Source of the DNA: an uncultured Methylomirabilota bacterium
GTDB taxonomy: Bacteria > Methylomirabilota > Methylomirabilia > Methylomirabilales > 2-02-FULL-66-22
Assembly (NCBI GenBank): GCA_963845565.1
Contig: CAWJSJ010000006.1
Location: 32,001 to 96,000 of the forward strand
Direction: 5' to 3'
DNA: 64,000 nt
Below are positions 1 through 64,000 of this stretch, piece after piece. Under the pieces are notes generated by a model. It was not told where the DNA came from. It made no database searches and worked only from the letters and a program-made list of their open reading frames with translations. How positions within the stretch are numbered: position 1 is the first letter of the stretch; each line of letters opens with the position of its first letter. A program made the position numbers and the translations under genes.

Positions 1-24
1 CCTGACCGCCTGCCTCGGCACAGG

Positions 25-2193
25 TCAGTCTTCCAGGCCGTGTCGTTTCAGGCGGGTGTACAGTTGCGAACGGGTGAGTCCGAGCAAGACGGCTGCTTTA
101 GATTTGTTCCCCTTGGACTCCCGTAACGCGTCCTGCACTGCCTGTTGTTCAATCTCCGCCAGCGGACGGGCGGGTGCGGCATCCGCCGCGGGGATCGGCT
201 GGGTGCGCGGCGAGATCTCGCCGTGTGGGATCGCCTGGCCGATCCCGAGCTGAGCCGCGGTGAGTAGCCCCCCGTCCGAGACGATGAGTGCCCGCTCGAC
301 GGCGTTCTGCAGTTCCCGGATATTGCCCGGCCAGGTGTGGCGCAACAGGGCCTCACGCGCGTCCCGGCTGAGGCCCACGTCCCCTTTCGCCATGCGGGCC
401 CCCAAGTCGGAGACGAACCGGTCGGCCAGCAAGAGGACATCGTCCCCCCGATCCCGAAGCGCGGGCAGGTGGATGGCGAAGACGTTCAACCGATAATAGA
501 GATCGTCTCGGAACCGCCCGCCCGCCACCTCCCTGGTGAGATCCCGGTTGGTGGCGGCGATGAGCCGCACGTCGGCCCGCAGCGTGGCGGTCCCGCCCAC
601 ACGCTGGAACTCTCGCTCTTGGAGCACCCGGAGGAGCTTCGCCTGGACGCCGGGAGAGAGTTCACCGACTTCGTCCAGGAACAGAGTGCCCCCCGACGCG
701 AGCTCGAAACGTCCCGGCTTCTGCCGGTCCGCCCCGGTGAAAGCCCCCCGTTCGTGTCCGAACAGTTCGGATTCCATCAGGGTATCCGGCAAGGCGGCAC
801 AGTTGATCGCCACGAACGGGCCGTCGGCCCGCCCACTGGCGTGATGGACGGCGCGGGCCACCATCTCCTTACCGGTGCCGCTCTCGCCCGTCAGGAGGAC
901 CGTCGCCTCCGTCGGGGCGACCTTGGCCGCGCGGGTCAGGACCTCGCGAAGACTCGCGGAGCGGCCGATGATGCGATCAAAACCGTACCGCTCCCCGAGC
1001 TGGTCGCGGAGAGACTCCAGCCGCCGCTCCAATTTCTTGGCGTGCACTTCGACGGAGGCCAAGCGTCGCTGCTCCTCAGCGAGTCGTTGATGCTGGACGG
1101 CCAGCACCACCTGCGCCGAGACCGCAACGGCCACCTCGGCGTCCAGCCGGTCGAACCAGTGCGGACGCCGCTTCCCGAAGTACAGCCCGCCGCCGACCCG
1201 CTCTCCGAATTTCATCGGGACGATGAGGCACGAGCGCCCGCCACCTTCAATGATCAGCCGATCCCCGGGCCGTGCCGGATCGAGTTCCGTGGGGGCGTCG
1301 TGGATCAGCGCTGTCTCGCCGGCCTCGACGCGAGCCGCAAACGAGAAATCCTCCAGGGGGATCCGAGAGGGTGTCTCGGGACCGCCCGGCACATCATCGA
1401 GTTCCGCCAACATCTCCAGGTCGCGTCCGCTGGCGGTCAGCAGCGCTACTCCCATGATCTCGAAGTCCAGCACCGGGCGGATGGCATCGGCCAAGAGCGC
1501 GAACACCTCGCGGACGTTCAGACCGGCTCCCAACGCATGTGCGAGGCCCTCCAGCGCGCGGAGGCGCCGCCGTCGCCGTCGCTCGCGCTGGAGCAATACC
1601 ACGTTCTCGATGAACGGGGCAATCAGGTCGGCGACCTGCCGGAAGATGGCGAGGTGCTGGTCGGTGTACGCCTGAACGGCCTGGGTGGTGACGACCAGCG
1701 CGCCGATTACCCGTCCACCGCTTTCCAGGGGAGCCAGCAGGCCGGAACGGAGACCGGTGTCCACGAGCTTCCGCTCGTACGGGTTCAGGTCGGCGAAGCG
1801 CGGATCCGCGGTGAAGTCGTCCACCCGCATCGCTTCACCGGCAAACACGGTGCGCAGGACCCACTCGGCGACGACGTAGCGGGTCCCGGGGTCGAAGGCA
1901 GTGGTGTAATGGTCCGCGTGGAGCAGCAGCTCCGGTGCGGCGTGCTCCGCAAGCACGGAAAAGGTCCGGCCGTTCTCGTCCAGATAATCCACCACGAGGC
2001 GGTGGTGGGGGACCTGGCGCTGCAGGCAGTCGGAGAGCTGGTCGAGAAAGCGCCGGGGTTCGAACTCCTCCTGCACGGAACGCCCGATCGCCACCAGCGA
2101 AGCCAGCAGGTCGGCCAGCAACGTGTTGGTGGAGCCCGCCACGGCGTTGGCGTCAGGTGGAGTGCGGTCGGGTCGATGGTGTGAATGCGTCAT
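25..2193 (-). CDS. Sigma54-dependent transcriptional activator (2x GAF, AAA+, Fis HTH; NifA/FhlA-like architecture)
   Basis: Walker [44 protein letters not shown]-terminal [29 protein letters not shown]; two N-terminal GAF-like segments. Confidence 0.93.
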
Positions 2194-2259
2194 GGCCCTT
2201 GGGATGCGTCGTTCGGTGGCGCCAGGATGATGTCGGCAGGCCGGATCGTGGCGCCGCGC

Positions 2260-3540
2260 TCAGTTCAATCGCTGGCCGCTCTCCACGACCACCTTGCCGT
2301 TCTTGATCACCGTCTCCACCAGGTTTACACCGAAATGATAACAGAGGTGCTCGTGGTTCGGGGCGTCCAGGACGAGAAGGTCGGCGTGCTTGCCCACCTC
2401 CAGGGTGCCGACGCAATCCTGTTCCCCGATCGCCCAGGCGGCGTTGATCGTCGCGGCGGTGATCGCCTCGGCGGGCAGCATTCGCATCTGGGTGCAGGCC
2501 AGGTTCAGGATCAGGGCCAGCGACTCGGTCATGCAGGAGCCGGGATTGAAATCGGTGGCCAGCGCGACGGGGACGCCGTCGGCGATCATGTCGCGGGCGC
2601 GGGCGTACCGCTGCATGTGCAGGAAGTAGGCGGTGCCGGGCAGAAGTACGGCGATGACGCCCGCCTCCGCCATGGCGCGGATCCCCTCGTCGTTGACGTA
2701 CAGAAGGTGGTCCGCGGTGCGTGCCTTCAAACGGGCGGCCATGGCGGCGCCGCCCAGGTCGGTGAGTTCGTCCGCGTGGACGCGCAGTTCCAGGCCGACC
2801 GTCTGCGCCGCACGGAAGATGCGCTCCGTCTGGTTGACGCTGAAGACCCCGGTCTCGCAGAAGACGTCACAAAATCGCGCCAATTTCCGGGACGCCACCA
2901 GGGGAATCATACGGGTAATGACGAGATCGACGTACGCCTCGGGGTGTTGACGGAACTCCGGCGGGATCTCGTGGGCGCCCATGAAGGTGGGGACGACGGT
3001 CGCGGGTCCGGCCTCTTCCAGTTCTCGGATGACCTCCAGCATCTTGATCTCGTTCGTGATGTCCAGCCCGTAACCGCTCTTGGCCTCCACGGTGGTGGTC
3101 CCGAGCGTGAGCATGCGGTCGAGCGTTCGACGGGCGGCGGCCTTCAGGTCCGCCTTGTCGGCGGACCGGGTGGCCGCCACGGTGGCGTTGATGCCGCCGC
3201 CGCCGGCCGCGATCTCCTGATAGGTCTTCCCCTGGATGCGCAAGGCGAACTCGTTCTCGCGGCTGCCGGCGAAGACGAGGTGGGTGTGCGGGTCGACCAG
3301 GCCCGGCATCACGGTTTTTCCAGTCGCATCGATCAGCTTGCAGAACGCCAGGGGGCGCACGGCGGTGAGCAGGTCCGCGGTCGGGCCGACCCAGACGATC
3401 TTGCCCCGGCGGGCGGCAAGAGCGCCCCGAGGAAGAATTCCCAGATCGCGCATCTCCTCGCCGAGGCGAGGCCGCCCCGCAAGGCCGGCGAGGGTCACAA
3501 GTTCCGCCGCCCCTTCGACGATCAGGTCTGCCTGGATCAT
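2260..3540 (-). CDS. hutI: Imidazolonepropionase
   Basis: PGLVDPHTHLVFAGSRENEF, GGGINATV, EAKSGYGL, ALATDFNPGS; near hutU. Confidence 0.96.
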   Translation of the reverse strand: MIQADLIVEGAAELVTLAGLAGRPRLGEEMRDLGILPRGALAARRGKIVWVGPTADLLTAVRPLAFCKLIDATGKTVMPGLVDPHTHLVFAGSRENEFALRIQGKTYQEIAAGGGGINATVAATRSADKADLKAAARRTLDRMLTLGTTTVEAKSGYGLDITNEIKMLEVIRELEEAGPATVVPTFMGAHEIPPEFRQHPEAYVDLVITRMIPLVASRKLARFCDVFCETGVFSVNQTERIFRAAQTVGLELRVHADELTDLGGAAMAARLKARTADHLLYVNDEGIRAMAEAGVIAVLLPGTAYFLHMQRYARARDMIADGVPVALATDFNPGSCMTESLALILNLACTQMRMLPAEAITAATINAAWAIGEQDCVGTLEVGKHADLLVLDAPNHEHLCYHFGVNLVETVIKNGKVVVESGQRLN

Positions 3541-3555
3541 GGCGCATCTCCTCTA

Positions 3556-3596
3556 AGCCCGGATTATTCACGAATCCTTCGTGAGTAATCCGGGCT
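3556..3596. repeat. 41-bp palindrome (REP-like), copy 1
   Basis: AGCCCGGATTATTCACGAA-TCC-TTCGTGAGTAATCCGGGCT, 19-bp stem with one mismatch; related to 56722-56762; overlaps the DUF748 stop codon. Confidence 0.85.
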
Positions 3597-6500
3597 AGGC
3601 GATCTTGAAGTCCACCCGGCTGTCCTTCACCTTGTCCTTCTTCTCCGGCGTCAGCCCCTTCGGCTCGACGATGAACAGCCGCTCGGCCTCGATCTTGCCC
3701 GACTTGAGGATCGTCTCCTTCACAGTGTTCGCGCGCTGGGCCGCCAACTGGCGAAGCTCTTCCTCGCCGACCTCGATGTTGGTGAGCATCAGTTTTTCCA
3801 TCTCCGGGACGGGCAGGCTCTTCACCATGCCGATGAAGTTGCGGGGTTTAGGGAAGGGCTCGGCCCGATAGGCCAGGGTGAGATATTTCTCGTATTCCTC
3901 CGGCGCCACCGCGAGGTCGTCAACGGGCACGGCGGCCTTGCCTTGCTTGGCGAGGTCGGCCAGCTTCTGCGCCTTGACCTTTCGCTGCATGAGCCATTGT
4001 TTCAATCCTTCCCGATCCTCGTCCGGGGAGACGTACCCGGCGATCTCCAGCTTCAAACCGGGCTTCTCGGACAGGGCGGTGACCAGCGCGTCGAGCTTCT
4101 TCGCGCCGGCCTCGGGAACGGTGGCGCGGCCGGAGTCGAACTCCACATACTGCATCTCCTCGCCGCCGCCGAACCCCGCCCCCAGGAGGGCGAAGGGCGA
4201 GGTCACCGCCTTGGCGATGAGATTGCCGATGACCTGGAGGACGATGCTCCACACGCTGAATTGGGGGTCGTCGATGCTGCCCGTGACGGGAATATCGAGG
4301 TGGATCTCGCCGTTCCGGTCCTTGAGCAGGGCGACTCCGAGCTTCACCGGCAAACTGGTCGCGGTGGGGCTATCCACCTTGTCGCCGAACGTGAACTGAT
4401 CCACGAAGACCTTGTTCTCCGAGTTGAGCTTGCCCTTGTCGATCAGATACTTCAGGTCGAAGGAGAGCTTGCCCTTCGCGATGGTGTATCCCACATACTT
4501 TCCGGCATAGGGCGTCGTCGGGCTGAGATCCATCCCCGTGAACCGCGCCCGCACATCGGCGAAGAGGTCCTGTTTCAGCGGGTTGATCTTGCCGGTGATC
4601 TCCAGCGGGGCAGAGTTGTTCATCCTGCCGCGCAACTCCACGTCCGCCAGGCTGGTTTCCGTCGAAGAGAGACCGGACACCCGGCCTGCGATCTCGGTCA
4701 TGGTGGCGGAATAGCTGGGCTTGAGCGAGCGATCCTGGAACTGGACCCGCCCGGCCTGGAGGGTGACCTCTTCAATCTGGATATCCATCGGCACACTTGG
4801 CGTGTTTGGTGCTTTGGCCTCCGGGGTGACAGGCGCGGGTTTCGGCGAGGCCGTGGGCTTGGCCGCCTCGTCCGGGACGGCGATCTCTTGGAGGTTCAAC
4901 CGACCGTCGGGCTGGATCACGAGGCGGGCGAAGAAGTCGGTCAGTGCGACCTTCTTGGCGCGGACGAGAAGCGGGTTGTACCCGACGGACAGTTCGGTCA
5001 GCGCGAGCGACTCCCACTTCAGGATATCCTCGGCAGTGTTCTTTTCGACGGCGGCGAACTTTCCGAGGGTGATCTCGCCCGTGTATTTCGCCTGCAATCC
5101 GGGTGGCTCTTTGGTGCTGAGTTCGAGGCGGCCGGCGGTCGACACCCGACCGTCCGTGATCGTGACCTTGACGCGTTCGGCGACATAGGGCTGGAAGGGG
5201 CGAAGGTCGATCTCCTTGGCCACCACCTGAAGATCGGCTTGGATGGGAGCGATGTCCAGCGACCCCTCGGTTGTGACCGTTCCCTGGTCGAGGCGGAACG
5301 AGACCGACGCCTTTCCCGGGGTGCTGCTGAGTGCCGTCGAGAGTTTTTCTGCCCGGACAGTCAGGTCATCCATGGCCACCTTGACCGGCTCGGACGGGAC
5401 TTCGTCGGTGACCTCGATTCGGTACTGGCTCACCGAGAGGACACCCGCCTTGACCGTCCAGGGGCGGGCGGGCTGGGCGGCAGCAGCGCCCGCTGCGGGT
5501 CGGACGGCCACGGGCGCGTCCGCCAGGGACTCGGCGGCGGCCGTGGTGCGTGGGAGAAGTTTCGCGAGGTTGATTTCGCCGTCGCGGGATCGAGACACAC
5601 GGACGGTGCCGCGCTCCGTGGACAGGTCGCCCACCGAGACGTCCTGCTGCGACAGGTCCACTGCGGTATTCTTGACCGCCAGAATGGGGATGTTCAGGAA
5701 CTCCTGGTTCGTATCTCGCGTTTTCAGGCGCAGCGTCTTGAGCGCGGTCGACAGGCCCGCCAGCTTGATGTCGAACGCGTCCTTGCTCTGGCTGACCTTA
5801 TAGCCGGTTGCCACGTCAAGGGTGCCATCCTGCACGTCGAAGGCGACCAGGTTCTTGTAGTACGGTGCATACCGGTTCAGCACCACGCCGGTAATCTCCG
5901 CCTTACCGTCGGCCCGCAGCGGGTCCAGACCGACGGAAGTGTTGACCTTGACGGCGGCGGTTTGGTCCAGTACGAGTGAGAGGGCGACTTTCCCAGTGGA
6001 GTTCTTGGCGGTCGAGAGGTTCTCGGCGTGCAGGCGAATCTTCTCGACGGCCAGGGTGATGCGTTCGGATGCCGCGCGATCCTCGACTTTGGCCGCGTAC
6101 TGATCCACGGCCAGGCGCTTCAACGTGATGGTCCACGGCTTCTGTTCCGGACCGGCGGGTGCGGCAGTCGGTCCCTGGCCGGCAGGCGGCGGGGCGATGA
6201 GCTTTTGGAGATCCACCTCGCCATTGGCGAGGCGCTTGGCGCCGAGGAAACCCTTCTGAGTAGAGACGCCACCCACGACGACCTGCCGCTGGGTCAGGTC
6301 GATCGCCGTATCCGTGACGGCTAAGGCCGGAACGCGCACGAAGTCTTCGGTCTCGTCGCGCCGCTTGAGCCGGAGGGCGCTCACCGAGACCGCTGCCTCC
6401 GACGCCACGATCGCCGGTTCCTTGTCTCCCGGCGAAACCCGGTAATGGCTGGAGAGATTCAGCGTGCCGCTCTCGATGTCGAAGAGAAGCATGTCGCTGT

Positions 6501-7860
6501 AGTACGGTGCGTACCTTTTGAGCGGAACGCCCTGGACGGCCACCTTGCCGTCCACCTGGAGCGGGGCGAGCGACATGGTGCCGTCGAGGGCGATCTCCTC
6601 CTTGGCGTCGGTCGTCACGGTCAGGGCGTAGGTTCCCTTGGTGTCCGGGCGGGTGCTCAACTGCGTGACCTTGACGTCGATGGGCGCCAGCGTGGCCTTG
6701 AACGGGAGGCGAGGGAGAAGATCCGAGAAGACGACCTTGGCTCCGGCGATACTGATCTCGTCCACGTCCAGGACGACGGTGTCGCCTGGAGCGGTTGTGT
6801 CTTTGTTTGCCGGCTTCTGGTCCGGGGCGGGTTTGGGCAGCAGCGTCTCGAGATTGGTGATCCCCGTCTTCTCGCGACGAACCGTCAGCTCCGGCGATTC
6901 CAGAGATATCTTGGCGAGGTGCACCTTGCGGATGAGGGGTTCGATCGAGGCGAGCCCGACGCCCAGCTTCGGAATCCGCACGACCGGGCCGCCCTGCGTG
7001 TCATCCACTGCCAGCTCGCGCAGCCCGACATCCCCCTTCACGGTCAGCGTCTGTTCGGTTTTGCCCTTCCGGACGAACACGATGGCGATCTTGGAATCGA
7101 GTCGGCCCGACGGCATGCGGAAGGTCAACAGCTCCGCGGGAACGTACGCCAGATAATAGGGGAGGTCCAGGTCGGCCACGTTGACATCCAGCGTGGTTTC
7201 CAGCGAGTCGGCAAAGGGCTTTGTGTTGCCCTGGACCGCGTACCGGGTTCCGTTCACGACGGCCGAGAGCCCCGGCTGGACAAAGGTCTCGATCTGGGAC
7301 GGGATATTCGACAGGAACGGGACCCCGATATTCACCGCGCGGACCGTATGCTTCTTTTGCGCGGGCTCGTCGCTGAAGTCGGCACCGCCGTCAACCACCT
7401 CGATATTGTTGACGGAGAACCGCACGGGCTTCGCCGGCTCCTTGGGCGGCGGTTGCGGACCCGGCAACAGGTCGGAGAAATTGTAGGACTGATCCGCTCG
7501 CCGGACGACGCGGATGAAGGGTTTGGTGAGGCGCGCCTGCTGGACGACGGCGGCCCACCGGAAGAGGGACGACGCTTCGAGATTCAGATAGAGCTCCTCG
7601 AAGGACGCGAACGTCTCGGTGCCCTTGGGCTCCTTGACCGCAAGCCCCCTGAGCGTCGCCGACAGGGCGAAGGGATTGACGCGCGCCTCCGCGATGGTCA
7701 CCTCGCGATGGAGCGCCGCGGTGAGTTGTGCGGCGAGGACGGACTTCAAGATCGGGGGAACGACGAAGAACCCGATAAGCGTGAAAAGGACAAAAAAGGC
7801 CCCGACGCCGATCAGGATGCGCGTGCGGTGGCGTACGACGAACTGCCCAAGGCGACGCAT
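3595..7860 (-). CDS. DUF748-domain protein (AsmA-like repeats, C-terminal OmpA-like region)
   Basis: N-terminal TM, VNPFALS, repeated beta-rich units, LGVALLKDRNGEIHLDIPVTGSIDDPQF, KAVTSPFALLG, LAAQRANTVK, SRVDFKI. Confidence 0.85.
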   Translation of the reverse strand: MRRLGQFVVRHRTRILIGVGAFFVLFTLIGFFVVPPILKSVLAAQLTAALHREVTIAEARVNPFALSATLRGLAVKEPKGTETFASFEELYLNLEASSLFRWAAVVQQARLTKPFIRVVRRADQSYNFSDLLPGPQPPPKEPAKPVRFSVNNIEVVDGGADFSDEPAQKKHTVRAVNIGVPFLSNIPSQIETFVQPGLSAVVNGTRYAVQGNTKPFADSLETTLDVNVADLDLPYYLAYVPAELLTFRMPSGRLDSKIAIVFVRKGKTEQTLTVKGDVGLRELAVDDTQGGPVVRIPKLGVGLASIEPLIRKVHLAKISLESPELTVRREKTGITNLETLLPKPAPDQKPANKDTTAPGDTVVLDVDEISIAGAKVVFSDLLPRLPFKATLAPIDVKVTQLSTRPDTKGTYALTVTTDAKEEIALDGTMSLAPLQVDGKVAVQGVPLKRYAPYYSDMLLFDIESGTLNLSSHYRVSPGDKEPAIVASEAAVSVSALRLKRRDETEDFVRVPALAVTDTAIDLTQRQVVVGGVSTQKGFLGAKRLANGEVDLQKLIAPPPAGQGPTAAPAGPEQKPWTITLKRLAVDQYAAKVEDRAASERITLAVEKIRLHAENLSTAKNSTGKVALSLVLDQTAAVKVNTSVGLDPLRADGKAEITGVVLNRYAPYYKNLVAFDVQDGTLDVATGYKVSQSKDAFDIKLAGLSTALKTLRLKTRDTNQEFLNIPILAVKNTAVDLSQQDVSVGDLSTERGTVRVSRSRDGEINLAKLLPRTTAAAESLADAPVAVRPAAGAAAAQPARPWTVKAGVLSVSQYRIEVTDEVPSEPVKVAMDDLTVRAEKLSTALSSTPGKASVSFRLDQGTVTTEGSLDIAPIQADLQVVAKEIDLRPFQPYVAERVKVTITDGRVSTAGRLELSTKEPPGLQAKYTGEITLGKFAAVEKNTAEDILKWESLALTELSVGYNPLLVRAKKVALTDFFARLVIQPDGRLNLQEIAVPDEAAKPTASPKPAPVTPEAKAPNTPSVPMDIQIEEVTLQAGRVQFQDRSLKPSYSATMTEIAGRVSGLSSTETSLADVELRGRMNNSAPLEITGKINPLKQDLFADVRARFTGMDLSPTTPYAGKYVGYTIAKGKLSFDLKYLIDKGKLNSENKVFVDQFTFGDKVDSPTATSLPVKLGVALLKDRNGEIHLDIPVTGSIDDPQFSVWSIVLQVIGNLIAKAVTSPFALLGAGFGGGEEMQYVEFDSGRATVPEAGAKKLDALVTALSEKPGLKLEIAGYVSPDEDREGLKQWLMQRKVKAQKLADLAKQGKAAVPVDDLAVAPEEYEKYLTLAYRAEPFPKPRNFIGMVKSLPVPEMEKLMLTNIEVGEEELRQLAAQRANTVKETILKSGKIEAERLFIVEPKGLTPEKKDKVKDSRVDFKIA

Positions 7861-7931
7861 GTTGCGCCTCCAGTCCTAGGAGCGTACACGGCCTGGAGCC
7901 CAGGGGGCGGCACGGGTGTTTCCCTGGTGCG

Positions 7932-9602
<1,671 letters not shown>

Positions 9603-9621
9603 TGCAAGACCTCCTCGGGAA

Positions 9622-9676
9622 AACCACAACGGGAATCTAATCCGCGAAATCTGTGCAATCGATGCAATCTGCGGTT
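9622..9676. repeat. Degenerate copy of the 9-bp-period AACCACAGAT...ATCTGTGGTT element in the hutU leader
   Basis: AACCACA...AATCCGCGA AATCTGTGC AATCGATGC AATCTGCGGTT; same right arm as the elements at 12.2-14.0 kb. Confidence 0.7.
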
Positions 9677-9677
9677 C

Positions 9678-9706
9678 AGTATAACCCCCGGTCCCTGGAG
9701 ATGCAA
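9678..9706 (-). promoter_or_regulatory. Putative sigma70 promoter for hutU
   Basis: Minus strand TTGCAT-17 nt-TATACT. Confidence 0.6.
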
Positions 9707-10585
9707 TCAGGCCCTGGCGCGCTGGATCCAGAGGATGCCGACGCACACCAAGGCGGCGCCGAGGAGCTGTATCGGGGTGAGGCGTTCTCCGTAGAGGAGC
9801 CAGCCCAGGAGGGCGGCGGTGACGACCTCCCAGGTAGCGATCACGCTCACCTGGCTGGCGGGCAGGTCCCGCAGGCCCAGGGTGAACAGCGCGTAACCTC
9901 CCAGGCTGGGGATTAGCGCCAGGCCGACGATCCAGATCCACGCCACCGTCGGGTAGTCCCGTGCCGCCAGGAGGCCAGGCCCGCTCCCGAGGACCAGGAA
10001 CAGCGCGCCTCCGGCAAAGGCGTAGAGGACGACGGTCCAGGGGGCGTAACGGGCCACGGCCCGCTTACCCAGGATACTGTACACCGCCATGCTGAGACCG
10101 GTCAGGAGGCCGAAGAGGATCCCGCGCAGGTTGAGGCGAAGGAACTCCGCCTCGTGGATCTGGGCCACCAGGGCCGCGCCGAGGACGGTGAGGGCCGCTG
10201 CGGCCAGCTTGACCCGGGTCAGCCGTTCCCCCAGCCAGAGGGCGGAGAAGAGCGTCACGAACATCGGGTAGGTGTAGAGCAGGGTGATGGCGACGGCCAG
10301 GGTGGTGTGCTTGACGGCCGAGAAGTACGACCAGAAGTTCAGGGTCACCCCGAAGAAGCCGTAGACCAGAAAGAATGGGATGGCCGACCAGGGGACGCGC
10401 AGCAGGGTCGGGCGGGAGAGGGCCAGGATGCCGGCGAGGACGACGACGCCGATGAGGGCCCGCCAGGTGACGACCAGCATGGGGTCGCCCTCGAACCGAT
10501 AGACGGCGCGCCCCCAGGCCCCCATCGAGCCAAGCAGGGTGGCGCCGATCAGTACGACGATGGTGGCGCGAATGCGGATGTTCAT
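9707..10585 (-). CDS. EamA/DMT family transporter
   Basis: About 10 TM helices in two repeats; [36 protein letters not shown]. Confidence 0.9.
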
Positions 10586-10598
10586 AGGTTGTGACGGT

Positions 10599-10657
10599 TC
10601 GGCGGTGCTGCCGTACTGCGGTCTGGAGGGAACCGCCGCACCTCGAACTGCAGCACC
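10599..10657. repeat. Degenerate 8-bp-period inverted tandem repeat
   Basis: TTCGGCGG TGCTGCCG TACTGCGG ... ACCGCCGC ACCTCGAA CTGCAGCA between the DMT gene and livF. Confidence 0.5.
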
Positions 10658-10660
10658 CGG

Positions 10661-11374
10661 TCAACCGCCCAAATAGGCCCTCTTCACTTCGGGGGCGGCG
10701 GCCAACTCTGCGGCGGAGCCGCAGAGCGTGATGCTGCCCGTCTCCAAGACGTAACCCCGTGTGGCCACGGAGAGAGCCATGCGGGCGTTTTGTTCCACCA
10801 GAAGGATGGTGGCCCCCTGTCGGTGCAGGTCGCGAATCGTCTGGAAGGTCTGCTCGACCAGCGTGGGCATCAGGCCGAGAGACACCTCGTCCAGTAGGAG
10901 CAACTGGGGCCGGCTGACCAGGGACCGGGCGATGGCGAGCATCTGCTGTTCACCGCCGGAGAGTGTCTTTCCCCGCTGGCGCGAACGCTCGCGAAGGCGC
11001 GGAAAGAGCGTGTAGGCGCTCTCCAGTGCCGCGGAGACCTCGCCGGCGCTCGAGAGGACGTACGCCCCTAGGCGCAGGTTCTCTTCCACGGTCAGGTCGG
11101 GGAGGATGCGCCGCCCTTCGGGAACCAGACTGATCCCGCGGCGGGCCCGAGCGTGCGGGGCCTCGGACGTGATGTCGGCGCCATCGAACAGGATCCGCCC
11201 TCCGCGCGGCCGCTGGAGACCCATCACGGCGCGCAGCGTGGTACTCTTGCCCGCGCCGTTCGCCCCGATGATGGTGACCAGGTCACCGCGGTGCACCTCG
11301 AAGCTCACGCCACGCACGGCCGCGAATTCGCCGTACGTTACCTCGAGGTTTCGGACTTCCAACAGCACTGTCAT
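10661..11374 (-). CDS. livF: Branched-chain amino acid-type ABC transporter ATPase (LivF family)
   Basis: GANGAGKST, LVPEGRRI, LSGGEQQMLAIAR, LLVEQNA; start set to MTVLLEVRNL. Confidence 0.9.
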   Translation of the reverse strand: MTVLLEVRNLEVTYGEFAAVRGVSFEVHRGDLVTIIGANGAGKSTTLRAVMGLQRPRGGRILFDGADITSEAPHARARRGISLVPEGRRILPDLTVEENLRLGAYVLSSAGEVSAALESAYTLFPRLRERSRQRGKTLSGGEQQMLAIARSLVSRPQLLLLDEVSLGLMPTLVEQTFQTIRDLHRQGATILLVEQNARMALSVATRGYVLETGSITLCGSAAELAAAPEVKRAYLGG

Positions 11375-11457
11375 TGGTCGACTCGTCGAGAAGTCAATTC
11401 GTGAGTACGGTTGGTCCGTGGCCAAATCGACCATTCGACCAATCGACTAATTGACTG
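11375..11457. repeat. 8-bp-period inverted tandem repeat
   Basis: TGGTCGAC TCGTCGAG AAGTCAAT ... AATCGACC ATTCGACC AATCGACT AATTGACT; overlaps the livG stop codon. Confidence 0.7.
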
Positions 11458-12196
11458 TCTTCCCAAGGTACGCCTCGATGACCTCTGGATTCCGCTGGAT
11501 CGCGGCGGGATCGCCTGCGGCGATCTTGACGCCGTGGTCCAGAACCACCAGGCGATGGCAGACGTCCATCACCATGGGCATGTTGTGCTCAATCAGGATG
11601 ACGCTGACGCCTTCCCGGTTCAGGGTGCGGATCAGTTCGAGGAGCTGTTGGGACTCCTCGTGGCGAAGACCGCCCGACGGTTCGTCGAGCAGGAGAAGCT
11701 TGGGTTTCAGGGCCAGGGCGCGCGCGATCTCCAGGCGTTTCTTCAGGCCAAGCGGCAGCGTGCCGGCCAAGCGGTCGTGCCCGGCCGCGAGCCCCACCCG
11801 TGTCAGCAGAGCGGCGGCCGCCTGGCGATTGGCCGAGGTGGCGTAGACCATGGCGGAGCTTCGCAGCGCGGGATACGCCTGATGGCCAATGGCCACCAGG
11901 ACGTTGTCTGTGAGCGACAGCGTGGGGAAGGGGCGAACGATCTGGAAGGTGCGGCCGATTCCGCGGCGCGCAATCTCGAAGGGGCGCTTCCCCTGGATGG
12001 CCTCTCCACGGTACCGGATGACACCGCGGCTCGGGTGGATCATGCCGGTGATGCAATTGAACAGCGTGGTCTTGCCCGCGCCGTTCGGCCCGATGACGCC
12101 GAGGATCTCCCGCTCCTCGACGGCGAAGGCCACGTCCTGGAGGGCGGTTACGCCGTCGAATTCCTTCGTGAGAGAGTCAATCTCGAGAAGCACCAC
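11447..12196 (-). CDS. livG: ABC transporter ATPase (LivG family)
   Basis: GPNGAGKTT, GIGRTFQ, LEIARALA, LLDEPSGGL, LIEHNM, VIEAYLG. Confidence 0.9.
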   Translation of the reverse strand: MVLLEIDSLTKEFDGVTALQDVAFAVEEREILGVIGPNGAGKTTLFNCITGMIHPSRGVIRYRGEAIQGKRPFEIARRGIGRTFQIVRPFPTLSLTDNVLVAIGHQAYPALRSSAMVYATSANRQAAAALLTRVGLAAGHDRLAGTLPLGLKKRLEIARALALKPKLLLLDEPSGGLRHEESQQLLELIRTLNREGVSVILIEHNMPMVMDVCHRLVVLDHGVKIAAGDPAAIQRNPEVIEAYLGKTVN

Positions 12197-12215
12197 GGCG
12201 AAAACTCCGCAGGCT

Positions 12216-12315
12216 AACCACAGATTTCACGGATTTCACAGAGGAAGCAGACCCCTTCCCGATAGACCCAGGATCCGAACCAGAAGAATCTGTGTAATCT
12301 GCGTAATCGGTGGTT
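12216..12315. repeat. Gene-less 9-bp-period inverted-repeat element
   Basis: AACCACAGATTTCACGGATTTCACAGA ... CCCAGGATCC ... AATCTGTGTAATCTGCGTAATCGGTGGTT. Confidence 0.85.
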
Positions 12316-12356
12316 CCAACGTGTCTTACCCGATTGTCGGTCGTGCATTTGTCAGG

Positions 12357-13232
12357 CTACGGTATACCGAGCGCCATCCCGCGCACGAGGAGGCTCTGGT
12401 CCCCGAGGATCCCGTCCGGCTGGAAACGCATCAGCAAGAGCAGGAGGATTCCGTACAGGAGCGTGCGGTACTCCATGGCCGGCCGGGAGATCTCCGGCAG
12501 CGCGCCCAGGATGATCGCCCCCACGATGGGTCCCCGGAGCGTGCCGATGCCCCCGAACACGACCATCGAGAGAATGACCATGGACTGGGCGAAGCCGAAA
12601 TTGACCGGCATGATGAATGTCAGAAAATGGGCGTATAGACTGCCGGCCAGCCCCGCCCCGGCGCTCCCCAATGTGAAGGCCAGGACCTTGAAGCGAACCA
12701 CGTCGATCCCCATGGCGCCGGCCGCCTGCTCGTCTTCGCGAATCGCCGCCCAAGCCAGGCCGATCCACGATCGCGTGAGCCAGCGATCGGCGGCGATCGT
12801 CACCAGAATCACGACGCACACCAGGATGAGGAATCCCGACTTGCCGATCTCCGCGCCAAAAACGCTGGGCGGTTCGATTCCACCGATCCCCATACCGGCG
12901 CCGAAGAAGGGGATGTACAGGAAGACCGCCTCGATCACGAAGTTGATGCCCATCGTGGTGATGGCCAGGAAATCCTCGCGGACACGGAGGCAGGGGATCG
13001 CCAGGATCGCTCCCACCAGGCCGGCCATGAGACCGGCGATAAGAAAGGACGGCCAGAAACTGAACCCCGCCTTGGTGAAGAGGAGGGCGGACGTGTACGC
13101 CCCGATCCCCATGAACGCGGCATGGCCCAGCGAGATCTGACCCGCGTAGCCCGTGATGATGTTCAGGCTGAGGGCCAGAATGATATAGATCCCGATGGTG
13201 ATCAGGACCGTGATCGTGTATCCGCTCAACAC
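12357..13232 (-). CDS. livM: ABC transporter permease (LivM family)
   Basis: GYAGQISLGHAAFMGIGAY, AIREDEQAAGAMGID, VVFGGIGT. Confidence 0.9.
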   Translation of the reverse strand: MLSGYTITVLITIGIYIILALSLNIITGYAGQISLGHAAFMGIGAYTSALLFTKAGFSFWPSFLIAGLMAGLVGAILAIPCLRVREDFLAITTMGINFVIEAVFLYIPFFGAGMGIGGIEPPSVFGAEIGKSGFLILVCVVILVTIAADRWLTRSWIGLAWAAIREDEQAAGAMGIDVVRFKVLAFTLGSAGAGLAGSLYAHFLTFIMPVNFGFAQSMVILSMVVFGGIGTLRGPIVGAIILGALPEISRPAMEYRTLLYGILLLLLMRFQPDGILGDQSLLVRGMALGIP

Positions 13233-13252
13233 CTGAGAAGACCCCTTGGGTT

Positions 13253-13335
13253 AACCACAGATTGCACAGATGACACAGATAGCACAGATGCAGCCCCGGG
13301 GTCCGATACCGGGGAAATCTGTGTAATCTGTGGTT
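13253..13335. repeat. 9-bp-period inverted-repeat element A
   Basis: AAC CACAGATTG CACAGATGA CACAGATAG CACAGATGC ... AATCTGTGT AATCTGTGGTT. Confidence 0.9.
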
Positions 13336-13377
13336 TCACGTAACACCGGAAGAATACCCCGTGGGCAACCACAGATT
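13323..13377 (+). repeat. 55-bp exact direct repeat, copy 1
   Basis: GTAATCTGTGGTTTCACGTAACACCGGAAGAATACCCCGTGGGCAACCACAGATT, identical to 13852-13906. Confidence 0.92.
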
Positions 13378-13384
13378 TCACAGA

Positions 13385-13768
13385 TTACACAGATGGGTCA
13401 TGGCCGGACACAAACCTCCTGTGCTGAAGCGAAGGCGCCCCGAAGTTGAGGAGGAGGGCAATGCGTAGGCCTGATGCCTTCAGGTAATTGAGAACCTGAG
13501 CCTCGTCAACGACGGTTAATTGCCGGATAGCTTTCAGTTCCAGGATTACCGAATCAAAACATATGAAGTCCGCACGGTAGGTAGGGGAGAGCTTCTCTCC
13601 CTTATAAAAAACGGGAATCTCACTCTGCGCGCGAAACGGAACGTTGCGCAAGCCAAGTTCCTTGGCCAGGGCGTCCTGGTACACCGCCTCAAGAAAACCC
13701 GGACCGAGTATCCGGTGAACTTCCAACGCCGCCCCGATTATCGCGTGCGTCCTAGCATCCCTTTCCAC
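13385..13768 (-). CDS. GxxExxY protein (PD-(D/E)XK nuclease-like)
   Basis: IIGAALEVHRILGPGFLEAVYQDAL, YRADF...VILELKA, EAQVLNYLKASG, LLLNFG; GTG start at 13768 after GGAG gives 127 aa (the ORF extends to 13834). Confidence 0.92.
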   Translation of the reverse strand: MERDARTHAIIGAALEVHRILGPGFLEAVYQDALAKELGLRNVPFRAQSEIPVFYKGEKLSPTYRADFICFDSVILELKAIRQLTVVDEAQVLNYLKASGLRIALLLNFGAPSLQHRRFVSGHDPSV

Positions 13769-13792
13769 GTCGGCTCCCGATTCAACTAGGGT

Positions 13793-13864
13793 AACCACAG
13801 ATTGCACAGATGGGTTAGGACCCGGATCCTGCATTAATCTGTGTAATCTGCGTAATCTGTGGTT
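13793..13864. repeat. 9-bp-period inverted-repeat element B
   Basis: AACCACAGATTGCACAGAT ... CCCGGATCC ... AATCTGTGTAATCTGCGTAATCTGTGGTT. Confidence 0.9.
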
Positions 13865-13906
13865 TCACGTAACACCGGAAGAATACCCCGTGGGCAACCA
13901 CAGATT
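13852..13906 (+). repeat. 55-bp exact direct repeat, copy 2
   Basis: Identical to 13323-13377, offset 529 bp. Confidence 0.92.
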
Positions 13907-13995
13907 GCACAGATTCCACAGATTCCACAGATGGCACAGATTTGGCCCCGGGTCCGAACACAGAGAAATCTGTGTAATCTGTGAAATCTGTGGTT
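13896..13995. repeat. 9-bp-period inverted-repeat element C
   Basis: Five CACAGATnn units ... CCCGGGTCC ... AATCTGTGT AATCTGTGA AATCTGTGGTT. Confidence 0.9.
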
Positions 13996-14002
13996 TCGCG
14001 CC

Positions 14003-14860
14003 TCAGCCTTTTCCTAGCAGCCCGTGGGGGCGGAACATCAGGACCAGGATCATGGCCACGAACGCCAGGGCATCGCGCGGGAACGGGATGGCCACCACCC
14101 CGATCAGGAGCGTCTCTGCCAGTCCGATAAGGAACGAGGCCAGGACGCTTCCCGGGATGTTTCCCAGGCCGCCGAGGACGACGATTGCAAGACACTTGTA
14201 TGCGGGGATGCTGCCCATCGTCGGCCACACCTGATTATCGTAGACGCCGATGAGGACGCCCGCCGCACCGGCCAGGGCGGAGCCGATGACGAAGTTCAAG
14301 GTGACTACCAGCCGGGTGTTCACGCCGAACGTCGAGGTGGTGTCGGCATCCATGGCGGTGGCCCGCATGCTGAGGCCGACGGCGGAGCGGGACAAAAGAA
14401 GCCAGAGGAGTCCGAGCAATCCCAGCGTCACAGTGAAGATCAGGCTCTGTGGAGAGCTCAGACGGAGCGGCCCGGCGCTCAAGGCGGGGAAATGGATCTC
14501 GGCATCGTAGGCCAGGGCATAGGGTCCTGCGACGATGCGGAATGCCTCCTCCATGGCGATGAAAAGCCCAATGCTTCCGATGAGCGGCACGATCCGCGGC
14601 AGATGGAGGAGCGGAGCGTAGAGGAACCGCTCCACCAGGACCCCGACCACGGCGCACACGGCCATGGCTACGGCCAGGCTCAGCCAGAAGTTCCCGAGGA
14701 GCCGGAATGCGACGACACCCGAGTAGGCGCCCAGGGCATAGATGCCCGCGTGGGCCACGTGGAGCACGCGCAGCACGCCGTACACCATGGTGAGGCCCAG
14801 TGTGGTGAGGGCGTACACGGCGCCGGTGGCAATTCCATTGGCGATCTGCTGCCAAATCAT
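14003..14860 (-). CDS. livH: ABC transporter permease (LivH family)
   Basis: QQIANGIATGAVYAL, YGVLRVLHVAHA, GLSMRATA, VLGGLGNIPG, RPHGLLG. Confidence 0.9.
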   Translation of the reverse strand: MIWQQIANGIATGAVYALTTLGLTMVYGVLRVLHVAHAGIYALGAYSGVVAFRLLGNFWLSLAVAMAVCAVVGVLVERFLYAPLLHLPRIVPLIGSIGLFIAMEEAFRIVAGPYALAYDAEIHFPALSAGPLRLSSPQSLIFTVTLGLLGLLWLLLSRSAVGLSMRATAMDADTTSTFGVNTRLVVTLNFVIGSALAGAAGVLIGVYDNQVWPTMGSIPAYKCLAIVVLGGLGNIPGSVLASFLIGLAETLLIGVVAIPFPRDALAFVAMILVLMFRPHGLLGKG

Positions 14861-14863
14861 GCG

Positions 14864-14937
14864 GAGAGCCTAGAATCGAGAGCCGAGAACGGCGAGCCAC
14901 GAGCCACGAGCCGCGACTGACCGCTGACCGCTGTCGC
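14864..14937. repeat. 7-bp-period tandem repeat
   Basis: GAGAGCC TAGAATC GAGAGCC GAGAACG GCGAGCC ACGAGCC ACGAGCC, then CTGACCG CTGACCG. Confidence 0.75.
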
Positions 14938-16101
14938 CTATTGTGCGGGCGTGATGACCTCGGGATTGTCCACCACGCCGTGGCGGCGGAACTTGCCGTT
15001 CTTCACGATCTGGAACTGGACGGGCTTCACGACCTCGCCCTTGACGAACTTGCTGATCTTGCCGGTGAGTCCGTTGTAATCCTTCGTCTCCAGCAGGGCC
15101 TTGATGACGTCCTGGCGATTCACGGAGCCGGCGCGGCCGACGGCGTTCACCAGGATCATGAAGGCATCATAGCTCGACGCGCCCACCATGTCGGGGTCGA
15201 TGTTGTAGGCTTGCTTATAGTTCTTCAGGTAGTTCTGCACCACCGGGCGGGGGTCGTCGCGGTCCAGATTGGTGGCGATGATCACCCCTTCCGCGGTCCC
15301 CTTGGCCAGCTCGATGAACTTGGGCGAGTCGAACCCCTCCTCTGCGAGGATCGGGGTCGTGATGCCGAGCTCCTTAGCCTGCAAGGTCATCAGAGCGGCC
15401 ACGTCATAGTACCCCGCAGCGAAGATGAGGTCTGGCTTGGCCTCCTTGATCCGTGTCAGGAACGGGCGGAAGTCCTTCTCGCCGGGGTACTTGTACACTT
15501 GCTGGAGCAGGACCTTGGCTCCGAGTTTCTCGGCTCGCTTGGCGAAGCCCGCCGAGATCTCGCGTCCGAAGTCGTTGTCCATGTTGAGGATGGCGGGGTT
15601 CTTGCTCTTCAAGACCTTGACGGCGTACTCGCCGGCCGCACCACCTTCGACTTCGCCGAGGAACCCGTTCCGGAAGTTGGAGTCGCTGCCCTTGGTCACG
15701 TCCGGGTGGACGGCATAGCCGGCGACCATGGGGACGCGCGCCTTGGAAAAGATCGGGGCGGTCACGCGGGTCGGACCGCTGTAGGAGCCACTGACCACGC
15801 CCACGACCTGGTCCCTCTCGATCAGTTTGTTGGCGATGGCCACGGCCTCTTGCGGGTTCAGCCGATCGTCGTACACGATCAGCTCGACCTTCTTGCCCAT
15901 GAACCCGCCCGCCGCGTTGACCTCCTTGACGGCCAGCTCGACCGACTGCTTCGCACTCGCACCGTCGGCGGCGACCGGTCCGGTGATGGGCGCGAAGAAG
16001 CCGATCTTGATTGTCTCTTGGGCGGTCGCCGGAACGACGAGATAGGTCGCCAACACGGCGACGGCGAGCAGCAGGGGCATAGCCGTTCGCATGTACTTCA
16101 T
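14938..16101 (-). CDS. ABC transporter substrate-binding protein (LivJ/LivK family)
   Basis: Signal peptide, IKIGFFAPITG, NAAGGFMGKKVELIVYDD, GVVSGSYSG; first gene of the liv-type operon. Confidence 0.9.
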   Translation of the reverse strand: MKYMRTAMPLLLAVAVLATYLVVPATAQETIKIGFFAPITGPVAADGASAKQSVELAVKEVNAAGGFMGKKVELIVYDDRLNPQEAVAIANKLIERDQVVGVVSGSYSGPTRVTAPIFSKARVPMVAGYAVHPDVTKGSDSNFRNGFLGEVEGGAAGEYAVKVLKSKNPAILNMDNDFGREISAGFAKRAEKLGAKVLLQQVYKYPGEKDFRPFLTRIKEAKPDLIFAAGYYDVAALMTLQAKELGITTPILAEEGFDSPKFIELAKGTAEGVIIATNLDRDDPRPVVQNYLKNYKQAYNIDPDMVGASSYDAFMILVNAVGRAGSVNRQDVIKALLETKDYNGLTGKISKFVKGEVVKPVQFQIVKNGKFRRHGVVDNPEVITPAQ

Positions 16102-16609
16102 GATGCGGTCCTCCTTTTCGTGAGGTCAGATTCAACCGCGGTTCCGCCGAGTTCGGCCCTGGCACATGATCGCGGTAATTAGGCCACGGAAGGGCAGCCC
16201 CCGTCAAGGGCCGACCAGCGTTGTGTCGGGGAATCAGGCAAGCGCCCCTTCGGCTTGCGAGCGACGCGGAGTTGCGCCGACGAATCCTCGGCGGCCAACC
16301 ATCGCGTCGCCGCCGGTGTCTCTGTCAAGGGAGATCCGAAGTCACTCCGGGCGTTGCGCAAGATCGCCACGCTGAAATCTGAATGCGAGATGCGGACTGG
16401 TGCCGCGCCCAGCGTCACTAGCGTCGCCAGGGAAGCTTGACAAGCATCGACGCAGAGAATAGGCTTCGCAGGAATCGCACCATCACGTCTTTTTGATGGC
16501 ACTCCAATCATGGGGACGCCGCCCATTGCCATCCGCGTCGAGTATTCCGTCTTGCACGGCGGAGTGACGCGACTATCGTTTCGTTTGACCGGCTTGGGAC
16601 CTGACCTCT

Positions 16610-17389
16610 ATGCGCTTTCCGACTACGCGGGAACGGGAGTATCTGAAGGACCTCCTTGTCGTCTTGACGCAAAAGGAGGTCAAGCTGCGTTACAAGAGCA
16701 GTTGGCTCGGGTACCTGTGGTCCGTCGCAAATCCGTTGGCGTTTGCCGCTCTGTATTTCGTCGCATTCAGCGTTTACATGCGGGTGGATATCCCGCGGTA
16801 TCCGTTGTTCCTCATTGCAGGGCTGTTCCCTTGGCAATGGATCGCCAATTCGACGGGCGCCGCACCGAACCTTTTTTTGACAAACACGAGCCTGATCAAA
16901 AAGATCAGGTTCCCACGAAATGTCCTGGTTGGGGCGGCGGTCCTGAACGATGGCATCCATTTTCTGTGCTCCATCCCGGTCCTGGTGGGATTTCTTCTGG
17001 CGTACGGCTCTCGCCCGTCGTGGTCCTGGCTGATTGGCATTCCGGTCCTCGCGCTGGGACAGTCGTTGCTCGTGTACGGACTCGCCTTGACCATAGCCAG
17101 CCTGAATCTTTTTTTCCGGGACCTGGAACGCCTCACGACACTCGTCGTCACGTTTCTATTTTTCCTGACGCCGATCGTTTATTCGGAATCCATGATTCCC
17201 GAAAAGTACCGTGCTCTTCTCTATCTCAATCCGGTTGCCCCGCTTATTCTGAGCTGGCGAGAGCTTTTCCTGTCCGGCGGTCTCGATTGGTCCGTCATTT
17301 CCCTCGGGTATCTCTACGCGGCCGGAGTGTTTGTGGTCGGGTCGCTCATCTATATGAAACTGTCGTGGAAGTTCGCCGAGGTCGTATGA
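16610..17389 (+). CDS. wzm: Polysaccharide ABC-2 permease (Wzm)
   Basis: KLRYKSSWLGYLWSVANPL, LIKKIRFP, FFRDL, FLTPIVYS, LNPV. Confidence 0.92.
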   Translation: MRFPTTREREYLKDLLVVLTQKEVKLRYKSSWLGYLWSVANPLAFAALYFVAFSVYMRVDIPRYPLFLIAGLFPWQWIANSTGAAPNLFLTNTSLIKKIRFPRNVLVGAAVLNDGIHFLCSIPVLVGFLLAYGSRPSWSWLIGIPVLALGQSLLVYGLALTIASLNLFFRDLERLTTLVVTFLFFLTPIVYSESMIPEKYRALLYLNPVAPLILSWRELFLSGGLDWSVISLGYLYAAGVFVVGSLIYMKLSWKFAEVV

Positions 17390-18123
17390 CCGCCGTACGG
17401 TTTGAGCATGTGTCCAAGTCGTATCCGATCTATAGCCAGATCTTGACTGGGCTCAAGGCGTCTCTGCTGAATGTGCCCCAGACGATCCAACGGTTCAAGC
17501 GGCACCGGTTTATGGCATTGGATGATGTGTCGTTTGAGGTCGGGCAGGGAGAATCGGTTGGCGTGATCGGGTCGAACGGGTCGGGAAAAAGCACGACCCT
17601 CGCGTTGACCGCCGGCGTTCTGCGGGCGCAATCGGGCAGGGTCGAGGTCCGGGGGCGCGTGTGCCCATTGCTCGAGCTCGGTGCGGGATTTCATCCCGAG
17701 TTGACCGGCCGCGAGAACATCCTTCTCAATGGTATCCTCCTTGGACTCACGCGGCGAGAGATCCTCGCACGAATGGACGAAATCATCGCCTTCAGCGAGC
17801 TGGAATCTTTCCTCGACCAGCCGCTCCGTACGTACTCCAGCGGCATGTACGCCCGGCTAGGCTTCTCGGTTGCCGTGCATCTGGAACCCGAAGTGTTTTT
17901 GATCGATGAAGTTCTGGCCGTCGGCGATTTGCGGTTTCAGGCGAAGTGTCGGGAGAAGCTTGAAGAATTCAAGAAGCGCCGTGTCACCATCGTGCTCGTC
18001 TCACATTCGCTGGCCGAAGTGCGCGGTTTCTGCGAGCGTGTGATCTGGCTGAAGGACGGAAAAGTCGCGGCCGACGGGGAGCCGGGTTCTGTCATCGCTC
18101 GGTACGAGGCAGCCATGGCTTGA
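17386..18123 (+). CDS. wzt: Polysaccharide ABC transporter ATPase (Wzt), no C-terminal carbohydrate-binding domain
   Basis: ALDDVSF, GSNGSGKST, LELGAGFHPELTGREN, YSSGMYARL, IDEVLAVGD; ATGA overlap with wzm; 245 aa. Confidence 0.92.
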   Translation: MTAVRFEHVSKSYPIYSQILTGLKASLLNVPQTIQRFKRHRFMALDDVSFEVGQGESVGVIGSNGSGKSTTLALTAGVLRAQSGRVEVRGRVCPLLELGAGFHPELTGRENILLNGILLGLTRREILARMDEIIAFSELESFLDQPLRTYSSGMYARLGFSVAVHLEPEVFLIDEVLAVGDLRFQAKCREKLEEFKKRRVTIVLVSHSLAEVRGFCERVIWLKDGKVAADGEPGSVIARYEAAMA

Positions 18124-18200
18124 CAACGCACGCGGGGCGCGGGAGGAGGCGAGGGCATCTTCGTGTCCGGTGCACCGTTCAGAAGGAAGGCCGTGAGGTC

Positions 18201-19161
18201 TTACGGTTTGCGCCCAAGGACAGCGTAATCCTGGGGGCCGTGAAAATATTCATTGAAGCGCTCGGCGAGGTTGGAACCGTGCACTTGGGCTCTCTCCGGA
18301 TAAGGATGGAGGGGGACAACCTCGACAGCCGTGAAACCCTGCATCTCCATCACGAACTGCATCAGACCCGCCGGAATTGGTCTTCTGTGGGTGGGATCCA
18401 GGTAGAAGGTGCAGCTGCCCACCATCACGTTTTGAGGATTGGGCGTTTCGAAGATGGCAAGCCCTCCCGGTTTCAGGACGCGGTGCGTTTCGTCCAAGAG
18501 GGCTAACAGCACATCGAAAGGCAGGTGTTCGATGATGTGAAATCCCGTCACGGCGCCAACGGCCATGTCGGGAATGTTCCGCAAGTAGGAGAGCGCGTCC
18601 TCTTCGGCGATCTCGAGACCCATTTCGCGGCACCGTGCGATGGACACGCGATTGCAGATCAGCCCCTCTCGCCTTCAGCCCTTCGTCCCTGAGCAGTTCA
18701 AGCCATTCACCTCGTCCGCAACCGAGATCAACGATGGGCATAGCCTCCGTTCCGACTCCGGCTGCCCGGACCCGGGGAAGATGAGCGCGCAGGCGCATCT
18801 TGATGTCCTCCCGGCTCCCGCGAAACCGATCCTGAAACGCCGCATACCAGGCGTCGCGCGCATGCGCCTCCTCTTGCGCTGCCTGCGCAGATTGAGCAAC
18901 TGTCGTGGAGTCGTCACCAGGGCTCTTTGTGTTGGGGAGTCGGGCGTCGAAGCGTCCTTGTTGGAGATGGAGGGCCGATGTGAGATAGGAGATCTGGCGC
19001 AGGTCCTTGTTTCGTTCTTGCTGCAGCAGCTCGATTCGCATTTCCAGTTCCGTGATCGCTTGAGACAATCGTCCTAACGGGTCAGTTGCGGTGTGGTTGG
19101 GGTCGATCGGCTTGGTGGTGAAAAGGCGGGAGAAGCGGCGGATCACCTTCGTGATAAACAA
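18201..19161 (-). pseudogene. Class I SAM methyltransferase with N-terminal coiled coil (polysaccharide-cluster type), +1 frameshift near 18655
   Basis: FQDRFRGS, VDLGCGRGEWLELL in one frame; FHIIEHL, FETPNPQN, FYLDPTH in the next; removing one base gives GADL-NRVSIARC; TTG start after GGAGG is tentative. Confidence 0.82.
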
Positions 19162-19439
19162 GGCAAGCCTCCATCCCTCACCGTGATAGCTCGTCAACGC
19201 GGGTGGCTTCAGCGGAAGCCCGAACACTTTTCCGCCGCCCCGGCGGCGCCCACGTCCCCCGGCGCGCGAGACCTTCCTTCCCAGAGTGCTCCGCGGCGTC
19301 CACCTCCGGCTCCCCGGGTCCGACCGAGGTGGAGACTCAAACCGGGGCCGAGGCGCGGGGCTACGATGGACCGTAGCACCGAGGTCAGATCGTGTCAAGG
19401 CGCGCTCGGCCGCGTGAGAGGCCGAGCTCCTCATGATAC

Positions 19440-19468
19440 TTGTTCTCGCGCGTCCCCTGTCGTACAAT
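19440..19468 (+). promoter_or_regulatory. Putative sigma70 promoter
   Basis: TTGTTC-17 nt-TACAAT upstream of 19586. Confidence 0.45.
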
Positions 19469-19585
19469 CCAACGCTAACGCGTCTCTCCCTGTAGGCAGG
19501 CAGAGGAATCGGTGTCTTCCAATTCCACCAGGCAGCGGAGATTCGACGTTCAACCGATAGGGGACGATGGTCTGCCGGATTACCT

Positions 19586-20339
19586 ATGCCTATGAGAGAT
19601 GGGTCAGCGCTCAACGCCACATCACTTCGCCCCACCGGGTTGCCCTATACTTTCAAACCCGACCAGTATTCATCTCATGCCGCTATCGCCAGCACGATTC
19701 GGGAACGCGCCACGCAGGCTCGGGATGAGCCCTATTGCGTTCTGGACATCGGCTGTGCCTATGGCTTCTTGAGACCATACCTGCCTGCGCCGCGTTTCTA
19801 CTTGATCGGGGTGGAGCGTGACGAGAAGGCAGCCGACCAGGCACGGGCCTCTTATGACGAGATATACCTGGCGGACATCGTGACGGCGCGGCGCCTGCCC
19901 CTTCGTTGCCCTGTGAACACCATCGTATTCGGCGACATCTTGGAACACGTGGCGGATCCGCTCATGGTGCTGCAGTCGGTGCACCGGGATTATGCCGGCA
20001 ACACCACCCAGGTAGTGATTTCTCTGCCCAATGTTGCGCATCTGTATCTGCGGACTCAACCTGTTGCTGGGCCGATTCGAATATGCGGACCGAGGGATCA
20101 TGGATCGCACGCACCTCCGCTTCTTCACGCTCAGCACGGCCCGGCGACTTATCGCGGACAGCGGGCTGCAGCTTCGGTCTGTCGGTGCCACTCCCGTTCC
20201 CTTGCCGCTGATTCATTCGGCGTTTGGGGAAGGCCGTCTTCTCTTTCCGTTGCATCGGATCAACAGCCTGCTCGCAAAGACGTTCAAGACCTTCTTGGCG
20301 TATCAATTCATTCTGGAGGCGGATCGTGGAGGAGGTTAG
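19586..20339 (+). pseudogene. Class I SAM methyltransferase, +1 frameshift near 20054
   Basis: YSSH, VLDIGCAYG, FGDILEHVADP, SLPNVAH then LLLGRFEYADRGIMDRTHLRFFT in the shifted frame. Confidence 0.82.
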
Positions 20340-21111
20340 TGTACCGATCGCCGAGCGTAAAGTCATTGTGGTGATGCCGGCATATAACGCATCGCAGACG
20401 TTGAAGCTCACATACGCCGGTCTCCCTCACGATCGGATCGACGGGATTATCCTGGTGGACGACGGCAGCAAGGATGAGACGGTCCGCATCGCTAAGGAGT
20501 TGGGGCTTTCCGTTTTTTTGCATACGCACAACTTCGGCTATGGGGCGAATCAGAAAACCTGTTACCAAGAGGCGCTGAAGGCCGGCGCGACGATTATTGT
20601 CATGGTGCACCCGGACTACCAGTACGATCCGACGCTCTTGCCTGAGTTGATCCGACCGATTGAAGAAGGCCAGTGCGATGTCGTGTTCGGATCGCGCATG
20701 AAGGGTATATCCGCGTACCGGCAGGGGATGCCCTGGTGGAAGTATGTGTCCAACATCGCCCTGACGTGGCTTGAGAACAGGGTATTCGGCCTGCACCTGT
20801 CAGAGTTCCACACCGGCTACCGGGCGTACCGCCGCGAGGTGCTAGAGCAGGTGAGCTTCCTTGCCAATTCCGATGGTTTCATTTTTGACCAGCAAATTGT
20901 GGCCCAGTTCGCCTCCGGCGGATTTCGGATTGGTGAGATCTCAGTCCCGGTCCGGTATTTTCCAGAGGCATCCAGCGCGGGCCTGATCGCCAGTGTAGTC
21001 TATGGACTGGGAATCCTGTGGTTGTGTGTTCGGTATTCTCTGCACAAGCGGGGCCGCTGGCCAAGCATGCAGTACACCGTTCATGCCAGCCGGTATCGGC
21101 CCGCCAAATAG
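20326..21111 (+). CDS. Glycosyltransferase family 2 (Dpm1/polyprenyl-P glycosyltransferase-like)
   Basis: VVMPAYN, VDDGSKD, NFGYGANQKTCY, HPDYQYDP, SEFHTGYRAY; GTG start after GGAGG. Confidence 0.88.
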   Translation: MEEVSVPIAERKVIVVMPAYNASQTLKLTYAGLPHDRIDGIILVDDGSKDETVRIAKELGLSVFLHTHNFGYGANQKTCYQEALKAGATIIVMVHPDYQYDPTLLPELIRPIEEGQCDVVFGSRMKGISAYRQGMPWWKYVSNIALTWLENRVFGLHLSEFHTGYRAYRREVLEQVSFLANSDGFIFDQQIVAQFASGGFRIGEISVPVRYFPEASSAGLIASVVYGLGILWLCVRYSLHKRGRWPSMQYTVHASRYRPAK

Positions 21112-21114
21112 GTT

Positions 21115-24100
21115 GTGGCGATCAGAGAGGATCACACAGTGCACGGCATCCTGAGGCGTCTTCTGTCGCTCATCGCCTATGGGGTGTTGATCTGGTCTTT
21201 GCCTGAGGTACTCCGCCACCGCAGCGACAGCGCCAAGGTTTTCGGCCGCTACTCGCTCTCCTACTTTACCTGGGTTTCCCTTTACCTCGTGATCGTCATT
21301 GCGTGGACAGCCGTCACGATCTTTGTGTTCCTGCGACGGCAGCAGGCACCCGCCCTGCGAGAGCGTCTTGCCCCGTATTGCCAGAAAGCGTACTTACTGG
21401 GGGTTGCGATTTCTTTGCCTTTGCTGGCGTTCACATTGGTCGCTAATCAACCGGGCGCACTCCCCCTGGCTTTCGTCTTGGCGGGGGCCCTGTTTACCAT
21501 GGCGTGGCTCGGGACTGCACCAGCAGCCAGCAAATTGGGGTTGAAGGACACGGCGCATGTGGTGCGGTTGGAACACACGTCTCTGTCGGAGCGTATCAAT
21601 GCAGTGGCCCGATGGCTGGCTGAAGGCAGGCGATCCGAGATGGTATCCCTGACCGTTATTACGCTGACCGCGTTAACGCTTTTTGCCCCGGTCCTACTGA
21701 AACCAGATCGTCTGGTAGGCGGCCATGACCTGCCGGCACTCTACTACGTCGTTGAGCGATACACGACTGAGGTCATCCACGCCGGCAAACTTCCCTTGTG
21801 GAATCCCTATATGTTCAGCGGGCTGCCGCTATTGGCCCATCCGGACTCCATGGTCTTCTACCCGATACAGGTGGTTTTGCGGTCCGCGCTTCCGGTCAGC
21901 CTTGCGGTCGCGTGGGGATTTGCTATCCATATCTGGATTGCTGGCGCCGGCATGTACGCCCTGTGCCGCTACCTGAGGCTTCGCCCCTGGATCGCGCTGA
22001 TCTGCGCGTTGGCATTCATGCTGAATGGTGGGCTGCTTACGAGAATTCTCGCCGGTCACATCTGGCTGGTCTATGCCCTGAGCTGGCTGCCTCTTGCGTG
22101 GCTGCTTGTCATGCTGGCACTGGAGAGGGGCAGCGCCATAGCGCTGGTGGGAGCGGGCCTGGTGATCGCGATGACGATCCTGACGGGACATCCCACCCTC
22201 CCGGCCTACATGTTGCTATTCCTGGGGCTCTTTTGGCTGTTTCACGCAGTTACCGTGTGGCAGGCGGAGAAGACGCTGCGACAGGTCGTCATTACGGCGG
22301 TCAGGTTCGGCGCGATTCTGGTTCTGGCATTTGGCTTTGCAGCGATTCAGCTTCTTCCCTCGCTGGTCTTCTCCTCGCAGACCTCTCTTGCTTCGGGATA
22401 TGCCCCGGGTGACGCCGCTCTGGGGACGCTCAGCCTTCATCATTTGGCAATGATCTTCCTGCCGGACGCGTATCCGTATCCCGGCCTGGACATCTGGGAG
22501 CAGTTCCCGTATCTCGGCATCTTGTTGCCACTGGCGGCTCCCTGGGCCTTTGCTCGCCCGGAGCGCCGCTCTCTGGCGGTGTTCCTTGGACTGGTGGCGT
22601 TGGTCTCAGTGGTCCTGGCGTTTGGCCAAGAACTGCGGCTCTTCAGTCTGCTGTACTATCTCCTTCCTCCCTTCCGCCTCTTGCGTATTCCGCCGCGGGC
22701 GCTCGTGATGTGGATTCCCTCGCTGGTTCTTCTCGGTGGTTTTGGCTTGGAAACGCTCATGCAGCGCGGAACGTCGGAGGGGAGGGTAGCCTGCGGGACA
22801 TATCTCTATCAGAGGGCGACCCTGTTGCCTCTTGGCATCCTAAGTGGCTTCCTGCTGGCGCGCGCGACCGGGATCGATGTCCTAGTCGGGCTGTCGGAGA
22901 ACAGACAAACACTCATCACGGCGACGATTCTGGGCGCGGTTCTGGCAATCTGCATGTTGACGGCTGGCGCCCCTCTCTATCCCGGAAGGGGGAGCCATAG
23001 AGGTACGTGGGCGGCCGGGGCACTTCTGGCGGCCAACATCCTGTTGGGTTTCGTACTGCTTCCTCGCGCAATCCCGGCTGCCGTCGCCCCTTCCGGCATT
23101 GTCCTGGGGTTTGGAAAACTGGCGATCTTACTCCTCGTCATCGGGTTCCTGCTGCCAGTTCTGTTTCGATTTCCGGGCGCGAGCATCACTTCTCTGCTAC
23201 TCATTATTGTTGTGTTCCTCGATATGTACACTTTCGGGGCGAAGTACGTGGCCGTATCCGATGTTCCGTCTCTGAGCACAGAAGAGCGGCAGGCGCTTGC
23301 CGTGATTCCTCCGCCGCCACAAGGACGTGTGATGCGCGGCGATGCTCCGCTCGCCTTTAACGCGTTAGTGCCGCTGGGGATCAGTAACATCGATGGTTAT
23401 TACTCCGGTATTATGAGCGGCTATACCTCGTTTCTGAGGGGCCTCTCTGCTAATCCGCCGCCGGAAACGACCATCCTGCTGTCCTACGCGGCATACCCGG
23501 AGATCGATGAGCGTGCCCTGGATTTCCTGAACGTGACGCATGTCTTCTCTAAAGAGCCGCTGGCCGCTCCGGGGCGGGAGTTGGTCGCGGAGGTGCCCGG
23601 CCGATACGCCATCTATCGCAATCCGGATGCGCTCCCTCGCGCCTTCTGGGTCGGCAATGCACGGGTGATCGCAAACAAAGACGACGCCATCCGGGCGATG
23701 CTCGATCCCCGCTTTGATTACCGCAGCACCGTCCTACTGGAAAACCCGGTACCCGCTGAAGGGGGCAGCCTCTCGGATGCGGACGTTACCATCACGGAGT
23801 TCGATGGTTCCAGCGGCGGATTCGTCATCCAGGCCAGCACTCCCCGTGCTGGTGTGCTGGTGCTGAGCGAGCCGTATTACAGCGAACGGCATGCCTCGCT
23901 CGATGGGCGGGAGGTGCCCCTCTTGCGAGCAAACGTGGGGTTCAGTGCCATCGCATTGCCGGCGGGAACGCATCAGGTTCGTATTTCCTATGTTCCCACA
24001 TCCCTGTATCAGGGCATCCTGATTACGGTGGGGACCGCTGTCGTGGCGGTGGGGTTGGTCATGTTCAGCCTGTTCCGACGCGGCAGATATGATGCTCTTC

Positions 24101-24150
24101 GGCGTCAGCCGCGTCCCCCAGTTTCTACCGCGCTTTCCAATTTACGTTAG
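21115..24150 (+). CDS. YfhO-family multi-TM protein (GT-C-like)
   Basis: LPLWNPYMFSGLPLLA, FYP, AAIQLLP, FRLLRIPPR, YRNPDALPRA, LVLSEPYY, LPAGTHQV...Y.P. Confidence 0.82.
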   Translation: MAIREDHTVHGILRRLLSLIAYGVLIWSLPEVLRHRSDSAKVFGRYSLSYFTWVSLYLVIVIAWTAVTIFVFLRRQQAPALRERLAPYCQKAYLLGVAISLPLLAFTLVANQPGALPLAFVLAGALFTMAWLGTAPAASKLGLKDTAHVVRLEHTSLSERINAVARWLAEGRRSEMVSLTVITLTALTLFAPVLLKPDRLVGGHDLPALYYVVERYTTEVIHAGKLPLWNPYMFSGLPLLAHPDSMVFYPIQVVLRSALPVSLAVAWGFAIHIWIAGAGMYALCRYLRLRPWIALICALAFMLNGGLLTRILAGHIWLVYALSWLPLAWLLVMLALERGSAIALVGAGLVIAMTILTGHPTLPAYMLLFLGLFWLFHAVTVWQAEKTLRQVVITAVRFGAILVLAFGFAAIQLLPSLVFSSQTSLASGYAPGDAALGTLSLHHLAMIFLPDAYPYPGLDIWEQFPYLGILLPLAAPWAFARPERRSLAVFLGLVALVSVVLAFGQELRLFSLLYYLLPPFRLLRIPPRALVMWIPSLVLLGGFGLETLMQRGTSEGRVACGTYLYQRATLLPLGILSGFLLARATGIDVLVGLSENRQTLITATILGAVLAICMLTAGAPLYPGRGSHRGTWAAGALLAANILLGFVLLPRAIPAAVAPSGIVLGFGKLAILLLVIGFLLPVLFRFPGASITSLLLIIVVFLDMYTFGAKYVAVSDVPSLSTEERQALAVIPPPPQGRVMRGDAPLAFNALVPLGISNIDGYYSGIMSGYTSFLRGLSANPPPETTILLSYAAYPEIDERALDFLNVTHVFSKEPLAAPGRELVAEVPGRYAIYRNPDALPRAFWVGNARVIANKDDAIRAMLDPRFDYRSTVLLENPVPAEGGSLSDADVTITEFDGSSGGFVIQASTPRAGVLVLSEPYYSERHASLDGREVPLLRANVGFSAIALPAGTHQVRISYVPTSLYQGILITVGTAVVAVGLVMFSLFRRGRYDALRRQPRPPVSTALSNLR

Positions 24151-24168
24151 GTGCCCTCTCTGGCAAAG

Positions 24169-24217
24169 ATGGAACGGGAAACCGCACTGGAAATCCCCGC
24201 CAGTCAACCGGGAACCC
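24169..24217. repeat. ~50-bp direct repeat copy 1 (decayed copy of the promoter at 27297-27346)
   Basis: ATGGAACGGGAAAC-C-GCACTGGAAATCCCCGCCAGTCAACCGGGAACCC. Confidence 0.85.
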
Positions 24218-24346
24218 TCCTCCGCGGAGGCATCCCTTTGTGGCGCGCGGCGATCGTCAGCGCTTTGGTTGTCAAGGTGTGTGGGTCTTGCTGCTGAACT
24301 GATGTGTCGCTATGGCGTCTTGGCGGTCAAGAATGTCGGTCTGGGG

Positions 24347-27298
24347 TTAGTGGTCCATGTCACGGGTTCTCTCCCGCGTCCCTTTCCCGTTCCGGCGTCC
24401 CCGCAGCACGCCGACGATCGGTATCCCTATCGTGATGGCCGACGCAAGCACGGTGATGCCCACACCGGCGTAAAATGTCCTGGGCGTGAACTCGAATTTC
24501 ACCAGATGCGCTCCTGCGGGCACCACGGCGCCCCGCAGCACATAGTCCGTCTGGTACAGTCGCGAAGGCACACCGTCAATCGTCACCGACCACCCAGGAT
24601 AGAACACATCGCTGAGGACGAGGAATGAGGCAAGCGACGAACGGGTCCGGACCTCCACCACGGTGTCGGTGACGCGCTCCACTACTGCCTCTGCCTTGGC
24701 ATCGATCTCGCCCTTCAATTCCAATGGTTCTTCAACGAGGCCGATCCGCGACGGATCGAAGGGGCGACCGTCGGGGAGTTGTGACCACTTCAGGGCGGCA
24801 AGCACCTGGTCCGGCTTCAGGGTCACGGTTTCCGGTACCAGCCATGCCCGAGGCATGGACCGGGTGTTCGCATACACCCTCGTCTCCCCCAATTCCTGGA
24901 CCAGACGCCACCTGTCGGCGTTCAGGAGGAATTCCGCCATCTCTGAGACGGGGTAGGAAAGCGCGGTATTCTCGTTGTGGAGAGTGATCTTCTCTATGGC
25001 AATGAGGGCAGGCAGACCGGTCCAGGTCAATTCGAGCGCCTTCACCTCGATCTCCCTGCCGAAACCCAGCGTGCCGACATATTGGTGCCCCCGGCACGAC
25101 GCGACGCCCCGGCGCGCGACGGGAAAGCTCAGAAAGACGGATGCCCTCCTGTGCTTCACCTGCGGACGTACGTCGGCGCAGTCGAACGCCACCTCAGAGG
25201 TGTCCCGGCCTGCACGAAAGGGGTAGGTATGTGTCCGCCCCTGGCTGTCCATGATCGCCACGCGGAGTACCTCGGTGTTGTCGGGGATCGCCGTCGCACA
25301 ACCGAGCGACGTCACCATGCCAAGGGCCGTGGCCTTGACGGGGACCGATAATTGTAACCTCCAGGCGTCACGTTTGGTGCCGCAGCCCGCGCCGAGCCAA
25401 AGCTCCATGCGCTCGCGGGCTCCCCAGGATATGTTCTGGCTCTTGGCAGTCAAGGGCTTGAAAACGCTCAGCGGCACGAACACATGGCTGACGGCCATGA
25501 TATCCAGCGTCCGGTTGTCGGGCATGTACGAGAGCCCCGCGATGTCCCCGTCGGGCCCCATCGAGAGCGCTTCGCCCAGTCTCGAAAGGAGGAGCGGCCC
25601 ATACCCACTCACGCTCGGCACTCCCCAGATCCTGTGCAGGTTGGGCGGAATTTCGTCACGGCTTCCCAGGGCGCCCCTCACCGGTGCGATCCGTTGGTGA
25701 GTCGCCTCTAGCGTTGTCCGATAATGCTGAGCAATATCGGGCGGACGGAAAATGTCGCGATGCGGCGAAAGGAATCTCCACGCGGAGAACCATCCGAAAC
25801 TTCCGAGGTCCACGACAAGCCCCAAAAGGAGGAGCGACGTTCTTAGGGTAGACGCAGGCTTCCTTCGCCACGCGAGGAGGATCACCGCCCCTAAACCAAA
25901 GACCACAAGCGGGATGCCAATAGCGGGATTTGACCAGGGCAGCACCGACAGCGCATCGATCCCCTTTGCGGCCGCCAACTCTTTGAGCGTGTCGGCTCGC
26001 CAGAGGATTACCCCTACGCTGAAAAGGATCGTCGCGCCTGATGCGGCCACCACAACAGCCGTGAGCTTCGCGGTCACCATTCGATTCTTCATGGCAGCAA
26101 CGCCAAGTCCCGCGAGGACGCTTACCGCCAACGCGCACTCGATAAAGTGTCTCGTCGGCGCCCTGAATTTGTTGACGACCGGCAGATGATACATGGCCTT
26201 GGCGAGGGGAGTGAGATCTCCGAGGACGAGGAGGAACGCGAAAAGGCCAACGGCGGCCCAGAAACAGGCGACAGCCCTCTTGAGGGGTGCGAGAGCGCCG
26301 ACCACGGCGAGCATCAAGGCCAGCAGACCCATGTAGCCGGTGAACCCGGCGTCCGGCGCGCCGAAATAGGCGACAGAATAGACGTCACCCGTTAACTCTG
26401 TACCGAAGAGGTATGGGAAAAGGAGCGTTATACTCTGCCGAAAGGGTAGCGAATACGAGACGAACTCCGTGAAAGTCATCTCGCTTCTGAGGCTGAGTCG
26501 GGCCAGCTCCGCCGTTGGCAGGAGCTGAAGAGACGCCACGCCAAGGCCCAGGGTCACTATCAGGGCGTAGAGCCCGCAAAGACGGGCCCTCCCTGCCGGT
26601 ACACACCAGCAACGGACTAAGGTGTAGAAGGTGCCCAGGCCCAGGGTGTACACGGAAATCTGCGGATGGCCCGCCAAGAGGCTGCAGGCGGTGGCCGCCG
26701 TGCCCACGACGAGCCAGAGCAGCTTGGAGCCGCCGACCAGGCCCTCCACAGACCAGATGAGCAATGGCATCCACGCCGCCGCGTGGACGATGGTGGCGTG
26801 AGCGTGAGAGGCGATCATGAAGCCGCTCATGCCATAGACGGTGCCGCTTACCGCAGCCGCCAGCCATGATCCAGTTAGGGTGTGGACGTATCCGTACGTG
26901 AAGCAACTCCCCAGGACGTACGCTGAAAGTATGAGGCCGTTCCAAGACCCAAGCGCAGAGAAGAGGATCGATGGGGGGTACCAGGTCATCGCCTGGGGAT
27001 CGGCGGCGACCGGGAAACCGCCCCAGAGGAGCGGGTCCCAGAATGTGATGCCGCGGATGAAGTTGGGCAGATAGAGGATGAGGTCGCCTGCCCCCAGCAG
27101 TCTGCCGCTGAAGAGCACAGGCGCGAAGAAAAGGACGTAGAGCGCACTGTAGCCGGCCACCACCGACACCACGTGGATGGTCGTCCCCCGCACCGGTGAC
27201 CACGCGCTCGTCACAGTGGTTGTCCCTCCGCCAGGCCGTGGGTCGTCTCCGTGTGTGACCGGAGGGCGTCGCTCCGCTCCCCCATCTTCGATCTTCAT
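24347..27298 (-). CDS. YfhO-family multi-TM protein with an inserted extracytoplasmic domain
   Basis: FWDPLLWGGFP, WYPP, LLAGHPQ, SLQLLPT, KFRAPTR, SMPRA, LSDVFYPGW, VPAGAH; ATG 27298 chosen from promoter position. Confidence 0.82.
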   Translation of the reverse strand: MKIEDGGAERRPPVTHGDDPRPGGGTTTVTSAWSPVRGTTIHVVSVVAGYSALYVLFFAPVLFSGRLLGAGDLILYLPNFIRGITFWDPLLWGGFPVAADPQAMTWYPPSILFSALGSWNGLILSAYVLGSCFTYGYVHTLTGSWLAAAVSGTVYGMSGFMIASHAHATIVHAAAWMPLLIWSVEGLVGGSKLLWLVVGTAATACSLLAGHPQISVYTLGLGTFYTLVRCWCVPAGRARLCGLYALIVTLGLGVASLQLLPTAELARLSLRSEMTFTEFVSYSLPFRQSITLLFPYLFGTELTGDVYSVAYFGAPDAGFTGYMGLLALMLAVVGALAPLKRAVACFWAAVGLFAFLLVLGDLTPLAKAMYHLPVVNKFRAPTRHFIECALAVSVLAGLGVAAMKNRMVTAKLTAVVVAASGATILFSVGVILWRADTLKELAAAKGIDALSVLPWSNPAIGIPLVVFGLGAVILLAWRRKPASTLRTSLLLLGLVVDLGSFGWFSAWRFLSPHRDIFRPPDIAQHYRTTLEATHQRIAPVRGALGSRDEIPPNLHRIWGVPSVSGYGPLLLSRLGEALSMGPDGDIAGLSYMPDNRTLDIMAVSHVFVPLSVFKPLTAKSQNISWGARERMELWLGAGCGTKRDAWRLQLSVPVKATALGMVTSLGCATAIPDNTEVLRVAIMDSQGRTHTYPFRAGRDTSEVAFDCADVRPQVKHRRASVFLSFPVARRGVASCRGHQYVGTLGFGREIEVKALELTWTGLPALIAIEKITLHNENTALSYPVSEMAEFLLNADRWRLVQELGETRVYANTRSMPRAWLVPETVTLKPDQVLAALKWSQLPDGRPFDPSRIGLVEEPLELKGEIDAKAEAVVERVTDTVVEVRTRSSLASFLVLSDVFYPGWSVTIDGVPSRLYQTDYVLRGAVVPAGAHLVKFEFTPRTFYAGVGITVLASAITIGIPIVGVLRGRRNGKGTRERTRDMDH

Positions 27299-27346
27299 GG
27301 AACGGGAAACTAGCACTGGAAATCCCCGCCAGTCAACCGGGAACCC
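27297..27346 (-). promoter_or_regulatory. Putative sigma70 promoter (direct repeat copy 2), possibly leaderless
   Basis: Minus strand TTGACT-18 nt-(TGC)TAGTTT-8 nt-ATG. Confidence 0.6.
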
Positions 27347-27500
27347 CCCTTCGAGGGCGGAGCGTGCAGCCGTCACCCTCGTGTGCGGGTCGATTCGCCG
27401 CCCTCGCCGCGTAATGGGGCCGCCCGTGCCATCTCCTCGCGGTAACCGTGTGGGGCCGGCCGCGGTGCCGGCGTGTGCCCCTGGTACACGAGAGAGCCCG

Positions 27501-27605
27501 GTTCGCTCTTGACATCGGTGTCCCGCGCACTAGATACTCCCGCCCAGCGGCTGGGGAACCCCCGCGAGGCGCGGATCGCCAGCGCCGGTGGCCTCGTGGG
27601 ACGGG
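27501..27605 (+). promoter_or_regulatory. Promoter plus conserved leader, copy 1
   Basis: TTGACA-18-GATACT, CGGCTGGGGA, AGGCGCGGATCG, GCGCCGGTGGCCTCGTGGG; colinear with 28972-29076. Confidence 0.65.
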
Positions 27606-27671
27606 CAGCGGCGCGATCGTCGCGCCGGCCCCCAAAAGCAAATTCCTATCACCTTCTGGGAGAGTATCACC

Positions 27672-28859
27672 ATGCGCCTCAGGATCGTTGACTACGTCGC
27701 CAACCTGGGAGGCGGCGTTCGCTTCTGCGAACAAACGGTCCGAGCGCTGGTCCGCGGGAGAGACCTTGCGGTTGAGCTCGTCAGCCACGGTGCCGAGCTG
27801 CGCAGATACCAGGAGCTCCTCCGGTCGGTCGACCACGTCTCCTTCCTCGATATCCCCCCGGCCAACTTGCCGACATTCCGCGGATTCTCCGGTTTCAGAG
27901 GCGCGAACCGTCTGAACCGATGGCTGCGTCTTGGCAAGACGGACTTCCACTACGACGTGCCCCATCTTGCGCTCGCGGACTGCGATCTCGTGTGGTTTCC
28001 CTGGATCCATCGACACAGGATCCCCCGGGCCCGGGGTGCCAAAGTGATCGCGTCTCTTCACGACCTCATCTTCCTGCAGCTGCCCGAGCTCTTTCCGGGA
28101 TGGGGTCGGGCCAGCGAGGAGAAGACGATCGGGTCGTGGCTGGCCTCGAATGCCAAGATCGTGACCAGCTCGCACGCCACGGTCTCCGCATTGGTGCAGA
28201 TCTTCAAGTGCGAACCCGGCCGGCTGAACGTTATCCCCCTGTCCGGTCAGCACGTGCGCGAGGGAGAGTCGACACGGAAAACGTCCCCCGCCGTCGGAGG
28301 CTCCGGCTACCTGCTGTGTCCTGCAAACACAACGCCGCACAAGAACCATGAAGTCCTTTTCGCGGGCGTTGCCGCTGCCGGGATCGAGCGCCCATTGGTG
28401 CTGACCGGCGGTGCGACCGACTTCTGGACATCCACAGGATTACGGGACGCTGCGCTTCGGCGGCGCGCCAGGGAAGCCGGACTCAGTTGGGGGCGCTCAC
28501 TGATCGGCCTTGGGTACGTCGATGACGCGACCTACTTCGATCTGCTCGACGGTGCCTGGGCTTTGGTGATGCCCACGCTGGCTGAAGGGGGAGGAAGTTT
28601 CCCGGTGCTCGAGGCGATGCTGCGCGGCGTGCCGACGGTCGTCTCCGACATCCCCGTGATGCGGGAGATGGCCGAGAGGGTTGGCGGGTCGGTGCTCTGG
28701 TTCGATCCTCGGGACCCGAATGCTCTGGCATGCCAACTCCGCGAACTCGAGCGCGACTACCCCCGCTACAAGAAGGCAGCCGTGGAACAGATTTCCACGC
28801 TCCGGATGCGCAGCTGGGTGGATGTCGCCAACGACTACGCCGCGCTCATGGGACTCTAA
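27672..28859 (+). CDS. Glycosyltransferase family 4
   Basis: IASLHDL, YLLCPANTTPHKNH, LGYV, PTLAEGGGSFPVLEAM. Confidence 0.88.
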   Translation: MRLRIVDYVANLGGGVRFCEQTVRALVRGRDLAVELVSHGAELRRYQELLRSVDHVSFLDIPPANLPTFRGFSGFRGANRLNRWLRLGKTDFHYDVPHLALADCDLVWFPWIHRHRIPRARGAKVIASLHDLIFLQLPELFPGWGRASEEKTIGSWLASNAKIVTSSHATVSALVQIFKCEPGRLNVIPLSGQHVREGESTRKTSPAVGGSGYLLCPANTTPHKNHEVLFAGVAAAGIERPLVLTGGATDFWTSTGLRDAALRRRAREAGLSWGRSLIGLGYVDDATYFDLLDGAWALVMPTLAEGGGSFPVLEAMLRGVPTVVSDIPVMREMAERVGGSVLWFDPRDPNALACQLRELERDYPRYKKAAVEQISTLRMRSWVDVANDYAALMGL

Positions 28860-28971
28860 CGGTCGGGACGCTGGCGGCGGCGCTCCCCGCTAGGTCACGT
28901 AGTGGGGTGCCCGATGATCGTTGGGGGCCACTCGAGCAATGGCGGTGTGTCGGTCGTTTCGGGCGAAGACG

Positions 28972-29076
28972 TTTCGCCTTGATTTCCGCCTCCCGCATGC
29001 CCGATACTTTTGGGGTTCGGCTGGGGACACTCGGGCCAGGCGCGGATCGGCGGCGCCGGTGGCCTCGTGGGGCGGG
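28972..29076 (+). promoter_or_regulatory. Promoter plus conserved leader, copy 2
   Basis: TTGATT-18-GATACT and the same three downstream blocks at matching spacing. Confidence 0.62.
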
Positions 29077-29142
29077 TGGTTCCTGCGGTTCGAGCGACGC
29101 GTTCCTTTAGGCTGCTCTTCTTGAGGAGTGAGCGAGGCCCGT

Positions 29143-30202
29143 ATGGTGTCTGAATCGACGGTCACAACGTTGCTGGAGAAGGAGATCCCCGGCTTCACCA
29201 TGGCGCGAGCCGGCGAGAGCTTCACGACGCTCGGGGTGGACAGCTTCGCGATGTTGGAGCTGCGCATCGTGATCGAGCATGCGATCGGCGCGACCATTCC
29301 CGACCCGGTGTGGGTGCAGCTCGACAGCCCGGCGCAGCTCGTCGCGCACCTCGGCGCAGCGCCCGCGCCGGTGGCCACACCGCCGCCGTCGGCTGACCTG
29401 CGCCGGCACTACGTGCTCAACATGCCGCAGATGGCGCTCGGTGGTCTGTCCGAGTCGTGGCTGTTCAAGGAGCTCGGGGACGCCCACTGGTCGATGATCA
29501 CCAGCGGTCTCGGGGCGCCGTCCAGCGCGCTGCGCGACGGCAACGGCGATCGCCTTTACGCGACGTTCGTACGGCTGCGCATCGAGGCGACGGTACCGCT
29601 GGCGCGCTTCGAGGAGAACGAGCCGCTGGCGCTCGAGGGGCGCATCGGCCGCTTCGGCGCCGGGATGTTTTTCAGCGAGATCGCGCTCGAGGGTGTCAAG
29701 GAGCGCGTCATGGCGTCGGTCATGTCGAGCTTCACCAAGCGCGGCTCACCCACGTCGAACACCAGCCTGCTGAAAGGCCAGCCGACCATCCCCGCCGGCT
29801 GCCCGATCGCGGATCTGTGCGCCATGCCACCGTTCGGTCAGGGCTACCGCGAGCGGCGCAGTGGAACACTGGCCCCGGCGCTGTTCGAAACCACGTACGA
29901 CATCATCCCGTATCACGACATCAACGGCGTGGGTCTCCTGTACTTCGCCGCATACCCGATCATCAGCGACATCTGCGAACTGAAGTACATCGACCGTGCC
30001 AACAACTGGGCCCTCGAGGCGAGCACGGTCTGCCGCGACGTCTATTACTTCGCCAACTGCGACACCCAAGACCGCCTGATCTACCGGGTACACGCGCGCC
30101 AGGACACACCCACCGGCGTCGACCTCGAGAGCTCGCTGTCGCGCGCGTCCGACGGCGCGCTGATGGCGTATTTCGTGACCCGGAAGCGTCGCCCGTGGGT
30201 AA
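29143..30202 (+). CDS. Acyl carrier protein fused to an LnmK/Pnap_2097-like double hot-dog acyltransferase/decarboxylase domain
   Basis: LGVDSFAMLEL (phosphopantetheine-site-like), PQMALGGLSESWLFKELGDAHW, RLYATF, DINGVGLLYFAAYP; as written the ORF reads to 30537, but removing one C at 30192-30194 gives TAA at 30200-30202. Confidence 0.78.
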
Positions 30203-30782
30203 GGCCTTCATCATCGGCAGTAGCGGGCACGCACGCGTCGTCGCGTCGATGCTCGACGTGGAACCGCAGTTCGTGGACCCCGATCGTGCGAGCGAGGACC
30301 GCGTCCTCGCTGAACTGGTCGCGGATCACGGCGGTGCGGACTTCTACCTCGGCATCGGGATCAATGCGGGTCGCCGGCGCGTGGCCGAGAAGCTGCGGGC
30401 GCTTGGCGCGCGACTGCCGCCGTGCGTGGCGCCGAACGCGTTCGTCGCCCGGGACGCCCAAGTCGCAGACGGGGCGGTGCTCTGTCTGGGCAGCCAGATC
30501 GGCTCGGGTGCGCACATCGGCTTCGCCTGCATCGTGAACACGCTGTCGAGCGTGGACCACGACTGCGTGCTCGGCGACTACACGCAGGTGACCGCGGGCG
30601 TGAACTTCGGCGGCTGGGTTGCCGTCGGGTCGAACGGCTTCTTCGGCATGAAGAGCGCGGTGATCCCGAAGTGCACCATCGGCGACGACGTCGTCGTGAT
30701 GGCGGGCGCGCTGGTGACACGCGACGTCCCCGACCGCGTCATGGTCGGCGGCAGCCCGGCGCGCATCGTCCGGCGCCTCTGA
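30195..30782 (+). CDS. NeuD/PglD-type sugar acyltransferase (left-handed beta-helix)
   Basis: IIGSSGHARVV, LGIGINAGR, IVNTLSSVDHDC, hexapeptide repeats, VGGSPAR. Confidence 0.87.
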   Translation: MGKAFIIGSSGHARVVASMLDVEPQFVDPDRASEDRVLAELVADHGGADFYLGIGINAGRRRVAEKLRALGARLPPCVAPNAFVARDAQVADGAVLCLGSQIGSGAHIGFACIVNTLSSVDHDCVLGDYTQVTAGVNFGGWVAVGSNGFFGMKSAVIPKCTIGDDVVVMAGALVTRDVPDRVMVGGSPARIVRRL

Positions 30783-30826
30783 GTCGGCGTCACGCTGGCT
30801 CCGCCAGTTGGGGGGACCGAAGGGAG

Positions 30827-32152
30827 TCAGCGGCAGGATTGTTCGAATATCCGCAGAGGTGCAATCGTATCCTGCATGGGCAACCCTTCTCTGGTTGCTC
30901 CCCAACTCACTAACAGATTTGCAAAAAATCGGCTCGCCTCGATAACCGGCTGGGTACGCGCCGCGCGAAGAGCGAAATCCACCAACCTATCCGCGTAGAG
31001 TCGAGGGCTGAAGGTCGCCGCTGCCCATTGGGCCGCCCGTTCGCCCAACGCCGACCGCTCAGCCGGGTTGTGCAGGAGGAATACCAGCGTTTTTTGCAGA
31101 TCGCTGATTTCCTGGTTGGGCGCCACCTTGCACACGCAATCGTCCGGAAGCTCGCGATAGAACCCCGTGTCGGTTACGACCACGGCTTTGCCACAGAGCA
31201 TCGCCTCGATGGTCGATGCCGACGCGGCTTCCAGCGGTGGAAACCGTAGACAGCACACCACATCGGCGCGATCAATGGCGTGCGCCAACGTGGCATCGTC
31301 CACCTCACCGGAAATCAGCAACCGCACACCCAAACTGTGCGCCAGGGCGGAAAGGCGGGCTTGGGCATCCGACTCGATGTGACCGACGAGCCGCAGGATG
31401 GCCGTGTTCTGCAACTGCGGAGAAGTTCCGATGGCGCGGAGGATGCTGTCGACCCGCTTGTTGGCGTTGATTCGCCCGATGGTCAGGACAAGCATGGCGT
31501 CGCGCGCGGCTGAACTGTCAACCGGCACCGAGGCAGAACCAGATCCGGTCGCCGGACTGGCCGTGGGTTTGTCGTACGCAAGTGGAATAACCTCCACCGG
31601 GCCGGGGCACGAGCGCAAGACCCGCTGGATATCCCAACTCGAGTGGGTGATGACCCCCGTCGCCATCGCAGCGACCCATTCCGTCATGGGAGCCTTCTCT
31701 CGCGTTCCCTCGATGTAATCCGCCGGGTTGTCGTAGGCAAAATAGGACGCAGCGACCTCCTCGCCATAGCACGATTGCAGGATCGCTTGCGCCACCGTCC
31801 AGCGCGCTCCCGCCCACCCCCTGAAGAGATCACCGAGGAAATAGTCGTGCAGGCACACGATACCGGGAAGCGAGGGGAGCCACTCCAGGCAACCGCGATG
31901 GAAGGGAAAGTTGCCCCCGATCTGGTACACGATGGCGTCGGCATCCCGCGCGACACGAAACACCCCGTCGGTATCGTCCCAGCGCACCATCCTGGTTCCG
32001 AATTGATGTGGAGGTGTTCCGAGGAGCGCGTAATCTTCCGTGCGCACGATGGTGACGGTGTGATCGCTCGCCATCAACTCCCTTCCCACCAGCTGCGTCA
32101 CGCGGCCGATGGCGGAGGACGAGGCCGCCGGAGTGAAGAAAAGGAATTTCAT
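30827..32152 (-). CDS. Glycosyltransferase family 4
   Basis: YQIGGNFPFH, VCLHD, GRINANKR, LRFPPLEAASASTIEAM; ATGA overlap with the upstream gene. Confidence 0.83.
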   Translation of the reverse strand: MKFLFFTPAASSSAIGRVTQLVGRELMASDHTVTIVRTEDYALLGTPPHQFGTRMVRWDDTDGVFRVARDADAIVYQIGGNFPFHRGCLEWLPSLPGIVCLHDYFLGDLFRGWAGARWTVAQAILQSCYGEEVAASYFAYDNPADYIEGTREKAPMTEWVAAMATGVITHSSWDIQRVLRSCPGPVEVIPLAYDKPTASPATGSGSASVPVDSSAARDAMLVLTIGRINANKRVDSILRAIGTSPQLQNTAILRLVGHIESDAQARLSALAHSLGVRLLISGEVDDATLAHAIDRADVVCCLRFPPLEAASASTIEAMLCGKAVVVTDTGFYRELPDDCVCKVAPNQEISDLQKTLVFLLHNPAERSALGERAAQWAAATFSPRLYADRLVDFALRAARTQPVIEASRFFANLLVSWGATREGLPMQDTIAPLRIFEQSCR

Positions 32153-33183
32153 GCGAGCAGTTTCTCCACAGTCTTGGGCCAGGTGATGCCCATGCCGAAC
32201 CAATGGTCACGGGCGGCGGTGCCGTATTTGACCGCGGAGGTCGCATCGAGGCAGGCGGCGGCCATGGCGTCTGCCAGCGCTTGCGGCTCTGGAGCCACAA
32301 CCCAGCCGGTTTCCAGGTGGCGAACCAAGTCACGCACGCCGCCACTGTCGTGGACGGTGATAACGGGCTTGCCGGCCGCCGCTGCCTCTGCCGCGACGTA
32401 GCCGAAGTCTTCGTTGTAGGGCACGCAGGCGCACGCCGCGGCATGATTCACCATCTGCGCGACTTCCGTGCGGGCCAAAAAACGTAAGTCGAGCGTGACC
32501 CGATCGCCGAGTTCCAGTGTTTCCACCAGTTGGGTCAGGCGCATTCCGTCTTCCGGCGTGTCAGGGGGGCCGGCGATCACGAGCCGCACTTGTGGCGGCG
32601 CCAACGCCAGAGCCTCCAAGAGGAGTTGCTGGCGTTTCATGCTATTGATCCGCCCGCCGGCAAAGACGTACCCCTCGGAAGGGCCCCCAGCGAACAGTTC
32701 CGCGTCGTTCAGCGGTGGAACGAGCACTTCTGCGTTCACGCCGTTGTAATGCGCCAACCGCTGCTGGGTGGTCTTCGAGATCGTGAAAAGGCCGCGGCTC
32801 TCTCCGAAGGCCTCATTGTCCGCGTTTCGGATGACGCGGCGGATCTCCTGCCCCGGAGGACCTTCGGGCAGGTTGCTTTGACCGGCGTCGTATAGATCGT
32901 AGGCTTGCCGGTACTGGTGGAGGACCCACAGGGTCTTATGCGGGTGACGAACGAGATAGGCCGGAAACTTGAGCGCGATGACGCGATCGACATTGAACAT
33001 CTCGAAGCCCCGGACCATCAGCATCTGGGACGGGATGCGGGGCGCCGGCTCCCATCGGAAAGGGATCCGAAGCACTTCGGCCTCATGGCCCGCGGCAATC
33101 AGATTCTTTTCGAGATTCGCGGCCAACTCCTCCGCTCCTCCCCAGACGAACGGGGCCATGTTGTTGACGACCAAGACCTTCAC
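32149..33183 (-). CDS. Glycosyltransferase family 4
   Basis: PFVWGGAE, KFPAY, LHQYRQAYDL, GRINSMKRQ, EDFGYVAAEA. Confidence 0.9.
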   Translation of the reverse strand: MKVLVVNNMAPFVWGGAEELAANLEKNLIAAGHEAEVLRIPFRWEPAPRIPSQMLMVRGFEMFNVDRVIALKFPAYLVRHPHKTLWVLHQYRQAYDLYDAGQSNLPEGPPGQEIRRVIRNADNEAFGESRGLFTISKTTQQRLAHYNGVNAEVLVPPLNDAELFAGGPSEGYVFAGGRINSMKRQQLLLEALALAPPQVRLVIAGPPDTPEDGMRLTQLVETLELGDRVTLDLRFLARTEVAQMVNHAAACACVPYNEDFGYVAAEAAAAGKPVITVHDSGGVRDLVRHLETGWVVAPEPQALADAMAAACLDATSAVKYGTAARDHWFGMGITWPKTVEKLLA

Positions 33184-34220
33184 GAGAGCAGCCTTTCGAT
33201 CACGTGCGGCCAGGAGATCTTCAACGCGCCGAGTCTGGCGTGGGCGTGCTGCCCCATCCGGCGAGTGGCCTCGCGGTCGAGGTAGAGCCTGTCCATGGCC
33301 TCGGCCAGCGCTACCGGATCGGGATCCACCACCAGGCCGTTACAGCCGTCCGTCACCAATTCCACAACTCCTCCGGAGTCCGTCGTGGTCAGCACCGGTT
33401 TGCTGGCATGGCTCGCTTCAAGGCTTGGGTATCCGTAGGAGTCCTCGTCGAGCGGCAGATAGGCCGCCGCCAGGCAGTCGGCCAGCACTGCGACCTTTTC
33501 CGACTCGCTGATCCACCGGTCTTCGAAGGTGACGCGGCTCTCCAAGCGGGCGGCCGCGATCTGCACGCGCAGATCGTTGGCGTACGCCTTCATGTAGCAT
33601 TCTCCGCTCAGGCGCAACTTCACACCGGTGGTTGTGTATTGCATGGCCTCCACGAGCAGGTGCTGCCGCTTGTGGTGTTCGACCCGGGACAGGTAGACGA
33701 CTTCGTCGTTGAACGATCCGCAACGGAAGCGCTCGGGCCGGTAAATCGGCGGGTACAGCACCTCGCTGTCCACCTTGTTATACGTCTTGACCCGGTCGGA
33801 CACCACCTGGGAGTTGGTGAACACCCGCCGAGCTTCGCGGAAGGCGGCTGTGTCTATGGCGTGCACGGCCTCGCGAAGACCCCGGTGTCGGCCATCGTCG
33901 GGGAACCCACGGTACTGGGTGTCCCAGAGGTCGTAGAAGGCCCGCAAGTGATGGATGAACCAGAGGATCTTCTGCGGGTGAGGAATCAGATGCGCCGGGG
34001 GCCGAAAACAGATGATGCGATCGACTGCATCCGTGAGATCGATCCACCGATACGCCATCATCTGGGGAACGAGCGAACCGGCGGTATTATAGGTCGCCGG
34101 CAGATAGATGCGCTCAACCTGGTGCCCCGCTTCCTGGAGGGCACTTTCGAGCCACTCGACAATGTTCTTGGCTCCTCCCTTGAGAAACGGCACAAAGGAG
34201 GAGCAGAGCGCTATCTTCAT
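33180..34220 (-). CDS. Glycosyltransferase family 4 (paralogue of the neighbouring gene)
   Basis: PFLKGGA, HHLRAFYDLW, SRVEHHKRQ, DEDSYGYPSLEA, TTDSGG. Confidence 0.9.
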   Translation of the reverse strand: MKIALCSSFVPFLKGGAKNIVEWLESALQEAGHQVERIYLPATYNTAGSLVPQMMAYRWIDLTDAVDRIICFRPPAHLIPHPQKILWFIHHLRAFYDLWDTQYRGFPDDGRHRGLREAVHAIDTAAFREARRVFTNSQVVSDRVKTYNKVDSEVLYPPIYRPERFRCGSFNDEVVYLSRVEHHKRQHLLVEAMQYTTTGVKLRLSGECYMKAYANDLRVQIAAARLESRVTFEDRWISESEKVAVLADCLAAAYLPLDEDSYGYPSLEASHASKPVLTTTDSGGVVELVTDGCNGLVVDPDPVALAEAMDRLYLDREATRRMGQHAHARLGALKISWPHVIERLLS

Positions 34221-35323
34221 ATGCGGGAAAGAGCGGCAGAGAGACCGTTTGCGATCCGCTGGACGTCGGATTCGTTCAGAAATTGATGCGTCGGAAGGTT
34301 GATGCCGCGTTGCGCCCAGGTATCGGCCACCGGATAGGCGGCAGGCTCCTGGTACGGAGGCAGCACGTGCATGGGATAGAAGACAGGGCGCGTCTCAATG
34401 CCCAACTCATCGAGTCGGCGCATCACGTCGTCGCGCTGCTGCTCGCCACCCTCACGCAGAAAGATTGTGTACATCCAATGGACCTGTTTAGCCCAGACTG
34501 CCTGGGTCGGAAGAAGAATCCGATCCGACAGGGGTGCCAGTGCGGCCTCATACCAGCGGGCAAGCGTGTGCCTTTCAGCAATCGCAGTCTCGATGGTCTC
34601 CATCTGGGCGAGACCCATGGCTGCCTGAATATTGGTCATCCGATAGTTGTAGCCAACGACGGGAAACCAGTAGCGTCGCTTGAGGTCCATGCCCTGCCCA
34701 CGGTAAAGGCGGAGCTTGGCTGCGAGTTCGTCGTCGTCGGTTGTGACCATTCCACCTTCGCCGGTCGTGACGATCTTGTTGCCAAAAAAACTGAAGGCCG
34801 CGCAATCGCCTAGGCCGCCGACCTTTCTCCCAAGGTACTCGGCACCATGTGCCTCGGCCGCGTCTTCAAGAACGAACAAACCATGCCGCGTAGCAATCTC
34901 GGCGACCGGTCCCATTTCGCACGGGTGTCCGTAGAGATGGACGGGGATGATGCCGCGCGTTCTGGGTGAGATCTTCCCCGTGATTCCAGCCGGGTTGATG
35001 TTCAGCGTGCCGGGGCACACATCCACCAGCACCGGGGTGGCGCCGCAGTAGCGCACCGCATTGGCGGTTGCGATATAGGTGACGGTAGGAATAAGGATCT
35101 CGTCTCCGGCTGCGACACCCAGGGCAACCAGCGCAAGGTGGAGGGCGACCGTGCCGTTACAGGTCGCGACCGCATGCTTTACGCCGCAAAACCGTGCAAA
35201 CGTCTCCTCGAACGCGCTGATGTACTTACCATGCGAAGAGATCCAGCCCGTGTCCAGGCAGTCTAATACGTACCGCCGTTCATTTCCGGCCAGTTTGGGT
35301 TGGGCGACCGAGATCCGTTGCAT
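34217..35323 (-). CDS. per: DegT/DnrJ/EryC1/StrS aminotransferase, probable GDP-perosamine synthase
   Basis: GWISSHG, NGTVALHLAL, EDAAEAHGA, SFFGNKIVTTGEGG, GYNYRMTN, IETRPVFYP; gmd nearby. Confidence 0.8.
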   Translation of the reverse strand: MQRISVAQPKLAGNERRYVLDCLDTGWISSHGKYISAFEETFARFCGVKHAVATCNGTVALHLALVALGVAAGDEILIPTVTYIATANAVRYCGATPVLVDVCPGTLNINPAGITGKISPRTRGIIPVHLYGHPCEMGPVAEIATRHGLFVLEDAAEAHGAEYLGRKVGGLGDCAAFSFFGNKIVTTGEGGMVTTDDDELAAKLRLYRGQGMDLKRRYWFPVVGYNYRMTNIQAAMGLAQMETIETAIAERHTLARWYEAALAPLSDRILLPTQAVWAKQVHWMYTIFLREGGEQQRDDVMRRLDELGIETRPVFYPMHVLPPYQEPAAYPVADTWAQRGINLPTHQFLNESDVQRIANGLSAALSRI

Positions 35324-35329
35324 GACGTT

Positions 35330-35977
35330 TCACTCCATGTACTCTTGCTTGATAACCCTTGCCGGAACACCCACCGCCACGGCTCCGTCCGGAATATTGC
35401 GGATCACGACACCGCCAGCGCCCACAATAGCCCTCCGCCCAATCTGCATACCCGGAATGACCTTGGCACCGGTTCCGAGAAAGGCGCCTTCTCCAACGGT
35501 CACGTTGCCTGCCAGCGCGCACTGCGGTCCGATGTGAACGCCACGACCGAGGTGGCAATCGTGATCAATAGTCGCGCCGGTATTGATAATGACCAAGTCA
35601 TCAACCACCGATGCCGCATTGATGACCGCGCCGGCCATGACCGCGATTCCACCGCCGAGTCGGACAGAGGGAGAAATGATTGCGTGGGGGCTGATGGCGT
35701 TAATCAATTGAAAGCCGACCCGTCTCACCACATCGGCTACCCGCTGCCGATTAGCATTCGATCCAATCGCCACGAACGCCCGGCAATAGCCCTTTTGCCG
35801 CAAGAGGGGCAGATGCTCGTCGCCTTCAAGACCCGATACACCGACACAGGTTTCGGCGCCGTGCGTCCGGCTCACGCAGTAGTCGACCGTTTCGCCGTTG
35901 GCCTGCAATATTTCAATGACGACCTTGGCATGGCCGCCTGCGCCAAGCACGACAACGTGTTCCTTGTGTTCCTTCAC
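35330..35977 (-). CDS. NeuD/PglD/PerB-type sugar N-acetyltransferase
   Basis: LGAGGHAKVV, VAIGSN, INTGATIDHDC, VGVPAR; GTGA overlap with the upstream gene. Confidence 0.9.
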   Translation of the reverse strand: MKEHKEHVVVLGAGGHAKVVIEILQANGETVDYCVSRTHGAETCVGVSGLEGDEHLPLLRQKGYCRAFVAIGSNANRQRVADVVRRVGFQLINAISPHAIISPSVRLGGGIAVMAGAVINAASVVDDLVIINTGATIDHDCHLGRGVHIGPQCALAGNVTVGEGAFLGTGAKVIPGMQIGRRAIVGAGGVVIRNIPDGAVAVGVPARVIKQEYME

Positions 35978-36993
35978 GGCCAAATCTCTGCCTTGCGCCA
36001 TACCTCCACACCAGGGCGAGCAAATAACAGATCGACTGACTCCACTCGGTCGAGCTTCTCTTCCGCCCAGGACTCTGGCACACCGGTTTTGTGGTCAATC
36101 ACCCGATATGCAAGCCCGAGGGCCTCAAAACGTGACAGCCAATCGCGTGTCGTGTGGCCGGCACGACGCACATGGGCAGGCACGAACTTGACCATCAAAG
36201 CCGCGCCATCGTTTTGTCGAATGAGTGACCCGCTCCCGCCTAGCACATCGAGTTCTGCCCCGTGGGCGTCAATCCTGATGAGAGTGACAACCGGATTGGA
36301 CGCCGTGACCTCGTCCAAAGTGACGCAGCAGACGTCAACCGGCGTGCGATGTATGTCCGCCGGACGCGACAGCGAAGAAAGCCCATGATGATCACTCGTC
36401 CCGTCCGGCAACAACTGCTGGCGGCCCGACCGACTGGACACGGCGGCCTGGTGGATGTCAACGATGCCGGAAAAACCGTTCAGCCCGACCGTCTTCTCCA
36501 GAAGGCGCTTGGTTGGTTCGCACGGTTCGAAAGCCACGACGCGGCCCACCCCCTGCATCGCTCTGGCGGCTGCAAGGGTGTGTACGCCGATGTTCGCACC
36601 AACGTCAATGAAGACATCCCCGGGCCCCAAGAGTTTCTGTATCAACCGACGTGTACCACGTTCGAGTTCGCCTTCGAGCAAGCCCGTGACGAGGGCATAA
36701 TCCCGGGGCGAGCACAAGACGTAGCCCACGTCCGATCGAACAAGCACCTCGTCGGGTCCACACACTACCATCACACGCCTATCAAGGCGGGCTGTAAGCT
36801 CGGCCACCTGAGTCCGTATTTCGTGTTGTAGTTTCGTCCTCAGTGCCTGCATGTCCTCTTGGAGTTTCGTCCTCAGTGCCTGCGTGTCCTCCTGCATCGG
36901 CGCTATGAGGTAGCGTCGAAGGGGCGAGACGATGCGGGCCAGCGTGGGCTTAATTCGTCGGACGACGGCGCGCACTGCTGAGTGCAGCGCCAT
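35974..36993 (-). CDS. FkbM-family methyltransferase with N-terminal coiled coil
   Basis: FIDVGANIGVH, VAFEP, TLDE, IRIDAHGAE; start uncertain (36993 or 37146). Confidence 0.8.
   Translation of the reverse strand: MALHSAVRAVVRRIKPTLARIVSPLRRYLIAPMQEDTQALRTKLQEDMQALRTKLQHEIRTQVAELTARLDRRVMVVCGPDEVLVRSDVGYVLCSPRDYALVTGLLEGELERGTRRLIQKLLGPGDVFIDVGANIGVHTLAAARAMQGVGRVVAFEPCEPTKRLLEKTVGLNGFSGIVDIHQAAVSSRSGRQQLLPDGTSDHHGLSSLSRPADIHRTPVDVCCVTLDEVTASNPVVTLIRIDAHGAELDVLGGSGSLIRQNDGAALMVKFVPAHVRRAGHTTRDWLSRFEALGLAYRVIDHKTGVPESWAEEKLDRVESVDLLFARPGVEVWRKAEIWP
36830..36895. repeat. 33-bp tandem duplication (11-aa coiled-coil unit)
   Basis: QEDTQALRTKL / QEDMQALRTKL; DNA units 36830-36862 and 36863-36895. 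Confidence 0.88.
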
Positions 36994-37606
36994 GCCCGCC
37001 CTGGCGCGAAACGCCTTCGAGGCCACGTTGTCATGGCTGCGGGGACCTGCGATATCGCGGATCTGAGAAGGGTAGAGCGCAAGCCGCCTCATTTGCGACT
37101 TGAAGGCAAGTTCAAGATCCACACCGGCCCGAAGTTTGTTGTGCATTCCCGACTCATTCAGACAGATGCCGAAAGGGGATCTTGGCACCACCAGAAGGAT
37201 ACGGCCAACAGCGGATTCGCTCCCCGTCTGAATCTTCTCTATCGCGGTCGGCCTCGCAGTCCAGTGGATGAGCTGCTGCCCGGTGACCATTCGCGGCGCC
37301 GCCCCGAGGGTTTACGGACGGCCGTCCGAGATCGAGACTGAATTCTGTCTCGGCGACGAATTGGCCGCCGCGCACTCGCCTCGCGCTCCTCGGTCGGCCA
37401 CAATACGCCACCCCACGAGAGAATACCACACACCGGCGACAAGCTATCAAGGCGAAGAGTGGGTGTCAAGAGTCAGTCTCTCCGTGGCGGCATCCGAACG
37501 CGTGTCTTCTTTTGCACGAACCCCAGCCTTGGAGTATACTGCCGAAAATTCCAGACCTGCTTGGCGGGGTAGCAAGCGGGCATTCCCGACGCCGAGGAGA
37601 CGACGA

Positions 37607-39614
<2,008 letters not shown>

Positions 39615-39700
39615 CCAGAAGACCGATCGGGCCGGAATCGATCACCACAAGAAGCACAAGAGGCACGGGCGGTTCATCAACGATCCAACTTCCGCCGCGC

Positions 39701-40852
39701 TTACGCGTCGCCCCCTACGCCGGCCACGCGGCGGTACACGGCAACCGTCTCCTCTGCACATCGTTGCCACGAGAAGCGCTTCGCCCGCTCGATTCCGCGC
39801 GCGCGTAATTCGACCCGGTGCCCTTCGTCCTCCAGTAACCTTTCCATGGAGATCCGGAGCCCGTCCACGTCGTCCGGGTGAACCAGGTCGGCCGCGTCGC
39901 CGGCCACTTCCGGGAGACACGACACGGACGAGGTAATCACCGGCACCCCGCTCGCCATGGCTTCGACGACGGGTAATCCGAATCCCTCGTAGCGTGATGG
40001 ATAGACGAAGAGTCGCGCCCCCGCGTAGATGACGGGGAGCTCCTCTTGTGGCACGAAACCGAGAAAGCGGAGCCACCCCGCTGCCTCTCCGGTGTGTATC
40101 AGGTTCTCTATTTCTCCGGAAAGCCAACCGCGTTGTCCGGCAATGACCAGCGGGGTCACGCCGCGGAGCCGCTCGGGAAGCGTTCCGAACGCTCGAATCG
40201 CCGCCGCGAGGTTCTTGCGCGGTTCCAAGGTTCCGACCGAGAGCGCGTAACCACCATGGTGCAGGCCCCGAGCCGCAAGACGCGCGCGACACGCGGCCTC
40301 CTCGCGCGGCACGAATGCGGGATCCACGCCGAGATGGATTGCCGTGATGCGTTCACCCGCGAGGCCGAAGTGCTCGATCGCTTCGCGCCGCACTTCCTCG
40401 GAGTCGGTGATGATGTGCGCAGCGCGAGCCAGCGTGTTTGGCAAGTACCGCTCCAAGTGTCTGAGGCGCTCCTTCGGTTGTGTGTCAGGGTAGCGTACGA
40501 ACGATAAGTCGTGCAGTGTGGAAACGATCGGGCCGTGGAATGGAAGCGCGACGTAGTTCGGCTCGTGGTAGATGTGGGGGCGGAAGGCGCGTACACCGCG
40601 GGCGAAGAAGGGGCGCTGCGCGGTTCGGATGAGGATGTACGCGAAAGGGATGGTGCTTTTGATTGCGCGTTTGGCGGCGTCTGCCACGGGCATGGGGGAT
40701 GCGATAGGGCGGCGATCCCACCCGGTGCCGTAGAAATACCGGATGTCGATATCTCCACGTCCTGCAATCGCGACCATCAATTGGCGAATATACTGTCCGA
40801 TGCCGGTGAGGGGCGATCGCAGGGGTACGGCGTTGACCGCGAGTCTCAGCAT
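39701..40852 (-). CDS. Glycosyltransferase family 4 (mannosyl/rhamnosyltransferase-like)
   Basis: TGIGQY, HEPNY, TLHDLS, VGTLEPRKN, PSRYEGFGLPVVEAMASG. Confidence 0.9.
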   Translation of the reverse strand: MLRLAVNAVPLRSPLTGIGQYIRQLMVAIAGRGDIDIRYFYGTGWDRRPIASPMPVADAAKRAIKSTIPFAYILIRTAQRPFFARGVRAFRPHIYHEPNYVALPFHGPIVSTLHDLSFVRYPDTQPKERLRHLERYLPNTLARAAHIITDSEEVRREAIEHFGLAGERITAIHLGVDPAFVPREEAACRARLAARGLHHGGYALSVGTLEPRKNLAAAIRAFGTLPERLRGVTPLVIAGQRGWLSGEIENLIHTGEAAGWLRFLGFVPQEELPVIYAGARLFVYPSRYEGFGLPVVEAMASGVPVITSSVSCLPEVAGDAADLVHPDDVDGLRISMERLLEDEGHRVELRARGIERAKRFSWQRCAEETVAVYRRVAGVGGDA

Positions 40853-41153
40853 CGGGGCCGTCCCTATTCCTGGTTGAGGGTGTGAAAACGCGGAGCGCGT
40901 TCCAGCCGTTTGGGTTATGCCGTGCGAGCCATGGGGTTGGAGACACATCCCCGACCGACACCTTGTCCGCACCACACCCCTGCCGCAAGGCCCCGATCGG
41001 AAGCGAAGTATGCGGTGGTTCAGCGCTACCCGTCAAGCGGAAAGGCGGCGTGCGGGCAATGGGGCCACCGGGCTATCCCGTTGTCTGGCGAGTCGCTCTG
41101 TGGTACGTTCGCAATGATGCGGGCCGGTGGTCGGTACGGCGGTGGGGACTGGC

Positions 41154-42315
41154 ATGCGGGTGGCGCTCGTCCATGATTGGCTCACGGGGATGCGAGGCGG
41201 GGAGCGGTGTCTGGAGGTGTTCTGCGAGCTCTTTCCGGACGCAACGCTCTTCACGCTGATCCACGTGCCCGGGTCGGTGTCGGAACGGATCGAACGCATG
41301 CGGATTCGGGCCTCCGCCTTCAGCCGGTTGCCGGGGATCTCGCGCCGGTATCGCATGTTGTTGCCCCTCTTTCCGCGGGCCATAGAACGCTTCGACCTCA
41401 CCGGGTACGACCTGATCCTGTCCAGCAGCCACTGCGTCGCCAAGGGGGTGCGGGTTCCGCGGGGCGCGTTGCACATTTCGTACATCTTCACGCCGATGCG
41501 GTACGTCTGGGATCTCTACGACGACTATTTCGGGCCCGGACAGGGTAGCCCGCTTCGGCGGGCCGTGATGGCGATGCTTCGTCCGAGGCTGCAGCGCTGG
41601 GACGTGGCGGGCGCAGCGCGGGTCCACCACTTCGTGGCTATCTCGCGGTACATCGCGGATCGGGTCAAGCGTCACTATGGGCGCGAGGCCTCGGTCGTCT
41701 ATCCACCGGTGGACACGGCGCGATTCCGTCTCGGGCGAGGGGAAAGGAGAGTTCTACCTGATCGTCTCGGCGTTCGCACCGTACAAGCGCCTCGATCTGG
41801 CCGTCCAGGCCTGTAACGCACTCCGGCGGCCGTTGAAGATCGTCGGGACCGGGCAGGACGAACGAAAACTCCGGGTGCTGGCGGGTCCCACGGTGGAGTT
41901 CCTCGGGCCCCGGTCCGACGCGGAAATCGCCGACCTCTACCCTCGATGCCGGGCGCTGTTGTTCCCTGGGGTGGAGGACTTCGGGATCACCCCGCTCGAA
42001 GCGATGGCCTCGGGGCGTCCGGTTATCGCCTACGGCCAAGGCGGGGCGCTGGAGACCATCGTCCCGCTGGATCCCGCGGCGCCACGGACGCCCGGCCCGA
42101 CCGGAGTGTTCTTCGGGGCGCAGACCGTCGACGCGCTGGTGGCGGCCATCGAGCGATTCGAGGCCAACGCCGATCGCTTCGTTCCGGAGGCATTGCGGGA
42201 GCACGCTCTGGGTTTCGACCGCCAGGTATTCAAGGACAGGATCGAAGCGGTCGTCGCGGCGCGGTGGGCGACGCATGTCAATGAGCAGGGGCTGTCCGAT
42301 GCTGCGAAAACATAG
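41154..42315 (+). pseudogene. Glycosyltransferase family 4, +1 frameshift in the G run near 41733
   Basis: MRVALVHDWLTGMRGGE, SSHCVAKG, TPMRY, YPPVD then FYLIVSAFAPYKR, EDFGITPLEAMASG in the shifted frame. Confidence 0.85.
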
Positions 42316-43699
42316 CAAGTTCTTCGAGAACCTCTTACTCTTGGCGGACCTCGCCACGGTGGCAGCGTGTTGGCTGGCGGCCTATGCCTTTCGCTTTTTT
42401 CTGGATCCCATCCCGGCACCCCGTGGCATCCCGGCCCTGAAGCCTTACCTGCTGCTCCTCCTGCCGATGCTCGTGATCTGGCCGATGGTCTTTCGCAACT
42501 TCGGCCTGTACCGGCCGCGCCGCATCGGCACCCGCCTGGGAGAGATCGCGGACATTGCCAAGGCGTGCAGCGTCTCGGTGCTCTTGTTGACCGCCTTGAC
42601 GTTCTTCGTCCGGGATTTCGAGTTCTCGCGTCTGGTGCTGCTCTATTTCTGGGTGCTCTCGACCGCCGGCCTTAGCCTGGCGCGCGGGGCGTTCCGAGAG
42701 AGCCTTCGGTTCGTCCGACGGCAGGGACATAATCTCCGTTTCGGCGTACTGGTCGGGTGGGGCGAGATTGCAGACGAGGTGGTCCGGCGGCTCGGCGCGC
42801 ACCCCGAGTTGGGCATCCGCCTGCGCGGCTGCTTTCTGGATCCCGCCGCCGCCGTGGCCGCTCCTGGGGGACTTCCCGTGCTGGGCCCACCGGGCGCAGT
42901 GTCCCGTTTTCTTCGCGAGGAGGCGGTCGACCACGTCTTCGTGGCGCTGCCCCTGGAAGCGTCTCCGCGCCTTCCCGAAGTGCTGGAAGGCCTCGATGAC
43001 GCCATCGTGGACATCCGGGTCGTCCCGGATTTCTCCCGGTATATGAATCTTCGTGGCGGGATCGAGGAGTTCGAGGGGCTCCCCTTCATCTGCCTGCAAG
43101 GAAGCCCCGTCTACGGCTGGGACCGCGTGGCGAAGCGAAGTCTCGACGTGATGGTGGCGGCGTGCCTCCTCATGCTCTTAAGCCCCCTGCTGATCCTGAT
43201 CGCCGTCCTCGTGAAATTGACGTCGCCTGGGCCGGTGCTTTACCGGCAAGAACGTATGGGCCTGGACGGTCGGACCTTCTCGATGTTGAAATTCCGAAGC
43301 ATGCGGGTAGGAGCCGAAGACGAGAGCGGGCCGGTCTGGGCGCAGGCGGGCGACGCCCGGCGGACCCCTATCGGCGCATTCCTGCGTTCCGCCAGCCTCG
43401 ATGAGCTGCCGCAGCTCTGGAACGTCTTCAAGGGAGAGATGAGCCTGGTCGGACCTCGGCCGGAACGGCCGGTCTTCATTCAAGATTTCCGGCAGCGGGT
43501 CCCGAAATATATGCTGCGGCACACGGTAAAGGCGGGCATCACGGGATGGGCTCAGGTAAACGGCTGGCGCGGCGACACGTCCATCGAGAAGCGGATCGAG
43601 TGCGACCTGTACTACATCGAGCACTGGTCGTTCTGGTTCGATCTCAAGATCCTCTGTCTCACCCTCTGGAAGGGGCTCGTGAGCCGGAATGCCTACTGA
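42299..43699 (+). CDS. Undecaprenyl-phosphate sugar phosphotransferase (WcaJ-like)
   Basis: [47 protein letters not shown]. Confidence 0.92.
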
Positions 43700-43838
43700 A
43701 GATCACGATGAACGCTCGAAATCGTAAGTCGGGGATGGGAAACCGCGCACCGCAGGGTTCGGCTGGCCGGTTGACACAGGGCGGTCGCCGGCGTGGCGAG
43801 TCCGAATATGCCGGCCGTCTGCCGAGGGCGTACCGAAC

Positions 43839-45614
43839 GTGAGCGCGAAGCGGTCGCAGCGTCCGCCGGTGGAGGTTCCGGGGTTCCGGCAACCGACCGA
43901 CGGAGCGACCGGCGGTTTCGGGTGGCGCCTCCCGTTCGCGTGGATCGCCGTGTCGGCCGTGGTGTTGCGCGGCCTTGCCTGGTTCTCGTATGACCCGGTG
44001 ACATTCGACAGTGCGGTCTATTTCGAGATGGCCGCGCTGTTCCGGGACGGGCGCTGGGCAGAGGCGCTCGCCTACGACTATCCGCCCCTGTACCCGCTTC
44101 TCATCGCCGGCCTGCAAGGGATGGTGGGGCGTGCGGACGCGGCAGGGGTGCTCGTTGCCGCGGTCGCCGATTTGGCGATCCTGGTTCCGATCTTTGCGAT
44201 CGCCCGTCTGGCGGTGGACGAGGCTGCCGCCTGGGGTGCGGCGTTCCTGTGGGTGGCACACCTTTCCGCAATTCGCCTTGGCGTCCAGGCTCTCTCGGAT
44301 GCCCCGACGGCCCTGTTCGTCGTTATCGCGATCTACGCAGGACTCCGGGCGCTCCGCGCGCGTCGGTTCGTGTGGGCGTGGGGGGCCGGGATGGCCGGCG
44401 GGCTGGCGTTTCTTTGCCGACCCGAGGGGCTCGAGCCCGTCGTCGGCCTGGCCCTGTTCTATGCCCTGTACGCGGATCCGTCGGCCCAGAGCCCGGCCCA
44501 TACCGGCCGAGCCCCGCTCGGCGCTCGGCGCTCGACTCTCGAGACGCCGTATCCCGCTCACGCCCCCGCGGCCTCATCTCGCGCCCATCAGGTCATCCAT
44601 CGAATGGGCTGGGTCCTGGCCCCGTTGATGGGGTGGGCACTCGTCGCCGGACCCTACGTCGCGTACATCAGTGTTGAGGCGGGTTCATTTACACTGTCCA
44701 AGAAGAAGAGCGCTGCGAGCATTGTTCGGTCATCGGTTCGGCTGCCCCTTGCCGAGAGTCACGCGCCGAGCGCCCGGAGCCCAGAGCCGAGCGGTGAGAG
44801 CCGAGAGTCGGGAGCGGGGGGTCGAGACCTGCGAGCCGCGAACGGTGACGCGCGGGCGGAGCGGACAGTGGCGCCGTCGCCGGGACAGGGTGCGGCGCGT
44901 CGGTTGTGGGCACGCGTGGACGCCTTTCAGAAGCCGCTCGTCAACGGGTTAACCCCGCTGCTCCTGGTCACAGGGGCTGTGGGGACGGCCGGCATCCTGC
45001 GCCGGCGCGGGGAGCGCTGGAACCGGACCCTCGCACTCCTCTCCGGCTTGTTTATCGTGCACTTCAGTATTCTGGTCGGGCTGGCGGCACAGGCGGGGCC
45101 GGCCTATCTCGGCCGCCACCATTTTCTCCTCATGGCGGTCTATGCGTTGCCGACAGCCGGTGCCGGATTGGCGTGGAGTTGGGTCTGGATGACGGGCAAG
45201 TTCCAGGGGCAGCGGTGGGTCCCCTCGGTCGCGCTCGGCCTGGTCGTCGTCGCGACCGCATTTGCCGTGGTGATCCGCGGCCCGGAACAAGGCCGAAGCC
45301 TTCGGGAGGCCGCCGTCTGGATTCGGTCCCAGGTGGCCGGCACGCCGGTCATCGTGACGAGACTTGCAAAGCTGACGTACCATGCCGGCGCGGAACGCGT
45401 GGATTTGGCGGGGACGTACGACGAGATCCTCCGTCGCGCGCGGGGCCGGTCCGCTCATTTCGTGGCGTTGTACCCGGACCTGGTCCGACTGACCTCGCCG
45501 GACTTCCTGGAGCATCTCCCATCCCCCGACCTGGAGCTGGCGCAGGTGTTTCCAGAGCCATCGCGAAACGCGCCGGACCAACGGCTCGAGATCTACCGAA
45601 TCCGTCCGCGATGA
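43839..45614 (+). CDS. GT-C fold membrane glycosyltransferase (ArnT/PMT-like) with two repeat-derived inserts
   Basis: DSAVY...YPPLYP, ALSDAP, AFLCRPEG, multiple TM helices. Confidence 0.7.
   Translation: MSAKRSQRPPVEVPGFRQPTDGATGGFGWRLPFAWIAVSAVVLRGLAWFSYDPVTFDSAVYFEMAALFRDGRWAEALAYDYPPLYPLLIAGLQGMVGRADAAGVLVAAVADLAILVPIFAIARLAVDEAAAWGAAFLWVAHLSAIRLGVQALSDAPTALFVVIAIYAGLRALRARRFVWAWGAGMAGGLAFLCRPEGLEPVVGLALFYALYADPSAQSPAHTGRAPLGARRSTLETPYPAHAPAASSRAHQVIHRMGWVLAPLMGWALVAGPYVAYISVEAGSFTLSKKKSAASIVRSSVRLPLAESHAPSARSPEPSGESRESGAGGRDLRAANGDARAERTVAPSPGQGAARRLWARVDAFQKPLVNGLTPLLLVTGAVGTAGILRRRGERWNRTLALLSGLFIVHFSILVGLAAQAGPAYLGRHHFLLMAVYALPTAGAGLAWSWVWMTGKFQGQRWVPSVALGLVVVATAFAVVIRGPEQGRSLREAAVWIRSQVAGTPVIVTRLAKLTYHAGAERVDLAGTYDEILRRARGRSAHFVALYPDLVRLTSPDFLEHLPSPDLELAQVFPEPSRNAPDQRLEIYRIRPR
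44513..44547. repeat. Intragenic heptamer repeat, left arm
   Basis: CCCGCTC GGCGCTC GGCGCTC GACTCTC GAGACGC. Confidence 0.6.
44768..44844. repeat. Intragenic heptamer repeat, right arm (11 degenerate units)
   Basis: GAGCGCC CGGAGCC CAGAGCC GAGCGGT GAGAGCC GAGAGTC GGGAGCG ... GCGAGCC GCGAACG. Confidence 0.65.
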
Positions 45615-45744
45615 AGGACGGGCGCCCGCGGTCCGTTCTTGGGGCCCCCAACGGTTGTTCGCGGGGCATCGGCCGGGGTAAACGGCGCGTGTTGTGTCGC
45701 GGGGCTTGCGTGGTCGCATGGCAACGGAATCGGAGGTATGCAAC

Positions 45745-47649
45745 GTGCCGGGATTACCCCCAGAGCAGTTAGGTATCCCCCCACGACAGGTCGACCGCAG
45801 ATGGTTGCGGCTGGTGTCTGACTGGCTGCCTATCCTGTTGGTTGTCGTCATCGTCTGCATCATGGCCGCGTATACCTACCAGCAATACCTCACCACGTCA
45901 CGCGCACGATGGGACGGCAGCGTCCACGACCGGCATGGCCATTACGCGTACGGTCTGAAGATGGCACTCGCCCTCCGCCAGGGCGATGTCGGTGGTTTCC
46001 TCGCTGAGCTGGAAAAAGGGAAAGTCTGGCCGCCTTTCCACGGGGTATTGGTGGCGGTCGTCCTATCGCTTGGACGCCTCCACCACGACTGGGCAGTGCT
46101 TCCCAGCCTTCTGGGTTGGATCATGACAGTCCTGTTCGGCTTTCTGCTCGCGCGCAGCGTGCAGCCCAGTCGGCGCGCGGGCCTTGCGGCCGGCGCGGTA
46201 GCCTGCGTGTTCATCGCCGCAAGCCCCGCGTACCGGGCCTTCGCGACGGACGTCATGCTGGAAAGCCTCGGTGCCGGGCTGACGCTCCTGGCGCTTTATT
46301 GCCATAGTCTGGCCGTGCAAAACAAGAACTTGCCGTGGCCGTGGAGGTGGCTCGGTCTCGCCCTGACCGTCCTTTTCCTCGAAAAATACAACTACTGGCT
46401 GCTGGTGGTCCTCGCGTTATGCGTCGCCCATTTCAGCGTCCACCCGCGTCAATACCTTCGCACGGTCGTCAGTGCGGCACGCGGCTTCGACTGGCGTCGG
46501 TGGGGCAGGGAGCAAGCTCGCCACCCCCTCACCTACCTCTTTCTGGGTATCGTGGTCCTCGTGGCGTTCCTCTTTGCGAAAGGCCCGACGAGCGTGCAGG
46601 TGGCCGGGAATCGCGTTTCGCTCTACCCGCCGAACAATCTGGTCACCGTCGGATACGCCATCGCGCTCCTGCGCCTGATTCTCGCCGCGAGACGGCCGCA
46701 CTCCGCGTGGATTGCCCGCCTCACCGCGCCGGCCAGGCAGTTGTTGTGGTGGCACGTGTTGCCCGTTGGGCTCTCGTTCCTCCTCCCGCAACGCCTGAGC
46801 GCGTTCCTCTGGTACCTTGGACCGACGAATTACGGCGACGCGCCGGTGCGCGACCCCATACACGCCGGGGCGTTTTATCTCGCGACGCTCTCCGAGGACT
46901 ACCATGCCGGCGTGTGGAGTGTTGTGTTGGTGATCGGGTTGTTGTCCGCGGCGGCCTTCTTCAGTCGAAATATGGGCCCAGACGGGCGGGCGGTTCTTTT
47001 TGTCGTGTTGATCGGTGCGGTGCTCGTGATTCTTCACCCGAATCAGAAGAGCCGCTTCTTGCATTCGTGGGTCGCGGTGGCGTGGGTTGCGGCCGGGATA
47101 GGGTTCGCGTGTTCCTTGCGCAGCCGTATCCTCAATGGCTTGCCCGGACTCCGCGTGGTGTTCGCGCTCGGTTTCGTCGCAATCCTCTCCTGGGGACATT
47201 ATGCGGACTGGTTCGCCCCGGGACATTCGCCAGAGGTCGGGCACCGCAACAGCACCGCAAGCCTATTGGATTTGACCGACACCTACTTACCCTACGTGGC
47301 GGATTCGCAACGCCTGACATTCTTCACCACGGTACCGGCCGGATCCGTGCTTCAATGGACGTATCTCGAGCGCTATCACCGTCGCAACGCGGTCGAAGTG
47401 GTTCAGTGGGGCGCGGGCGCAACAGCGGTGCAGCTCCGCGACCGATTCCGCGCGTGGCTTGCGTCGACCCAATCCGACACCATTATCTTTGTTGACATTC
47501 CTCCAGGTTCCTATTTTTTTGCAGACGTGGGGCAAGAAACCTACGGCGGGCTCGAGGAACTCTTGGCGGAACAGACGGTTTTCCGGCAGTCGCATCGGTG
47601 GGATCTGGCCCGTTATGGGTGCAGGATCACGCTCTGGCGGCGAGGGTGA
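45745..47649 (+). CDS. Multi-TM membrane protein, probable GT-C glycosyltransferase
   Basis: HDRHGH...WPPFH, TDVMLE, FLEKYNY, NQKSRF; GTG start after GGAGG is tentative. Confidence 0.62.
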   Translation: MPGLPPEQLGIPPRQVDRRWLRLVSDWLPILLVVVIVCIMAAYTYQQYLTTSRARWDGSVHDRHGHYAYGLKMALALRQGDVGGFLAELEKGKVWPPFHGVLVAVVLSLGRLHHDWAVLPSLLGWIMTVLFGFLLARSVQPSRRAGLAAGAVACVFIAASPAYRAFATDVMLESLGAGLTLLALYCHSLAVQNKNLPWPWRWLGLALTVLFLEKYNYWLLVVLALCVAHFSVHPRQYLRTVVSAARGFDWRRWGREQARHPLTYLFLGIVVLVAFLFAKGPTSVQVAGNRVSLYPPNNLVTVGYAIALLRLILAARRPHSAWIARLTAPARQLLWWHVLPVGLSFLLPQRLSAFLWYLGPTNYGDAPVRDPIHAGAFYLATLSEDYHAGVWSVVLVIGLLSAAAFFSRNMGPDGRAVLFVVLIGAVLVILHPNQKSRFLHSWVAVAWVAAGIGFACSLRSRILNGLPGLRVVFALGFVAILSWGHYADWFAPGHSPEVGHRNSTASLLDLTDTYLPYVADSQRLTFFTTVPAGSVLQWTYLERYHRRNAVEVVQWGAGATAVQLRDRFRAWLASTQSDTIIFVDIPPGSYFFADVGQETYGGLEELLAEQTVFRQSHRWDLARYGCRITLWRRG

Positions 47650-47944
47650 GGTGACCGGCGCCTTCGTCGCGGACAGCGTCACGGGGACCCGAGGGTCGTC
47701 TTGCAGGCCTGCCATCTCCATCGGGACGCGTGCGATGAGGAGCCGTGTTTGGATTCGGGGCGCACCTGGAGTGGCTCGTGTGGATCTCGGGTGGTTCGTC
47801 TCCATGACAAACCATCACCGCGGGCCGTGGAATGCCGGAAATCCGTTGTCTTTCCGAGCACGCTGGGGTACCCTCCCATCCCGCTGTTCGCTGATTCCCC
47901 GCGATGGTTCCGGCATTACCCGCGGTAAGGAAACCTGAACTGAT

Positions 47945-49768
47945 ATGCAGACACCCTGGCAGCAATTCCGCCGTTTTCTCCGATCTGCCGTCCCCTACCG
48001 GGCGCGGATCGCATTCTCCATCGGCTGTCTCCTGTTCATCGCGCTCCTGAACGCTGTGTCCGTCGGGGCGCTCCAGCCCGTTTTTGATGCGCTGTTCGCC
48101 TCCGAGGGCACGGGAACCGGAATCAGTCTGCCGACGCCCATCAGGCACATGTTGGGGAGTCGATTGGCTCTCCTGCAAAAATTCCTGGACGCCCACGGTG
48201 TGAGCGTGTTCCACTTCTTGGGCGTGATCCTCTTCCTGGTCTTTCTCGCCAAATCGGCGTTGACATACGTCCAGCAGGTTCAGATGCGCCACGTGTCCGA
48301 GGGGATCCAGCGGGATATTCGAAACGAGCTCTATGCCCACGTCCAAACCCTTCCCCTCAACGTCTTCACGCGGCGCGCCACCGGCGATATCATGTCCCGG
48401 TTCAGCGCCGACATCCAAACGCTGGGCGACGCCTCCAACGAGTTATTCCGCGATGCCCTGAAAGAGCCCCTGAACATCCTCGGCTTCATCGTGGTCCTGT
48501 TCATGATCAAGTGGGAACTCGCGCTGCTGTCCTTGGTCGTCCTCCCCGTGGCGGTCTTGCCGATCGCGAAGTTCGGTTCCAAGATCCGTCGACGAGGCAC
48601 ACGGGCCCAGGAGTGGCGCGCCGAGGTGAATACCATCCTGCAGGAGACCATCTCCGGCATCCGGGTGGTCAAGGCCTTCGGGATGGAGGAGTACGAGAAG
48701 CGACGCTTCCGCGAGGCGAGCCAGCAGGTCTTCCGGGCCCTCATGCGGATCTGGCGCGTGGAAACGCTGACGTCTCCCGTCCTAGAGGTCTTGGGTGGGA
48801 TCGGGATCATCATCGCCTTCGGGGTCGGGGGGCACCTCGTCAGCATCAAGAGCCTCACCCCCGGGGCGTTCATGGCGTTCCTCGGCGCGCTGGCTTCGCT
48901 GTACCAGCCCGTGAAGCGGATCGGCCAGATCAACAACGTGGTCCAGCGGGGTCTGGCAGGCATGGGGCGGGTCTTCGAGCTCTTGGACACCCGTTCCGAG
49001 GTGCCGGCCCACGCGGATGCCGTTACGCTGGGGCGGATGCAGGAGGGCGTGGCGTTCCACCGGGTGTCGTTCGGGTATGAGCCCGAGCGGCTGGTGCTGC
49101 GCGAGGTGACCTTCACCGCGAAAATGGGCGAGATCGTCGCCATCGTGGGGACGAGCGGCGCCGGAAAAACGACGTTGGTCAACCTCATCCCGCGGTTTTA
49201 CGATCCGATTTCCGGCGCGATCACGATTGACGGCGTGGATGTGGCCCGGGCGACGCTCCCCTCGCTGCGCCAGCAGATGGGGATCGTCACGCAGGAAACG
49301 ATTCTCTTCGACGATACGATCTTCAATAATATCGCCTATGGCCAAGGCGACGTGCCGCCCGAACAGGTCATGGCGGCCGCCCGGATTGCGAACGCCACCG
49401 AGTTTATCGAGGCGCTTCCCGAGGGGTATCAGACCCGCATCGGTGAGCGCGGCGTCCGCCTCTCCGGCGGGCAGCGGCAGCGGATCGCCATCGCCCGAGC
49501 GATCCAGAAGAACCCGCCAATTCTTATCTTGGACGAGGCAACCTCGGCACTGGACGCCGAGTCGGAGCGACTCGTCCAGGAGGCGCTCGATCGCCTCATG
49601 GTGAATCGCACGACCTTCGTCATTGCCCATCGCCTCTCCACCATCATCCGGGCCGATACGATCCTGGTATTGGACGAGGGGCGACTGATTGAGCACGGAA
49701 CCCACGTCGAGCTCATGGCAACGGGCGGGGCGTACAGCCGACTGTACCAGAGCCAAATGTTGAGTTGA
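47945..49768 (+). CDS. MsbA-like ABC exporter (fused TMD and NBD)
   Basis: GDIMSRF, GIRVVKAF, GTSGAGKTT, PRFYDP, LSGGQRQR, LDEATSALD. Confidence 0.9.
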   Translation: MQTPWQQFRRFLRSAVPYRARIAFSIGCLLFIALLNAVSVGALQPVFDALFASEGTGTGISLPTPIRHMLGSRLALLQKFLDAHGVSVFHFLGVILFLVFLAKSALTYVQQVQMRHVSEGIQRDIRNELYAHVQTLPLNVFTRRATGDIMSRFSADIQTLGDASNELFRDALKEPLNILGFIVVLFMIKWELALLSLVVLPVAVLPIAKFGSKIRRRGTRAQEWRAEVNTILQETISGIRVVKAFGMEEYEKRRFREASQQVFRALMRIWRVETLTSPVLEVLGGIGIIIAFGVGGHLVSIKSLTPGAFMAFLGALASLYQPVKRIGQINNVVQRGLAGMGRVFELLDTRSEVPAHADAVTLGRMQEGVAFHRVSFGYEPERLVLREVTFTAKMGEIVAIVGTSGAGKTTLVNLIPRFYDPISGAITIDGVDVARATLPSLRQQMGIVTQETILFDDTIFNNIAYGQGDVPPEQVMAAARIANATEFIEALPEGYQTRIGERGVRLSGGQRQRIAIARAIQKNPPILILDEATSALDAESERLVQEALDRLMVNRTTFVIAHRLSTIIRADTILVLDEGRLIEHGTHVELMATGGAYSRLYQSQMLS

Positions 49769-50006
49769 GGGGCCGCCGGGAGCGGCGGACGGCGTGCCGC
49801 GGGTTGAGGACCGCCCATTCGATTGGTCTCGCGTGACCGTCGACCTGCACGCACGGGTGGAGTTGCCTGCCGTCAGGAACGGCACTCCTTCGGGCCGGGT
49901 GACCTCCGCGTCCGACATGACTGCACTCACGGAATCTGATCGACCCAACACGGGACGGGATCACTGAGGGGCGCCTGGACGGCCATGTGTGGGGAGGAAA
50001 CGCCCG

Positions 50007-51188
50007 GTGCGCATCTGTCTGTACACGAGCACGGCCCTTCCGCTTGTCGGCGGCCAGGAAACCGTGGTCGATGCCCTCGCCCGGCGTTTTGTGCATGCCG
50101 GCCACGACGTCGCGGTGCTGGCCCCTCGGCCCAGCCGCGTCCGGGACTTGGGCGATGAGACGTTGCCATACTCGGTGTTCCGTCATCCCCGTTTCGTCTC
50201 CACGTGGCGGTTTGTCTCTTGGTACCGCTGGTGGCTGCGGCGATTGAATCGGCAATGGGCTTTCGATGTCGTCCACGCCCACGATGTCTATCCCACGGGC
50301 TACCTCGCGTCTCTGCTGCGGGACCGCCTCCGGTGCCCGCTGGTGATCACGAGTCATGATGGAGACGTGGTGGGGGGAGGGCCGCGGCTCGGCCGGCCCG
50401 GGGTTCGCGCAGCCCACGTCATGGCCCTTGCGAACGCGTCCTGCCTGATTGCCATCAGCCGCGCAATACGCGATGCCTATGTGAAGCTCTTGCCGGCCGC
50501 GGCGGCGAAGATCGTTCTGCTGCCCAACGGGGTGGAGGTTGGCAGCCTTCGGGACCGCGTCGCCCGGCCCGCGGACCTTGATGCCTCCATCCGAACTGGT
50601 CGCTACCTGTTGTTTCTCGGCCGCCTGGCTCATCGAAAGGGGGCCGACCTGATCCTGCATGCGCTTTCCCGGGTGGCGGCCGGCGAGGGGGTTGAGCTCG
50701 TGTTGGCGGGGGATGGGCCGGAGCGAGGCACACTCGAGCAGTTGACTGCCGACCTGAACCTCACGCAGCGCGTGCGGTTCGTGGGTCTCGTTTCCGGTGA
50801 GAGGAAACGCTATCTGCTGCAAAACGCCAGCTGCCTGGTTGTGCCGTCTCGCCTGTGGGAGGGGATGCCCCTGGTGGTGTTGGAGGGTTTTGCCGCAGGC
50901 CGACCCGTGATCGCTAGCCAATTGGTCGGGATGGACGACGTGATTTCGGACGGACAGACCGGATTCCTGGTCCCGCCAGAATCCCCGGAAGCGCTCGCCG
51001 CGCAGTTGGAGGCCGCGTTGCGGAACCCGGCGCAAATGGACGCCTGCGGCGCGCGGGCGCAAGCGGTCGCGGCAGGCTTCGGCTGGGACGCCATCGCGGC
51101 CCGCCATCTTCACCTGTACGCGGAGGTGGGGACAGCCGCGTCGCATGTCCCACAGTCCGAGGTGCCCCTCACCAGCGGGCGGTCTTGA
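50007..51188 (+). CDS. Glycosyltransferase family 4
   Basis: PLVGGQE, DVVHAH, LPNGV, GRLAHRKG, EGMPLVVLEG. Confidence 0.9.
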   Translation: MRICLYTSTALPLVGGQETVVDALARRFVHAGHDVAVLAPRPSRVRDLGDETLPYSVFRHPRFVSTWRFVSWYRWWLRRLNRQWAFDVVHAHDVYPTGYLASLLRDRLRCPLVITSHDGDVVGGGPRLGRPGVRAAHVMALANASCLIAISRAIRDAYVKLLPAAAAKIVLLPNGVEVGSLRDRVARPADLDASIRTGRYLLFLGRLAHRKGADLILHALSRVAAGEGVELVLAGDGPERGTLEQLTADLNLTQRVRFVGLVSGERKRYLLQNASCLVVPSRLWEGMPLVVLEGFAAGRPVIASQLVGMDDVISDGQTGFLVPPESPEALAAQLEAALRNPAQMDACGARAQAVAAGFGWDAIAARHLHLYAEVGTAASHVPQSEVPLTSGRS

Positions 51189-51263
51189 CCGGTACCCAGT
51201 TGCGCGCAGAGACCTCCCGTCTGCACGGGAGGAGCCTGTCCCGCTCGACCGTGGGTCGTCGGG

Positions 51264-52514
51264 ATGCTCAGGGCGGTGATCATTGAGATGGCGAGTCAGG
51301 AATTGACCCGGCAGACGCCCGTCACGTTGAATCGTGGGACGATCGGCTCCACCTCACGGCCGATCAGGGTTCTCTACCTCCACGCGTTCAGTCAGATGGG
51401 AGGCGCGGAGTGGGCCCTCCTCCGCCTGGTCGAAGCGATCGGGGCCTTGGGGGTCGCCCCCATCGCGGTCTGGCCGCGGGGCGACAAGGGCCGTCAATGG
51501 CTTGCCGCTCGCGGGATTCCGGCCGTCACGCTCACGGTGCCCCGATGGCGGCACGGGCTGTCGCTCTGCGTCCTCCCGGTTTTTCTGGCGCGACTTCGCA
51601 GCGCCCTGGCCGGGAAACCCGTGGATCTCGTTCACGTGAACAATTTTCGTTCGGCACCGTTCGGGCACCTCGTCTCGCGGTGGGCCGGGGTCCCCTGCGT
51701 GGCCACGGTCCGAGAACAGGTCTCGCCGGAAAAGATCCGGCAGTATCGGCTGCAGCGGCCGGATGCGCTGATCGCCGTCTCGGATGCCGTCGCGCGGAAC
51801 CTGGCGGACGGCGGCGTTCCGGCAGACCGCGTCACGACGATCCGGTCCGGCGTGGCACACGGCAGGGACCGCGACGACGCCGAGCGACGCGGCCTGCGAG
51901 AACAGTTCGCCATTTCGGCCGGCGACCCGGTGATCGGCATTGTCGCCCACATCCTCCCGCACAAGGGATACGACGACTTGGTAGAGGCTCTGGCGCTCAT
52001 TGTCCGCCAGTTTCCGGCCGTGCGGTGCCTGGTGATCGGGGGGGCGCCCCGGCGACGGTATTATCGCCAGTTCCTGGCGCTCGCCGAGCGTCGAGCGGTG
52101 CGGGACCGACTGGTCCTGGCCGGTCCCCAGGAGGATGTCCCGCGATTCCTCGATGCGATGGACGCGTTCGTCCTGCCCTCGCATACCGAAGGGCTTCCGC
52201 TGACGGTCCTCGAGGCGATGGCGGCGGGGAGGCCGGTGATCGCCACCGCCGTCGGGGGGATTCCCGAGGCCGTCCGCCACGGGGAAACCGGCCTGGTCGT
52301 GCCGCCTCGTGACCCCGGGCGACTCGCCGAGGCCGTGGTCGCCGTGCTCAAGGACCCTGTCTTGGCCAGGGCCATGGGGGCGGCCGGCCGGACTCGCGCC
52401 CGAGAGTTTTTTTCGCTGGACAGCGAAGCCCGACAGACCCGCGCGGTGTACGATGGCGTCGTGGGAGGCCGGCGGTCGTCCGGGTCCGATCACGGCAGGG
52501 AGGCCGGGTCGTGA
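51264..52514 (+). CDS. Glycosyltransferase family 4
   Basis: MGGAE, IAVS, PHKG, LPSHTEGLPLTVLEAMAAG; start uncertain. Confidence 0.9.
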   Translation: MLRAVIIEMASQELTRQTPVTLNRGTIGSTSRPIRVLYLHAFSQMGGAEWALLRLVEAIGALGVAPIAVWPRGDKGRQWLAARGIPAVTLTVPRWRHGLSLCVLPVFLARLRSALAGKPVDLVHVNNFRSAPFGHLVSRWAGVPCVATVREQVSPEKIRQYRLQRPDALIAVSDAVARNLADGGVPADRVTTIRSGVAHGRDRDDAERRGLREQFAISAGDPVIGIVAHILPHKGYDDLVEALALIVRQFPAVRCLVIGGAPRRRYYRQFLALAERRAVRDRLVLAGPQEDVPRFLDAMDAFVLPSHTEGLPLTVLEAMAAGRPVIATAVGGIPEAVRHGETGLVVPPRDPGRLAEAVVAVLKDPVLARAMGAAGRTRAREFFSLDSEARQTRAVYDGVVGGRRSSGSDHGREAGS

Positions 52515-54262
52515 CGCCCTTCGCCCCGGTGACGCCGCCGATCACCCGCGGACGCGACTGGACCCTGGACGCGCTGTGGTTGCTGATCGTCGTCGGCGTT
52601 TCGTCAGCCTGGTGCGTGACGGCCGCCAACCAACTGGGCGCGACGTTCGACGAGCCCTTCTATCTTGCGCAGGGTCTCGAGTTCTGGCGGACCGGAAGCC
52701 ATGCCCGGCTCCTGAGCAAGGGCACCATGCCCCTGGCGGTGGACTTGACCACCTTCCCGCTGTACCTGTGGGAGCGATGGGGAGGGTTTCGTTTCGATCT
52801 GGTCGGCGATTTCGATCGCGTGCTCGTGGTGGCACGAGTCGGGACCCTTGTGTTTTGGTGGCTGCTGCTGGGATACGGATGGCTGGTGGGGCGCCTGCTG
52901 GGCGGGCCATGGGGAGGGCGGCTGGCGATCGTGCTGCTCGCGGCCGAACCGAGCTTGCTGGGCCACGCCAGTCTGGCCACCACGGATATCGCCGTGACGG
53001 CCTGTCTGATGGCACTGGTGTATCACGGTGCCGTCGGACGCGAGGCGGGGTGGTGGCGGCGCGTTGCGATTCCCGCCGTCTGGTACGCGGCTGCCGTGCT
53101 GGCGAAGGCCTCCGGCCTGGTCTTCGGTCCGCTGTGCCTCGTGGTCGTCGAGGTCGAGCGGCTTGCGCGGGCCGGGGCGTTCCGGTCGGGCGTCGTCACC
53201 CGGTCGCCGTGGGAGCGCCTCCGGCACGCGTGGCGGCAATTGCGGCCGTTCCGCCGAGACCTGGTGCGGATCATGGGCCTTGGCCTGGTGCTGGTGTTTG
53301 TGTACTGCGGCAGCGATTGGAGCGCCGAGCCATCGTTTGTGGCGTGGGCGCAATCCTTGCCCGACGGCCCGACGGGCCAGACGATGCGATGGATCGCCGA
53401 GCACTTGCGAATCTTTACGAATGCGGGACAGGGACTGGTGAAGCAGATCCAGCACAACATCCGAGGACACTCCGTGTTCCTGCTCGGGGAGGCGCGGCCG
53501 CGCGCGTTCTGGTATTATTTCCCGGTGGCCTTGAGCATCAAGATGACGCTCACCGCGCTGTTGCTTCCCCTGGCGGTTGCCGTGATCCACCCGCGCGCAC
53601 TCCGGAACTGGGCTGTGCTGGCCGCCCTCGCGCTCCTGGTCTTCAGTCTCACCTCCCGGGTGCAAATCGGCGTGCGGATGGTCCTGCCCATGGTGGCGCT
53701 GGGCCTCGTGGGAGTGGCCGCGTCGGTCGCGACGGCATGTCGAGAGCTGGGCCCGGGGTGGCGGCGACGCCTTCTCGCCTCCGGGGCCGTTGCCGGGGTC
53801 ATCTGGACGGTTTTCGCGTCCGCCCTGGTATGGCCCCATGGCCTCTGCTACGCCAACGAGCTGTGGGGAGGCACCGAAAACGGATATCTCCATCTGAGCG
53901 ACTCGAACTACGACTGGGGCCAAGGGCTTCCGGAGCTGGCGCGATGGCAACGATCCCGCGGCGGCCCGCCCGTCGATGTGTGGTACTTCGGGACCGATCC
54001 CGCCCTGAAGCAATTGCCGGTTCGAGAATTGCCGTTGCACGCGTTGCCCCCCATCGCCGGGCCCGAGGATCTGGCGGCGCGAGTGCAGGGCCGCTACCTG
54101 GCGGTGGGCACGACCGAACTCTACGGAGCATACCAGTCGGAGGAGCGGCGACGCCGGTTGGCCTTCCTTCGTGCGCGCCCGCCCGTGGCGCGCACCACGA
54201 CGTTTCTCATCTATGACTTTCCCCGCGAAACCGGTTCCGGCATGGAGAAGCGTGCCCCATGA
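52511..54262 (+). CDS. GT-C fold membrane glycosyltransferase (ArnT/PMT-like)
   Basis: ATFDEP, HASLATTD, LAKASG, WYYFPVA, QIGVR, LSDSNYDWGQ. Confidence 0.75.
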   Translation: MTPFAPVTPPITRGRDWTLDALWLLIVVGVSSAWCVTAANQLGATFDEPFYLAQGLEFWRTGSHARLLSKGTMPLAVDLTTFPLYLWERWGGFRFDLVGDFDRVLVVARVGTLVFWWLLLGYGWLVGRLLGGPWGGRLAIVLLAAEPSLLGHASLATTDIAVTACLMALVYHGAVGREAGWWRRVAIPAVWYAAAVLAKASGLVFGPLCLVVVEVERLARAGAFRSGVVTRSPWERLRHAWRQLRPFRRDLVRIMGLGLVLVFVYCGSDWSAEPSFVAWAQSLPDGPTGQTMRWIAEHLRIFTNAGQGLVKQIQHNIRGHSVFLLGEARPRAFWYYFPVALSIKMTLTALLLPLAVAVIHPRALRNWAVLAALALLVFSLTSRVQIGVRMVLPMVALGLVGVAASVATACRELGPGWRRRLLASGAVAGVIWTVFASALVWPHGLCYANELWGGTENGYLHLSDSNYDWGQGLPELARWQRSRGGPPVDVWYFGTDPALKQLPVRELPLHALPPIAGPEDLAARVQGRYLAVGTTELYGAYQSEERRRRLAFLRARPPVARTTTFLIYDFPRETGSGMEKRAP

Positions 54263-54278
54263 GCGATCGATCGCCGAG
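54178..54278 (+). repeat. 101-bp diverged direct repeat, copy 1
   Basis: Ungapped match to 55151-55251 with about 17 mismatches by hand count; spans the gene end and an ATGA junction. Confidence 0.88.
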
Positions 54279-54349
54279 GGGCCCGTACCCTCAGGGGAAC
54301 CGTTGGCGTGCCGGGGTAGCCGGCGTCGTTTCGAGGAGCGGAGGGTCTC

Positions 54350-55150
54350 ATGGTGGAGCGCGACACCCCGGTTGAGCGCAGGCGCGAGGGGGGCGGCGCT
54401 GCGGTCTCTTACTCGCTGCCGACGACCAACGCGAAGGTCCTCGCGCTGCTGCGCCCGCGCCTCGCCGCGGCCGCCATGGTGCTCGACATCGGCGCCGGCG
54501 AGGGCTACCTGGCGCGACGCGTCCACGCCGCCATCGTCGAGGGCGGCCATCCGGCGCGGCTGGAGGCCTGCGATCTGTTCCCCGAGAACTTCCGCGTTTC
54601 GGAGGTGCCCTGCCGCGGCATCGACCTCGACGGCGGCCTGCCGTTGCCCGACGGCAGCGTGGACCTGGCCTACTCGGTGGAGGTCATAGAGCACCTCGAG
54701 GACCAGTTCCGGTTCTTGCGCGAGGTGCACCGCGTGCTGCGGCCGGCCGGGCGCTTCATCGTCACCACGCCCAACGTTCTCAACCTCACCTCCCGCCTCC
54801 GCACGCTGCTCACCGGCTTCCCGGAGCTCTTCGGGCCGCTGCCGCTTCGCGTCGAGGAGCCGCAGCTCCTGGGCGGACACATCCACCCGGTCTCGCTCTA
54901 CTTCCTCAGCTACATGGCGGAGAAGGCGGGCTTCCGTGTGGAGGGGCTCCACATCGACCGGGTCAAGTCGGGCTCGACGGCGGCGCTCCTCCTCTGGCCG
55001 CTGGTGGCGCTGGTCTCGTGGCTCGCGACGGCGCGGGCGCGGCGCAAGGAGCCGGCGGTGTATGCCGAGAACCGGGGGCATGTGGCACGGCTCAATTCGC
55101 TATCGGTGCTGGTGGGTCGCACCATCATCCTGGAACTGGTGCGCGCCTGA
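54350..55150 (+). CDS. Class I SAM-dependent methyltransferase
   Basis: VLDIGAGEG, LPLPDGSVD, EVIEHLE, RVLRPAG, TTPN. Confidence 0.9.
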   Translation: MVERDTPVERRREGGGAAVSYSLPTTNAKVLALLRPRLAAAAMVLDIGAGEGYLARRVHAAIVEGGHPARLEACDLFPENFRVSEVPCRGIDLDGGLPLPDGSVDLAYSVEVIEHLEDQFRFLREVHRVLRPAGRFIVTTPNVLNLTSRLRTLLTGFPELFGPLPLRVEEPQLLGGHIHPVSLYFLSYMAEKAGFRVEGLHIDRVKSGSTAALLLWPLVALVSWLATARARRKEPAVYAENRGHVARLNSLSVLVGRTIILELVRA

Positions 55151-55251
55151 CCCGCCCGAGGCGCGCACCACGACGTGTCTCATGGAGAACTTCCCCCGCG
55201 AAACCGGGACCAGCCTAGAGGAGCGCGCACCATGAGTGAACGATCGCCGAG
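55151..55251 (+). repeat. 101-bp diverged direct repeat, copy 2
   Basis: Encodes ARTTTCLMENFPRETGTSLEERAP*, versus ARTTTFLIYDFPRETGSGMEKRAP* in copy 1. Confidence 0.88.
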
Positions 55252-56644
55252 CGGCGGTGGGGAGTACCGATGGGCCACCTGGTGCGTCCTGGCCGCGGCC
55301 GCGGTCGTCGCACTCGTCAGCGCGCGTCCCTACGCGGGCGGCTGGAACGACGGAAGCCGGCTCGCCACGGTCGAGAGCCTGGTGGACCATGGCACGCTGG
55401 TGATCGACCGCTCCATTTTCGTGCAGGTGCCTCGACGGCAGCACCCGGATGACCCCGGACCCTATCCGGCCGGCGACCCGCTCGAGGAGCAAGGTACGCT
55501 GGATCGGCTGTATGTTCAGGGCCACTTCTATTCGGACAAATCCCCGGTGCCGGCCCTGCTGATGGCCGGTCTGTACCAGGGGCTGCAGTGGGCGACGGGG
55601 CTGACCGCCCGGGAGCGACCGGATCTCTTTTGTTACCTGATGACGGTGGGAACCTCGGGCCTCGCCTATCTGGTGGCGGTCTGGTCGGTGCTCCGGCTTG
55701 GCCGCCTCTTGCGGCTTCCGCCGGGCGTCCGGCTGGGACTGGCGGCAAGCCTCGGCCTGGCGACGGTCGCTCTACCGTATGCGCGTCACGTCAATAACCA
55801 CATCCTACTGTTGGGGGTGACCGCCCCGTTGTTGGTCTGTCTGGTCGGGTTGGCCGACGATGTGCGCGCCGGGCGTCTCTCCTGGTGGCGACTGGTCGGG
55901 ATCGGAAGCCTGGCGGGACTGGCATACTCGATCGATCTCGGGGCCGGGCCGGCGATCTTGTCGGCCACCATGCTCCTGATCGCCTATCGGGTCCGGGCGT
56001 TCAGGCCCATCGCGTTGTGCCTGCTGGCGGCGCTTCCATGGATCGTCTTGCATCATGCCGTGAATTACGCCATCGGAGGCACCTTGCGCCCCGCCAATGC
56101 CGTCCCGGCGCATCTGGCGGCGGCGGGCGGTGGGTTCACGTCGCAGAACATGACCGGCATGTGGAATCATGCCAATGTCGGGAGCTTCCTCCTCTACGCC
56201 GCCTCGCTGCTGTTCGGAAAGCGGGGCTTCTTTGGGCACAATCTCCCGCTGTTCCTGACGCTCCCGGCCCTGGTCTTTCTGATCCGGCGACGCCCACGAG
56301 AATTCCCCGAGATCCTCTGTGCCCTGGCGTGGTCGGTCGGGACGTGGCTGGTGTACGCGGTCGGATCCACGAATTCCTCCGGGCTGGCGGCATCCATCCG
56401 GTGGTTTGTCCCGCTGCTGGCTCCCGCATATTTCCTCACGGCTCTTTTTCTGCGCGAGCGGCCGGGGTACTACGTCGACTTCATCATCCTGAGCGCCTGG
56501 GGGTTGGTGATGGCGGCGCTGATGTGGTGGAAGGGCCCCTGGATGCCGCGCATGGTCCCGTTCTTCTGGCCCTTGCAGGGAGCCGCGCTTCTCAGCTGGC
56601 TGGTTGTTCGGATGCGGCAAAGGGACCGGGGCGTGGCGCGGTAG
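55232..56644 (+). CDS. Multi-TM membrane protein, probable GT-C glycosyltransferase
   Basis: NDGSRLATVESLV, GHFYSDKSP, NNH, KRGFF, IRWFVP; ATG after GAGGAG. Confidence 0.65.
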   Translation: MSERSPSGGGEYRWATWCVLAAAAVVALVSARPYAGGWNDGSRLATVESLVDHGTLVIDRSIFVQVPRRQHPDDPGPYPAGDPLEEQGTLDRLYVQGHFYSDKSPVPALLMAGLYQGLQWATGLTARERPDLFCYLMTVGTSGLAYLVAVWSVLRLGRLLRLPPGVRLGLAASLGLATVALPYARHVNNHILLLGVTAPLLVCLVGLADDVRAGRLSWWRLVGIGSLAGLAYSIDLGAGPAILSATMLLIAYRVRAFRPIALCLLAALPWIVLHHAVNYAIGGTLRPANAVPAHLAAAGGGFTSQNMTGMWNHANVGSFLLYAASLLFGKRGFFGHNLPLFLTLPALVFLIRRRPREFPEILCALAWSVGTWLVYAVGSTNSSGLAASIRWFVPLLAPAYFLTALFLRERPGYYVDFIILSAWGLVMAALMWWKGPWMPRMVPFFWPLQGAALLSWLVVRMRQRDRGVAR

Positions 56645-56721
56645 CACCACCGCAGGTGCGGAGAGGGCGGGGCAAGTTCGTGGGCTCTTGGCGTTCTCCG
56701 CGGACTTGCGAGGTGGGCGCT

Positions 56722-56762
56722 AGCCCAGATTCTTCACGAAGGATTCGTGAAGAATCTGGGCT
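56722..56762. repeat. 41-bp palindrome (REP-like), copy 2
   Basis: AGCCCAGATTCTTCACGAA-GGA-TTCGTGAAGAATCTGGGCT, perfect 19-bp stem between convergent genes. Confidence 0.88.
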
Positions 56763-56951
56763 GACCTCACGAGCGGCCATTCCCGCCCGCAGCGGGAGGA
56801 GACGGGGTGGCGGGCGGACCGGGTACCCATCCGCCACGATGGGTGCGGTGTCACCGTGCACCGGGGACGCCTGATCCGTTCCGGACCGCCGCCCCCACGG
56901 GTTCGTATTAAGCCCGCATTGTTCGCGAGTTGGATTCGCGAACGATGCGGG

Positions 56952-57680
56952 CTAGCGTTGCACGGTTCGGCGAAAACGATGGCCTCGACTGAGACGCAGA
57001 CGCCAAGGGAGGAGCGAGGCCTCCAGTATGATCCGTTTTGACATCTTCGACATGCCGCGTTGGCGGCCGTAGAAAACGATTGGCGCCTCACACAAGCGTC
57101 CGCCGGATTTCCAGACCTGATACGCCAACTCAACCTGGAATGCGTACCCGTTGGCCCGCATCTGACCCAAGTCCAACGATTCGACCATCGCGCGGCGATA
57201 ACAGCGAAATCCCGTGGTGATGTCGTGAGCCGGGATCCCCGTGATGGCTCGGACGTACCCATTGGCGAACCAACTCAGCAACACCCGGCCGATCTCCCAG
57301 TCGATGACTCTGACCCCGCCGATGTAGCGGGACCCGAGTACGAGGTCGTGATCGGTCGCCGCCTGTAGCATGGCGGGAATCGCCGCCGGATCGTGCGACA
57401 AGTCGGCATCCATCTGGAGAATCCAGTCGTAGTCCCCTTTGAGGGCCGCGCGAAATCCCTCGATGACCGCGCTCGCGTATCCGAGTTTCCCGGCGCGATG
57501 GACGACGGACACCTCCGGGTGCGCTCGCGCCAATTGGTCGGCCAAGTCACCGGTCCCATCCGGCGATCCGTCATCCACAAACAGGATGTCGAGGGACAGG
57601 CCCAGCGCCAACAGGCGCTCCGTCAGCGGACGGAGATTGTCGCGCTCGTTGTAGGTGGGGATGACGACGATGGCGGACAT
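56952..57680 (-). CDS. Polyprenol monophosphomannose synthase-like GT2 (Ppm1/Dpm1)
   Basis: VIPTYNE, VDDGSPDGT, KLGY, QMDADLSHDP, GSRY, GYAFQVE, SKMS. Confidence 0.92.
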   Translation of the reverse strand: MSAIVVIPTYNERDNLRPLTERLLALGLSLDILFVDDGSPDGTGDLADQLARAHPEVSVVHRAGKLGYASAVIEGFRAALKGDYDWILQMDADLSHDPAAIPAMLQAATDHDLVLGSRYIGGVRVIDWEIGRVLLSWFANGYVRAITGIPAHDITTGFRCYRRAMVESLDLGQMRANGYAFQVELAYQVWKSGGRLCEAPIVFYGRQRGMSKMSKRIILEASLLPWRLRLSRGHRFRRTVQR

Positions 57681-57803
57681 GGACTGCCTGACTCCTTGAT
57701 GATTGCGGCGACCGGCGAGTTCTTATCACGGGGTGTGTGGTCTTGCAAGGGAGAAAGAGCTATGATAAGAACGCGTCCCCGGTGATGGGGAGAGGAGATC
57801 GTC

Positions 57804-58961
57804 GTGGGACACCGATGGGTGAGGTGGCTGGTCGATCAACGACGCGTCCGGGTCGCATGGGCGGCGTGGGCCATCGTGTTCCTCGTCTTCACGGCCGTGA
57901 CGTTCGCCAAGCCGGACTTTCGTTCGGTCACCGTGGCCTATCGCACCGCGTCGCAAAACTGGCTCGCCGGGCGCGACATCTATCCTCAGCGTGAGGGGGA
58001 GATGAACTATCTCCCCCAGTTTGCCATCCTGTTCTCGCCCTTCGCGCAGCTGCCCAAAGCGGCCGGTGACACCCTGTGGCGCCTCCTCCAGATGGGGGTG
58101 TTTGTCAGCGCGTTGCGCCGGCTCGCCACGGTGGCCCAGTCAGGTCGGACGGATCTCTTCCTGCTGGTGTCCATCCTGGCGGCGCCGGTTTCACTCGGTA
58201 CCGTCATGAACGGGCAATCGAATCTCCTGCTGGCCGGCGCCATGGGTCACGCGGCGGTCGATCTCTTGCGTCATCGGAACTGGGCAGTGGCCGGTTGGCT
58301 GACCGTGGGGCTGATCGCCAAGCCGATCGCCGTGGTGATGGCCCTTCTGGTGGCGGCGACTGACGGCACCGTGGTCCCGTGGCTCCTCGGCGGAATAGCG
58401 CTGACCGCCCTGGCCCCGCTGGCATCCGACGCCTGGCCGACGGTTGCGGGATCGTATCATGCCTGGTTTCGCCAACTGCTCTTGCTGGCGCCGTCGGAAG
58501 AGCTTCGGTTCGAGGATCTGGCAGGCCTCCTCCGCGTCCTGGGCTGGCCCCTGGACCCCGGCGTGTGGTTTGTGCTCCGGGTAGCCGCGGGGGGGGTGAT
58601 CCTGGCCGCGTGGTGGATCGGCTCTCGGCGATTGGGGGAACCCCACCGCGTGCTGACGCTCCTGGGCCTCTCCGCGGGGTACCTCATGCTCTTCAACCCG
58701 CGCACGGAGACCAACAGTTATGTTATCCTCGCGCCCGCCATGGCGGTCCTGGCGGCACGACTCGTGGCGGTGGAATCCTCCCGGGTGGGCTGGATGCTGG
58801 CGGCACTGGCGCTGGCGCTCGGAAATTCCGGAATGGGGAACCCCATCTGGCCGCTGACCAAGATCTGGCTCAAGCCGGTCGTGGCGCTGGCGTTCCTCGG
58901 CTGGATGTTCCACAAAATTCTCCGCCGCCCGGCCGTCGCCACGAGCGTGTCCGACGGGTGA
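57804..58961 (+). CDS. GT87/DUF2029 membrane glycosyltransferase
   Basis: MNYLPQFAILFSPF, NGQSN, IAKP, FNPRTETNSY. Confidence 0.75.
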   Translation: MGHRWVRWLVDQRRVRVAWAAWAIVFLVFTAVTFAKPDFRSVTVAYRTASQNWLAGRDIYPQREGEMNYLPQFAILFSPFAQLPKAAGDTLWRLLQMGVFVSALRRLATVAQSGRTDLFLLVSILAAPVSLGTVMNGQSNLLLAGAMGHAAVDLLRHRNWAVAGWLTVGLIAKPIAVVMALLVAATDGTVVPWLLGGIALTALAPLASDAWPTVAGSYHAWFRQLLLLAPSEELRFEDLAGLLRVLGWPLDPGVWFVLRVAAGGVILAAWWIGSRRLGEPHRVLTLLGLSAGYLMLFNPRTETNSYVILAPAMAVLAARLVAVESSRVGWMLAALALALGNSGMGNPIWPLTKIWLKPVVALAFLGWMFHKILRRPAVATSVSDG

Positions 58962-59000
58962 TCGAGGATCGGGGGACCGGATTCATCGAGGAGACAGGGC

Positions 59001-59840
59001 ATGCCGCGGGTATCCGTCGTGATCTGTTGCGCGAACGTTGCCGACATGCTTGAGGCGGCCTGTCGGTCTGTCGCCTGGGCCGACGAGCTCGTCGTTGTGG
59101 ACTCGGGCTCTACGGACGCCACCGGGGAGATCGCCCAGCGCCTCGCCACCCGGTATGTGGTCGAACCGTGGCGCGGGTACACGGAACAAAAGCGGTTTGG
59201 CGTCGGGCTGTGCCGGAACGACTGGACGTTCGTGCTGGACGGGGACGAGGAGGTGTCGCCCGAGCTGGGCGACGAAATCTGCCGATTGACCGAGGAGGAG
59301 ATGGAGCGCCGCGACCTCTTCCTGATGCGGCGGCGAAATTACGTGATGGGCCGGTACGTTCGCGCGTTCAGCCCGGATTGGCAGAACCGGCTCATCCACC
59401 GGGGCCGATGTCGATGGGCGGATGCCAACCTGCACGATCGGCGCATTCCGAGCCACCCATCGCGGGTGGCGCGGTTGCGAGGTTGGATGGAGCATCGGCG
59501 GCACAGCCAGGCGGGGTTCGCCGATTACTTCGACGGCGGGTTGGCGGAAAAGCGGGTGAAGCTCGCCGCCGAGCAGATGTTCCGTCAGGGGCGGCGGTGC
59601 ACGTGGCTGGATCTGCTCCTGCGACCCCCGGCCGCGTTCGCCAAGTTCTACCTGCTCAAGCAGGGATTTCTGGACGGCCAATTCGGCCTGCTGATCGCGC
59701 AGCGCGCGGCCTGGGCCGTGCAGCTCCGGTATGCGACCCTCTGGGCGCGTCAGCACGGCGCCGTATGGCAGACCGTCGAGCGCGACCCGGGCGCGGTCGC
59801 GCCCCCGTCAGCCCCCGCCGGGGATCGGGTCATCCCGTGA
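59001..59840 (+). CDS. Glycosyltransferase family 2 (WaaE/KdtX-like)
   Basis: SVAWADELVVVDSGSTD, WRGY..QK, DWTFVLDGDE, FAKFYLLKQGFLDG. Confidence 0.9.
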   Translation: MPRVSVVICCANVADMLEAACRSVAWADELVVVDSGSTDATGEIAQRLATRYVVEPWRGYTEQKRFGVGLCRNDWTFVLDGDEEVSPELGDEICRLTEEEMERRDLFLMRRRNYVMGRYVRAFSPDWQNRLIHRGRCRWADANLHDRRIPSHPSRVARLRGWMEHRRHSQAGFADYFDGGLAEKRVKLAAEQMFRQGRRCTWLDLLLRPPAAFAKFYLLKQGFLDGQFGLLIAQRAAWAVQLRYATLWARQHGAVWQTVERDPGAVAPPSAPAGDRVIP

Positions 59841-61126
59841 CCGACCGCCGGCCGGAGCACTCGACCATGGCGCGGCGATGGTTCGCGCGACCGTGGGCGC
59901 GACGCGCCTTCGTCGCCGTGTGCCTGGCAGTCGTGGTCATCCAGACCGTCGTGATCGTTCACCGCCGGGAGACGCAGCGCGGGGATTACGACGTCTCGCG
60001 GGAGATGGGGCGACGATTCCTCGCCGGCGAGCACCTCTACGCCGGGGGTCTGCACTACCCGTATACGCCGACCGCCGCCCTGTCCTTCGCGCCGCTCTCG
60101 CTGGTGCCGCCCGGGGTCGGGCTGGCGCTCCGCTATGCGGTCTCGATCGTGGCGCTCTGGCTGACGCTCCGCATGCTGCGCGCGCTGGTCGGGCGTCGCC
60201 ACCGGCTGGACCCCTCCGCGGTATGTGCGATCGAGGCGCTCACGCTGGTTCTCGCGTCCCAGTACATCGTCCGGGACCTCGACGACGGCGGACCGCATCT
60301 GCAGTTGGTGGCGATGCTGGTCGCGGGGATCTTCTGTGTGGCGCGGGGGCGGGCGGTCCTCGGGGCGACCTGGTTCGGGCTCGCTACCGTGCTGAAGGCG
60401 CCGGTCGGCTTGATGCTGCCGTTCTTGCTGTGGAAGCGGCAGTGGAAGGTGGCCGCCATGGCGGTCGCGGCCGCCGTGCTGTGGACTGCTCTGCCCATGG
60501 CGTGGATGGGGCCCGCGAGCTGGTGGCGCCACCAGGAGGAATGGAGCCGGACGGCCCTTCAGTCGGTCCTGGGGAATACCCAGCCTGGGGTACGCGAGAG
60601 CGAGCAACGGGTCCAGAACCAGAGTCTCAAGCTGGCGCTGACGCGGTACCTGGTGACGTATCCGGACGGCCACCCGCTGCGGCTCGCCCACCCCGCCTAC
60701 CTGTCCTTTGGCGCCATGGACGCCCGAGCGGCCGACTGGGTCGTCAAGGGGGTGGTGCTCATGCTCCTCCTCGGCTGCGCGTGGCTCACCCGGCGGCGAT
60801 ACGGCAGCCTGGACGACCCGAGATGGCCGCTCGAAGGCAGTGCGGTCCTGATCCTGGCCCTGCTGCTCTCGCCGGTGACGTGGACCCAGCATCTCGTGCT
60901 GATCATCCCGGCGCTGTATCTCGTGATGGTCGAGGGCCAGGCCATCCGGCCGCTCGGCTCGCTGGTCTCCGCCGGGATGTGGACGTATGCGGTGCTCGCC
61001 CTGGTGCTGAATCGAGACACGGTGGGGAAGGCGCTGTCCCTGGTCCTGCTGAGCTACCACATCCACACGCTGGCCCTACTGCTGGTTCTCGCGATCGTCC
61101 TGCTCCGACGGCCAACGGCAGACTGA
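59837..61126 (+). CDS. GT87/DUF2029 membrane glycosyltransferase
   Basis: GDY, YPYTPT, ATVLKAP, NQSL, SPVTWTQH; GTGA overlap with the GT2 gene. Confidence 0.78.
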   Translation: MTDRRPEHSTMARRWFARPWARRAFVAVCLAVVVIQTVVIVHRRETQRGDYDVSREMGRRFLAGEHLYAGGLHYPYTPTAALSFAPLSLVPPGVGLALRYAVSIVALWLTLRMLRALVGRRHRLDPSAVCAIEALTLVLASQYIVRDLDDGGPHLQLVAMLVAGIFCVARGRAVLGATWFGLATVLKAPVGLMLPFLLWKRQWKVAAMAVAAAVLWTALPMAWMGPASWWRHQEEWSRTALQSVLGNTQPGVRESEQRVQNQSLKLALTRYLVTYPDGHPLRLAHPAYLSFGAMDARAADWVVKGVVLMLLLGCAWLTRRRYGSLDDPRWPLEGSAVLILALLLSPVTWTQHLVLIIPALYLVMVEGQAIRPLGSLVSAGMWTYAVLALVLNRDTVGKALSLVLLSYHIHTLALLLVLAIVLLRRPTAD

Positions 61127-61150
61127 TTTGTGCGAGGCGAGACCGGGCTT

Positions 61151-61252
61151 AGGAGCCGTTACGAAATAACGTGTCCATTGTTTGTGATTTCGTTACGGCT
61201 CCTTATGCCGTTCCCGAATTTCTCCGGTCACGTTATGCTTTGACAACGGCTC
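61151..61252. repeat. Inverted-repeat element, possible bidirectional terminator at the right boundary of the glycan locus
   Basis: AGGAGCCGTTACGAAAT...ATTTCGTTACGGCTCCT plus a third arm TTTGACAACGGCTC overlapping the hutH stop. Confidence 0.6.
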
Positions 61253-62795
61253 ACGCGAGCGGACCGACCTCTGCCTCCACGTCGGCCAAGAGACTTCCGT
61301 CGTCCACCAACGCGAGGATCCGGTCGAGGTCCGGACGGAGGGCCCGGTCGCGCTCCAGGTGGGCGCTGCAGCGGCGTATGCCGGCATGCGCGACGAGGGC
61401 GCCCCGCCCCGGCCGGAGCGGGAGCAGGAAATCCAGCCCCTGGGCCGCACAGAGGAATTCCAGCCCCAGGACCGTTGCCAACCGATCCGCCACCTGCGCG
61501 GCCTTGACGGCGGCGAACCAGCCCATGCTGACGAAGTCCTCCTTGTTGCCGGAGGTGGGGATAGATTGTACGGAGGCAGGGGAGGCCAAGACCCGGGTCT
61601 CAGCCGCCAGGGCGGCGGCCGAGATCTGGGCCATCATGAAGCCCGAATTCAGGCCGCCGGCGTTGACGAGGAAGGCGGGGAGCTCGCTGAGCTGCGGGTT
61701 GACCAGCCGCTCGATCCGACGTTCGACGAATCCGCAGAGGCCCGCCAGGGCCAGGGCCACCACGTCCAGCGCAATGGCCACCGGGTGTCCGTGGAAATTT
61801 CCGCCCGAGAGCGTGTCGCCGCTGTCCGGGAAGACCAGCGGGTTATCCGTTGCGGCGTTGAGCTCCCGGGCAAGCACCGCCTCGGCGAACGCCAGGGCAT
61901 CGCGGACGCCCCCGTGGACCTGCGGAATGCAGCGCAGCGTGTAACTATCCTGGATCTTGCCGCAATCCCGGTGAGAGAGATTGATCTCGGAGTCCCGGAG
62001 CAACCGGCGGAGGTTGTCCGCCGTGGCGACCTGCCCGGGATGCGGGCGCACGGCCTGCAACCGGGGATCGAAGGGCACCACGGAGCCGCGGAGCGCCTCC
62101 AGCGTCATGGCGCTCGCCACATCCGCCAATTTCACCAGGGCCCCGGCACGCACCGAGGCGAGCGCGCCGATGGCGGTCAGTCCGCACGTGCCGTTGATGA
62201 GCGCCAGCCCCTCCTTGGCTTTGAGCGCGAGCGGGGCAAGTCCCGCGCGCCGCAAGGCCTCGGCGCCCGGGAGGCGCTGCCCGTCATGGGTCGCTTCCCC
62301 TTCGCCGATCAGGACCAGGGCGAGGTGGGCGAGCGGCGCCAGGTCGCCGCTGGCGCCGACCGAGCCGCGCTCGGGGATGACGGGGTGAACCCGGCGGTTG
62401 AGCAATTCGCAGAGCAGCTCGATGATCTCGGGCCGGACGCCGGAATGGCCCTTGGCCAGGACGTTGGCCCGGAGGAGGATCGTCGCGCGGGTTTCCGCCT
62501 CGCCGATGGGGTTTCCCGTGCCTAGGGCGTGGCTCCGCAGCAGGTTCGCCTGCAACGCGTCGCGATCGGCGCCTCCGATGAAGACGTCGCTCAGCGGGCC
62601 GAAGCCGGTGCTGACGCCGTAGATCTTCCGCTCGGCGGCCAGGGCGCTCTCGATCACCGTGCGGGCCGCCACGACCTTCGGGCGCGCGGCAGGTGCGAGC
62701 GTCGCCGCCGCGCCGCCTCGCGCGACCTGCTCGACCTGGGACAGCGTCAGATGGTCTCCGTCGAGTAAGACGTGTGTCACGTTGCGGTCCTCCAT
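61251..62795 (-). CDS. hutH: Histidine ammonia-lyase
   Basis: YGVSTGFG, NLLRSH, GSVGASGDLAPL (MIO-forming ASG), KEGLALING, QDSYTLRCIPQVHG, GGNFHG, EDFVSMG. Confidence 0.95.
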   Translation of the reverse strand: MEDRNVTHVLLDGDHLTLSQVEQVARGGAAATLAPAARPKVVAARTVIESALAAERKIYGVSTGFGPLSDVFIGGADRDALQANLLRSHALGTGNPIGEAETRATILLRANVLAKGHSGVRPEIIELLCELLNRRVHPVIPERGSVGASGDLAPLAHLALVLIGEGEATHDGQRLPGAEALRRAGLAPLALKAKEGLALINGTCGLTAIGALASVRAGALVKLADVASAMTLEALRGSVVPFDPRLQAVRPHPGQVATADNLRRLLRDSEINLSHRDCGKIQDSYTLRCIPQVHGGVRDALAFAEAVLARELNAATDNPLVFPDSGDTLSGGNFHGHPVAIALDVVALALAGLCGFVERRIERLVNPQLSELPAFLVNAGGLNSGFMMAQISAAALAAETRVLASPASVQSIPTSGNKEDFVSMGWFAAVKAAQVADRLATVLGLEFLCAAQGLDFLLPLRPGRGALVAHAGIRRCSAHLERDRALRPDLDRILALVDDGSLLADVEAEVGPLA

Positions 62796-62890
62796 TTCAG
62801 CTGTCTACGCGTCCGATGGAGCATAACCCTCGGGGAAATCGCGGGTCAACCGGAAATCCGTGACGCGGGCGCTGGAAACGCTTTTTCGCC

Positions 62891-63053
62891 CAGGCTGCTC
62901 AAAAAGATCCAGATGCAAGGCGGCACGCTGATGCCGGGGTACCCAGCGCAGCTGGGTCCAGGCGTACTGGAGGTACGCCGCAGCGAGTGGCGAGGCGGGC
63001 CACACCCATCGGGACGATGGGTACCCGGCAGATGGGTCTTTTTCAGCGGTCTG
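62891..63053. mobile_element. MITE-like non-autonomous element
   Basis: Imperfect 26-bp terminal inverted repeats CAGGCTGCTCAAAAAGATCCAGATGC / GCAGATGGGTCTTTTTCAGCGGTCTG, three internal hairpins, no ORF. Confidence 0.68.
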
Positions 63054-63900
63054 CGAGGACCAGCCAGACGCTCAGCAGGATGACGCCGAGGCCGGCGAAC
63101 AGGCCGAGCGTCACCGGTTCCTGCAGGAACAGGACGGCCCAGAGGAGGCCGAAGAGCGGGATCAGGAAGGTGACGGTCGAGGTCTTGGTGGGTCCGGTGT
63201 TGGCAATCAGCCGGAAGTAGATGAAGTAGGCGAGCACGGTGCAGGGGAGCGCCAGCGCCAGCAGCGAGAGCACGACGGGCCAGGTGGCGGCCTCCCGGGG
63301 CGGGGCGACGAGCATGAGAGGCGCCAGGAGGACGGCGCCCCCGCAGACCTGACCCGCGGCCGCTTGAAGCGGGGTGAGGTCGCCGAAGCGCTTGCGCGCA
63401 TAGACCGCCGTCAGCCCGTACGACAGCGCCGCGAGCAGCGCTTGTCCCGTGGCCAGCAGGGTCGTGGGCGTGACGGGCAGGGGGCTCCACCCCACCAGGA
63501 TCGAGACCCCGCCGATGCCCAGGCCGGCACCGAGGATCTTGCGAAAGCCCAGGGCCTCGCGCAGCCAGAGCGCCGAGACGATGGTAGTGAAGAGGGGAAC
63601 GGCGGCATTCAGGACCCCCGCGATGGACGCGTTGAGGTGAATGGTCGCGTTGCCGATGAGCACGAAGGGGATGGCGTTGCCAACGGCCCCGATCAGGAGG
63701 AACTGCCGCCAGCGTGTCCGGAAATCCGGCGTCTGCCCGAGGCTCTTGGCGATGGCCAGCAGCAGGCCGCCCGCGATGATCACGCGGATGGCCATCAGGG
63801 AGACGGCACCGAGGGCCGGGCCGGCGATCCGCATGAAGATATAGGAGGCCCCCCAGAGGGCGCCCAGCAGCGTGAGCAGCATCAGGTCGAGCAGGGACAT
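63043..63900 (-). CDS. EamA/DMT family transporter
   Basis: LWGASY, IPFVLI, AGVLNAAVPLF, AYFIYFRLI...GP, VTFLIP, FLQEP. Confidence 0.92.
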   Translation of the reverse strand: MSLLDLMLLTLLGALWGASYIFMRIAGPALGAVSLMAIRVIIAGGLLLAIAKSLGQTPDFRTRWRQFLLIGAVGNAIPFVLIGNATIHLNASIAGVLNAAVPLFTTIVSALWLREALGFRKILGAGLGIGGVSILVGWSPLPVTPTTLLATGQALLAALSYGLTAVYARKRFGDLTPLQAAAGQVCGGAVLLAPLMLVAPPREAATWPVVLSLLALALPCTVLAYFIYFRLIANTGPTKTSTVTFLIPLFGLLWAVLFLQEPVTLGLFAGLGVILLSVWLVLADR

Positions 63901-64000
63901 GGGCAGGTGTCTGTACCGGCGAGAGGCCGGGGTGGCTGCCGGGCGCATGGGTGTCCGTCCGTGGAGGTGTCGGTCGATACGGCCGGGGCAGCATATGCCG

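Follow-up and report, generated by a model that had tools for sequence, protein, structure and literature searches.

A GxxExxY (PDDEXK_3) gene between inverted arrays of 9-nt words, stacked with gene-less hairpins in a liv operon: a candidate nuclease-repeat cassette

Two described systems pair an enzyme with palindromic repeats of bacterial genomes. Ssn is a tiny single-domain nuclease flanked by its cognate hairpin repeats, termed NTS or SRM (Chenal et al. 2025, PMC11893778). The second system is formed by RAYT proteins and REP sequences; as far as the consulted parts of PMC2817692 and PMC3116915 go, BIMEs flank one third of rayt genes. PMC3424549 lists the PDDEXK_3/GxxExxY proteins as a family of unknown function with multiple transfers between divisions, and its consulted passages make no link to repeats. 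In other literature a GxxExxY protein figures as a reverse-transcriptase neighbour. No description of a GxxExxY-repeat pairing was found in the literature searched, subscription journals and supplements lying outside its scope.

The window, that is the whole 64,000-nt stretch of DNA analysed here, from an uncultured Methylomirabilota bacterium (genome G000), carries a GxxExxY gene between the genes of a livH-like and a livM-like permease, all three on the minus strand (Table 1). In the direction of transcription the order is livH stop, hairpin C, spacer S, hairpin B, leader, GxxExxY gene, 3' arm, S, hairpin A and livM leader. Our main reading, to which we give a probability of about 0.6, is that the locus holds a cassette with two stacked gene-less hairpins, likely deletion derivatives of such cassettes. 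Binding to the word arrays at DNA level and cutting in their vicinity would be the likely activity of the protein, which would drive copying and stacking.

By analogy the cassette likely works like RAYT/REP/BIME or Ssn/SRM, and it belongs to neither because the enzyme that defines each of them (Y1/HUH and GIY-YIG, respectively) was not recognised in the GxxExxY protein; the REP/RAYT comparison drawn in the initial annotation fits in this sense. Cognate repeats lie on both sides of 42% of Ssn homologues and arms bracket 79/107 loci here, and the two systems share many gene-less copies, clusters and a spread across phyla, as presented in the main text of PMC11893778. In the same text the SsnA cut is placed a few bases beyond the hairpin; flanks that travel with the arms in our case would be consistent with such a cut. 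It describes Ssn as a GIY-YIG protein (cd10448) in contrast to the present PD-(D/E)XK protein, and SRMs as inverted repeats of 20-50 nt, while the arms here are tandem arrays of 9-10-nt words, two of which bracket the gene. The terms 'XK nuclease', 'helix bundle', 'DUF559' and 'vsr' have no match in this main text.

A gene between two inverted repeats and an apparent co-evolution of repeat and protein are also features of RAYT/REP in the consulted parts of PMC2817692 and PMC3116915, as are scattered doublets that lack the gene and, next to the gene, modular clusters in tandem. Such BIME-like clusters are found at the present locus, L021, L099, L094 and L124. The differences, on the same partial sources, are that RAYT is an IS200/IS605-like Y1 (HUH) transposase, a fold not found in the GxxExxY protein, that REPs are each palindromic and usually exceed 100 copies, while no single GxxExxY arm is a palindrome and a genome has tens of them (G000 has 30 exact-pattern matches, and a relative at most 68), and that rayt genes evolve faster than their neighbours while the GxxExxY gene keeps pace with livM. 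Intergenic heptamer repeats are likewise tandem arrays of short words located between genes, near start codons, and patchy across phyla; the consulted part of PMC4679880 describes them as direct repeats without a linked gene, unlike the inverted arms that bracket specific small genes here, and has no match for 'four helix' or 'nuclease'. Terminal inverted repeats and internal-deletion derivatives recall insertion sequences and MITEs, but profile searches of the gene found no known transposase family. The locus also differs from a direct-repeat-bounded integrative unit: gene-bearing alleles are not always repeat-bounded, and no one-copy empty allele was seen.

Table 1. Features of the livH-livM region and of the livM-livG junction (positions in the window)
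Feature	Position	Strand	Remark
livH-like permease	14003..14860	-	upstream host gene; BPD_transp_2
hairpin C, gene-less mini-element	13896..13995	.	directly 3' of livH stop
spacer S copy 1, 31 nt	13865..13895	-	resembles livM-type leader and first livM bases, joined to cassette left flank
55-bp exact direct repeat, copy 1	13852..13906	.	sequence identity
hairpin B	13793..13864	.	5' arm of cassette (13837-13864), loop and extra inner arm
leader of GxxExxY gene	13769..13792	-	ribosome-binding-like GGGAG ahead of GTG
GxxExxY (PDDEXK_3) gene	13385..13768	-	127 aa, GTG start at 13768
cassette 3' arm, three 9-nt words	13367..13394	-	'orphan arm' of the initial annotation
spacer S copy 2	13336..13366	-	identical to copy 1
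55-bp exact direct repeat, copy 2	13323..13377	.	arm end, S and arm start
hairpin A, gene-less mini-element	13253..13335	.	youngest part of the stack
livM-like permease	12357..13232	-	downstream host gene; BPD_transp_2
hairpin D, livM-livG junction	12217..12316	.	9-mer family as at livH-livM

The initial annotation had the order and coordinates of the elements right, and its two 55-bp blocks are indeed identical at a period of 529, the match stopping at both edges. Its 'orphan left arm' needs a different reading. This segment is 93% complementary over 28 nt to 13837-13864, the outer arm of hairpin B, with which it pairs across the gene; the basic cassette unit is therefore 5' arm, leader, GxxExxY gene and 3' arm. 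The 3' arm was found in every gene-bearing allele seen, and the stop codon of the gene (13385-13387) lies within it, as had been noticed before. A minimal cassette of 492-494 nt with a homologous leader, devoid of hairpin B, occupies the livH-livM junction in L179, L187 and L249. The locus as a whole would thus consist of three stacked junction units, two of which have no gene.

Contigs of sequencing runs X1, X2, X3 and X5 also cover the region. In the X3 strain, which differs at 22/1066 letters, the 55-mer forms a contig of its own whose depth (31.9) is about twice that of its four neighbours (9.4-14.2), so both copies are real and no assembly artefact; hairpin A is present in this strain. 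The number of 9-nt units in hairpin C differs between strains, 9 letters being left out in X1 and X2. Gene-less repeat copies are dispersed in the genome. The arms are not a chance feature: when up to 2 mismatches are allowed, a 20-nt arm pattern finds 40 genomic matches vs 0 in one block-shuffled copy. With up to 3 mismatches the matches form 34 genomic clusters, the shuffle yielding 6 matches, all at 3 mismatches. A terminator-like stem with a weak T tail is found at each arm-S boundary on the minus strand (13358-13375 and 13887-13904); 4 terminator-like sites were found vs 0.8 +/- 1.0 in shuffles. Stacking of arm-S boundaries could reduce livM expression.

Matches of the ORF to PF13366 PDDEXK_3 (E 1e-39, 136 bits, cut-off 22) and TIGR04256 GxxExxY (E 1e-41, 141.8 bits, cut-off 35) confirm its assignment to this family, and PDDEXK_3 is the only Pfam profile that passes. 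Translation likely starts at the GTG at 13768, which has GGGAG upstream and agrees with homologues. An ATG at 13834, which reads through hairpin B, was rejected as start. G24, E27, Y30, D67, K79 and Q91 are invariant in 67 sequences, in which E77 and Y95 are at least 90% conserved. A QxxxY motif, as in Cas4/RecB-type nucleases, is present in the protein.

The structure model (pLDDT 92.4) finds its best Foldseek match in Cas4 SSO0001 (E 3.6e-4, TM 0.60), followed by RecE and phage exonucleases. The best VIA-align Z scores, 8.1 for BpuSI (rmsd 3.0, 95 aligned) and 7.8 for SSO0001 (rmsd 4.9, 106 aligned), are near the background of the tool; HUH and GIY-YIG proteins are missing from its best 50 rows, an absence too weak by itself to dismiss such folds. 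The modelled fold appears to be Cas4-like PD-(D/E)XK, neither HUH nor GIY-YIG, with Cas4/RecB-type nucleases (SSO0001, RecE, lambda exonuclease) as the closest solved folds. Cas4 has four conserved cysteines for an Fe-S cluster; the GxxExxY protein is shorter, and cysteine is absent from the invariant and 90% columns of the 67 sequences. Pfam Cas_Cas4 matches 5/67 members weakly (best E 0.0048). Sequence search with the protein gave nothing below E 0.6 among solved structures, and the search of ESM Atlas proteins without PF13366 gave no usable match. A shared fold alone shows no function; nuclease activity is predicted because conserved catalytic-type residues are combined with selection.

Compared to same-site alleles the gene has a dN/dS of 0.02-0.16, and its dS follows that of livM (0.6-1.2 vs 0.6-0.98 for intact distant alleles). 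The gene is therefore long-resident and under purifying selection. It is broken by a frameshift in G004 and part-deleted in L195 and L204. Despite this long residence its GC content is 55% (62.5% at third positions) vs 63% (87%) in livM. The genome has a second GxxExxY gene at G000:C5:118567-118908 (L044), 37% identical and with arms of another word, which is also found nested with CAGAT arms at C2:439413 and C2:1356846.

The association of arms and gene was assessed with a word-blind test in which the 160 nt before the gene are aligned with the downstream 125 nt in reverse complement, a score of at least 30 being taken as positive. The test took in the 107 scorable loci of 110, and 388 shifted windows served as controls. 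Bracketing inverted arms are found in 79/107 GxxExxY loci vs 1/388 shifted windows, which supports a tight tie of the repeats to these genes; the initial annotation had put forward such an enrichment as a check. Without four duplicates (L049, L064, L024 and L083) the figure is 76/103; by source, 24/29 loci from relatives and 55/78 from other genomes are bracketed, while strong arms are missing in 28/107. The upstream neighbour is on the same strand in 77/88 cases by crude ORF calls, a count left out of the argument because antisense ORFs are common at this GC. Viral contigs (L282-L291) contribute 10 GxxExxY loci, 6 of them with an arm score of at least 30, mostly with other words, and such contigs are a possible transfer route of GxxExxY genes.

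In a quick tree of 97 intact proteins, a clade of 84 (SH-aLRT 100) spans at least 12 phyla; 72 of its rows show a CAGAT-type word beside the gene, on one side or on both, and none shows any of the other word classes. The words CCAAG, CAGAG/CAAAG and the 10-mers belong to other clades, within one host genus. These counts come from a cross-phylum sample picked by similarity to the query, and hence biased to its clade, with 1-6 rows for each of the other word classes and one 10-mer row that the pattern mislabelled as CAGAT9. The arms of one element match each other above the arms of other elements (196/270 vs 145 +/- 8 in 30 loci), mostly at lineage-wide positions. The arm pattern is present in 19/20 same-genus genomes vs 2/40 others and the GxxExxY gene in 17/20 vs 2/40; of the two out-of-genus genomes with the arm pattern, one is the only one with a CAGAT-clade gene. 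Arm matches number 40 in G015 (96% complete) and 57 in G018 (93%), two genomes with a negative GxxExxY search, which argues against a strict dependence of arms on the gene. The pairing of gene and arms is found again in many bacterial phyla; recognition of these repeats by the protein, with a part in their spread, is therefore likely.

The livH-livM junction was surveyed in 13 same-genus genomes with both permeases (13/20 had a livM match) and in the 70 full junctions of 80 metagenome loci, some of which are one and the same strain. The 13 same-genus junctions carry the gene (2, intact in G009 and frameshifted in G004), a gene-less 9-mer hairpin (4), a 6-mer palindrome (5) or a 7-mer palindrome (2). 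The 27 near metagenome junctions divide into 8 with the gene or what is left of it, 5 with a 9-mer hairpin that has no gene and 14 with other arrays. Periodic arrays are found in 25/27 near junctions vs 8/270 shuffles and in 27/43 distant ones vs 5/430. Empty-site orthologues, suggested earlier as a check of insertion, do not occur in this sample (0/13 same-genus genomes and 0/70 metagenome junctions, the shortest being 60 nt); relatives have gene-less 9-mer hairpins or 6-8-mer palindromes in that position. Since no junction is empty, a hairpin may be kept there for a use of the host.

In the livM tree the gene is limited to one clade (support 0.98) plus L195, and gene-bearing and gene-less alleles are interleaved within one livM clade. 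An X5 contig joins livM to livH by 125 other letters, the short allele of a near strain. The 6-mer palindrome family is found at this junction in G016, G003, G008, G006, G010 and several metagenome loci. A G/C-rich hairpin family, nested in 9-mer arms or alone, occurs at the same junctions in L009/L136 (G017), L193, L207 and L214; it presumably resembles the repeats beside DUF559 genes.

Most junctions of the liv operon have short-word palindromes in most of 14 genomes, with families that differ between orthologues. In the window, a 7-mer array lies at the livK-livH junction (14861-14937), 8-mer-like arrays lie at livG-livF (11366-11446) and livF-eamA (10586-10660), and a lone 9-mer arm precedes hutU (9603-9706), where G009 has a full hairpin. 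The livM-livG junction of L178 carries, relative to G016, an insert with short inverted ends and a CCAAG-type hairpin inside; on its two sides lies what looks like a 14-bp duplication, of which G016 has one copy. TIGR02436 four-helix-bundle genes (L142-L171) have inverted 7-8-mer arms of many words in 24/30 loci, a sample drawn from well over 100 matches in the genus for which the 1/388 control figure of the GxxExxY test does not count. These genes and their word arms would form a parallel cassette family.

Gene-less hairpins were compared to the cassette leaders of the same site by an alignment anchored at the arm, with 88 control loops. The scores of the loops of hairpins A, C and D are reached by 0/88 controls, and two arms in L173's version of D also beat all 88. 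The loop of hairpin B scores more weakly, 4/88 controls being as high. Individual loop-to-leader alignments are mostly within shuffle range, and only the anchored test separates them. A post hoc tally of loop motifs was set aside in favour of the alignment scores. The clearest deletion derivative is the upstream element of L099, in which the leader and first 7 codons are joined to the gene end; part-deleted genes stand at the livH-livM junction itself in L195 and L204. The origin of gene-less elements by internal deletion of the cassette is shown at other loci and appears likely here, where the loop comparisons support it.

Hairpin D is surrounded by the remnants of a 7-mer palindrome still present in most relatives, and is likely a local copy from the livH-livM element. 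In L173 a further B-type hairpin, missing in G000 and G009, is nested in D, with an independent joint in an X3 contig; it is the best sign of local copying. Genome-wide, most 9-mer hairpins are at orthologous sites common to G009 and G000, which suggests that their movement is slow, infrequent or past. The 18 loci compared between these genomes yielded at least one clear presence/absence case, without a clean target duplication.

The initial annotation suggested that the 529-bp unit could insert or excise through the 55-bp direct repeat; entry by this route is not supported. Eight related loci (G009, G004, L172, L173, L179, L183, L187 and L249) have the gene at livH-livM without this repeat, and the gene diverged with livM. 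In L172 and L173 (99% livM protein identity, 835/852 nt) the 3' arm runs straight into the livM leader; the second S and hairpin A are absent, as they are from G009. L172 carries C-S-B and G009 carries B alone. As all outgroup alleles are devoid of S-A, this segment is a late gain and the 55-bp repeat was not the entry route of the gene. In our reading the repeat is a by-product, through which looping out of the 529-bp unit could now be possible. No joint skipping 529 bp is found among the 15 joints listed, in contigs that cannot resolve a skip through a 55-nt repeat, and no gene-less C-S-A allele among 13 genomes and 70 metagenome junctions.

The first 25 nt of S align with the livM leader and first livM bases. 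Scores are 32 for the leader of L186, a gene-less allele and the best match, 29 for the own livM leader and 34 for the L195 homologue (shuffle maxima of 20, 20 and 22, respectively). The last 6 nt of S equal the left flank of the minimal cassette L179. S has two copies only in the genome, and its junction pattern is found in 1/201 genomes (G000), in a sample without G004 and G009. A role of S as foreign attachment site was rejected; S is locus-specific and resembles the local livM leader and the cassette left flank. Most simply, S would be a right flank joined head-to-tail to a left flank.

G009 combines the left flank of C with the loop of B, suggesting a loss of C-S by deletion between 5' arms. 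The loop of A is not a copy of that of B, so S-A probably derives from a different allele that recombined at the 3' arm. L172 and L173 are mosaic. L172 is ~99.5% identical to the window left of the arm (372-nt match up to the arm) and about 97-98% right of it; this step in identity is no proof of a crossover at the arm, and L172 itself could be recombinant within the 3' end of the gene.

After masking of arm words, direct repeats scoring at least 42 frame the gene in 5/98 loci, the control maximum being 36 in 355, and at a threshold of 26 there is no enrichment (8/98 vs 21/355). The order mini-element, S, cassette, S, mini-element is also found in L021 (G012, another word family) and in L099 (a gammaproteobacterium), where S likewise starts like the right flank and ends like the left flank. 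The permutation of spacers against flanks took in 16 spacers from 9 loci and is partly circular for long arrays; L021, L099 and the present locus are those relied on. Longer tandem arrays, with decayed cassettes or mini-hairpins, lie beside the GxxExxY genes of L124, L094, L051, L071 and L114.

In the mechanism that we favour, the GxxExxY protein would bind DNA sequence-specifically at word arrays and cleave near them, an activity that would seed dispersed hairpins. Internal deletion of the cassette would yield gene-less hairpins. S would mark, as a scar, where two junction units were joined head-to-tail, its second copy arriving with hairpin A by unequal recombination at the arm with another allele, later than the cassette. 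A wider version, which we regard as a tentative possibility, makes the PD-(D/E)XK nuclease the mobiliser of an undescribed kind of mobile DNA. It would read tandem word arrays, cut a few bases outside, join right to left flank and re-insert at operon junctions, gene-less hairpins included; together with the four-helix-bundle 7-8-mer cassettes, such elements would compete for and replace one another in fixed intergenic slots.

Four other explanations were weighed against the binding-and-cutting reading. A homing cycle, in which the nuclease cuts gene-less alleles at the junction and repair from a transferred gene-bearing allele copies the cassette in, leaving S as re-invasion scar of an L186-type gene-less allele, appears unlikely. 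The interleaving of both allele types in one livM clade would fit it, as would the mosaic L172 and L173 and the composition of S from an L186-type right flank and an L179-type left flank. The gene stays at one site under purifying selection and yet decays repeatedly, which is the pattern of a homing cycle. The allelic pattern at livH-livM is compatible with homing without being diagnostic. Against homing, the gene-less hairpin is still there in the product and was not converted, the genus has the cassette at many sites unrelated to one another, genomes with an intact gene continue to carry gene-less hairpins, and L099 is more simply explained by plain tandem duplication. An original integration or excision of the 529-bp unit with the 55-bp repeat as attachment site, as first proposed, is highly improbable. 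The exactness of the repeat, its period of one flank-to-flank unit and the similar framing at L021 and L099 speak for it, but the eight repeat-free alleles, the locus-specific S, the absence of a gene-less C-S-A allele from the 13 genomes and 70 metagenome junctions and that of a 529-skip joint among the 15 listed (subject to the resolution of the contigs) stand against it.

The arms might instead act in RNA, pairing within the transcript much as happens around the intervening sequences of 23S rRNA and controlling processing, stability or translational coupling of the operon genes, with a protein that acts on RNA or is a passenger. The elements do sit between a stop and the next start, nearly every junction of the operon has a palindrome in most of the 14 genomes, the never-empty livH-livM junction suggests a kept hairpin, and predicted RNA folding of the region has a z of -6.4 (vs 20 shuffles). 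Heptamer repeats upstream of start codons were moreover proposed as translational signals in the consulted part of PMC4679880. We nevertheless find this quite unlikely. No bias of G-U over A-C is seen on the transcribed strand (54 vs 61; 43 vs 56), which leans to a use at DNA level and is compatible with an RNA role, and there is no folding asymmetry between strands (46/92). Unit-specific arm positions match weakly (0.50, 0.60 and 0.47 vs 0.36, 0.56 and 0.31 for cross-pairs), so binding words fit better than a perfect stem, and Rfam gave sub-threshold hairpin matches only, no family coming near its gathering score. It is very unlikely that the gene is mere cargo of arms spread by a factor of the host or of another element, its protein ignoring them. 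The similar arms of TIGR02436 genes (24/30 loci) make a shared trans factor possible and the arm-rich G015 and G018 have no detected GxxExxY gene, but even inside one host genus the arm word follows the GxxExxY clade, and the gene shows purifying selection and invariant catalytic-type residues. Some of this correspondence could come from co-inheritance, which would not readily account for its being stable over at least 12 phyla.

For the large and widespread PDDEXK_3/GxxExxY family the locus offers a direct test of function, with the word arrays as candidate substrate. The diversity of arm words among clades provides natural specificity variants for swap tests, and the allelic series shows cassette decay, stacking and local copying. 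If the protein cuts its arms, PD-(D/E)XK would be the third enzyme superfamily paired with palindromic repeats, after HUH (RAYT) and GIY-YIG (Ssn), and could supply very small nucleases with sequence specificity. The wider mobiliser version, if true, would provide a family of enzymes of 130 residues that differ in the words they recognise. Orthologous junctions that are never empty and swap repeat families bear on the origin of bacterial short-word intergenic repeats, and elements that compete for such slots would, if real, explain the hexa- to decamer intergenic repeats of many bacterial phyla.

Follow-up and report, generated by a model that had tools for sequence, protein, structure and literature searches.

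An ACP-LnmK cassette repeatedly coupled to sugar acyltransferases and its possible role in propionylating a surface amino sugar

The window analyzed here, a stretch of 64,000 nucleotides from an uncultured Methylomirabilota bacterium, holds in a perosamine/rhamnose glycan locus a two-gene cassette in which an acyl carrier protein (ACP) domain fused to an LnmK-family domain is followed by a PglD-like acyltransferase. In the reading that we favour, and on which we are evenly balanced, this patchily distributed cassette loads its own ACP with propionyl from (2R)-methylmalonyl-CoA and then N-acylates an NDP-amino sugar, here probably GDP-perosamine. The broader reading, in which donor and transferase are coupled whatever the acyl group, is distinctly probable. 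Self-loading, the propionyl identity, transfer from the ACP and the acceptor are all elements that we infer; of the neighbouring genes scanned, per alone encodes a sugar aminotransferase. Overall, the cassette is a real, repeatedly assembled module, which would act in an LnmK/LnmL-like manner and feed sugar acyltransferases. A route leading an LnmK-type, carrier-bound propionyl group to a surface amino sugar was not found in the literature searched. In that literature, which included few subscription journals, LnmK is never tied to glycans, this route is not described, and nothing appears under Pnap_2097, TIGR04098 or TIGR04099.

The fusion gene (29143-30202, plus strand, the end being given after repair of an extra base) encodes an ACP domain (residues 1-76; 29143-29370, plus strand) and an LnmK-family double-hotdog acyltransferase/decarboxylase domain (29407-30177, plus strand), the latter recognized by TIGR04098, alignment to 6x7l and Foldseek. 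Profile search reports PF00550 at residues 25-70 with 20.8 bits, which is exactly the gathering score, as the only Pfam match; the Mad single-hotdog family PF09500 is absent from the fusion. The ACP-family profile matches many solved ACPs, and the fusion possesses a helical domain with the conserved DS motif, Ser34 in GVDSF being the predicted phosphopantetheine site. The fusion scores 167.5 bits against TIGR04098 (curated cut-off 100), of which it is the sole match in the whole genome, and 129.8 bits against TIGR04099 (Pnap_2097), narrowly above the cut-off of 125. The first-pass annotation had proposed, from the letters of the DNA, an N-terminal ACP-like domain (LGVDSF) fused to an LnmK/Pnap_2097-like domain and an HMM search as a check; that search upholds the proposal, with the ACP match at its cut-off and the LnmK-type matches above theirs. 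In the AlphaFold model (pLDDT 89) a loose linker joins the helical domain to the double hotdog, and Foldseek returns LnmK for all of ranks 1-7 (best E 6.6e-21, TM-score 0.73-0.75 by target) at 18-19% identity in its alignments. FatA ranks lower in the same list. In acyl-ACP thioesterases of the FatA type the catalytic His sits in a DxNxHVNN motif; this His motif is absent from the fusion, which reads DINGVGLLYF, as does LnmK. By score, fold and residues the fusion is a member of the LnmK family, and it belongs neither to a beta-branching nor to a Nit1C system. The source genome carries three phosphopantetheinyl transferase (PPTase) genes and a methylmalonyl-CoA mutase, and no PPTase is seen adjoining the fusion among the annotated neighbours.

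Alignment to the 6x7l chain, in its numbering, places LnmK Tyr62, Phe65, Asn216 and Asn263 at fusion residues Tyr139, Phe142, Asn261 and Asn305, the two conserved Asn being presumably tied to decarboxylation. Across 302 aligned rows, which combine the loci with database proteins and include many close relatives, these residues are kept in 283 (Tyr139), 293 (Phe142), 301 (Asn261) and 299 (Asn305) rows, and the ACP Ser34 in 277 of the 278 rows that have an ACP domain. According to PMC11350588, LnmK decarboxylates (2R)-methylmalonyl-CoA and passes propionyl via Tyr62 to the ACP LnmL, and PMC8666670 names an Asn loop in LnmK. His115 and Arg137 are invariant in the fusion family at positions where LnmK has Thr38 and Pro60, and with an identity of 18-19% this means that the specificity of the fusion may differ from that of LnmK. 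The Tyr nucleophile is replaced in 19 of the 302 rows, mostly in one fused Xanthobacteraceae-like clade with Leu or Phe. Six of the surveyed loci (L009, L021, L028, L030, L032 and L033) encode CatB/Vat-like hexapeptide-ACP-LnmK fusions with Leu or Phe in place of this Tyr, and these may be decarboxylase-only variants.

The second gene of the cassette (30195-30782, plus strand), whose GTG start overlaps the fusion stop by 8 nt, encodes a left-handed beta-helix acyltransferase of the PglD/PerB fold with PglD_N and Hexapep domains (Pfam). Its closest solved structure is PerB (80 bits). With the PerB/PglD/NeuD family (TIGR03570; PDB 4EA7) it shares the N-terminal nucleotide-sugar domain followed by the beta-helix, the DHD base with catalytic His122, whose counterpart is the residue altered in PerB entry 4eaa, and the oxyanion glycine; we take the base and the glycine to have the roles that they have in PerB-type transferases. 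However, it reaches only 151.7 bits against TIGR03570 (NeuD/PglD/VioB), under the cut-off of 160.8, its N-domain is shorter, it is linked to ACP-LnmK, and it has the features of a separate clade: in the cassette transferases the second His is replaced by an invariant Gln131, and GxKS and MAG motifs are present. An invariant Met169 and a nearly invariant Lys153 take the place of small residues of CoA-using relatives, changes that, judged from the alignment, may have a structural meaning for donor use. In a quick tree, 29 cassette transferases form a clade apart from seven conventional ones (SH-aLRT 100). Among the best 150 protein-library representatives, 37 contain a domain of at least 180 bits and 31 of these 37 carry Gln131, so the clade is small. 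The high scores of long representatives come from tandem PglD repeats, each of which contributes to the total. Net charge fails to separate cassette from canonical transferases, and modelling the ACP domain in complex with the transferase trimer gave a score of 0.00, a result that counts neither way. Two library proteins combine the elements otherwise: in P0123 a transferase of the cassette type is joined to a conventional PglD-like one, and P0125 is a NeuC-ACP-LnmK fusion; for both the longest contig is 18802 bases, and they may lie together.

The cassette lies beside a perosamine gene cluster. The per gene (34217-35323, minus strand) encodes a GDP-perosamine synthase (3bn1, E 2e-147, 494 bits to perosamine synthetase), gmd (38628-39614, plus strand), which passes TIGR01472, would give the 4-keto precursor of perosamine, and rmd (37607-38584, plus strand), which matches 2pk3, would give GDP-D-rhamnose. 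The first-pass annotation also placed a second, conventional acetyltransferase beside per, and this is indeed perB (35330-36001, minus strand), a perosamine N-acetyltransferase with 205.5 bits against the TIGR03570 cut-off of 160.8 and 219 bits to PerB (4ea7). Next to it lies a gene for an FkbM-type methyltransferase with a coiled-coil region (35974-37290, minus strand), possibly a chain-capping enzyme. Domain search identifies three GT4 glycosyltransferases convergent on the cassette (30827-34220, minus strand) and wzm/wzt (16610-18123). A further GT4 glycosyltransferase (27672-28859, plus strand) lies upstream of the cassette and may act on the acylated sugar; in the two closest relatives whose loci reach upstream (L083 and L085), GT4, fusion and transferase form one block, and other DNA is inserted at ~30790. 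The GC content is 0.64-0.70 in this block against 0.59-0.60 in per and perB. A degenerate copy of a promoter-like leader (28979-29076, plus strand) precedes the fusion and resembles the leader before the GT4 gene (27509-27605); the 53-nt core common to both ends 67 nt upstream of each start codon. TIGR04098 and the cassette transferase are both absent from the 20 same-genus genomes searched, and in 40 genomes of the same order there is one weak, sub-cut-off TIGR04098 match (in the unpublished genome G028). The transferase profile returns only conventional-level scores in 40 relatives. Because the cassette is absent in kin, forms one block with GT4, differs in GC and is preceded by a worn leader copy, the data fit its addition to a perosamine/rhamnose cluster in which PerB was already present.

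Some features of the DNA near the cassette were noted in passing. The repeated leader reads TTGACA, 18 nt, GATACT, then ~110 conserved bases ending in the CCTATCACC motif; it occurs in the window at 27509-27660 and 28979-29076 and at 13 further places on contigs C1 and C2 of the source genome (G000), and many loose contig ends fall within it. A regulatory leader and a family of small RNAs are both possible readings of it; between 27300 and 31000 the window has no Rfam family. The spacer after the GT4 stop (28853-28930) is predicted to fold as a DNA hairpin of -16.4 kcal/mol on the top strand, which starts with TAAC, ends near GTT and is loosely attC-like.

Scanning one genome per species gave 286 confirmed relatives, the best 80 of which were examined, and 80 metagenome loci were added (160 in total). 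Among the best 80 of the 286 genome loci, 29 have ACP-LnmK fused in frame to a hexapeptide acyltransferase and 26 adjoin one (55/80), against control figures, from the same loci, of 29 among the 616 other genes and 12 among the 77 glycan genes; the coupling of ACP-LnmK to an acyltransferase, first proposed for the window, thus extends to its homologues. In this set of the best 80, the fusions are N-terminal in 28 cases and C-terminal in one (L054, doubtful), and the adjoining partners comprise 13 of the window type, eight convergent EpsC-like ones in related Flavobacteriales and five others. As for the remaining 25 of the best 80, five adjoin a GNAT, eight an acyltransferase-3 (AT3) or MBOAT gene, 11 are without partner, and one has a window-type transferase 4.5 kb away. 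The hexapeptide partners are CatB/Vat-like, WbbJ-like, EpsC-like and NeuD-like, all of them under the curated cut-offs. Even though kin loci are not independent, the scatter of these types over a quick LnmK tree (L041 was left out as too short) points to repeated pairing. Fusions are found in 32 of the 120 near homologues listed and in 18 of 19 longer ones, and the protein lists also show two GNAT fusions and one NeuC fusion with ACP-LnmK. Overlaps of 4-8 nt between fusion and transferase genes recur in Bacteroidota, Myxococcota and Alphaproteobacteria.

The surveyed loci also display several other arrangements. In L008, L011, L012 and L017-L019, ACP-LnmK lies between an acyltransferase-3 gene and an MBOAT and SGNH pair, several of these having an N-terminal hydrophobic extension of ~90 residues, an arrangement that resembles a trans-envelope O-acylation system. 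In L024, L103, L109 and L141 the ACP is a separate gene and a polysaccharide deacetylase lies upstream, possibly for deacetylation and then re-acylation. By eye, the two-gene cassette sits among phage-like genes in L027 (6112-7741) and L135. The fusion has no match in phages, and on plasmids no transferase match reaches 60% identity, the 15 listed lying at 30-37%.

Gene order indicates what the cassette may act upon. In a legionaminic-acid cluster (L004) the order is legB, legC, neuC, neuB, cassette and CMP-transferase; in a Pgl-like cluster (L082) it is sugar-phosphate transferase, cassette, aminotransferase and dehydratase; and in L079 wzm, wzt and a Per-like aminotransferase (46% to per) precede the cassette. 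The cassette therefore fills the N-acyltransferase slot in several amino-sugar pathways, legionaminic-acid, PglD-type and perosamine-like. Four Acidobacteria have the order aminotransferase, GNAT, ACP-LnmK. A search that was not conditioned on LnmK, covering 300 further genomes in each of two families, added one window-type transferase (in G616), which is atypical in being without Gln131; it lies opposite a Per-like aminotransferase gene that neighbours a flagellin-like one, ACP-LnmK is absent for 20 kb around, and the only TIGR04098 match of that genome is a Nit1C gene. This neighbourhood supports an amino-sugar acceptor for the transferase clade. The expectation that homologues are linked to glycan loci holds in part: the N-acyltransferase slot is filled in the clusters above, but glycan markers lie within 6 kb of 40 of the best 80 of 286 loci (36 when a lone epimerase is left aside), a lower bound given the few markers used, and near nine of the 15 loci that have a window-type acyltransferase. 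One Bradyrhizobium-like clade carries the cassette after lon, where glycan genes are absent, and the transferase is lacking in three of its six genomes (L005-L007). None of the 160 loci contains a methylmalonyl-CoA mutase gene. Co-occurrence of a mutase elsewhere in the genome was rejected as support, as it does not discriminate: a mutase is present in 48 of 50 host genomes drawn from 80 loci and in 46 of 80 random genomes of the class of G066, with 31 of 35 among random genomes of that class of at least 2.6 Mb.

LnmK and LnmL of leinamycin biosynthesis (PDB 4HZN/4HZO/6X7L; LrgK/LrgL in largimycin) share with the cassette the double-hotdog fold, the equivalents of Tyr62/Phe65/Asn216/Asn263 and an ACP partner. 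In contrast, the ACP of the cassette is fused, and its partner is a sugar acyltransferase instead of an HMG-CoA-synthase beta-branching cassette. The LnmKLM beta-branching cassette accompanies an HMG-CoA synthase and a trans-AT polyketide synthase, whereas no ketosynthase (KS) or ECH match was obtained in the 160 cassette loci or on contig C6, which carries the window; the absence of a ketosynthase, noted at first for the window, thus holds for its whole contig. With the Pnap_2097 family (TIGR04099), whose cut-off it passes, the fusion has His115 and Arg137 in common, as judged by aligning a single Nit1C member. Of four distant members inspected, three lack an ACP and belong to the Nit1C nitrilase cluster and the fourth lies in an adenylation-enzyme cluster, whereas the gene in the window is fused to an ACP and its scanned neighbours are glycan genes. 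A Nit1C copy scores 298 bits against TIGR04098, the fusion 168. In one Nit1C locus (L165, 9980-12951; NZ_CP126319.1) the Pnap_2097 gene overlaps a methylmalonyl-CoA mutase gene at the cluster end, a weak association seen in one of three annotated Nit1C loci. Concerning non-acetyl N-acyl groups, the wbeL region of Vibrio cholerae O1 includes the carrier protein WbeK, and we know of no LnmK there. As proposed for the cassette, dedicated genes supply the non-acetyl group in the tetronate acylation of V. cholerae O1 perosamine (wbeL region), by a route that uses WbeL with its putative ATP-binding domain (PMC3441752).

Taken together, these elements suggest the following route. A host PPTase would prime Ser34, the site and three PPTase genes being present. 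The double hotdog would decarboxylate (2R)-methylmalonyl-CoA, the probable substrate, and pass the propionyl via Tyr139 to the fused ACP, a step modelled on LnmK serving LnmL and consistent with the fold and residues observed. From this ACP as putative donor, the paired transferase would N-acylate a 4-amino sugar by His122, as its residues and gene position suggest, with GDP-perosamine as probable acceptor. The GT4 of the block, or the GT4s of the per operon, would then incorporate the product into a surface glycan that is exported by an ABC transporter and contains both propionyl and acetyl perosamine. A tethered donor would allow a rarer acyl group to be used without competition from acetyl-CoA. 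Among the findings that speak against this route, PerB already serves per, and 11 of the best 80 of 286 loci show no transferase partner. The recruitment of a polyketide-type module to supply an unusual acyl group, as the first-pass annotation had it, is thus backed by the domains, the LnmK residues, the coupling to acyltransferases and the N-acyltransferase slot, but the glycan linkage is only partial. A bolder and more tentative reading, which we consider somewhat less likely to be right than wrong, makes ACP-LnmK a widespread plug-in acyl donor, docked repeatedly onto unrelated transferases to propionylate surface glycans. Its partners would include four or more hexapeptide subfamilies, GNAT and perhaps AT3/MBOAT, along with a dedicated, acyl-ACP-dependent PglD-like clade, and ACP-LnmK would be a genetically defined way of making perosamine, bacillosamine and legionaminic acid in their N-propionyl forms.

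The main rival keeps the same coupling and changes the donor to acetyl-ACP, made from malonyl-CoA or malonyl-ACP, so that the cassette would be a private acetyl supply for an ordinary acetylated sugar. The closest parallel is that of MadA/MadB with GlmU, where, according to PMC8666670, hotdog decarboxylases likewise make a short acyl-ACP, acetyl-ACP, for an amino-sugar acetyltransferase, GlmU has a higher affinity for acetyl-ACP than for acetyl-CoA, and MadA is itself fused to a GNAT. Unlike the cassette, Mad is a housekeeping system with a single hotdog (Pfam_09500) that uses the host FAS ACP and has no private ACP, and no self-loading Tyr is described for it. All partner families of ACP-LnmK are annotated as acetyltransferases, and the Tyr-less clade could act only as an ACP-bound decarboxylase. 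Nevertheless, the domain of the cassette is LnmK-like and not Pfam_09500, and a second acetyl route next to PerB would add little. Moreover, work by Stunkard in 2021 is said to describe a strong preference of LnmK for methylmalonyl-CoA. We regard the acetyl donor as improbable, though it deserves serious consideration.

A looser coupling, in which the fusion does no more than decarboxylate and set free propionyl-CoA or acetyl-CoA, or acts in another pathway, and a CoA-dependent transferase has no need of the ACP, is slightly less probable still. It would account for the loss of the transferase in L005-L007, its absence from 11 of the best 80 of 286 loci, the related transferase of G616 without a fusion and the unchanged PerB-type catalytic residues. 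It sits poorly with the in-frame fusions in 29 of the same best 80 loci, the conservation of the ACP serine (277 of 278 rows), the 4-8 nt overlaps repeated in three phyla or classes, and Met169 and Lys153 in place of the small residues of CoA-using relatives, if these have the structural meaning suggested above. Transfer of an intact methylmalonyl or malonyl group, yielding an acidic acyl decoration, appears very unlikely: the low identity to LnmK and the family-specific His115 and Arg137 near the nucleophile motif would allow it, but both Asn that we presume to be linked to decarboxylation in LnmK are kept.

Gene clusters with NeuD/PglD-like genes are routinely read as makers of N-acetyl sugars. 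If the cassette supplies propionyl, as in the reading that we favour, it would be a sequence marker altering the glycans predicted in Alphaproteobacteria, Bacteroidota, Myxococcota and Acidobacteriota, and LnmK chemistry would move from polyketide beta-branching to cell-surface diversification, which can change phage and antibody recognition. A self-loading donor whose transferases can be exchanged would, in addition, be useful for producing amino sugars with acyl groups other than acetyl. Relatives of the cassette are carried by cultured strains: Bradyrhizobium sp. AUGA SZCCT0283 has the two-gene form, and Mucilaginibacter rivuli and Sphingomonas tabacisoli have other forms.

Lastly, the fusion had been described as overlapping the NeuD/PglD-type gene; the true overlap is most likely 8 nt, and the long overlap of the assembly is most likely a frameshift error that is repaired in near-identical contigs. 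In the assembly, a stop at codon 353 is missing and the fusion frame continues across the acyltransferase, in a different frame, to 30537, adding ~115 unrelated residues past the normal end. The stop codon at 30200-30202 is masked by an extra base at 30187 (plus strand), which most likely arose in the assembly, as indicated by other contigs, related loci and a database protein. Four public runs were aligned to the region, two of them not bridging the 30187 site. A public contig of 2083 nt (~98.8% identical, 25 differences) is without base 30187, a second near-identical contig carries two extra bases after 30186, and the near-identical contigs encode a fusion of 352-353 residues with an 8-nt overlap. 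The in-frame stop form occurs in six related loci, and the end comes at 352 residues in a database protein whose sequence agrees with the first 348 codons of the fusion. Another single-base surplus, near 41736 against three runs, splits a GT4 gene at 41127/41677 and makes an assembly error likelier than a strain mutation at 30187. That the fusion is truly frameshifted in the source strain and the cassette decaying, as the ~115 unrelated residues might suggest, is highly improbable given the stop in near-identical contigs, at least one other single-base insertion in the same assembly and the position of both catalytic domains upstream of the shift. The idea that ACP, LnmK and NeuD form a natural triple fusion in the window was likewise rejected, since the repaired frame of other contigs gives a stop. 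One C-terminal fusion of this type occurs in L054, whose assembly has many split genes and in which it may be an artefact; none further appeared in longer-protein searches or among the 150 representatives. Split genes are also seen elsewhere in the window, namely the GT4 gene at 41127-42315 and the methyltransferase genes at 18201-19635 and 19586-20374, the latter two frameshifted in appearance.
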